A DNA stretch of 32,000 nucleotides. It comes from Pirellula staleyi DSM 6068 (GTDB lineage Bacteria; Planctomycetota; Planctomycetia; Pirellulales; Pirellulaceae). The position numbers and the translations under genes were made by a program. Within the stretch, counting starts at the first letter, position 1. Each line of letters starts with the position of its first letter. The stretch is taken from assembly GCA_000025185.1 (NCBI GenBank), contig CP001848.1:5250001-5282000 (forward strand). Direction: 5' to 3'. Shown in pieces: positions 1-32,000 of this stretch. The notes below the pieces were generated by a model. The model did not search any database. It was not told the DNA's origin and saw only the letters and a list, made by a program, of their open reading frames with translations.

Positions 1-264
1 ACGCTCGGTTTGCCGCTGCAGATCTTGCACGCTTTGCTCCACTGCATTGGCAGCAGCCACAGCCGACTCGGCATCGGGGATGACGAGTGGAGCAGGGGCG
101 GCGATAGCAGCGGTCGGAAGAGGGGTCGCCGATTCGATGGCCCGTTTGGCCTGCGCTCCGACCACCATCACCAGAATGATCAGAATGCCAACGAGGTTGG
201 CCACGACGTCGAGGAACGAGTCGCCTCCTGGTGCTTCAGCCTGGTTTGCTCTGCGGCGTGCCAC
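1..264 (-). CDS. ExbD/TolR-like inner-membrane protein, 5' part only (88 codons; gene continues past the left edge)
   Basis: Absent from the ORF track because it runs off the window. A minus-strand GTG at 264-262 overlaps the TAG (266-264) of the upstream gene (ctaGTG). Hand translation: VARRRANQAEAPGGDSFLDVVANLVGILIILVMVVGAQAKRAIESATPLP...QDLQRQTER. It has a basic N-terminus and one TM helix carrying the ExbD/TolR-type membrane Asp (F-L-D-V-V), followed by an Ala/Gln-rich helix. The frame is open for all 264 nt. Confidence 0.6.
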   Translation of the reverse strand, partial: MARRRANQAEAPGGDSFLDVVANLVGILIILVMVVGAQAKRAIESATPLPTAAIAAPAPLVIPDAESAVAAANAVEQSVQDLQRQTER

Positions 265-2150
265 TAGCGTGTCTTTCTTTGCAGTTCGAAACCACTTCCC
301 TCGAGTGCACGCGAAAGTTCAACCACGCGCGGTTCGGCGTCGGGCGACACTTCCATCGAGAGGATCGGTTTCCAATAGCCATTGTTCACGGCAATGCCCC
401 ACGAGCTGATGCGCTTTTGAATGCTCGCAACCATCGCGTCGATCTCTTGCACCTGAATCTCGGGGGAGAGTGGAATCTCTTCTGAAATCCGGCCATCGCC
501 GCGCTCGGGGATCAACACCACGCGGTCGGGCAAAATCAGGACACGAATCGGTCGCGTGATTGCGGTTGCTTTACCGGCAGAATTCGGCAAGCCCCAGTTA
601 TTGGTGCCTCGCGCCAGCCCACTGCCAGCCGACTGCGAAGGGGCCCCATAGCGTTTTTGACTACCGCCACTCGTCGCAGGCTGACCACTCGCAGCAGACT
701 GACCACCGCTCGGCGCGCCACTGGTGCTGCCTTGTGGACGACCCGTCGATGATCCGCTGGTTCCCCCCGAGGCTGCATTGCCGCCAGCCACGCCCGAGGC
801 CTGGCCCCCCGAGGCATAGCGATTGCCAGCTGCCGTAGGCGAGCCACTCACATCGGTGCCACCACCGGCCGAACCGCCACCCGTCGAACCACTATTTTGT
901 TGTGCATACGGAGCCCCCACGGGGCCAATGTTGTTTGGCGATCCGCCAGCGGGATTCCCGAGCGAAGGCTGCATCGAAGAGCTGCTCCCCATGCCGTTGC
1001 CAGCGAGGCCATTGCCCCCTGTGCCAGTTCCGCCAGGAATGCCCGAAGGACTTCGCGAACTGCTGCCACCGGTGGCATACTGCGTTCGAGCGCCAGTCCC
1101 CATGCCAAAGCCGCCACCGGCATTGGGTCCACCAGCAGCGGCTGGATCGTAGCCTTCGAGACTCGATGGCGAGAAGGTGGTGAGCTGTTCTTCGTCTTGA
1201 TAGCGGCGCGGCATTGCGGCGGCGAAAGCGAGCTGACGTTTTCGGGCAAGCGAGACCTCGCGATTCAGCGTCTCGACGAGGGCCGGATCGGGATCGCCAT
1301 AAGCCAGTTTGGTATCGTCGTCGATCAGTTCGTAGCCAAATTCGTCTTCCCACGTTTTCATGGCCGACCGCGCGACGCTATAAGCCACCACGCCGCTCGG
1401 GCGAACGATCAGCAGCGGATAGGGCTCGGTCTTCGGACCAGCGGGCTGATTCCGCGCGATATGTTCGCGAATGGCTCGCAGCGTTGCATCGAGGGGATTG
1501 CCCGGTCCCATCGGTCCTTGGAAATCCTCGGGAGTGAGCACAATCCCTTCGGGCTGCACCACAATTCCCCGTTCGCTGCACTCGATATAGATCGGCCGTC
1601 GGCGCGTTCCGTTGGGGCCATCGTAGGGGAGCAGGGCATACCACTGCTCGCCCGTTTGCTGTTTCTTTTTGTCTTCGAGTTCTTTCTCGCGGCGGGCAAT
1701 TTCCGCCATCAAGCGCTCGGCTTCTTCGCGTGCTTTCGCGATTTCGCTATCGTCGAGCCGCTTGCCGCTGTCGATCTGGGCGGCTTGAGCCAGCAGTGCG
1801 CGAGCCTTCTCTTGCAAGTCGCGAATGTGACCTTCCAGATGGCTGAGTTCGTCGCGCGAACGGGCGAGTTCCTCTTGCACACTCGTGCGTGATTGCTCGA
1901 GGATCTCTTTACGCCAAACGGCGTCGTCGAGCACCTGCTTCAAGCGCGCAACGCGATCGAGGTCTTCTTGCGAAGGACCTGGTGGAATGGCTGCTTCCAC
2001 CTTCGCAGCTCGCTCGGCGATGGCCGACTTACGGGCTTGTTGCACCGTAAGGACCAGCAGCACGATGAGCGCACCCATGGTGCAAATGAGCACCGCGAGG
2101 AAGGGGAAGAGCGCAATCCCGATCACTTGCCGCCGATTGCGACGACTCAT
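264..2150 (-). CDS. Large ExbD-like membrane protein (628 aa): N-terminal TM, ~130-aa coiled coil, two ExbD/TolR-like globular domains separated by a ~190-aa Gly/Ser-rich linker
   Basis: The ATG at 2150 overlaps the upstream stop (ATGA). The N-terminus RRNRRQVIGIALFPFLAVLICTMGALIVLLVL resembles the ExbD TM, but Ala replaces the usual Asp. Residues ~36-165 are charged and heptad-like (EELARSRDELSHLEGHIRDLQEKARALL...). Residues ~183-280 (PIYIECSERGIVVQPEGIVL...YPLLIVRPSGVVAYSVARSAMKTWEDEFGYELI) and ~531-625 (PIRVLILPDRVVLIPERG...ILSMEVSPDAEPRVVELSRALEGSGFEL) both follow the ExbD C-terminal domain pattern. Confidence 0.8.
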   Translation of the reverse strand: MSRRNRRQVIGIALFPFLAVLICTMGALIVLLVLTVQQARKSAIAERAAKVEAAIPPGPSQEDLDRVARLKQVLDDAVWRKEILEQSRTSVQEELARSRDELSHLEGHIRDLQEKARALLAQAAQIDSGKRLDDSEIAKAREEAERLMAEIARREKELEDKKKQQTGEQWYALLPYDGPNGTRRRPIYIECSERGIVVQPEGIVLTPEDFQGPMGPGNPLDATLRAIREHIARNQPAGPKTEPYPLLIVRPSGVVAYSVARSAMKTWEDEFGYELIDDDTKLAYGDPDPALVETLNREVSLARKRQLAFAAAMPRRYQDEEQLTTFSPSSLEGYDPAAAGGPNAGGGFGMGTGARTQYATGGSSSRSPSGIPGGTGTGGNGLAGNGMGSSSSMQPSLGNPAGGSPNNIGPVGAPYAQQNSGSTGGGSAGGGTDVSGSPTAAGNRYASGGQASGVAGGNAASGGTSGSSTGRPQGSTSGAPSGGQSAASGQPATSGGSQKRYGAPSQSAGSGLARGTNNWGLPNSAGKATAITRPIRVLILPDRVVLIPERGDGRISEEIPLSPEIQVQEIDAMVASIQKRISSWGIAVNNGYWKPILSMEVSPDAEPRVVELSRALEGSGFELQRKTR

Positions 2151-3475
2151 GCCGCACGGCCTTTAGCAGGGGGTGATTTGAGATCGACCGACGACGCAGG
2201 TTGATGTCCAAGGCGAGCACTCAGCAGGTGAATTGCAGCCGAGAGGCTCATGACGGTTTCTTCGAAGTTGCGCGACCCGGCCAGCGCCGAGAGGTTGCTG
2301 TTCAGGGCATGCTCGAGCGCAGTGACTTCGCCCGCAGCACGCAGCACTTGCTGCATCACTTCCCCTTGCCGCACCATCTCTTGCTGCTGAGCATGGAGCA
2401 GACGCGCATTGTCGGAGAGGACGGTTTGCCACTGTTCCCAGCGACGCTGCAACTGTTCACCCGCATGCTGTTCGACGCGCGCCAGCTGCTTGTGATGTTC
2501 TTCGAGCGACTGCGAGAGGGCCGTTTGCAAGGCGCTCGTTAGCTGCTGCGAATTGCTGTCGGCCAGCTGCGACCATTGATTGTGCGCGGCATTCACCGTT
2601 TGCTGCCAAACTTCCACTTGGCGCTGCACCAGTTGCTGCGTCGCTTGCAGCACCGAGGTGGCCATGCGCTGCACAGCTGCCACTTGGGGATCGCCACCGG
2701 CCGATGATGTTTCGAAGCGCGTCAGCAGCTCTTCAGCCACACGCGCATCCACTTCAGCCAGTTGCTGCACTTCCACTCGATCCAAAAGGAACTGCAAAAA
2801 CATCAGGCCCATCGAGAACGAAAGAGCCACCGCCGTGGTATCAAACGCCACATACAAACCGCTGAGCAGCCCCTGCATGGCCGTTTCGATATCGCTGGCC
2901 AACGCCTTGGGATCAAGATCACCGAGGGCCTGCGTAATACCCATCACCGTACCGAGAAACCCGAGCATCGGGGTCGCCCAAATGACGATCCGGACGAGCG
3001 AATAACTATCTTGCTGACGCCCGACATCCATATCGGCGAGATACTTGAGTTCGGCATCGAGCCCCTCGACCGAATTCTTGCGCTCGATGGTTTCGAGGGC
3101 TTCGGTCAAACGTCGGCCGAGATAACTTTTGCGAACGCGCGAAGGCCACGCAGCTACGCGATCGAGCAGCGTTACAGCCACATCGGGGCCAGCATCTTTG
3201 GGCGTTTCCCCGAGATCGATCTGCGAAGAGATCCCAAGCTGCGCGAGGACCTCTTGTCCCTTCATCGCCAGCGCGACGAGCCCAATGAAGAAGAGGGCCG
3301 TTTCGACCATCGAAACCGGGTGACCCGCGAAATAGCGGAGGATCAGCGGATGCTCGAGCGGTCCGCCAAACACGAGGCCAAAGAAGCCAACCGTAATCCC
3401 GGTTCCCAGGATCAAAGGCCAGGCGAGTTGACCGAGCGTCGACAGAACATTGCCAGATGCAGAGTTTCGAGCCAC
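2147..3475 (-). CDS. MotA/TolQ/ExbB-family proton-channel protein (442 aa) with a ~210-aa C-terminal coiled-coil tail
   Basis: GTG start at 3475, preceded by AAGGAA about 6 nt upstream. Four predicted TMs with a large TM2-TM3 loop (MotA topology). Family signatures are IWATPMLGFLGTVMGI (TM3) and VAFDTTAVALSFSMGLMFL (TM4). Residues 233-442 are Gln/Leu/Ala/Glu-rich helix (QQLVQRQVEVWQQTVNAAHNQWSQL...). Confidence 0.9.
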   Translation of the reverse strand: MARNSASGNVLSTLGQLAWPLILGTGITVGFFGLVFGGPLEHPLILRYFAGHPVSMVETALFFIGLVALAMKGQEVLAQLGISSQIDLGETPKDAGPDVAVTLLDRVAAWPSRVRKSYLGRRLTEALETIERKNSVEGLDAELKYLADMDVGRQQDSYSLVRIVIWATPMLGFLGTVMGITQALGDLDPKALASDIETAMQGLLSGLYVAFDTTAVALSFSMGLMFLQFLLDRVEVQQLAEVDARVAEELLTRFETSSAGGDPQVAAVQRMATSVLQATQQLVQRQVEVWQQTVNAAHNQWSQLADSNSQQLTSALQTALSQSLEEHHKQLARVEQHAGEQLQRRWEQWQTVLSDNARLLHAQQQEMVRQGEVMQQVLRAAGEVTALEHALNSNLSALAGSRNFEETVMSLSAAIHLLSARLGHQPASSVDLKSPPAKGRAA

Positions 3476-4012
3476 CGGAGATTCCTTTCCCCAACCAGAA
3501 GCGAACTTCGAAACGGCCGCTGCGCAGGCGGTACCATTTCGCTCATCGTTAAAATCGACCTAATCGTCACACTTTATGAGCCCAGCTCGCCACAATTCTT
3601 GAAAACGGACTGCTGGCAGTGCTAGTGGCTGCAGCCAGCGTCGGCGCAGGACTCATTTCCTGGCAGACTCCGCTCGCTGGGTGCAGACCTTCGCGCAGCA
3701 TGACAACCTGGGGCTTCTAGTACTCAAAGCGCTGGGGCATGCCAAGAGCAACGACCGCTAGCAGTCGGCGTTGTAATTAAGAATGCAGCTGAGGAGGGGC
3801 TCAGTAGCGGCAAATCGCCCCAGCCGAGGCCGAGCATCAGCGGGGCAGATAAGGGAGTGTCTCAGATCAGCGCGCCACACCCCTCCGGAACATTCGGCAA
3901 ATATTGCCAAAGTTCAGGCAGGGGAAACGACGATTACTTCCTTCACACAAAATGGTTGATCGCTTGCGACACACTTGTCGCCTGCCAGCCACGAAGCGGC
4001 TCAAGAAATACA

Positions 4013-4043
4013 GAAAGGCCGGAAGTTTGGCTTCCGACCTTTC
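4013..4043 (-). terminator. Putative intrinsic terminator (minus strand)
   Basis: 13-bp stem gaaaggYcggaag / cttccgRcctttc with a 5-nt loop. The single non-Watson-Crick position is C.A on the plus strand but G.U on the minus strand. The minus-strand downstream sequence is T-rich (ctgtatttctt, complement of 4002-4012). Confidence 0.35.
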
Positions 4044-4071
4044 ATCGCGATAATCCCGGGGGGGACGATTG

Positions 4072-4118
4072 TCCGGGGTAGATCCTGCAAAGGATCTCCC
4101 CGGACTTTCTTATTTCTT
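4072..4118 (+). terminator. Putative intrinsic terminator (plus strand)
   Basis: tccgggg(t)agatcct-gcaa-aggatctccccgga forms a 14-bp stem with one bulged T and a GCAA tetraloop, followed by ctttcttatttctt. A weaker second hairpin plus T-tract follows at 4125-4156. Confidence 0.5.
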
Positions 4119-4380
4119 GACACCTCAGCGGCCGTTTCTTGCGGCTGATTTCTTCGCCAATTGTCGGGCGAGGATTGCTCCCTCCCACTTGGTTCGCCCC
4201 CCATCGAAAATCCAGTTCCCGTGGATGATGAGGTCTCTTCGAACGTCCGCAGTTGGAAGTCACTCGCGCCGCAAGTTCGCGAAAAAAACGTTGCCTTAGG
4301 CAGGTTTACCGCTTGCAGGCATCAAGCTCAGCTTTTATCGCACTAGCTTGGCCCTAGGTGAGCACTCGGAAGTGACTCAC

Positions 4381-4659
4381 TTAGAACCGCAGCTGAAACC
4401 CACCGCGTGGGCCGTAGATCTGCACACCACCTCGTGGATGCACATAGTACGGCTGGTAATACGGTCGGTAGGACTGATAGACCGGAGCCCGGTAAGGGTG
4501 GTAGTGGTACGGTGCTCGGTAGTACGAATGCACGTGACCATGCCCACGGTGGTAGTAGTTGTTGTAACGGGGTGGACCGCCCGCTTGTGCCTGACTCAGG
4601 CCCAAGCCACCAAGTGCGAGCGCGGTGAAGACCGCCAAAACCAAAAAGATCCGTTTCAT
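4381..4659 (-). CDS. Small secreted Tyr/His/Pro/Arg-rich protein (92 aa)
   Basis: I chose the internal ATG at 4659 (M47 of track ORF 4381..4797) because AGGA lies 8 nt upstream and the product starts with a signal peptide, MKRIFLVLAVFTALALGGLGLSQAQA. The mature 66 aa, GGPPRYNNYYHRGHGHVHSYYRAPYHYHPYRAPVYQSYRPYYQPYYVHPRGG..., contains 15 Tyr and 7 His. Confidence 0.6.
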   Translation of the reverse strand: MKRIFLVLAVFTALALGGLGLSQAQAGGPPRYNNYYHRGHGHVHSYYRAPYHYHPYRAPVYQSYRPYYQPYYVHPRGGVQIYGPRGGFQLRF

Positions 4660-4980
4660 TTGCGAGTTCCTTACGCTTGGCGTGAGAACAGGTGTTTTTC
4701 TTTGCTCAGGATCACACTGACCACTCGAGCCACGGAACCTACTTAACGCACCCCCTGTGCCAATCGGGGACCATTTATCGATAAACCACTGTGACATAAG
4801 GAGTTAGAAATCTCCCTAGTTGTGGCACGCTAGCGTGCCATGTTCAAAGACGTTGTCATTACGATGACAACCTGTCGTCGATACGACTGCGCGCCGAGCA
4901 CAACAGATGCTCATGTGTGGATAGCTTGATAAATTCTCTGCGGGCAATAGCACTGACAGAGTACGGGGCCTCGCACTACG

Positions 4981-6078
4981 ATGTCGGGGATGAAGAAACA
5001 TGCTCCACCCCCTCGGCAACTGACGCCCGGCCTCGTCCCCATTCCTCCTGCTCGCGAGCAGGAACAAATGCTCATCGAGCTCGTTCCTACGCTCCCCGCC
5101 GTAGCGATGATCGCGAACACGGTCGGTCGAGGGCAGCTGGCAGCCGCCTTTGCCGAGCAGAATCCCGACGTGCCAGTCACGCTGTTTCACGTCGATGCGT
5201 TTCACGCCGAGCAAAGCCGCGTGACCTACTTTCCCGCGCCGGGAAAGCTCGAAATCGTGCTCGCTTCTGATCCGCCTGTGGGTGAAGTGGGGCTCGCCGC
5301 GATGCTGGTCGAATTGCATGGCGAAGCCGAACTCGTGCGCGATCTGCTGCAAAGCTTTCACGATCGGCTCGCCATCGGTGGCCAACTGATCGCGGCGACC
5401 GATCATCCCAAAGACCAATGGCTGCACGAGCAACTGCTCGAGCTGTTTCCCAAAGTCACCCGTTTGCCACAAAAACGAGGCGTGGTCTATCGCGCGACCA
5501 AACAAGCGCCGCTGAAGAAGCATCGCTCGTTCGTGGCACAGTTTCCCTGCCGCGATGGCGATCATTTGCTGCAACTACAAACGCGCCCTGGTGTGTTTAA
5601 TCATCGCAGCGTCGATGCCGGTGCTCGCGCGCTGCTGAGTGCCGTGGAAGTGCGCGCGGGTGAAAGTGTGCTCGATATTGGCTGCGGCTGCGGCGTGGTG
5701 GGACTCGTGATTTGCAAACGCCTTCCCACGGCAACCGTGCTGGCCATCGACAGCCACTCGCGCGCGATTGAATGCACGCAGGCATCGGCCGAGCGGAACG
5801 AACTGCCGCAACTCACCGCGCGGCTCGATCCATCGCACAAGAGTGTCCCCGATGCTTCGTTCGATGTGGTGGCGATGAACCCACCTTACTTTTCGAACTT
5901 CCGCATCGCCGAACTCTTTTTGCAAACAGCCACCCGCGCGCTCAAGCCGGGTGGTCGGCTCTACAGCGTGACGAAAACGCCCGAATGGTATCTCGAGCGT
6001 CTGAAAGAGGGCTGGACCAACGTCGAAGCAGTGCCGGTGAAGAACTACATCGTTGTCCGTGCCGAGCGCAGCAAGTGA
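4981..6078 (+). CDS. Class I SAM-dependent methyltransferase, RsmC/RlmG-like (MTS-type, probable rRNA m2G methyltransferase)
   Basis: SAM motif I VLDIGCGCGVVGL and motif IV VVAMNPPYF sit in the C-terminal half. The N-terminal half looks like a degenerate methyltransferase domain, as in the two-domain RsmC/RlmG proteins. Length is 365 aa. Confidence 0.85.
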   Translation: MSGMKKHAPPPRQLTPGLVPIPPAREQEQMLIELVPTLPAVAMIANTVGRGQLAAAFAEQNPDVPVTLFHVDAFHAEQSRVTYFPAPGKLEIVLASDPPVGEVGLAAMLVELHGEAELVRDLLQSFHDRLAIGGQLIAATDHPKDQWLHEQLLELFPKVTRLPQKRGVVYRATKQAPLKKHRSFVAQFPCRDGDHLLQLQTRPGVFNHRSVDAGARALLSAVEVRAGESVLDIGCGCGVVGLVICKRLPTATVLAIDSHSRAIECTQASAERNELPQLTARLDPSHKSVPDASFDVVAMNPPYFSNFRIAELFLQTATRALKPGGRLYSVTKTPEWYLERLKEGWTNVEAVPVKNYIVVRAERSK

Positions 6079-6122
6079 TGCTTTTACTGCTGCATTAACA
6101 AGGTTCTCGCCGCGCGAAGCAG

Positions 6123-7916
6123 CTAGGCTGCGGCTTTGATTGGGCCTTTGGGGGTGCGCAGGTTGAAGAGCCCAAAGATTTCGCCTTGCGTGAGGCCGGC
6201 GCTCGATGGCTCGCCTGTTTGCGAGAGAATCGTGTTGAAGATCTCGCGCTTATGCTCGAGCACTTGATTGATCCGCTCTTCGATCGTCCCCATTGCCAGC
6301 ATGCGCGTGACTGTCACTGGTCCGGCTGCACCGATGCGATGTGCACGATTGATGGCCTGATCTTCAATCGCCGGATTCCACCAGCGGTCGAACAGAAACA
6401 CATACTCGCAGAACTGCAAGTTGAGTCCCACGCTACCAGCGCCATAGCTCATCAGCAGCACGCTGTGTTTCTTATCTTCCTTGAATTGCTTCAGGATCGG
6501 ATCCCGCTTTTTCGACGGGATTTGCCCGTGATAGGAGAGTGGATTAAACCGCTGTAGCTTCTCGGTGATTTGATCGAGACAACGGACCCACTGGCTAAAA
6601 ACGATCGCCTTTTTGCCACTAGCGGCCACCTCTTCGAGATCGGCTTCGAGGCGCTCGAGCTTGGCGCTACAACCTGTCACCGGATCAAAATTGCAGATCT
6701 GCTTGAGCCGCAGCACCAGTTCAAAAACGTGCTGAATGGTGATTTGATCTCCCATGTTGTTGAGATCCATCACCCCTTCCTTTTCGGCCATTTGATAAGT
6801 GGCCCACTGTTCCGGCGTGAGGTCGAGCTCTGCATCGCGAAACATCTTCGGCGGCATATCGGTGAGGACCATATCTTTGGTGCGACGCAAAATATAGTCG
6901 CGCACCAGTTCGCCGATCCGCTTGGCCGGAAGTCCCGTTTGCAAATAACCGGGCGATAGGTATTCGAAGATCCCGACGATATCGTCGGGCGTATTTTCGA
7001 TCGGTGTGCCGGTGAGTGCCCAGTTGCGCGTGCGGCGAATGTTGCGAATGATTTGGCTGGTGGTGTTGCTCGTGTTTTTCACGCGCTGCGCTTCGTCGAG
7101 CACCACCAAGTCGAAGTGCAAGTTGTCTTCCACCAGCTCACGATCGCGCATGATCAATTCGTAGTTCGCAATCTTGACCGGCGCGTTCTCTTGCTGCCAT
7201 TGCCAACTGCGGCGCTGCGAATCCCCTTCGATAATCGTGACCGGAATTTCGGGGGCCCAGGCGGTGAACTCGCGTTTCCAGTTCGTCACCAGCGGCTTGG
7301 GACAGATCAGCAGCACGCTGCGGATTTCGCCACTTCGCAGCAGCATGCGGACCGAGGTGATGGCCTGCATTGTTTTCCCCAGCCCCATTTCGTCGGCGAG
7401 CACAGCGGCATAGCGGGGATAGAGAAACGCAACTCCCTGGTACTGATACGGAAATGGCTCGAACGGAAAGTGCAGGGCATCACTTTGCACGAGTGTTTCG
7501 AGTGGCGGCTGCAGCACGTAGTACAAACGATCTTCGAGCTTGATGATGTCGCCCGGCGGCTTGATGCGCGTGATTTTATGGGGCGCTGGTTTCGGAGTTT
7601 CGTCGCTCGCGTCGGCTGCTGCCGCTGCTTCAGCTTCGGCGGGATCGACCGGCTTGGGCTCTTTCTTTTGGAGCGGCTGTGGTGCCATCCATGTCGGAGC
7701 TTCCGGAAACGTGAAGCTGATGACCTTGACCGGCGGTCGCGGAATTTTAAGCGACACGGCGCGCACTTCCGCATGGTCGAGCGACATCTGCTCGACACTG
7801 ATTTTGGGCAAGCGCGCAAGGGCCGAGGAGAGTCCTGAGGCAAACGTGTCGATCGCAAAGTTGAGATCGACCGAATGCAGGACAACGCTGGGAGTCTCGG
7901 TTGTCATGGAGTTCAC
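6123..7916 (-). CDS. SNF2/Rad54-family helicase-like ATPase (597 aa) with a ~150-aa uncharacterised N-terminal region
   Basis: Motif I LADEMGLGKT, motif II VVLDEAQRVKN, motif III ALTGTPIEN, and C-terminal lobe motifs GSVGLNLQ and DQAINRAHRIGA. The start is either GTG at 7916 (GTGA overlap with the upstream stop) or ATG at 7907. Confidence 0.9.
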   Translation of the reverse strand: MNSMTTETPSVVLHSVDLNFAIDTFASGLSSALARLPKISVEQMSLDHAEVRAVSLKIPRPPVKVISFTFPEAPTWMAPQPLQKKEPKPVDPAEAEAAAAADASDETPKPAPHKITRIKPPGDIIKLEDRLYYVLQPPLETLVQSDALHFPFEPFPYQYQGVAFLYPRYAAVLADEMGLGKTMQAITSVRMLLRSGEIRSVLLICPKPLVTNWKREFTAWAPEIPVTIIEGDSQRRSWQWQQENAPVKIANYELIMRDRELVEDNLHFDLVVLDEAQRVKNTSNTTSQIIRNIRRTRNWALTGTPIENTPDDIVGIFEYLSPGYLQTGLPAKRIGELVRDYILRRTKDMVLTDMPPKMFRDAELDLTPEQWATYQMAEKEGVMDLNNMGDQITIQHVFELVLRLKQICNFDPVTGCSAKLERLEADLEEVAASGKKAIVFSQWVRCLDQITEKLQRFNPLSYHGQIPSKKRDPILKQFKEDKKHSVLLMSYGAGSVGLNLQFCEYVFLFDRWWNPAIEDQAINRAHRIGAAGPVTVTRMLAMGTIEERINQVLEHKREIFNTILSQTGEPSSAGLTQGEIFGLFNLRTPKGPIKAAA

Positions 7917-8443
7917 GCTGCCTGTGCTCGGGCCGATTTTTGAGCTTCGTCGAGCGCTTCTTTAATTCGCGCGAAGGGCTCGGCGAGATCGAGCTGATCG
8001 AGGTGCGTTTGACAAATGTCGAGCACCGCTTGCTGATCGCTCGAATAGCGCAGTGGTAGCGCTAGACGCATCTTTTTGAACTTAAACTCGTGCAGCGTCG
8101 CCGATGGCTTGGCATCGTGTGCTAGCACCATCACGAGAGGCTGCGAGCAAACGTCGCGTGCGGCGAGTGCGTCTTCCGAGTCGGTGACGATCAGCAGCGG
8201 TGGCAGCTTGGTGCGAGCTAGCAGCGCTCCGCCAATTTGTTCGCCATAGAGGAACGGTTTCAGGGTGGGTCCGTAAAGGATCTCCTGCGCGCGGTTAGGG
8301 CGCACTGGCGACGTGCAGTGGAATTCGAGAGGGCGACCCACTGGGTTTAGCAGCAGATAGCCTCCAAAGAGTCCGTGCTCCGCATAGTCGCATACTGTGA
8401 AAAAACCGATCGCAGGATTGTTCTTACCGCTGTTAGAACTCAT
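7913..8443 (-). CDS. Hypothetical protein (176 aa), translationally coupled to the SNF2 helicase
   Basis: Clean ORF whose stop overlaps or abuts the helicase start. I recognise no motif (GFFTVCDYAEHGLFGGYLLLNPVGRPLEFHCTSPVRPNRAQEILYGPTL...LLIVTDSEDALAARD...). The C-terminus is helical and charged. Confidence 0.7.
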   Translation of the reverse strand: MSSNSGKNNPAIGFFTVCDYAEHGLFGGYLLLNPVGRPLEFHCTSPVRPNRAQEILYGPTLKPFLYGEQIGGALLARTKLPPLLIVTDSEDALAARDVCSQPLVMVLAHDAKPSATLHEFKFKKMRLALPLRYSSDQQAVLDICQTHLDQLDLAEPFARIKEALDEAQKSARAQAA

Positions 8444-8704
8444 TCCGTGGTGGGCTTTAGTGAGTGAGACAAAGGGCGCGAAAATCAGGAGGTGCTATCA
8501 CTTGGCTGCGAGCATCGGTGGAAAGATTCGATGCGCACTTTCAACTAGTCGGGTGTTGGGACATCGGGTCTTTAACGACACTGCCAGTGGTGACGGTTGA
8601 TCCGTCGCCGCGCGGTGGGTCGTAGGGGAGTCTCACCGCCATTTGATAGACAGATAGGGGGTTCTGTGTATACTCAAGGGAACCCCCCAGGAGCTTAACG
8701 ATTC

Positions 8705-9175
8705 ATGCCGCACGATCCTCGTCAGCTTTCGGCCATGTTCAGCATCGATGTGTCGGCCGATCCTCGGAGCGAAGCCAATCGGGTGGCTGATCCCAACGAG
8801 CTTATCATCGGTCTCCTCCGCCAAATGGTGGATAACCAGAAGAAGGAAATCCACCTTCTCGAGGAGATTTCGGGGCATCTGACCGCAGCGCAAAAACAGC
8901 GTGCTTCAGAACTTACGGCGTGGAAAGAAGCCAATCCCCACCTCGCCTCCAGCTGTCGCAGTGCGGCTGAAACGCTCGGCAAGGTGCAAACCCAGTTTCT
9001 GCAAACCTTGACCGAAGACATTGCGTTCAACGAGGAATCGCTCAGCGACAGCGATTTCATGCTCAATGAGTTCGTCGATCGCTTTGGACCTCGTCTGGCG
9101 CACCTGAACGGCGTGCTGCAAGTCCTTTCGCAGCTGAGCGCAAACGCTCCCTCCTCGAGCGACTCGGCAAAATAG
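8705..9175 (+). CDS. Hypothetical helical protein (156 aa)
   Basis: ATG at 8705 with AGGAG at 8689-8693. No recognisable motif. The composition suggests an all-alpha protein. Confidence 0.55.
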   Translation: MPHDPRQLSAMFSIDVSADPRSEANRVADPNELIIGLLRQMVDNQKKEIHLLEEISGHLTAAQKQRASELTAWKEANPHLASSCRSAAETLGKVQTQFLQTLTEDIAFNEESLSDSDFMLNEFVDRFGPRLAHLNGVLQVLSQLSANAPSSSDSAK

Positions 9176-9283
9176 CAGTTGCTGCTAGCTAGGCCGGCGA
9201 GGCTGCCCCGTTTTTAAGATGAGCGGTGGCAGCAGATTCCGCGTGACACGTCCAAGCACTCCGCACTCCTTCTGCCGAAAGTT

Positions 9284-10168
9284 TTGCCGATGCAGGGTCA
9301 ACTCGTGCGCGCCCAGGCGACCGACGGTTTGCGGCTCGATGGATTCTTCCTGCCACCAGCCGACAGCGCGGTGCTCGATCGTCCGCGCCCCTTCGACGCC
9401 GCCCTTTTGCTGCATGGAGTTGCGGCCAACTTCTATACCTCGAGCACGCTCGAAGCGGTGGTCCCGATGCTGCGTGATCGAGGGATCGCAGTGCTGCTGG
9501 CCAACACCCGAGGTCACGACGGAGTGTTCAGTTCCTCGATTGGTATGACGCGCAAACGTTTTGGCAGTGCCTACGAAATTGTCGACGAGTGTCGCGCCGA
9601 CATTCGTGGCTGGATTAATTTTCTCGTGGCTCAGCGGCACTCGCGTTTGCTGCTGCTAGGACATAGCCTCGGTGGTGTGAAAGCCGTTTATGCCCAGGCA
9701 CACGATCGCCACGCTGAGGTGCAGGGGATTGTAGCCGCGTCGCCGCCACGCCTTTCGTACAAAGCCTTTCTGGCGGGTAGCGAAAGTGCGCTGTTCTTCG
9801 AGTCGATGCAAACCGCCAAAGATTTGGTCGCTGCGGGCCAGCCCGACGAACTCTTCACCGCCAAATTTCCCTTTCCGCTGCTCATCAGTGCGGCAAGTTA
9901 TATCGACAAGTATGGCCCCGCCGAGCGCTATCACCTGCTCGATGCAGCGGCCAAGCTGACGGTTCGATCGCATTTTCTGTACGGCAGTAAAGAGCTCGAA
10001 AGTGGTGGCATCGCCTTTGCCGGTCTACCGGAAGCGCTAAACGGCTTGGGACGTGGCGACACGCTGTCGGTCGACGTGATTCAAGGAGGCGATCACGTCT
10101 ATACCGGAGTTCAGCAGCAACTCGCAGCAGCGATTGGAAAATGGGTCGACGCAATCGCAGTCGGCTGA
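9284..10168 (+). CDS. Alpha/beta-fold hydrolase
   Basis: Nucleophile elbow LLLGHSLGG. The HG oxyanion region LLLHGVAANF lies near the N-terminus. Length is 294 aa. Confidence 0.8.
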   Translation: MPMQGQLVRAQATDGLRLDGFFLPPADSAVLDRPRPFDAALLLHGVAANFYTSSTLEAVVPMLRDRGIAVLLANTRGHDGVFSSSIGMTRKRFGSAYEIVDECRADIRGWINFLVAQRHSRLLLLGHSLGGVKAVYAQAHDRHAEVQGIVAASPPRLSYKAFLAGSESALFFESMQTAKDLVAAGQPDELFTAKFPFPLLISAASYIDKYGPAERYHLLDAAAKLTVRSHFLYGSKELESGGIAFAGLPEALNGLGRGDTLSVDVIQGGDHVYTGVQQQLAAAIGKWVDAIAVG

Positions 10169-10218
10169 TGCCGCAGATAGCGCGCTGCGAGATAGGTTTT
10201 TCGAAGCCAGACGCGGTT

Positions 10219-11904
10219 TTAGAAACTGCGAGAACTGCGGGCTTGAGGGGCGGTGAAACGCTGACGCGTGTACTTCAGCCCTGGAAAAAAGAAGCAAGCA
10301 GCTGAGACCACACCGAAGATCAGGTGGGCATAGTCGGGAAAAATCGCCATCAGCGCGGCCGACAAAAAGAGTGCGAGCGCCTGCACATAAAAGGCCCCGC
10401 TGAGCATCCCCGCCTTGATCAAAAAGGCCATGCCATTGACGAGCCCCAGCACGGGTGAAAGTCGCAGCACCGGGAGTTCGAGCCAAGCTTCGAGGGGAAA
10501 CAGAAGGCCGATGCAAATCATACTACCGGCCCAGATATGGGCGATCTGACGTTCGACAAAGGTCACCGGGCCGATCCGTCGGCGGAGCAGCCAGAAGACA
10601 GCCGCCCAGGCACCCAAACCGGCGGTCCACACGAAGGTGTAAACCAACCGATCGCGCACACCATTCCACTGCAGCGCGGTGGTGAGCGAGCAGACCAAAA
10701 TCAGCGCCAGGCTGTGCCACATCCAGAGCACGCCCCAATTTTCAAGCACAGCGGCGTGATGCGTTTCGCGCATCCACGAGGCGACGATCTGGCCAAAGCG
10801 TCCGCTTCGCGCGGCGATACTTTCGTCGTTCAAAAACGCTTCGAGATCGCGGGCCAGTAGGGCTGCCGAGTTGTAGCGCAGGTCGGTCGGTTTTTGCAGA
10901 CAGCGGAGCGCAATCATTTCGAGATCGCGATCGGCACGCGGGTTGAGCATTCGGGGTGGAACCGGATCTTGCTCGAGCACCATCAGCACCACATCGACCG
11001 GCGAAGCGGCTTGAAATGGCGGCCGTCCGGTCAGCATGTGGTAGAGCACAACACCGAGGCTATACACATCGCTCACAGGTCCAACTTGGCCTCGCGCGCC
11101 GGCGGCTTGTTCCGGTGCCATGTAGGCCGGTGTTCCCAGGACTGCGCCAGTTTTGGTGAGGCTAGCCGCGTCGCTCGTTTGCTTGGCGAGACCGAAATCG
11201 GTGACGTGGGGAAAGCCCGCGTTATCGAGCAGAATGTTCGACGGCTTGATATCGCGATGCAGTACCCCTTTGGTGTGCGCGAAATGAATGGCGTGAGCCA
11301 CTCGCGCCAAAAGCGTCGCTGCCTCGCGCGAGTCCATCGGCCCTTCAGCGAGTCGGTGACTAAGCGTGGTCCCTTGAATGTACTTCATGCTGAAGTAGGG
11401 ACGTCCGTCGACCTGGCCCACTTCATACACCGGCACAATGCCCGGATGATCGAGTTTCGCAGCCGCTTGAGCCTCGGCCTGAAAACGTTCGCGATCGGCT
11501 GGCGAAGCGAGTTGGCCTCGCAAAATCATCTTCACCGCCACTTCGCGGCCGAGCGTGATTTGCCTGGCCCGGTACACCACACCCATGCCACCACGGCCAA
11601 GTTCTTCGAGCAAATCGTAGTCGCCAAAGCGGCACGGAAGCTCGAGGATGCCGCTCGGAAAATCGCTCTCCTTCGGAGAACCAGGGGGCATGGAGATCGA
11701 CGTGCTGGCGGCTGCCACTTGGGCCACCATCACCGCGCCCCACAGCTGGCGCAGTTCAGCCGCGAGATCGGGATGCGAGCGGCATTGCTGATCGAGATCG
11801 ACTTGCTCGCCGCGCTGGGCTCGGTCGGCCAGATCGGCCAGCAGCATCGCCAGCCGCTCTTCAGCTTCTTCAGACAGAATCGTGCTTGGTACGCTTGGCT
11901 TCAC
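10219..11904 (-). CDS. Ser/Thr protein kinase with a C-terminal polytopic membrane domain
   Basis: Hanks motifs: GRGGMGVVY, VAVKMI, HRDIKPSNILL, DFGLAK, GTPAYMAPE. About 190 C-terminal residues form several hydrophobic helices. GTG start at 11904. Confidence 0.9.
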   Translation of the reverse strand: MKPSVPSTILSEEAEERLAMLLADLADRAQRGEQVDLDQQCRSHPDLAAELRQLWGAVMVAQVAAASTSISMPPGSPKESDFPSGILELPCRFGDYDLLEELGRGGMGVVYRARQITLGREVAVKMILRGQLASPADRERFQAEAQAAAKLDHPGIVPVYEVGQVDGRPYFSMKYIQGTTLSHRLAEGPMDSREAATLLARVAHAIHFAHTKGVLHRDIKPSNILLDNAGFPHVTDFGLAKQTSDAASLTKTGAVLGTPAYMAPEQAAGARGQVGPVSDVYSLGVVLYHMLTGRPPFQAASPVDVVLMVLEQDPVPPRMLNPRADRDLEMIALRCLQKPTDLRYNSAALLARDLEAFLNDESIAARSGRFGQIVASWMRETHHAAVLENWGVLWMWHSLALILVCSLTTALQWNGVRDRLVYTFVWTAGLGAWAAVFWLLRRRIGPVTFVERQIAHIWAGSMICIGLLFPLEAWLELPVLRLSPVLGLVNGMAFLIKAGMLSGAFYVQALALFLSAALMAIFPDYAHLIFGVVSAACFFFPGLKYTRQRFTAPQARSSRSF

Positions 11905-11976
11905 GCGTCGTCTACCGTTTGTGTGTTTATCGCGCGATCCGTGGCGCTGCCAACGACCAAGCGAGGCGGGCCGATT

Positions 11977-12624
11977 TTACGAAATCGAATCGTCGCTGTT
12001 TTGCGGGTTCACCATCATCTCGCGCAGCCGCCGCACCGCCCGCAAGTAGCGCATGCTGGCCGCAGGTTCGGAGAGTCCCAGTGCTTGGGCAATCTCTTGA
12101 TTCGACAGTTGCTCGTAGTGCCGCATCACAATGATTTCGCAGTCCTGATCGCCGAGCTTCGCAATCGCTTGCTCTACCACCTGAGCCATTTCGTGCTGCG
12201 TGGCCGCAGCGGCTGGTGTGAGCTGCCGATCGCAAATTTGCGCGGCGAGTTCCATCGTCGAGCGGTCGTCGCCGGCAGGAACTTGAATCGGCCGCTCGCG
12301 ATCGACGCTTCGTTTGGCCGATCCTCGATGCCGCCGATGGGCGTCGATGATCCGGTCTTTGGCGATTTGACGCAGCCAGAGATGGAACGACATCACCGGG
12401 TTATTCAGGTAGTCCTTGATGCGGCGATTGGCCTCCACCAGAACGTCCTGCACCACGTCGCTGACATCCACGCGGCGCTGAATTTTCTGATCGAGCCGCA
12501 TCTGCACCAGGCGGCGCAAGGAATCGCGATGACGTTCCATCAGGCGATTCACCGCATCGGCATCGCCCTGTTTCACGCCATCCAGCAGTTGCTGCGTTTG
12601 TTCGGTTTCTGGCCACATCGACAT
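11977..12624 (-). CDS. ECF-type sigma-70 family RNA polymerase sigma factor (kinase-linked)
   Basis: Region 2 is DVSDVVQDVLVEA...FHLWLRQIAKDRIID. Region 4 HTH is LSNQEIAQALGLSEPAASMRYLRAVRRLREMM. I prefer the internal ATG at 12624 (MSMWPETEQ...) over the track start at 12741, because the extra 39 aa look non-sigma-like. It lies 72 nt upstream of the kinase on the same strand. Confidence 0.85.
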   Translation of the reverse strand: MSMWPETEQTQQLLDGVKQGDADAVNRLMERHRDSLRRLVQMRLDQKIQRRVDVSDVVQDVLVEANRRIKDYLNNPVMSFHLWLRQIAKDRIIDAHRRHRGSAKRSVDRERPIQVPAGDDRSTMELAAQICDRQLTPAAAATQHEMAQVVEQAIAKLGDQDCEIIVMRHYEQLSNQEIAQALGLSEPAASMRYLRAVRRLREMMVNPQNSDDSIS

Positions 12625-13106
12625 ATTCAGATTCTGGCCCGAGAAGGCCGGACGAAAAAGGCTGGGAAAGGATCGGCTGCGGAGCGAACTGACGGGGGAT
12701 CGGTGCAGTGAAGCACTTACCGAATCCGCTGGGCAGCACACTTCGTACCTTACAGCTTAGGTGCGATCGTGGCCCGGGAGTAGCCGGAAACTGCCCCGCC
12801 GCGAGGGAATGTCGCGCGAAACGGCGACCAACCAGAAAGGGTATTCGCAAATCGTTCAAAACGTCTCAATTTGGGACTTTGGGAGGGCTTGCGCTCGATT
12901 CCCCCGTAAACCTGCGACCGCTGTAAGCCGGCGGCTGCTCGAGTGCTCTCGTCGAGGGGGTCGACACTGCTTAAACTCAAGGCTGGTGCCTAATTAGATG
13001 CTCGCCTCGACTCGTTTCAGGCGTACAATTCACTCTTGCCCGGTAGCCAGCGTTGCCGACAGGCAGCCACGACGTTTTGAAAGTCGTGGAAAAAAGGTAA
13101 CAAGCT

Positions 13107-13133
13107 GGAAACAGTGGAGTGCGGTGCATCGTC
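13107..13133 (+). promoter_or_regulatory. Putative ECF-type promoter (GGAAAC-N17-CGTC)
   Basis: GGAAAC at 13107-13112, a 17-nt spacer, then CGTC at 13130-13133. GGAAGG (13141-13146) follows as a Shine-Dalgarno site 8 nt before the GTG start at 13155. This matches the generic ECF '-35 GAAC / -10 CGTC' pattern expected for an autoregulated ECF gene. Confidence 0.35.
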
Positions 13134-13154
13134 TAGTTTTGGAAGGCAGGTTGT

Positions 13155-13712
13155 GTGAGTTCATCAGCGAGCAAAGAGAAGACTGAGGCGCCGCTATCGC
13201 CCGCCAGCCCTGTTTTGGGCTCGCTGGCCGATGCCTTTGCGCTGTACCAGTCCGAACTGCTCGGCACCCTGTACTACCTGGTTGGCAATCTCGACGACGC
13301 CCGCGACGCCTTGCAAGACGCGTTCATCAAATGCTGGCGAAATCAAGACAAGCTCCACGAAGTGCAGAACCTGAAAGCGTGGATTTTTTGTGTCGCCCTG
13401 AATGCCGGACGCGACGTGCGCGAAACTGCGTGGCGCCGCCGCCGACAAGGTCTACCTGAAGACGAAATGCAACTTACCTCGCGCGAACAGCCTCCCGACG
13501 TGATACTCGAAAACGACGAGCGCATGGCGCTCCTGCGCGACGCCCTTCGAGCCCTCCGCCCTGAAGAGCAAGAGATTTTCCTCCTCCGTCAAAATGGCAA
13601 TCTGACGTACGAGGAAATCGCGAAAGAACTAAATATCCCGCCCGGTACGGTGAAAACCCGCATGCGACTCGCCCTGAATCACCTACGGCAAGTCCTCGCG
13701 GAACCGACCTGA
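13155..13712 (+). CDS. ECF-type sigma-70 family RNA polymerase sigma factor
   Basis: Region 2 is DARDALQDAFIKCW...AWIFCVALNAGRD. Region 4 is LTYEEIAKELNIPPGTVKTRMRLALNHLRQVL. Length is 185 aa, with a GTG start. Confidence 0.9.
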   Translation: MSSSASKEKTEAPLSPASPVLGSLADAFALYQSELLGTLYYLVGNLDDARDALQDAFIKCWRNQDKLHEVQNLKAWIFCVALNAGRDVRETAWRRRRQGLPEDEMQLTSREQPPDVILENDERMALLRDALRALRPEEQEIFLLRQNGNLTYEEIAKELNIPPGTVKTRMRLALNHLRQVLAEPT

Positions 13713-13893
13713 ACGGCAGCGAACCTGTGAGATCAGCAGCAACCTGATGGCGAAGAACCTTGAGTCTGGAACTACGACAAAGCGAAACAAGTTGGTGAAT
13801 GAAACCTCAGGCGGCGACTGCAAGCGCGACTCTCAGGGTCGAGTGGCAGCCAGCAGCTGAGAAGATCGAGAACGCATCGAAGGATTTTTTGCC

Positions 13894-16800
13894 GTGGATA
13901 ACGAACGTTCGGAACAACTCAGGCAGCAGATGTGGGAGCTGGTTTACGACCTGCTCGACCCACCTGAAGTCGCTGCGCTCCACAGCCTCATCAAATCCGA
14001 TCCCGATGTGGCTCGCCTCTATTCCGAAGTTCATCTGCAAGCCGATCTGGTCGGCTATGCCGCGCAGGTCGAAGACGAATCGTTCGCCGTCCAAGTCCCC
14101 GAGGAATTTGCCCATCTCAAGATTCGAGTCGCCGCACTCCAAGCCACGCCCGAAGAGCCCGCTGTTTCGCTTGCCTCCACTAAATCGGCTGCGAAATCGC
14201 ATCCTGGCAAGTCGCATGGAAAGCACAAATCGGCCGAGCAAATCAGCCCTAAGACTTATACCTGGCTCGCTACCGGTGGCACCCTCGCACTCCTCATGCT
14301 GTTAGGGGTCGGCCTGTTTCGTCCTCCACTGGAGTCCGAGAAACTGGCTCACAACATGACTGTCACCGAGCTGCATGGTCCAGCGAAAATGGTGGCGGGA
14401 CTCACCACGCATCTAAGCATCGAAACCGCTGCGGTCGACGGCACGCCGAAGTCGACGGTCGTCGAAGTGGTGGTGCTCGATGGCGAAGGTCAGCAGAAAT
14501 TCGCCTCCGAAGTGCACACCGATGCCCAGGGACGAGGAGCGGTCGCTGTTCCTGGCGATCTGATCACTCCTTCGACGCAAGTGATTGCGACGGCTGTTTC
14601 CGAGCAGCTTCTTCTTCCTCGTAGTGCTCCGCGCATGGTCCGTAAGCTGGCCGAGCTTGCAGCCGCACCTGCTGCGAAAGCCCACCTTCATCCCGCCCCT
14701 GAACCGACCGACACCTATGTTCTGAGCAACGCACCAGCCGGCAAATCGGAAGGTGAAATCGAACTCGCTGTGGTGCGCATCGGGCGTTACTCGAAGCAGA
14801 TTATCCCGATCACTAGCGCAGCCGATCTCGACGCCGCCATCGCGCAGCATTTTCCGGAAGCCGAGCGCAAGTCACTCGCCAGTGCCTTGCCCGATACGCG
14901 CGATGGTGTCATGCAGGCAACGGTGCAGCTGCCACAAGCCCCGCGCATGGCGATGATGCGTTCGTCCGCCCCGGGTATTGAAGCTCGTGCGATGTCACCC
15001 GCGATGGCCGATGCTGCGCCCACTGAACTTCAAGCAGCGCGGGGCCAGTCGTCCGATAGTCAAGCAGCCGACGTTCCGGCACCAGCGCCAGCTCCTCCTG
15101 CGCCTGCAGCGATCGAAAGTGCAGCCGCTCCAGTAGAGGGTGGCAGCCGCTCGATGAAGCCGCAAGCAAAAGGTTTGTCAGCAGCCCCACTGGCGCAGGC
15201 CGAAGGTGCTATGCAACTCGCCGATGGTGCCCAAAATCTGGCTGCGGGAAATGCGCCGGGCACTCGCGGCGGTGAAGGTGGTGGTGGAACGAGAGCACTT
15301 CCCGCCGCACCAGTTCCTGGGGAAGTGCCATTCTCGGCACAGGCCGCCATCGCTCCTGCCGAAGCAGTCGCCGACAACGGTCCCCCCAACGACAAAATGT
15401 CGCGTCGCACAGCCGAAGCGGAGGCAGCCAAGCTAGAACAGGCGGCCATGGCCAAACGAGCCAGCACGCAAGATACGATCGCACGCAATGGTGCGGAAAC
15501 GCTTAGCCCTAAGCCGCAAAGTGGACAGCTTCGCAAGTCGCATCCAGGGATAAAGCATGCCGAGCAGCGTGTTCCCAAGAATCGAGCATCTGCGATGCCT
15601 CGCGCTTTCGGAACCGAGATCGGCCCGAAAGAGTCGGCCAAGATCATCCTCCCCGAAACGATGATCGGCGAACGTGTGAGTGTGGCGATGGTGCAACACG
15701 ATGCACGGGTCGAACTTGGTGAATTCAATACCGACGCGCTTGCAGTGCCGAAGACACTCGAAGTTCCCTTGCCACCCGAGATCGATGGCGAGTTTGCGCT
15801 GCATGTGGCAAACGCTCGCGCCAGCCGCAAATCGGCCGCAGATACTACCGAGCAGGTCCTTGATCGTAGCGCGCAGCAGCGAGCGACCGGCGACGACCCG
15901 CTCGTTGAATTCTTCGTACGCCGCTCGTCGAAGAATTGGCAACTCGACATTGAAAACCAGTCGACGAAGTCACTCGTCGCGAAGAATCAACCCGCCAAGA
16001 TCGAATCTTCCCGAGCCGACAACGCCACGCAAGATCAAGCCGACACAACGAACTCGCTTACGTTTGCTCCTGGTGAGCAGGTGAAGCTGCGGCTTCGCGT
16101 GTCGGATGAATCGGGGAAACCTGGACCTGCAACCATTGCCGTTCGCATGGTCGAGGAATCGTCGCGCGGTGGAGATGCAGTTGCTCTTTCGCAAATGGCC
16201 AGTGTCGTGCAGCGATTGAATTTCGAGGCCGACTCCCAGCGCGACCGTCTGGCCAATACGTTTGCGATGCAAACCGAGAAGCAATCGGCAAGCGCCACCG
16301 ACAAGGCTACCGCTGACCTTCGAAAAAACGTGGCCGAGCACGAGCGACTCGAACATCAACTTGAGCATCCCAAACAAGCTGAGCACGACCCTATTCAGGC
16401 CGACGCACACCATCAGAGTCATGAGCAGCCTTCCATCCAACTCCATTTGGCACCAACCAACGATCGGCTGCTCGCCAGCAATCAGGCCGATGTTTGCTCG
16501 GCCGCATGCGATCTTTGTTCGCATATTGATGAGATGGGGGCGACTCGCAAGCACTTCACCGGCCTGCTGCTGATCGCAGGAAGTTTGATGCTTGGCGCTG
16601 TGCTGGTATTCCAGAAATTGCAGCGTGTGGCGATCTACGTGCCGCTTTTCGTCGTCGCCTCGTCGGCTGCAGTCGCAGGCTTACTCAGCGGCGTTACCTG
16701 GATCGCACTCAACGAACATGATCCCGTAACTCTCGCCGAACTGATGCGTGAGGATTCTACCGCAGTGGTCGCTATGGCCCCAGCCACGGAGCCCAAGCTG

Positions 16801-17079
16801 GGGGATGAATCGGCCTCCAGTTCCGCTGCCATTCCCGCAACAGCACTTGCCGAACATCCACAATCGCCGCTCGCGAAGCCGGTTGACAAGCCAGGGAGCA
16901 AGCCACTCTTGTTTCAGCCAGCTCTCACAGCCGACGATAAGGGAACCGTGGAAGTGGAGTTCACGATGCCACAAGGTCGCGATGAATACCTGCTGCTGAT
17001 CGATGCCTACGGCCACGGCCGTGTCGGCTCGGCGCAAGCAGTCATCAAGTCGCTCGGCACGAAAGCGAAAACGCCGTAA
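13894..17079 (+). CDS. Large membrane-anchored anti-sigma-factor-like protein (1061 aa)
   Basis: GTG at 13894 is the first possible start after the in-frame TGA at 13858, and GAAGGA lies 9 nt upstream. The N-terminal ~55 aa form a helical domain typical of anti-sigma N-termini (QQMWELVYDLLDPPEVAALHSLIKSDPDVARLYSEV). TM1 is at residues ~122-142. A long extracytoplasmic part follows, with a beta-rich domain and an Ala/Pro-rich stretch. Two further TMs lie near residues ~890-950. The C-terminal domain is PLLFQPALTADDKGTVEVEFTMPQGRDEYLLLIDAYGHG. Confidence 0.75.
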   Translation: MDNERSEQLRQQMWELVYDLLDPPEVAALHSLIKSDPDVARLYSEVHLQADLVGYAAQVEDESFAVQVPEEFAHLKIRVAALQATPEEPAVSLASTKSAAKSHPGKSHGKHKSAEQISPKTYTWLATGGTLALLMLLGVGLFRPPLESEKLAHNMTVTELHGPAKMVAGLTTHLSIETAAVDGTPKSTVVEVVVLDGEGQQKFASEVHTDAQGRGAVAVPGDLITPSTQVIATAVSEQLLLPRSAPRMVRKLAELAAAPAAKAHLHPAPEPTDTYVLSNAPAGKSEGEIELAVVRIGRYSKQIIPITSAADLDAAIAQHFPEAERKSLASALPDTRDGVMQATVQLPQAPRMAMMRSSAPGIEARAMSPAMADAAPTELQAARGQSSDSQAADVPAPAPAPPAPAAIESAAAPVEGGSRSMKPQAKGLSAAPLAQAEGAMQLADGAQNLAAGNAPGTRGGEGGGGTRALPAAPVPGEVPFSAQAAIAPAEAVADNGPPNDKMSRRTAEAEAAKLEQAAMAKRASTQDTIARNGAETLSPKPQSGQLRKSHPGIKHAEQRVPKNRASAMPRAFGTEIGPKESAKIILPETMIGERVSVAMVQHDARVELGEFNTDALAVPKTLEVPLPPEIDGEFALHVANARASRKSAADTTEQVLDRSAQQRATGDDPLVEFFVRRSSKNWQLDIENQSTKSLVAKNQPAKIESSRADNATQDQADTTNSLTFAPGEQVKLRLRVSDESGKPGPATIAVRMVEESSRGGDAVALSQMASVVQRLNFEADSQRDRLANTFAMQTEKQSASATDKATADLRKNVAEHERLEHQLEHPKQAEHDPIQADAHHQSHEQPSIQLHLAPTNDRLLASNQADVCSAACDLCSHIDEMGATRKHFTGLLLIAGSLMLGAVLVFQKLQRVAIYVPLFVVASSAAVAGLLSGVTWIALNEHDPVTLAELMREDSTAVVAMAPATEPKLGDESASSSAAIPATALAEHPQSPLAKPVDKPGSKPLLFQPALTADDKGTVEVEFTMPQGRDEYLLLIDAYGHGRVGSAQAVIKSLGTKAKTP

Positions 17080-17136
17080 CTGGCGTTTGCTCTCTCAACC
17101 AGCAGTCTGCAGCCGATCGCAGGTGTGCAAAATACG

Positions 17137-18603
17137 CTAGATCAAGATGCCGCGAATCACTTCGCCATGGACATTCGTGAGTCGTCGTTCAATACCATTG
17201 TGATAGAACGATAAGCGCTCGTGATCGATGCCGAGCAGATGCAAAACGGTCGCATGGAAATCGTGCCACGCCACAGGATGCTCGGCTGATTTCCAGCCGA
17301 TCTCGTCGGTGGCTCCAAACGCAGTGCCGTGTTTTAGGCCTGCCCCCGCTAGCCAGACCGAGAAGCCATATTGATTGTGATCGCGGCCGAGTCCGACTTG
17401 ATCGGCAGCTGACTGTGTAAACGGCGTGCGACCAAACTCGGTGGTGAAGAGCACCAGGGTATCGTCGAGCATGCCTCGCTGGCGAAGATCTTTCAGCAGG
17501 GCTGCGACCGGTTTGTCGATCAACTTCGCCTCGCGGGTGTGGTTCTCTTTCACATCTTCGTGCCCATCCCAATTGATGCGTGGCGATCCGAAGGCACCTC
17601 CCGAGAAGAGTTGTACCATCCGGACACCTTGCTCGATGAGACGCCGCGCGAGCAAGCAATTGCGGCCGAAATCCCGCGTCGAATCGTCATCGAGGCCATA
17701 CATCGTGTGGGTCGCCGCCGACTCTTGCGAAAGATCGACCACACGCGGAACAGCCAGTTGCATCTTGGCGGCGAGTTCATACGCGAGCATGCGCGCGACG
17801 AGTTCAGGCTCCTCGGCGTGGTGGCGCAAATTCTCTTTCGCAAGGAGCGCATGTAGCTCGCGCGACTGGCGTTCGACCGCAGCATCAATTGCTCGTGCTG
17901 GCGTTAAGTCGGCGATCGGTGCTCCCTTGGACTGGAACATCACACCTTGATGCTGCGCTGGCAAAAATCCACTGGTCCAGTTGGTCGTACCACCAGCAGG
18001 CATGCCGCGCGTGTCGGGGAGGACCACAAAGGCGGGGAGTTCATCGGTCTCGCAGCCGAGTCCATACGACAACCAGGCACCAGCTGTAGGGAAACCGGTT
18101 AAGCGAAAGCCTGAGTTCTCTTGATAGGTCGCTGGAGTATGGCTCGACGACTCGGCGACCATCGAACGTACAACCGTTAGTTCGTCGGCCACTTCTGCCA
18201 GATGGGGAAAGAGTTCCGAGATCCAGAGCCCACTTTCGCCGCGCTGTCGAAACTCGAAGTCATGCTTGCGAAGCAATCCTACGCGTCCGAAAAAGACGTC
18301 GGGCTTCTCGTCGCCACCGAGCGGTTTGCCATGAAACTTTTCGAGCGCCGGTTTGTAATCGAACGAATCCAAATGGCTAAGTCCGCCACACAAGCAAATG
18401 TGAATCACACGCTTTGCTTTCGGCGCATGATGCGGAGGAAGATCGCGAGCCTCGCCACGAATCGGAGCTGCACACAGCGTATCGCGATTCAGCAGACCAT
18501 AGAGCGCAGCCGCTGTGAGACCGCTCGAGGCAAAGCCGAGAAAGTCGCGTCGCGATTGATTCGGTGAATTCGGTTTTTTGCTAGTAAACATAGAGAAATC
18601 CAC
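17137..18603 (-). CDS. DUF1501 (sulfatase-fold) protein with Tat signal
   Basis: Tat motif SRRDFLGFASSG. Also HICLCGGLSHLDSFDYKP and GRDHN, which are typical of planctomycetal DUF1501 proteins. The start overlaps the upstream gene end by 23 nt, or 11 nt if the start is M5. Confidence 0.9.
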   Translation of the reverse strand: MDFSMFTSKKPNSPNQSRRDFLGFASSGLTAAALYGLLNRDTLCAAPIRGEARDLPPHHAPKAKRVIHICLCGGLSHLDSFDYKPALEKFHGKPLGGDEKPDVFFGRVGLLRKHDFEFRQRGESGLWISELFPHLAEVADELTVVRSMVAESSSHTPATYQENSGFRLTGFPTAGAWLSYGLGCETDELPAFVVLPDTRGMPAGGTTNWTSGFLPAQHQGVMFQSKGAPIADLTPARAIDAAVERQSRELHALLAKENLRHHAEEPELVARMLAYELAAKMQLAVPRVVDLSQESAATHTMYGLDDDSTRDFGRNCLLARRLIEQGVRMVQLFSGGAFGSPRINWDGHEDVKENHTREAKLIDKPVAALLKDLRQRGMLDDTLVLFTTEFGRTPFTQSAADQVGLGRDHNQYGFSVWLAGAGLKHGTAFGATDEIGWKSAEHPVAWHDFHATVLHLLGIDHERLSFYHNGIERRLTNVHGEVIRGILI

Positions 18604-21600
18604 TCGAATTCAGCAGAACGCGGCACAGAAGTGAGAGCGAATTGTGTTTGGCAAACGTAACCGATGCAGCGAGTTCTGCAGCGGATGGCGCACGTCCATA
18701 AGCAATCAAAAACGCTCGCTCGACTTGCTGCTCGACAGATGCCGGAGCCTCTTTTTCCAGGCGGCTCGCAAAACTATCCGCCATCCGAAGAGTGAACGAG
18801 CTGTTGAGTAGCGATAGCGCCTGAAGCGGCGTTGTGGTCGATGCGCGGCGCGGAGCAGCGGTCGATGGATCGGGACAATCAAACGTATCGAGCAAGGGAC
18901 TACGTCCGCCGCGTGCCCACATGCGATAGATGCTACGTCGATGGAACTCAGCGCCGACTGGATCGATCGGTTCATAGTACTGCGACGACTTGTGAACGTA
19001 AGGCCGGAAGTCGTGAAAACTCTCGCCGCCATACTGCGTGTTGAGTTGCCCGCTGCTCAACAGCATCGCATCGCGGAGCGATTCAGCATCGAGCCTTCGA
19101 GGCGACATCCGCCAGAGCAATTTATTATCGGCATCGACTTGGATGCAGTCAGCGCGACTGAGCGAAGCTTGCTGGTAGGTTTTCGACGTGACCATCAATT
19201 TATGAAGCGATTTGAGGCGAAAACCACTCGACGCAAACTGATGCGCGAGATAATCGAGCAACTCTGGATGTGTCGGCAAACCACCACTAAAACCGAGATC
19301 ATTCGGCGTTTCGACAAGTCCTCGACCAAAGTGATATTGCCAAACACGATTGACCATCGTGCGTGCGAAGAGAGGATTTTCTGGCGAAGTGATCCAGTGG
19401 GCAAGTGCGAGGCGACGCGCTTCATCGGAGCTATCAGCAGCCACTTTCCAATCGACATGCGGCGCAACAGCCGAGAGTCCCTGAGGAGCAATCACATCGG
19501 CTTTGTTTTGGGGATTCCCGCGTAGCAGCAGATGCGTTACCTCCGCCGACTTGGGAGTAATCGCAAACGACTTTTGTTCGAGCAGCAGAGCAAGTGGCTG
19601 ACTAACATTTCGCAGCGACGCTTGAGCACGATCGTATGTCGCACGCTCATCGGCTGTCATCTCTTTTTCGATCTGCTCGGTGGTAAAGACCGGCATCACG
19701 TTTTTATCGAGTGCCGCCACTTGCTCGCGCGAGAGAGGAACTCCATAAACGGCAGCGCGAGCAATTTTTCCTTGCAGGAGCCGATCTTTGGCAACAGGGC
19801 TGTGGCGTAGACCGAGCAAGATGTTGCTCTTGCCCGCTTCGAGTTCCAGCGGTTTCTCGGTTCGATACGAATCACCTACTTGGACTCCATCGCGATAGAA
19901 CGTCACGTCTCCCTCGGCGGAGTAGACCATCGCTACGGTCACCCAGCGCTCCGCTGCGGCGCTTTCAGCATCAGGAATCGCCAACGATTTGGTCCGCTTG
20001 AAGAAATCGCTTCCCGCCATCCATCGACGAGGCTCTTGTTCGCCGTAGACAATCGCATCGAACTGATTGCCGTCGAGCAACTGCAGACTCACAACGCCAC
20101 CCGCCCGCTGATCAAGCGAATCGAGCTTCACACTGGCCAAGAGAGTTTTGGCTTTGGTCGCCACGGGGAGAGGATCGCTTTCCGCATATGCTGTCTCGCC
20201 ATCGAGCACTAGCGCGCCACTTTCCACCTTCGCGCCACCACGCAAATGGAGCGGCAATTTGCCGGTTTTAAGCGTCTCTGAATCGGCGAAGTTCCAAGCT
20301 GCGATCGGCTCGGGAATGGTCGCCAGGATTTGCGCTAGTGTCTGTTCATTCCCCCCCATACTTGCGCGTAACCGGGCACGAACAGCATCGGTGATACGCG
20401 TGACCTGCGCTGTGGACGCCATCTGCTCGGCGCGAAGTGTATCGACAAGCGTGTGATCGATCACTTCGCGATCGCCGCGCTGAACGCCTGAGAGTGCTGC
20501 TGCGATGCGATAGTAGTCAGTCTGCTTGATCGGATCGAACTTGTGATCGTGACAGCGTGCGCAGTTGGCCGTCAGCCCGAGAAAACTTTGTGTCACGCTG
20601 GCGACGAGTTCTTCCATTTCATCTTGCCGCATGATCGCGCGCATCGTATCGCCGGCGGGCTTAAGATCGTCGAAGGCACCCGCAACGAGAAATCCTGTAG
20701 CGATAATCCCCTCGCGCGTGGGGCGTCCCTTCGCATCGCGGCGCAGCAAGTCGCCGGCAATCTGCTCGCGCGCGAACTGATCGTAAGGCATGTCGCTGTT
20801 GAGCGCTTCAATCACCCAGTCGCGATAGCGCCATGCATGGGGACGCATCCGGTCGTACTCAAAGCCGTTGCTCTCGCCGAAATGTGCCACATCAAGCCAG
20901 TGCCGCGCCCAACGTTCGCCATAATGTCGCGATGCAAGTAGCTCGTCGACCAGACGCTCATAGGCATCGGCCCGCTTGTCGTTCTCAAACGCCTCGATAG
21001 CCTCGGGCGATGGGGGAAGACCTAGCAAATCGAACGACAAGCGACGAATCAAGTCGCGCCGCAAAGCAGGCGGCGAAGGAGCCAGTTTCGCCTCCGCGAG
21101 CTTGGCACCAATGAATCGATCGATCGGATGCGAGCTCGAAAAAACATCCTGATCCTCGGGAATTGCTGCAACTTTCACGGGCTGTAGCGACCACCAATCA
21201 CGTCCCGCGCGCGTTGAAGTCGAAATGCGATACGGATCAATCGGATCGGTTCCCCACTTGGCTCCGGCGTCGATCCAAGCGGCGAGCAGCGCGGTTTCGT
21301 GCGCGGCGAGTTTCTTTTTCGGAGGCATCTCCCCATCACGAACTCGCGCAAAAACTAAACTAGTTGCGCTTTTGCGCGCTACGATTGCCGCGCCACTCTC
21401 TCCACCTTTTTCGAGTCCACTGCGCGACGAAAGATCGAGACCACCTTTTGCCGCCGGTCCGCTGTGACAATCGAGGCAATGACTCGCGAGCAAAGGGGCA
21501 ATATCGCGATCAAAATCGATCTCAGCAGCACTTCCCCCAGTGGAGAAAAAGAGCGCAGCCAGCACCCAACTTATGACGAGCGGCGATCGAAACCAAAATT

Positions 21601-21604
21601 GCAT
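18581..21604 (-). CDS. PSCyt1 / PSCyt2 (DUF1549) / LamG / PSD1 (DUF1553) multidomain protein
   Basis: Signal peptide, then the heme-binding-like motif CLDCH (planctomycete cytochrome c domain). The DUF1549-like stretch is LIRRLSFDLLGLPPSPEAIEAF. A central concanavalin/LamG-like insert follows. The DUF1553-like C-terminal part is MVNRVWQYHFGRGLVETPNDLGFSG...HPELLDYLA. Confidence 0.9.
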   Translation of the reverse strand: MQFWFRSPLVISWVLAALFFSTGGSAAEIDFDRDIAPLLASHCLDCHSGPAAKGGLDLSSRSGLEKGGESGAAIVARKSATSLVFARVRDGEMPPKKKLAAHETALLAAWIDAGAKWGTDPIDPYRISTSTRAGRDWWSLQPVKVAAIPEDQDVFSSSHPIDRFIGAKLAEAKLAPSPPALRRDLIRRLSFDLLGLPPSPEAIEAFENDKRADAYERLVDELLASRHYGERWARHWLDVAHFGESNGFEYDRMRPHAWRYRDWVIEALNSDMPYDQFAREQIAGDLLRRDAKGRPTREGIIATGFLVAGAFDDLKPAGDTMRAIMRQDEMEELVASVTQSFLGLTANCARCHDHKFDPIKQTDYYRIAAALSGVQRGDREVIDHTLVDTLRAEQMASTAQVTRITDAVRARLRASMGGNEQTLAQILATIPEPIAAWNFADSETLKTGKLPLHLRGGAKVESGALVLDGETAYAESDPLPVATKAKTLLASVKLDSLDQRAGGVVSLQLLDGNQFDAIVYGEQEPRRWMAGSDFFKRTKSLAIPDAESAAAERWVTVAMVYSAEGDVTFYRDGVQVGDSYRTEKPLELEAGKSNILLGLRHSPVAKDRLLQGKIARAAVYGVPLSREQVAALDKNVMPVFTTEQIEKEMTADERATYDRAQASLRNVSQPLALLLEQKSFAITPKSAEVTHLLLRGNPQNKADVIAPQGLSAVAPHVDWKVAADSSDEARRLALAHWITSPENPLFARTMVNRVWQYHFGRGLVETPNDLGFSGGLPTHPELLDYLAHQFASSGFRLKSLHKLMVTSKTYQQASLSRADCIQVDADNKLLWRMSPRRLDAESLRDAMLLSSGQLNTQYGGESFHDFRPYVHKSSQYYEPIDPVGAEFHRRSIYRMWARGGRSPLLDTFDCPDPSTAAPRRASTTTPLQALSLLNSSFTLRMADSFASRLEKEAPASVEQQVERAFLIAYGRAPSAAELAASVTFAKHNSLSLLCRVLLNSSGFLYVY

Positions 21605-21643
21605 CGAAGCGTTCTCCGCCGGAAGGTGGCAGGGGAGCGTGGT

Positions 21644-22306
21644 TCAAAGAGGAGCAGACATGACCTCGCGTCCAAGACGCTCACCAATCTCGGCCAGCAA
21701 GGTGCTGAATGCGTGATCGGATAGGGCGGGGCGCGGGTCTACGACTTCCAAAGCCTGAGGCAAGTCGACCCACGAGTGACAGCCTGCCATGGCCTGCGAT
21801 TCTAGCAGGGTGTACATCTCAGCCGAAGTAAAAATTCGGGTGACCAAAAGTGTCAAACCGGGCTTCTTATAGTGGAAGCGGTCTTCGAGCATTTTTCGGT
21901 CGAGCGCTTGCAGCGACTCGACTGCGACGAGTTCATCGAGCGACGTAATCGAAACCGCGACGATCGGCTGGGCGTAGATCGAGAGCGTAATCTTCCCTTC
22001 CCCAAGTTCAGGCAGCGGAGCAGGGGGGTTACCCTGCAGCAATGCTTGCCACTCGCTCCGGAGGGAACTGCCGGTTTGTAGCACAGCCGCCTGATGGAAC
22101 TGCGTGGGATAGATCCAAGCAGCTTCGTGTTTGGCGCGAAAACCACCGGGACCTTCCGCGATGCCACCTTTACGGAGCATCGTCGAAATTGCCCCCCGCG
22201 CCAGAAGTTCCGCGATCACTTGCCATTCTTTAAGGGCGAATGCCGACGCTAAATGCTGAGATTGACTGTTAGAATGCGTCATCGTCGAACCATCCCCCAG
22301 ACTCAA
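21644..22306 (-). CDS. DUF1802-like protein
   Basis: FALKEWQVIAELLARGAISTMLRKGGIAEGPGGF...AWIYPTQFHQ matches the DUF1802 N-terminal pattern as I remember it. The start may be M9 (MTHSNSQ). Confidence 0.65.
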   Translation of the reverse strand: MSLGDGSTMTHSNSQSQHLASAFALKEWQVIAELLARGAISTMLRKGGIAEGPGGFRAKHEAAWIYPTQFHQAAVLQTGSSLRSEWQALLQGNPPAPLPELGEGKITLSIYAQPIVAVSITSLDELVAVESLQALDRKMLEDRFHYKKPGLTLLVTRIFTSAEMYTLLESQAMAGCHSWVDLPQALEVVDPRPALSDHAFSTLLAEIGERLGREVMSAPL

Positions 22307-22443
22307 GGTTAGTAAGCTCTAAAGCAATTGCATCAGGCTTCGAACCTAGTGAATCACGGCACCGAGCATTAACCTTTGAGTAACTATAAGCTTCCCCGAA
22401 GTACCAACATCCAACGCCCACTTCTTTCATTTTGATCGGGCCT

Positions 22444-22830
22444 ATGACAGCGATTCAACATCTGCGGCTGAAGGTCTACAGCGCTCGCCGCCGCGGCCGT
22501 CTGATAGGAATAGCGGGCGACCGAGAAAGCCTGCTCAGGCTTTGTAACATCAAGCGACACCAATCGCGGCTCTGGACGATTGAATCAGTCGAACAACTTG
22601 TCGGAGTAATTCAAGGTAAGGTTTTCGACTGGAACGAAGGGGCCGCAAAACCGCCCCGTTGGAAGCTAAATTGGCTCTGTCCGGATTGTAAGCAAAAGCA
22701 GTGGGGTGATTGGTCGAGCGATGTTCCCAATCCCTGTCTGTGGTATTCCGAGTGCCGTTGCATCGATAAATGGCAAATTAGCTGGGAAGTCAAACACCCT
22801 CCTTACATCGAGGCTAGTTTCGAGCCCTAA
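22444..22830 (+). CDS. Hypothetical Cys/Trp-rich small protein (128 aa)
   Basis: The track ORF starts at TTG 22432; I use the ATG at 22444. Possible zinc knuckles are [14 protein letters not shown] and [11 protein letters not shown] content and GC3 appear visibly lower than in the neighbours (by eye). Confidence 0.4.
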
Positions 22831-23084
22831 GTCACCAATTGACAATCACTTCTCGCCGAAATGGAAGCTCAGTTCGGCGGTGTGCGGGTCGGGGCGGCTC
22901 ATCGCACTTTTCTCTTTCCAAGGTGGTGCGGACCTCCTTTGACCGGTACACTACGCCCAAACGCAATCCCTTAGCTCGTCGGCAATCGGCCGCTAGCTGG
23001 GGCTTTTATCGGGTCCGAATCGGGCACTATCCACTTGCTCGATCCACGACTCGGGTTCTTCCTTTAGCAGGATTACTCTCCGCC

Positions 23085-24479
23085 ATGAACGATCGCCAGA
23101 ACAGTCGTCGTCGGTTCCTTCAAACCACCTCTGCTGCAGCCGCTACCGCTGTCGCGGCCCCTTATTTCTTCTCCGATGCACCCGCCTATAGCCAAGACGC
23201 CAAAACCACGTCGAAGCAAGATCGCAAGATCATCGGCTGTATCGGCGTGGGGGATCGCTGGAACGCTGTGGGACCTCAAGCCCTCAACTTCGGCGACTGC
23301 GTTGCCGTGTGCGATGTCGACAGCAACATGACCGACAAGGCCAAGGCCCGCGTCAGCGAAATCCAATCGAAGGCTGGCCGCAACCTCGATGTGGCAGTGT
23401 TCGAAGACTATCAAAAGCTTCTCGAGCGCAAAGATATCGAAGTGGTGACGATCGTCACCCCCGATCACTGGCACAGCAAGATCGCCATCGAAGCGATGAA
23501 AGCTGGCAAAGATGTCTACTGCGAAAAGCCACTCACCCTCACCATCGACGAAGGTAAGCAGATCGTCAAAGTGCTGAAGGAAACGGGCCGCGTTTTCCAA
23601 GTGGGTACGCAGCAGCGCTCGGAAATGGGCGAACGATTCCTCACTGCCGTGGCCATCTGTCACGCTGGTTTGATCGGCGATATCAAGAAGGTTCAGTGCG
23701 CTATCGGCGGTGCTCCTTCGAGCCCCGAACTTCCCAAAGCCGATATCCCCAGCGGCCTGAACTTCGAGAAATGGCTCGGCCAAGCTCCGCTTGTTGATTA
23801 CGTTTCGGCACCATCGGGTGGAAAGTACCCGCACAGCCGCGTGCACTACGAATTCCGCTGGTGGTACGAATACTCCGGCGGCAAGATGACCGACTGGGGT
23901 GCTCACCACGTTGATATCGCTCAGTGGGCGATGAAACTCGACAACACTGGTCCCATGACGGTGGAAGGAACTGCCAAGCATCCTGTTCCGTTCAAGGATG
24001 GCTGGCCCACAGTGAGCAATCGCTACAACGCCGCCACCGAGTTCAACGTGAAGTGCATGTTCCCTGGCGATGTCGAACTGACGATCCGCAGCGATACCGA
24101 AAACGGCATCACGATCGAAGGGACCAAGGGGACGATCTTTGTCAGCCGCGGCGCTCTGCGCGATGTGGTGGGCAACGCAGTGGCTGGCCTGAAGAAGGAC
24201 AATCCACTTCCCGAAGGCTTCCTGACGAAGCTTTACAAGGGAAAGAAGTATGGCAATCACATGGCCAACTTCTTCGATTGCATTGGCACCCGCGAACAGC
24301 CGATCAGCGATGTCTACACGCATCACCGCGCGATGAGCACGTGCCACTTGGCCAACATCGCCATCCGTGTCGATCGCAAGATCAAGTGGAACGCCGAGAC
24401 CGAGCAGATCGAAGGTGACGAAGTAGCCAACAGCTTCATCAAGCGCGAAGCCCGTAAGGGTTACGAAGTGACGGCGTAA
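23085..24479 (+). CDS. Gfo/Idh/MocA-family oxidoreductase with Tat signal
   Basis: I chose the internal ATG at 23085 because the product then begins [30 protein letters not shown] (twin-arginine signal). Rossmann region [10 protein letters not shown] and the family motif YCEKPLTL are present. The 82 codons upstream in the track ORF look non-coding. Confidence 0.9.
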
Positions 24480-24524
24480 AGCCGTTTTGTCACGCTGCTG
24501 AAAAGCGAAAAACTAAAAAACAAA

Positions 24525-24560
24525 ACGCCTCGATGGAAACATCGGGGCGTTTCTGTTTCT
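24525..24560 (+). terminator. Intrinsic terminator of the oxidoreductase gene
   Basis: acgcctcgatg-gaaa-catcggggcgt forms an 11-bp stem (one G.U) with a GAAA loop, followed by ttctgtttct. Confidence 0.7.
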
Positions 24561-24585
24561 TGACTCTTTATGATTAGCTCTTCCT

Positions 24586-24607
24586 CCCAGGCCGCTCGCA
24601 ACCAGGG
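24586..24607. repeat. Degenerate copy of the REP palindrome
   Basis: cccaggccgctcgcaaccaggg versus the consensus cccaggttgcgagcaacctggg: 5 mismatches, and the palindrome is partly lost. Confidence 0.4.
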
Positions 24608-24695
24608 ATCGCAAGAGTCAACGACCAGCAACAATCTCTGATGCAAGCAACATCTTTTTTTTCAAAAAACGAAATTTCGTACATGGCCCTTTCAC

Positions 24696-24717
24696 CCCAG
24701 GTTGCGAGCAACCTGGG
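24696..24717. repeat. REP-like perfect palindrome (10-bp arms, 2-nt loop)
   Basis: cccaggttgc-ga-gcaacctggg lies 46 nt downstream of the RAYT stop. It is identical to the copy at 25370-25391. Confidence 0.8.
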
Positions 24718-24762
24718 TTCACAAGAGGCAATTTCGTACTTGGCTCTGACCTCTGGAAACTT

Positions 24763-25269
24763 TTACTCTACCCATCGCACGGGGACTCCTACTGAACGCC
24801 CTTCGATGTAGTACCTAGCTGAACTCCATCTCCAATCGATGGCGCGATCAACCAATCCTGCTCGGACCGGATTCAAGTGGATGTAGTCGAGTTTGATACG
24901 CACGACGTCGCTCAACTCGACAGGCAACACAAATGACCGAGGGCGCCAAAACTTTTTTCCCATGCCAAATTTGGAAAAGTAATGAGGAGCATGCTCTGCA
25001 TACCAGCGGCGAATTGCATAGCTGCTCATGCGCTTCCAGCCATGTAAAAATCGGTCGATGAGTTCCACTTGAGGAACCCACAGCAGAGCATGCACATGAT
25101 CCGGCATTATCACAAAGCCGACGCAACTCGCATTCAATGCTTCGAGCTGATGATTGAGCGTTCCAAGCAGTAATCTTTTGGGCTGATCGAGATCCAATAA
25201 CCTACGGTGCGAATCGACACCAAAAGTCACGAAATGGATGAACTTGCTTTCGCTCATGGCAAAATGCAA
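24763..25269 (-). CDS. REP-associated tyrosine transposase (RAYT; IS200/IS605 TnpA-like Y1 HUH enzyme)
   Basis: HUH motif in VIMPDHVHALLW. The catalytic Tyr context is LDYIHLNPVRAGLV. Length is 168 aa. GC content appears lower than in flanking genes (by eye). The gene is flanked by identical palindromes. Confidence 0.85.
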   Translation of the reverse strand: MHFAMSESKFIHFVTFGVDSHRRLLDLDQPKRLLLGTLNHQLEALNASCVGFVIMPDHVHALLWVPQVELIDRFLHGWKRMSSYAIRRWYAEHAPHYFSKFGMGKKFWRPRSFVLPVELSDVVRIKLDYIHLNPVRAGLVDRAIDWRWSSARYYIEGRSVGVPVRWVE

Positions 25270-25369
25270 TAGCTACAAAAGACTACTTTTTTATGACTTT
25301 ATAGTCATCCTAAAACAACTATCGAGGGGAATCACCACCCGAACGAAATGAATTCGGGCCTCTCCTGAA

Positions 25370-25391
25370 CCCAGGTTGCGAGCAACCTGGG
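25370..25391. repeat. REP-like perfect palindrome, second copy
   Basis: cccaggttgcgagcaacctggg lies about 100 nt upstream of the RAYT start. Its 5' flank aacgaaat...ggcctct resembles the flank of the first copy (24668-24695). Confidence 0.8.
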
Positions 25392-25495
25392 ATGAAGCAA
25401 GTGAGAAGTAGGAAGCGGTTTGGTTAGAAGCCGAATCCCTGAAGACTGACTGTCGGGCCGGCGCGCGTCCGCAAAGCCATCATTTTCCACTTGCC

Positions 25496-25524
25496 CTTGA
25501 TTCTTCGGCGGCTGCGAGCATAAT
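25496..25524 (+). promoter_or_regulatory. Putative sigma-70-type promoter for the aro leader (TTGATT-N17-CATAAT)
   Basis: TTGATT at 25496-25501, a 17-nt spacer, then CATAAT at 25519-25524. The predicted transcription start would fall within a few nt of the leader ATG at 25532, so the leader ORF may have little or no 5' UTR. Confidence 0.3.
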
Positions 25525-25531
25525 CAGGGAC

Positions 25532-25606
25532 ATGAACACGCGGTTTTTTAGCTATTGGCACTTTTACTTTACCCTCGGTGTCCGAGGGGCCGTGGAAGGT
25601 ATGTAG
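25532..25606 (+). CDS. Candidate aromatic amino acid leader peptide (24 aa): MNTRFFSYWHFYFTLGVRGAVEGM
   Basis: Hand-translated; it is below the ORF-track size cutoff. Seven of the nine codons at 25544-25570 encode Phe (4), Tyr (2) or Trp (1). It sits between a promoter-like element and a strong terminator, upstream of DAHP synthase. Confidence 0.55.
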   Translation: MNTRFFSYWHFYFTLGVRGAVEGM

Positions 25607-25639
25607 CCAAAAAGCCGCAAAAACCTGATCCAACGCAAG

Positions 25640-25673
25640 CCCCGAGGACCCGCAAGGTCGCTCGGGGTTTTTT
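25640..25673 (+). terminator. Intrinsic terminator (attenuator) upstream of DAHP synthase
   Basis: ccccgag-gacc-cgcaa-ggtc-g-ctcgggg gives 11 GC-rich bp with one bulged G and a 5-nt loop, followed by TTTTTT (25668-25673). It lies 193 nt upstream of the aroF start. Confidence 0.7.
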
Positions 25674-25866
25674 GTTGGCTCCGGCGTTTTCTAGCGGTTA
25701 AGGAAGGGGATGAGCAGGCGAGCACTTAGCGCATCGCTTGATCGATCCTCCTCCCGAATAGCTCCTTAGGTGCCGGCGAGATTCGCGCTACAGGACCTCC
25801 GTTATGAACGCGCTTGTTACCTTGCCAACCAATCATCTCAATCCAACGTTTCGGGAGCTATTCTCA

Positions 25867-26883
25867 ATGATCGTCGTCATGGATAAAGGGGCCACGCCCG
25901 ACCAAATCAAGCACATGGCTGAGCGGGTCGAATCGCTGGGGCTCAAGAGCCACGTCATTCAAGGGACCGAGCGCACGGTGATCGCCGCCATCGGCGAAAA
26001 ACGGGCCGAAATGAAAGAATCGCTCGCTAGTGGGCCTGGTGTTGAAGACGTCGTACCAATTCTAGCGCCCTACAAAGTCGCTAGCCGCGAAGTGAAAAAA
26101 GAGCCGACCCAAGTGGTGGTTCGCGACCTGAAGGTCGGGGCCGGCATGGTAGGTGTGATGGCGGGGCCTTGCAGCGTTGAAAGTGAAGAGCAGATCATCA
26201 CCACCGCTCGCGCAGTGAAAGCAGCTGGCGCGACGGCGCTACGTGGCGGCGCGTTCAAGCCACGCACAAGTCCCTACAGTTTCCAAGGGATGAAAGAAGC
26301 GGGGCTCAAACTGCTCGCCGCTGCCCGCGAAGAAACGGGCCTCGCGATCGTCACCGAAGTGATGAGCACCGAAGATGTCGAACTCGTCGCCAAGTACACC
26401 GACGTGCTGCAAGTCGGCGCTCGGAACATGCAAAACTACCGCCTACTCGAAGCTGTTGGCCAAACGCGCACCCCCGTGCTGCTGAAACGCGGCCCTAGTG
26501 CCACGATGGAAGAATTTCTTCTCGCCGCCGAGTACATCCTCAACGAAGGCAACCCGAACGTGATGCTCTGCGAGCGTGGCATTCGGACCTTCGAAGCCCA
26601 TACGCGTTTCACCCTGCCACTTGCTTCGGTTCCCTACCTGCATCACAAAACCCACTTGCCGGTGGTGATCGACCCCAGCCACGGCACCGGCCACACCTAC
26701 CTTGTGCCCGACATGGCAGTGGCTTCCGTAGCAGCAGGCTGCGACGGCCTGATCCTCGAAGTCCATCCCGATCCCGAACGGGCGATGAGCGACGGCTATC
26801 AGTCGCTGAACATCCCCCAGTTCGAAGAGACCATGAAGCGCTGCCGCGCCGTTGCCACTGCTGTCGGCAAAACGTTGTCGTAA
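25867..26883 (+). CDS. aroF: 3-deoxy-7-phosphoheptulonate (DAHP) synthase, type I-beta, with an N-terminal ferredoxin-like regulatory domain
   Basis: GGGAG lies 9 nt upstream of the ATG at 25867. The product begins [43 protein letters not shown], which resembles the Thermotoga-type regulated DAHPS N-terminus. Catalytic motifs are [18 protein letters not shown] and VIDPSHGTG. Length is 338 aa. The track start at 25804 is an alternative. Confidence 0.9.
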
Positions 26884-26920
26884 GGCGTTTCTCGGCGGGA
26901 AAGAAAAGTAGTATAGGTAA

Positions 26921-26988
26921 GGCAGGCTCCTTGCCTGCCGACGCCGGAAAGTTTCGTTTAATTTTGGTTCGGCAGGCGGGAGCCTGCC
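26921..26988. repeat. Inverted doublet of a short GC-rich hairpin element
   Basis: The first hairpin is ggcaggc-tcctt-gcctgcc (26921-26939). The second is ggcaggc-ggga-gcctgcc (26971-26988). The reverse complement of the second (ggcaggctcccgcctgcc) matches the first except in the loop. Both lie between the convergent aroF and ABC-F genes. Confidence 0.5.
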
Positions 26989-27095
26989 CTACTGCTCCAC
27001 CGTTTCAAACCCGGCCCGCTTGTGGCCGGGTGCTGTGAGAAAGCAGGTTTTGTCAGGGAGCGAGAGCCGCCTGCTTTACATGAAGTGGGCTGGCG

Positions 27096-29024
27096 CTAGT
27101 TCAATTCCGACGCTTCTTCCCAGTGATCGTAGAGCTTGGCAATAGCCTCTTGGTGCGCTTCGATCTCTTGCATCACCTGCTTCACGCGCGGGCCATCGCG
27201 CAGCACCTCAGGAAGCGCTAGTTGCTGCTGAAGTGCCTCGACAGACGACTCACGCTCGGCAATTTCGCCTTCGATGTCGGAAACCTTACGATACGGATAT
27301 TGCCGCTTGCGTTTCGGTTTTTTGGCATCGCCGCGCGAAGTCGATTCCTCCACCTTACTACTGGAACTGCTCGAGCCACCACCTTTGCTCGCCGCCGACG
27401 TTGCCGCGCGCGCTTCCTTGGCCAATCCTTCGCGCACCAGATGTTGCCAGGTGTCGTAGTTTCCATCGATCACACGAAAACGGCCCGGCTCGACCACGAG
27501 CAGTTTTGTCGCCACTTGATTCAGGAAGTAACGATCGTGGCTGACAAACAGCACGCTGCCGTCGAACTCTTGCAGCGCTTTCTCGAGCGCACCACGCGCC
27601 CAGAGATCGAGATGGTTCGTCGGTTCGTCAAGGATCAGAAAATTCGGATCACTCGCCGCCAAAAGCGCGAGCGCCGTACGGTTACGCTCGCCACCGGAGA
27701 GTGATTTCACTTTCTGAAACACGATATCGTCGGCCAGTCCAAACCGCGCGAGCAGATCGCGCCGCTGCTGGGTGATGAACTCTTTATGATCGGGGCGCAC
27801 GGCATCGACCACTTCACACTCGGGATCGAGGTGCGAAAGCATCTGATCGAAGTAGGCAATCCGCACGCCACTACCAAGTGTCCACTTGCCACTGTCAGCT
27901 TTCACCTGCCCCAGCAGCACGCGCAGAAGTGTCGTCTTGCCGCAGCCATTGGGGCCCAAAATGCCCCATTTTTCGCCACGCAGAATATCGAGCGATAGGT
28001 TCTGAAACAGCGGACGATCGAACGATTTCGAGAGCCCTTCGATGCGACAAACGATATCGCCGGTGCGCGTAGCATCGGGAAATTTCATGGGGGGCGATTT
28101 GATTTCGCGCGGCGGCGCAACCCGCTCGATGCGTTCGAGCTTCTTGCGCCGATCTTCCGCCTGCGCGTGATTCTGGCCTGCGAAGTTCTTGCGAATGAAA
28201 TCTTCCATCCGCGCAATCTCTTCTTGCTGACGCTCAAACGTCCGCCGCTGAACCTCCAAACGCTCCGCCTTCAGCCGCTTGTACTGCGTGAAGTTTCCGG
28301 GAAAACTTTCGACCGTTCCTTGGTGAAGCTCGAGCGTGCGCGTCGTCACCTTGTCGAGAAAATAGCGATCGTGGCTCACCACCAGCACCGCTTGCCGCGA
28401 GCCGATGAGATAGTTTTCGAGCCACTCGGTGGCGTCGATATCGAGGTGGTTCGACGGTTCGTCGAGCAGCATAATCTCCGGCTCGGCGAGCAGCAATTGC
28501 ACCAGCAGCAAACGGTTCTGCTGTCCACCGCTCAGCTGCGTCACTTTTTGCTGATGCGTCGATTCGGCAAATCCCAGCCCTTCCAGCACGCGCTCGATTC
28601 GATGATCGACGTTATAAACATCGTGCTGCTGCAGTTGATGCTGTAGCACATCGAACTGCTGCTCGAGTCGCCGCCGCACGTCCTCTTCTTGGGTCGTCGC
28701 GATTTTGTCCGCGAGCTGTTCCGACCGCTTAACGAGCCCGAGCAACTCATCGAGTGCACTCCGGGCGATATCGAGCACCGTTTGATCGGGCGCAAAATCC
28801 GGATGCTGCTGCAGCAAGCCAATCCGAGCGCCGCCACCGATCTCCACCACGCCGCTGTCGGGCTGTTCTTGCCCGGTGATGATCTTCAGCAGCGTCGTTT
28901 TTCCGGCACCATTGGGACCGACCAGGGCGGCCCGTTCCCCCGCACGCAGATCAAAGGTGGCACCTGCGAGGACGGCATCGGGGCCATAATACTTCGTGAT
29001 ATCGCGGGCCGTCAGCAGAATCAT
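27096..29024 (-). CDS. ABC-F family ATPase (Uup/YheS-like translation-associated factor)
   Basis: Two ABC cassettes and no TM domain. Walker A: GPNGAGKTT and GPNGCGKTT. Signature: LSGGQQNR and LSGGERNR. Walker B: LLLDEPSNHLD and LILDEPTNHLD. The C-terminus has a Ser/Lys-rich stretch plus a coiled-coil extension. Confidence 0.9.
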   Translation of the reverse strand: MILLTARDITKYYGPDAVLAGATFDLRAGERAALVGPNGAGKTTLLKIITGQEQPDSGVVEIGGGARIGLLQQHPDFAPDQTVLDIARSALDELLGLVKRSEQLADKIATTQEEDVRRRLEQQFDVLQHQLQQHDVYNVDHRIERVLEGLGFAESTHQQKVTQLSGGQQNRLLLVQLLLAEPEIMLLDEPSNHLDIDATEWLENYLIGSRQAVLVVSHDRYFLDKVTTRTLELHQGTVESFPGNFTQYKRLKAERLEVQRRTFERQQEEIARMEDFIRKNFAGQNHAQAEDRRKKLERIERVAPPREIKSPPMKFPDATRTGDIVCRIEGLSKSFDRPLFQNLSLDILRGEKWGILGPNGCGKTTLLRVLLGQVKADSGKWTLGSGVRIAYFDQMLSHLDPECEVVDAVRPDHKEFITQQRRDLLARFGLADDIVFQKVKSLSGGERNRTALALLAASDPNFLILDEPTNHLDLWARGALEKALQEFDGSVLFVSHDRYFLNQVATKLLVVEPGRFRVIDGNYDTWQHLVREGLAKEARAATSAASKGGGSSSSSSKVEESTSRGDAKKPKRKRQYPYRKVSDIEGEIAERESSVEALQQQLALPEVLRDGPRVKQVMQEIEAHQEAIAKLYDHWEEASELN

Positions 29025-29235
29025 GGAGTTCTCGAATCACCGGAATCAAACCTGGGGAGCGATTGCCAAGATTGCAGCGGCGCGAGCGAACAGTCTCTCG
29101 CAGCTGAAAAAGAGGGGCAAACCAAGCCCTCGATTTTAGCAGCGATGAAAAAATCGGCCATGCCACACCCTGTGGCTGCCGCCACTGGATCAGGGGGTTA
29201 TTTTTCGCCGCTTCAATCTTGCTACACTTCCTGGA

Positions 29236-29811
29236 ATGCTCAGCCTCCAATCTTCCAGTTCCCCACGTTGGCTCGCTCAAGTCGATCAAGACCTTGAGCT
29301 TGTTCTCATCGACCATGCGCACTGCGAAAAGAAAGCCGCAGGAACGGCGATGAACCTGCTGTTTTCGTATGTCGACAATGAACAGCTGGCGCGCGACATG
29401 ACCGAAATCGTGCGTGAAGAACTCGAGCATTTCAACCTGGTGCTCGACCTGCTGAAGCGCCGCGCGATCAAGTTTCGCAAGGTCCCTCCCAGCAGCTATG
29501 GCCAGCGACTCGCCGCGCTGATTCAAAAGATCGAGCCCCAAAAAGCGGTCGATCGTTTGCTCGTAGCGGGTCTGATTGAGGCTCGCAGCTGCGAGCGCTT
29601 TTCGCTCCTCCGCGACCACCTTCCCGATCAAGAACTCGCGGAGTTTTACGGCAGCTTGTTCGAATCCGAAGCGCGGCATCACAGTACCTACGTGCGGCTC
29701 GCTTGCCATTTTCAGCCCGAGCAGCAGGTCCGCTCGCGACTCGCCGAGTTGGCAGCCGCTGAAGCCGAGATTATCGAACTGGGAGATCCGTTCGCGCGGG
29801 TGCACAGCTGA
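29236..29811 (+). CDS. miaE: tRNA-(ms2io6A37)-hydroxylase MiaE (diiron ferritin-like)
   Basis: DHAHCEKKAAGTAMNLL, EELEHF, GLIEARSCERFSLL and SLFESEARHHSTYVRLA correspond to the conserved MiaE metal-binding helices. Confidence 0.85.
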   Translation: MLSLQSSSSPRWLAQVDQDLELVLIDHAHCEKKAAGTAMNLLFSYVDNEQLARDMTEIVREELEHFNLVLDLLKRRAIKFRKVPPSSYGQRLAALIQKIEPQKAVDRLLVAGLIEARSCERFSLLRDHLPDQELAEFYGSLFESEARHHSTYVRLACHFQPEQQVRSRLAELAAAEAEIIELGDPFARVHS

Positions 29812-30992
29812 TGGCCGACATTGAGTGGATCGATGCCGAGGTCGTCACGACAGCCGCTGCGCCGCAAGGCGTTCCTTGCGAAGCGTGTGGCACCCCCGTG
29901 GAACCACTCGATCATTTTTGCGGCGCCTGTGGCACACCGAATCCGAACTTTGCTGCCGCACAGGCCAAGCAATCTCGCGGAGGATCTGTAGCCTCCCGGG
30001 CATCAACTTCGCCAGCCGAGCGCACCTCGGAGGAGTCTGCCGTCACTGCGGAAGTGGTCTTGCCGGACGAAGAGCCAGAGCACACGCACAAACATTTTCA
30101 CTGCGACAACTGTGGCAGCGATTTAGCGGTTGAACCTTCGCAGCGCAGTCTCGTCTGTCCCTTTTGCGACAGCACCTACGTACGCGAGTTGCCCGCCTCA
30201 CTCGGTCGCGAACGACCCGAGTTCGTGATTGGCTTTGCGATCACTCCCGCCCAGGCCGAAGCCAAGTTCAAACAGTGGCTCGGCGAGAACACCTGGTTTC
30301 GTCCCGGTGATTTGGCGACCAAATCGATGGTCGACAAACTCCGCGGCATGTACGTCCCCTTCTGGAGTTTTTCGACGCTGGCCGAGAGCACCTGGCAAGC
30401 ACAAATCGGCGAGTATTACTACCGGACTGAAACCTACACCGTGCGGGTGAATGGCAAGTCGGAGACACGCACAAAACGCGTGCGTTACACCGAGTGGTGG
30501 CCCCTCGGCGGAAATCATCATCAGTACTACAGCGGCTATCTGGTCTCGGCGAGCAAGGGGCTCACGCAGGCCCAGGCCGTGCAGATACAGCCGTACCAAA
30601 TGCAATCGCTCAAGCGCTACGAGCCCTACTTTTTGGCAGGCTGGATGAGCGAGGAATATTCCGTCGATCGCGCAGCGGCGCTCGCCTTCTCGCAGCAAGA
30701 GTTTTACCGACGCGAAGAGCAAAATGTCGCCGCCCACTTGCCCGGCGATACGCACTCGCAGCTGTCGGTGCAAACCGAGTTTTCGCAAACCAATTCCGAC
30801 CTGATTTTGCTGCCGATTTACGTCGTCAGCTACAAGTATCAAGGGCAGCTCTTTCAGTTTCTTCTGAACGGCCAGACTGGCAAAATGTCCGGAGATAAAC
30901 CGGTTGCCTGGCAGCGAGTGGCGATCGTCGTGGGGGTGGTGATAGCTGCGATTTTGCTGGTTGTTTTGGTGATCACTTTCCTGGCCCGCTAA
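29811..30992 (+). CDS. Zinc-ribbon membrane-anchored protein, paralog 1 (393 aa)
   Basis: The ATG overlaps the miaE stop (TGATG). Zinc-ribbon motifs are CEACGTPVEPLDHFCGACG and CDNCGSDLAVEPSQRSLVCPFC. A ~230-aa conserved domain follows (YVPFWSF ... LLPIYVVSYKYQGQLFQFLLNGQTGK), then a C-terminal TM VAIVVGVVIAAILLVVLVITFL. Confidence 0.8.
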   Translation: MADIEWIDAEVVTTAAAPQGVPCEACGTPVEPLDHFCGACGTPNPNFAAAQAKQSRGGSVASRASTSPAERTSEESAVTAEVVLPDEEPEHTHKHFHCDNCGSDLAVEPSQRSLVCPFCDSTYVRELPASLGRERPEFVIGFAITPAQAEAKFKQWLGENTWFRPGDLATKSMVDKLRGMYVPFWSFSTLAESTWQAQIGEYYYRTETYTVRVNGKSETRTKRVRYTEWWPLGGNHHQYYSGYLVSASKGLTQAQAVQIQPYQMQSLKRYEPYFLAGWMSEEYSVDRAAALAFSQQEFYRREEQNVAAHLPGDTHSQLSVQTEFSQTNSDLILLPIYVVSYKYQGQLFQFLLNGQTGKMSGDKPVAWQRVAIVVGVVIAAILLVVLVITFLAR

Positions 30993-31069
30993 CCTGTGCG
31001 CGATGACGCGCGGAACTCCTCGCTCAACAACTTCGGCTCGATGTTTTTTTCAGAACGATTCACCTTCCT

Positions 31070-32000
31070 ATGTCGCAACTCGTCACTAAATGCCAGGTGT
31101 GCAAGTCGCTAGTCGACGAGGAAGATCTGTTCTGTCCCGGCTGCGGATGCGAAATCCCCCCGCACCATGCGACCACCGACACCGAGCGAAGCATGCGCGA
31201 CCAAGGGACGATCGTCGCGCGGCATCATTTCGAGTGCACTGGCTGCGGTGCCTCGATGAGCTACGACCCCTCTGCGCAAACGCTCCGCTGTCCTTTTTGT
31301 GGGAACGAAAAACTCGATCGCGGAAAAGATCAGCGTGTTCTGAAGCCGAGCGGTGTGATTGCTTTCACCATCACGAAAGACCAGGCGCTCGCGCAGCTCA
31401 GCGTGTTTTTTAAGCGTGGATTCTGGCGTCCTGACGATCTGGCGCAGCAAGCCAAAATCACGCAGCTCACGGCTGTTTATGTGCCGTACTGGACGTTCAG
31501 CGCGCGAACCTACACCAATTGGACAGCCGACTCGTCGGCCACGCCGTCGCATGCGCGGGGCAATTGGCTCCCCATGAGCGGCGAGCATCGGGGTAGCTAT
31601 CGCGGCATTCTCGTCGGCGCTAGTGGCGTTCTGACGCCAGCCGAGACTGCAGCGATCTGCCCCTACGATCTTTCGAAGCTGGTCGACGAGTCGGCTGTCG
31701 ATCTCGAGAATGCGGTCTACGAACCATTTCAAGTGCAGCGAAAGTATGCTCGTCCCTTGGCCCAGCAAGCGATCGACAATCTCGAAGCGCAAGCGTGCCG
31801 CGCTTATGTCCCTGGCGAATGTCGCAACATGAAGGTGAATGTGCGACTCGAAGGTCTCGCTGGCGAGCCGATTTTGTTGCCGGTCTGGATCATGGCCTAT
31901 CGCTATGGGGACGAAGTACATCGCTTTCTCGTGAATGGTCAATCGGGGCGATGCACCGGCACGGTTCCCACCTCGAAAACCAAAGTCGCGGTTGCGTTTG
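31070..32000 (+). CDS. Zinc-ribbon protein, paralog 2 (partial; runs off the right edge)
   Basis: Absent from the ORF track because there is no stop in the window. ATG at 31070, and the frame is open to 32000. Hand translation: MSQLVTKCQVCKSLVDEEDLFCPGCGCE...HHFECTGCGASMSYDPSAQTLRCPFCGNEKL...AVYVPYWTFS...ILLPVWIMAYRYGDEVHRFLVNGQSGR. It is colinear with paralog 1. Confidence 0.75.
   Translation, partial: MSQLVTKCQVCKSLVDEEDLFCPGCGCEIPPHHATTDTERSMRDQGTIVARHHFECTGCGASMSYDPSAQTLRCPFCGNEKLDRGKDQRVLKPSGVIAFTITKDQALAQLSVFFKRGFWRPDDLAQQAKITQLTAVYVPYWTFSARTYTNWTADSSATPSHARGNWLPMSGEHRGSYRGILVGASGVLTPAETAAICPYDLSKLVDESAVDLENAVYEPFQVQRKYARPLAQQAIDNLEAQACRAYVPGECRNMKVNVRLEGLAGEPILLPVWIMAYRYGDEVHRFLVNGQSGRCTGTVPTSKTKVAVAF

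Follow-up and report, generated by a model that had tools for sequence, protein, structure and literature searches.

The window analyzed here is a 32,000-nucleotide stretch of Pirellula staleyi DSM 6068 (contig CP001848.1, positions 5,250,001 to 5,282,000 of the forward strand), and all coordinates given below count from its first nucleotide. On the plus strand, a promoter-like site, a short ORF rich in aromatic codons, and an intrinsic terminator precede aroF, the gene for DAHP synthase (Table 1). The aroF product matched the Pfam families DAHP_synth_1 (5.4e-76) and DAHP_snth_FXD (4.6e-23), and presumably belongs to the type I-beta subclass of DAHP synthases. An alternative in-frame ATG is present at 25804; most homologues are 337-338 aa long, which is the length obtained from 25867, the start adopted in an earlier reading of this DNA from its letters alone (the sequence-only reading). 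The gene 5' of the leader unit (24763-25269) is on the minus strand, and no upstream gene on the plus strand needs a terminator.

Table 1. Features of the aroF leader region, listed by position in the window
Feature	Position	Strand	Basis or detail
-35-like hexamer TTGATT	25497-25502	+	promoter scan
-10-like hexamer CATAAT	25519-25524	+	promoter scan; ends 7 nt before the leader ATG
Leader-peptide ORF	25532-25606	+	24 codons, ATG 25532, UAG 25604-25606; encodes MNTRFFSYWHFYFTLGVRGAVEGM
P1, extended 1:2 hairpin (anti-antiterminator)	25540-25618	+	apex 25572-25578 with 25582-25588
Regulatory codon run	25544-25570	+	TTT TTT AGC TAT TGG CAC TTT TAC TTT; pattern FF.YW.FYF
Segment 1, ccctcgg	25572-25578	+	direct reading
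Segment 2, antiterminator 5' strand, UCCGAGGGGCCGUGGAAGGU	25581-25600	+	folds; pairs with 25623-25648
Segment 2 of the sequence-only reading, ccgaggggcc	25582-25591	+	direct reading
Antiterminator 3' strand	25623-25648	+	folds; overlaps the terminator 5' arm (25639-25648)
Intrinsic terminator hairpin	25640-25667	+	5' arm 25640-25650, loop 25651-25655, 3' arm 25656-25667, G25660 bulged
Segment 3, ccccgaggacc	25640-25650	+	direct reading
Segment 4, ggtcgctcgggg	25656-25667	+	direct reading
U-tract T6	25668-25673	+	predicted 3' end of the ~140-nt terminated leader RNA
Remaining 5' untranslated region	25674-25866	+	193 nt between U-tract and aroF
aroF, DAHP synthase with N-terminal ferredoxin-like regulatory domain	25867-26883	+	Pfam

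At least 48 of 80 DAHP synthase loci of other genomes had an F/Y/W-rich mini-ORF with a strong intrinsic terminator downstream of it; the search began from DAHP synthase loci, and these counts cover those loci rather than copies elsewhere in the genomes. The 46 fetched loci with a mini-ORF upstream of DAHP synthase came from Pirellulales, Thermoguttaceae, Gemmataceae, Isosphaeraceae, Phycisphaerae, Chloroflexota, Calditrichota, and others, and at two further Chloroflexota loci the mini-ORF lies ahead of an aroH-(pheA)-DAHPS operon. The four closest relatives (L084-L087, with DAHP synthases 87-88% identical) have the mini-ORF, and Roseimaritima sediminicola JC651 (L004) has a leader of the window type (MSTRFWYDWRFTFPSGSEGPVG...). 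Leaders were also found in Gemmataceae MAGs (L045, L048, L054, and L081) and in a further Gemmataceae-like MAG. A second protein search, aimed at cultured Gemmata obscuriglobus, returned metagenomic relatives only (MAG-type contigs), and the leader was present in those. Approximately one-third of the related loci, such as Roseiconus (L022) and Kuenenia (L037), had no recognizable leader. On the coding strand, the 340 nt preceding DAHP synthase contained stretches of 9 codons with at least 6 aromatic codons at 34 loci, compared to 15 such stretches on both strands of the remaining ~1.03 Mb of the same loci. The corresponding densities were 1.30 and 0.015 per kb, which is an enrichment of about 89-fold upstream of DAHP synthase. 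Several of the 15 background stretches are similar leaders located further upstream. Alignment of the relatives, proposed in the sequence-only reading, showed that the aromatic-rich mini-ORF and covarying stems recur upstream of DAHP synthase.

The mini-ORF of the window and its run of 7 aromatic codons in 9 (4 F, 2 Y, and 1 W), both reported in the sequence-only reading, were recovered by direct reading and from the ORF list. Runs in the family carry 6-8 aromatic codons per 9, usually with F, Y, and W together. The runs of the 47 loci (the 46 fetched loci and the window) contained 149 F, 82 Y, and 62 W in total, and all three residues were found in 38 of them. Codon use was TTT 117, TGG 62, TAT 47, TAC 35, and TTC 32; there was no TTA, TTG, or in-frame stop among the 300 codons starting with T, in runs that had been preselected for aromatic content from open reading frames. 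What is conserved in the run is the class of amino acid and not the sequence: the positions of F, Y, and W shift, and the synonymous codons TTT and TTC, like TAT and TAC, both occur. The rest of the peptide is not conserved, and even close relatives differ. The stop codon keeps its position across relatives while the flanking sequence diverges; most commonly the stop lay 11 codons past the final aromatic codon (15 of 47 loci), and in 29 of 47 it lay 10-13 codons past it. A 69-aa minus-strand ORF over this region (25424-25633), suspected of being spurious in the sequence-only reading, had neither a Pfam match nor a conserved counterpart in relatives. Its best tblastn match (E = 0.12) lay over the antisense of the conserved leader, and we treated the ORF as spurious.

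The promoter had been described as TTGATT-N17-CATAAT starting at 25496. Both hexamers are present, but TTGATT starts one nucleotide later and the spacer is 16 nt. The promoter-like match by itself was no rarer than in shuffled sequence (1 found compared to 0.7 expected). The distance from the end of the -10 box to the leader ATG was 6-7 nt in 19 of 47 loci, the window included, and any other distance between 0 and 30 nt was found in no more than 2 loci; in the four closest relatives it was 6 nt. At the matching distance from that ATG, 19 of 47 loci had a cTTGnnn motif, as did L084-L087. Given this spacing, transcription is predicted to start at or next to A25532, which would make the leader-peptide mRNA leaderless. 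The promoter scan of 25200-25950 gave the site at 25497 as its sole promoter-like site and predicted no second promoter ahead of aroF, although the 193 nt separating the U-tract from aroF could still harbor one.

The four mutually complementary segments and the T6 tract were all found where the sequence-only reading had placed them. RNAfold agreed with the 11-pair terminator stem formed by segments 3 and 4, with one bulged G and a free energy of -19.5 to -22.4 kcal/mol. A simple terminator scan did not list the hairpin 25640-25667, probably because the stem contains a bulge. The region 25525-25680 folded at -73.2 kcal/mol compared to -48.8 +/- 4.1 kcal/mol for dinucleotide shuffles (z = -5.9), and none of 200 shuffles folded as well. 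A hairpin and U-tract followed each of the 47 leaders, with the hairpin usually starting 21-54 nt past the stop codon. Across 26 aligned leaders, 92% of the terminator stem was paired, 8 of its 11 pairs had compensatory changes, and none of 500 shuffles reached the observed covariation; this statistic, like the others on covariation given here, is inflated by the common ancestry of the sequences. RNAalifold predicted the same stem unaided.

Folding also identified an antiterminator helix in which segment 2 pairs with the 5' arm of the terminator (2:3). Its contacts include GGGGC (25586-90) with GCCCC (25639-43) and UCC (25581-83) with GGA (25646-48), and the homologous segment-2 block in relatives (GGUCGCGGGGC) pairs with their terminator 5' arm. 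We examined this helix in kinetic-window folds, that is, with a ribosome mask on a transcript cut before the terminator 3' arm. The 2:3 pairing appeared in the window once segment 3 was transcribed, and adding the 5' arm gained -14.8 kcal/mol compared to -3.9 to -4.5 kcal/mol for shuffles (two runs; z about -4). In the same folds across the 47 loci, the 5' arm paired with the segment just 3' of the stalled ribosome, with a median gain of -10.2 kcal/mol compared to -4.5 kcal/mol for shuffles (mean z -2.0; 30 of 47 loci below -1.64). On the alignment, the helix was 77.8% paired compared to 23-51% when slid by 1-3 columns; compensatory changes occurred at five pairs, and 0 of 500 shuffles reached the observed covariation. 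Native combinations of segment 2 and arm paired better than swapped ones in all 5000 permutations (Wilcoxon p = 7e-4). Segment 2 begins 11-15 nt past the last aromatic codon (interquartile range, where the mask permits a minimum of 11 nt). On the 3' side of segment 2, the median distance to the start of the stop codon was 14 nt, and the window has 15 nt. This lies inside the footprint of a ribosome, so a terminating ribosome would occlude segment 2. In the Phycisphaerae, Calditrichota, and L079 variants, the stop codon lies 5' of segment 2.

The 1:2 hairpin of the sequence-only reading is present in the window as the apex of a longer hairpin, P1. In the lower stem of P1, the aromatic codons pair with 25589-25618, stop codon included. 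The fold of 25532-25639 gave z = -4.1 for P1, and the apex differs from that of the four closest relatives by two compensatory pair changes (CCCUCGG/CCGAGGG compared to CCCUGAG/CUCAGGG). The partners in the lower stem differ between lineages. When the 1:2 register was fixed at 5 bp on the MAFFT alignment, it did no better than controls (66% paired, with 82 of 500 shuffles doing equally well) and was rejected, and per-sequence folds were therefore used. These gave a mean z of -1.39 over the 47 loci, with 19 of 47 below -1.64. Support for P1 across the family is moderate.

Constrained folds favored the terminator at equilibrium in all cases, even with a stalled ribosome, so the switch must be kinetic, as in trpL. 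We passed E. coli trpL through the same pipeline as a control. Its terminator was favored at equilibrium by 4.4 kcal/mol compared to 6.9 kcal/mol in the window, and its antiterminator gain in the kinetic window was -10.5 kcal/mol (z = -5.4) compared to -14.8 kcal/mol (z = -4.1). Equilibrium folding was dropped as a test of the switch since the terminator wins in every stalled state, and does so likewise in the proven trpL attenuator; it cannot refute attenuation, and kinetic-window folds with shuffle controls were used in its place. The anatomy of the unit, its conservation, the covariation of its terminator and antiterminator, and these trpL-like energetics are computational results.

Taken together, these data strongly support the core of the sequence-only reading, that an F/Y/W leader peptide and a terminator control DAHP synthase. 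The unit is very probably a classical ribosome-mediated transcription attenuator in which aroF expression is set by how much charged Phe-, Tyr-, and Trp-tRNA is available. We infer the start site, stalling, termination, and ribosome-polymerase coupling from the sequence, and the mechanism would run as follows. Transcription would begin at or next to the A of ATG 25532 from TTGATT-16-CATAAT, and a ribosome would load on the leaderless mRNA and translate the 24-codon leader. When supply is ample, the ribosome would reach the UAG, passing over and then occupying segment 2 and leaving segment 3 free; the terminator hairpin with its U6 would form, and RNA polymerase would terminate, leaving an RNA of ~140 nt. 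If there were no translation, P1 would hold segment 2, and termination would follow as well. If any one of the three charged tRNAs were scarce, the ribosome would stall within 25544-25570. A stall at the final F-Y-F codons (25562-25570) would cover segment 1 and open P1, and the freed segment 2 could then pair with 25623-25648, including the terminator 5' arm, so that no terminator forms and polymerase reads through into aroF.

Other readings of the same region have to be weighed against attenuation by 2:3 pairing. The sequence-only reading had proposed a different switch, in which a stalled ribosome frees 25582-25591 to pair with 25656-25667 (2:4) and sequester the terminator 3' arm. That duplex is feasible on paper (-18.8 kcal/mol, compared to -24.9 for 3:4 and -21.5 for 2:3), yet the comparison of constrained folds called for in that reading never gave it as a minimum-energy structure. 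Because segment 3 adjoins segment 4 and is transcribed first, the 3:4 stem formed in all constrained folds of the full-length transcript. The 2:3 pairing forms as segment 3 emerges and is conserved and covarying in relatives. The 2:4 pairing is unnecessary and kinetically disfavored; we regard it as superseded by 2:3 and give it very little credence. The leader could also be a structured RNA that is not translated, for instance a riboswitch or an RNA that binds a protein or tRNA, with the terminator as its expression platform and the ORF incidental to a U-rich structure. The region is indeed strongly structured (z = -5.9), the aromatic codons of the window are engaged in P1 pairing, and translation of the mini-ORF is a prediction. 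However, it is the class of amino acid that is conserved, with synonymous codons in use, the in-frame ATG keeps a fixed spacing from the -10 box, and the stop codon holds its place amid diverging sequence. Apart from the alternative helices there is no conserved core resembling a ligand pocket, and Rfam families all scored below threshold. A structured RNA of this kind is very unlikely.

The unit could instead be an independent small gene, for an aromatic-rich micropeptide or a trans-acting small RNA of ~140 nt, that is unrelated to aroF expression. It is complete with promoter, ORF, and terminator, and the attenuator-derived rnTrpL and peTrpL of Sinorhizobium have trans functions (PMC6614838, PMC7298713). 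Against this, in many phyla the unit directly precedes DAHP synthase or an aro operon in the same orientation (in a search seeded from DAHP synthase), its peptide is conserved in composition only, pairing of the RNA with the terminator arm dictates the C-terminal half of the peptide, and no second promoter was predicted for aroF. We consider an independent gene as improbable as the 2:4 switch; a trans role could exist besides attenuation, not in its place. Finally, a short ORF could lie beside an unrelated terminator by chance, and the ORF is indeed short and its promoter-like match no rarer than in shuffles. The 89-fold enrichment, the recurrence of the unit across several phyla, the covariation of both terminator and antiterminator helices, and the lack of any upstream plus-strand gene needing a terminator leave this coincidence a negligible probability, and on the comparative sequence data it is already refuted.

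With all evidence being computational, the element appears to be a real ribosome-mediated attenuator of known kind that belongs to a widespread, uncatalogued family. On balance we favor the view that this family is ancient, with leaderless F/Y/W leaders on aro operons and on DAHP synthases bearing the ferredoxin-like domain, throughout Planctomycetota and into Chloroflexota and Calditrichota. This widespread cis-regulatory family spans several little-studied phyla and has no entry in Rfam 15, and its aromatic leader is at present overlooked by annotators or masked with a spurious antisense ORF. The supply of Phe, Tyr, and Trp would be integrated by a single leader at the committed entry to the pathway. 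In the Thermotoga maritima enzyme, the ferredoxin-like domain mediates feedback inhibition by Tyr and Phe. The same domain in the aroF product suggests that control could operate at two levels, the second by analogy with that enzyme. Attenuation also needs translation close behind transcription, so conservation of the leader in Planctomycetota, including Gemmataceae, argues for co-transcriptional translation. If the family reading is true, ribosomes trail RNA polymerase closely enough to control termination across the phylum, Gemmataceae included. In Gemmata obscuriglobus, transcription and translation have been claimed to be spatially separated (Gottshall et al. 2014, as cited in PMC6212462), and the compartmentalized cell plan behind that view is disputed (PMC5394234, PMC6554331). 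The aromatic leader element could serve as a simple genetic read-out for this question of coupling.

Neither the window nor 20 related loci matched any Rfam family at its gathering score, and at E up to 10 the window had chance-level matches only. Phe_leader (RF01859) reached 19.8 bits over 25525-25676 (E = 0.83) compared to a gathering score of 55, and this sub-threshold match reflects similar architecture, not membership. The sequence-only reading had noted that leader-peptide attenuation is not established in Planctomycetota. Likewise, we found no paper on it in literature whose coverage was incomplete and did not extend to the 2010 survey of attenuation across bacteria by Lopatovskaya, Seliverstov and Lyubetsky. 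The attenuator survey of Naville and Gautheret (2010) mentions neither Planctomycetes nor aro genes, and in a 2016 leader-gene paper Planctomycetes appear only in a distance statistic.

Leaderless leader-peptide attenuators are known from Actinobacteria, namely trpL1, leuL, and ilvL of Streptomyces lividans (PMC8079986), and poly-Cys leaderless ORFs have been described in mycobacteria (bioRxiv 10.1101/834739). As predicted here, their leader peptide is translated from an mRNA that starts at the leader start codon, with hairpins and a U-rich stretch downstream of the leader. They differ in phylum, amino-acid specificity, and target gene, and their starts were mapped by RNA-seq, whereas ours is predicted from -10/ATG spacing. 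If confirmed, the leaderless start would extend leaderless leader peptides beyond Actinobacteria.

The E. coli trpL and pheL attenuators share with the window a short leader ORF with a run of codons for the products of the pathway, and mutually exclusive helices (2:3, 3:4, and a probable 1:2) that end in an intrinsic terminator. In trpL, too, equilibrium favors the terminator, and only in the kinetic window does the antiterminator form. No homology to either could be detected (Trp_leader, Phe_leader RF01859), however, and the run in the window mixes Phe, Tyr, and Trp. The gene controlled is the common first enzyme, DAHP synthase, rather than pheA or the trp operon, and the mRNA is predicted to be leaderless. 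The stop codon of trpL lies just 5' of segment 2. Most leaders of Planctomycetia have theirs 3' of segment 2, so that the ribosome would pass over it, while the Phycisphaerae, Calditrichota, and L079 variants resemble trpL in this respect.

The aroR leader of Corynebacterium glutamicum (Phe-Tyr-Phe) attenuates the aroF operon, and ribosome stalling raises transcription there (PMC11802643, citing Neshat 2014). According to the same summary, aroR has three regulatory codons and no Trp, and Tyr availability is reportedly without effect (PMC11802643). The two systems differ in that C. glutamicum belongs to Actinobacteria and has three regulatory codons compared to 6-8 aromatic codons in 9 here, and in that the family here precedes a DAHP synthase with the ferredoxin-like domain; the likeness is functional. 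In both, an aromatic leader peptide precedes the DAHP synthase gene aroF, and the last three regulatory codons of the window are also F-Y-F. By functional analogy, aroR-aroF of C. glutamicum is the closest proven analogue of the leader described here.

The short leader ORF proposed in the sequence-only reading was read directly from the window and appeared in the ORF list; its run of seven aromatic codons in nine (TTT TTT AGC TAT TGG CAC TTT TAC TTT) was also confirmed. To compare aroF upstream regions, 80 loci with DAHP synthase relatives were taken from species-representative genomes, and the 700 nt upstream were scanned for short ORFs. An aromatic-rich mini-ORF was found in 46 of the 80 (for example, MRNYFYTYFWFFFSLRGRRAGGGI, MSSYRAAYYFWFYFSPPGRGAGDGL, MKAAKFYFWYYFTPSPDPGDAAH and MSSVRPSCVAVSTGDSYRFWFYYFTGAMRRAG). 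In the 340-nt zone upstream, the density of windows in which six or more of nine residues were aromatic was 1.30 per kb, versus 0.015 elsewhere in the same loci, both strands counted. Carriers in Planctomycetota were Pirellulales, Thermoguttaceae, Gemmataceae, Isosphaeraceae and Phycisphaerae; the leader was also present in the window's four closest relatives and another Gemmataceae-like MAG. Further carriers were a Chloroflexales, an Ardenticatenaceae and a Calditrichota genome and an unclassified bacterium, and in two additional Chloroflexota loci the leader lay further upstream, before an operon running from aroH-type chorismate mutase to DAHP synthase.

Features of the aroF leader and its surroundings (window positions)
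Feature	Position	Strand	Detail
Variant of palindrome	24586-24607		77%
22-nt palindrome	24696-24717; 25370-25391		CCCAGGTTGCGAGCAACCTGGG; flanks Y1 transposase
IS200-like Y1 transposase	24763-25269	minus	PF01797 at 2.9e-07; upstream of leader
-35 box	25497-25502		TTGATT
-10 box	25519-25524		CATAAT
Leader ORF	25532-25606		ATG 25532, UAG 25604-25606; MNTRFFSYWHFYFTLGVRGAVEGM
Hairpin P1	25540-25618		contains 1:2 pairing
Aromatic run	25544-25570		7/9 codons
Segments 1; 2	25572-25578; 25582-25591
Segments 3; 4	25640-25650; 25656-25667		3:4 = terminator; T6 follows
Antiterminator region	25581-25600 / 25623-25648		5' strand UCCGAGGGGCCGUGGAAGGU
Antiterminator pairs	25586-90 / 25639-43		GGGGC / GCCCC
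Antiterminator pairs	25581-83 / 25646-48		UCC / GGA
Antiterminator pairs			CGU, GGA, AGGU / ACG, UCC, ACCU
AAA (in relatives) / first U-tract Us	~25637-25639 / 25668-25670		A1 columns 128-130 / 164-166
In-frame upstream ATG	25804-25866		ATG 25804; 359-aa product
DAHP synthase start	25867		ATG; GGGAG 8 nt upstream

Among the Chloroflexota, an F/Y-rich leader and terminator preceded the operon at L068:2305-2500, L071:1580-1750, L073:200-410 and L075:2352-2520, with AroH-type chorismate mutase (M..RG[IV]RGAT...) first and DAHP synthase last; L071 also had prephenate dehydratase. Three Phycisphaerae loci (L059:2804-2959, L062:2829-2987 and L064:2750-2896) had an ORF of about 50 aa between terminator and DAHP synthase gene, with weak mutual similarity (…L..A…I.LA..I…WR).

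Codon usage in the runs of 47 loci (46 fetched plus the window) was TTT 117, TGG 62, TAT 47, TAC 35 and TTC 32, and TTA and TTG were absent from the 300 codons beginning with T; these counts are partly circular because the runs were chosen for aromatic content. Phe, Tyr and Trp were all present in 38/47 loci. Between the window and relatives with 88% identical DAHP synthase, the N-terminal half of the peptide was unrelated, and aromatic positions were shifted while their number was kept. Segment 2 and the 3' strand of P1 encode the C-terminal motif …PPGRGAGGG, whose conservation is therefore that of the RNA and not of the peptide. The stop most often came 11 codons after the last aromatic codon (15/47 loci; 10-13 codons in 29/47). 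The median distance from segment 2 to the start of the stop codon, which lies 3' of it, was 14 nt; a terminating ribosome would thus cover segment 2. In trpL, the leader stop codon lies 5' of segment 2; such placement was found in some Phycisphaerae, the Calditrichota locus and locus L079, usually 2-3 codons past the run. In a Pirellulales MAG (L020:2792-3004), the leader ORF had one extra G after segment 2 (GGGGCCGGGAGA versus GGGGCCGGAGA in L026); the usual stop was lost and the ORF extended to 70 codons, through the terminator and up to the DAHP synthase start. This could reflect an error in the assembly or a natural variant with the ribosome translating through the terminator.

The four segments and T6 run were located as proposed. 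Folding of 25525-25680 gave -73.2 kcal/mol, and dinucleotide shuffles gave -48.8 +/- 4.1 (z = -5.9); the fold was a long hairpin, P1, followed by the terminator hairpin. The proposed 3:4 terminator was reproduced by RNAfold (11 pairs, -19.5 kcal/mol, one bulged G); it was absent from the list of a simple terminator scan, probably because of the bulged G. A G+C-rich hairpin and T-run followed every leader analyzed (47/47, three calls fixed by hand), usually beginning 21-54 nt past the leader stop codon. On A1, a MAFFT alignment of 26 leaders, the terminator stem was 92% paired with compensatory changes at 8/11 pairs, and the observed covariation was reached by 0/500 shuffles. Pairing collapsed when the 3' partner was slid 1-3 columns, and RNAalifold returned the same stem unaided. 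In many relatives, an AAA directly 5' of the stem can pair with the first Us of the U-tract (A-U in 12-19/26 A1 sequences for the RNAalifold pairs); the window version is weak (CAAG). Locus L081:1051-1500 had a second partial copy of the terminator 3' arm and T-run (CAGGTCTCAGGGCTTTTTG) between terminator and DAHP synthase start, possibly left over from a terminator duplication.

One strand of P1 (z = -4.1) holds the aromatic codons and segment 1; the opposite strand holds segment 2, the Gly-rich codons and the region of the stop. Its apex differed from that of the closest relatives by two compensatory pair changes (CCCUCGG/CCGAGGG versus CCCUGAG/CUCAGGG). Family-wide support was only moderate (mean z -1.39; 19/47 below -1.64); lower-stem partners differed between lineages, and a fixed 5-bp 1:2 register on A1 gave no significance. 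Segment 2 began 11-15 nt past the last aromatic codon (interquartile range; mask minimum 11 nt), where the front of a stalled ribosome would be.

The pairing of segment 2 with segment 4, proposed as the antiterminator, did not hold. With the full-length transcript and a ribosome mask on the aromatic codons, 3:4 formed in every fold. A transcript ending before the terminator 3' arm is the kinetically relevant state, and when the transcript was cut there, a 2:3 helix formed. Inclusion of the terminator 5' arm gained -14.8 kcal/mol, whereas shuffles gained -3.9 to -4.5 (two runs; z about -4), and the modeled window antiterminator is of the classical 2:3 topology. Across 47 leaders, the median gain was -10.2 kcal/mol versus -4.5 for shuffles (mean z -2.0; z < -1.64 in 30/47). 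Segment 2 pairing tracked lineage-specific changes of the terminator arm, with GUCGCGGGGC / GCCCYGAGAC, AUUGCGGGGC / GCCCUGGCAAU in L043, and GCGGGCU / AGCCCGC in Phycisphaerae. On A1, the helix was 77.8% paired versus 23-51% in slid registers, with compensatory changes at five pairs (17 cells; 0/500 shuffles reached the observed value). Pairing of segment 2 was better with the terminator arm of the same leader than with arms swapped in from other loci (0/5000 permutations; Wilcoxon p = 7e-4); these covariation and pairing statistics are inflated by shared ancestry, for which the slid-register and swap controls are a partial remedy.

As a positive control, the leader of E. coli trpL, which matched the annotated Trp leader region of E. 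coli genomes at 100% identity, was put through the same scripts with the ribosome on the Trp codons. The equilibrium advantage of the terminator state was 4.4 kcal/mol for trpL and 6.9 for the window; the kinetic-window antiterminator gain was -10.5 (z = -5.4) and -14.8 kcal/mol (z = -4.1), respectively. As modeled, the window energetics match those of this proven attenuator. Because the trpL terminator also wins at equilibrium, an uncompetitive antiterminator at equilibrium, which the sequence-only reading would have counted against attenuation, is not discriminating.

The proposed promoter boxes were present, with a spacer of 16 nt and not 17. In 19/47 loci, the window included, the pattern was cTTGnnn, a 16-17 nt spacer and nAnAAT, with 6-7 nt between its end and the leader ATG; no other distance in the 0-30 nt range had more than 2 loci. 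The four closest relatives had CATAAT-accgac-ATG. This spacing leaves no space for a Shine-Dalgarno sequence and predicts a leaderless mRNA with transcription starting at the leader ATG. In Streptomyces, there is documented precedent for leaderless leader peptides (PMC8079986).

The gene downstream encodes DAHP synthase (PF00793 at 5.4e-76) with an N-terminal ferredoxin-like domain (PF18152 at 4.6e-23). Homologues, closest in Pirellulaceae (87-88% identity), were mostly 337-338 aa, the length from ATG 25867. The in-frame upstream ATG gives the form recorded for P0001, the identical database protein; N-termini may be over-extended in many of the 352-359 aa database entries. The upstream plus strand had no gene needing a terminator. 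The stretch at 24580-25397, about 100 nt upstream of the attenuator promoter, has the appearance of a REP-associated transposase (RAYT) and its REP sequences. The 69-aa ORF that overlaps the leader on the minus strand, already suspected to be spurious, had neither a Pfam match nor a conserved counterpart.

Taken together, these computational findings support the leader and terminator switch proposed for aroF, with 2:3 in place of 2:4 as antiterminator. The best-supported reading is that classical ribosome-mediated attenuation, sensing charged Phe-, Tyr- and Trp-tRNA, would control aroF. A ribosome stalled at the last codons (F-Y-F, 25562-25570) would cover segment 1 directly; with an earlier stall, only the P1 lower stem would open, and the 2:3 helix could nucleate within the released stretch 25589-25618. 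The leader family occurs in phyla for which hardly any regulatory RNA biology exists, and its conservation in Gemmataceae bears on transcription-translation coupling in planctomycetes. As cited in PMC6212462, Gottshall et al. (2014) claimed spatial separation of the two processes in Gemmata obscuriglobus; the compartmentalized cell plan underlying that view is disputed (PMC5394234, PMC6554331).

In agreement with the suggested novelty, a literature search of incomplete coverage found no account of the element in Planctomycetota. Rfam gave nothing at gathering score in the window or 20 related loci (Phe_leader, 19.8 bits versus a cut-off of 55 in the window). The kind of system is textbook; the family is broad and uncatalogued. 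The window leader would work like trpL and pheL, yet belongs to no Rfam family. The closest proven analogue is aroR of Corynebacterium glutamicum, a leader with Phe-Tyr-Phe upstream of aroF, as described in PMC11802643 with reference to Neshat 2014.
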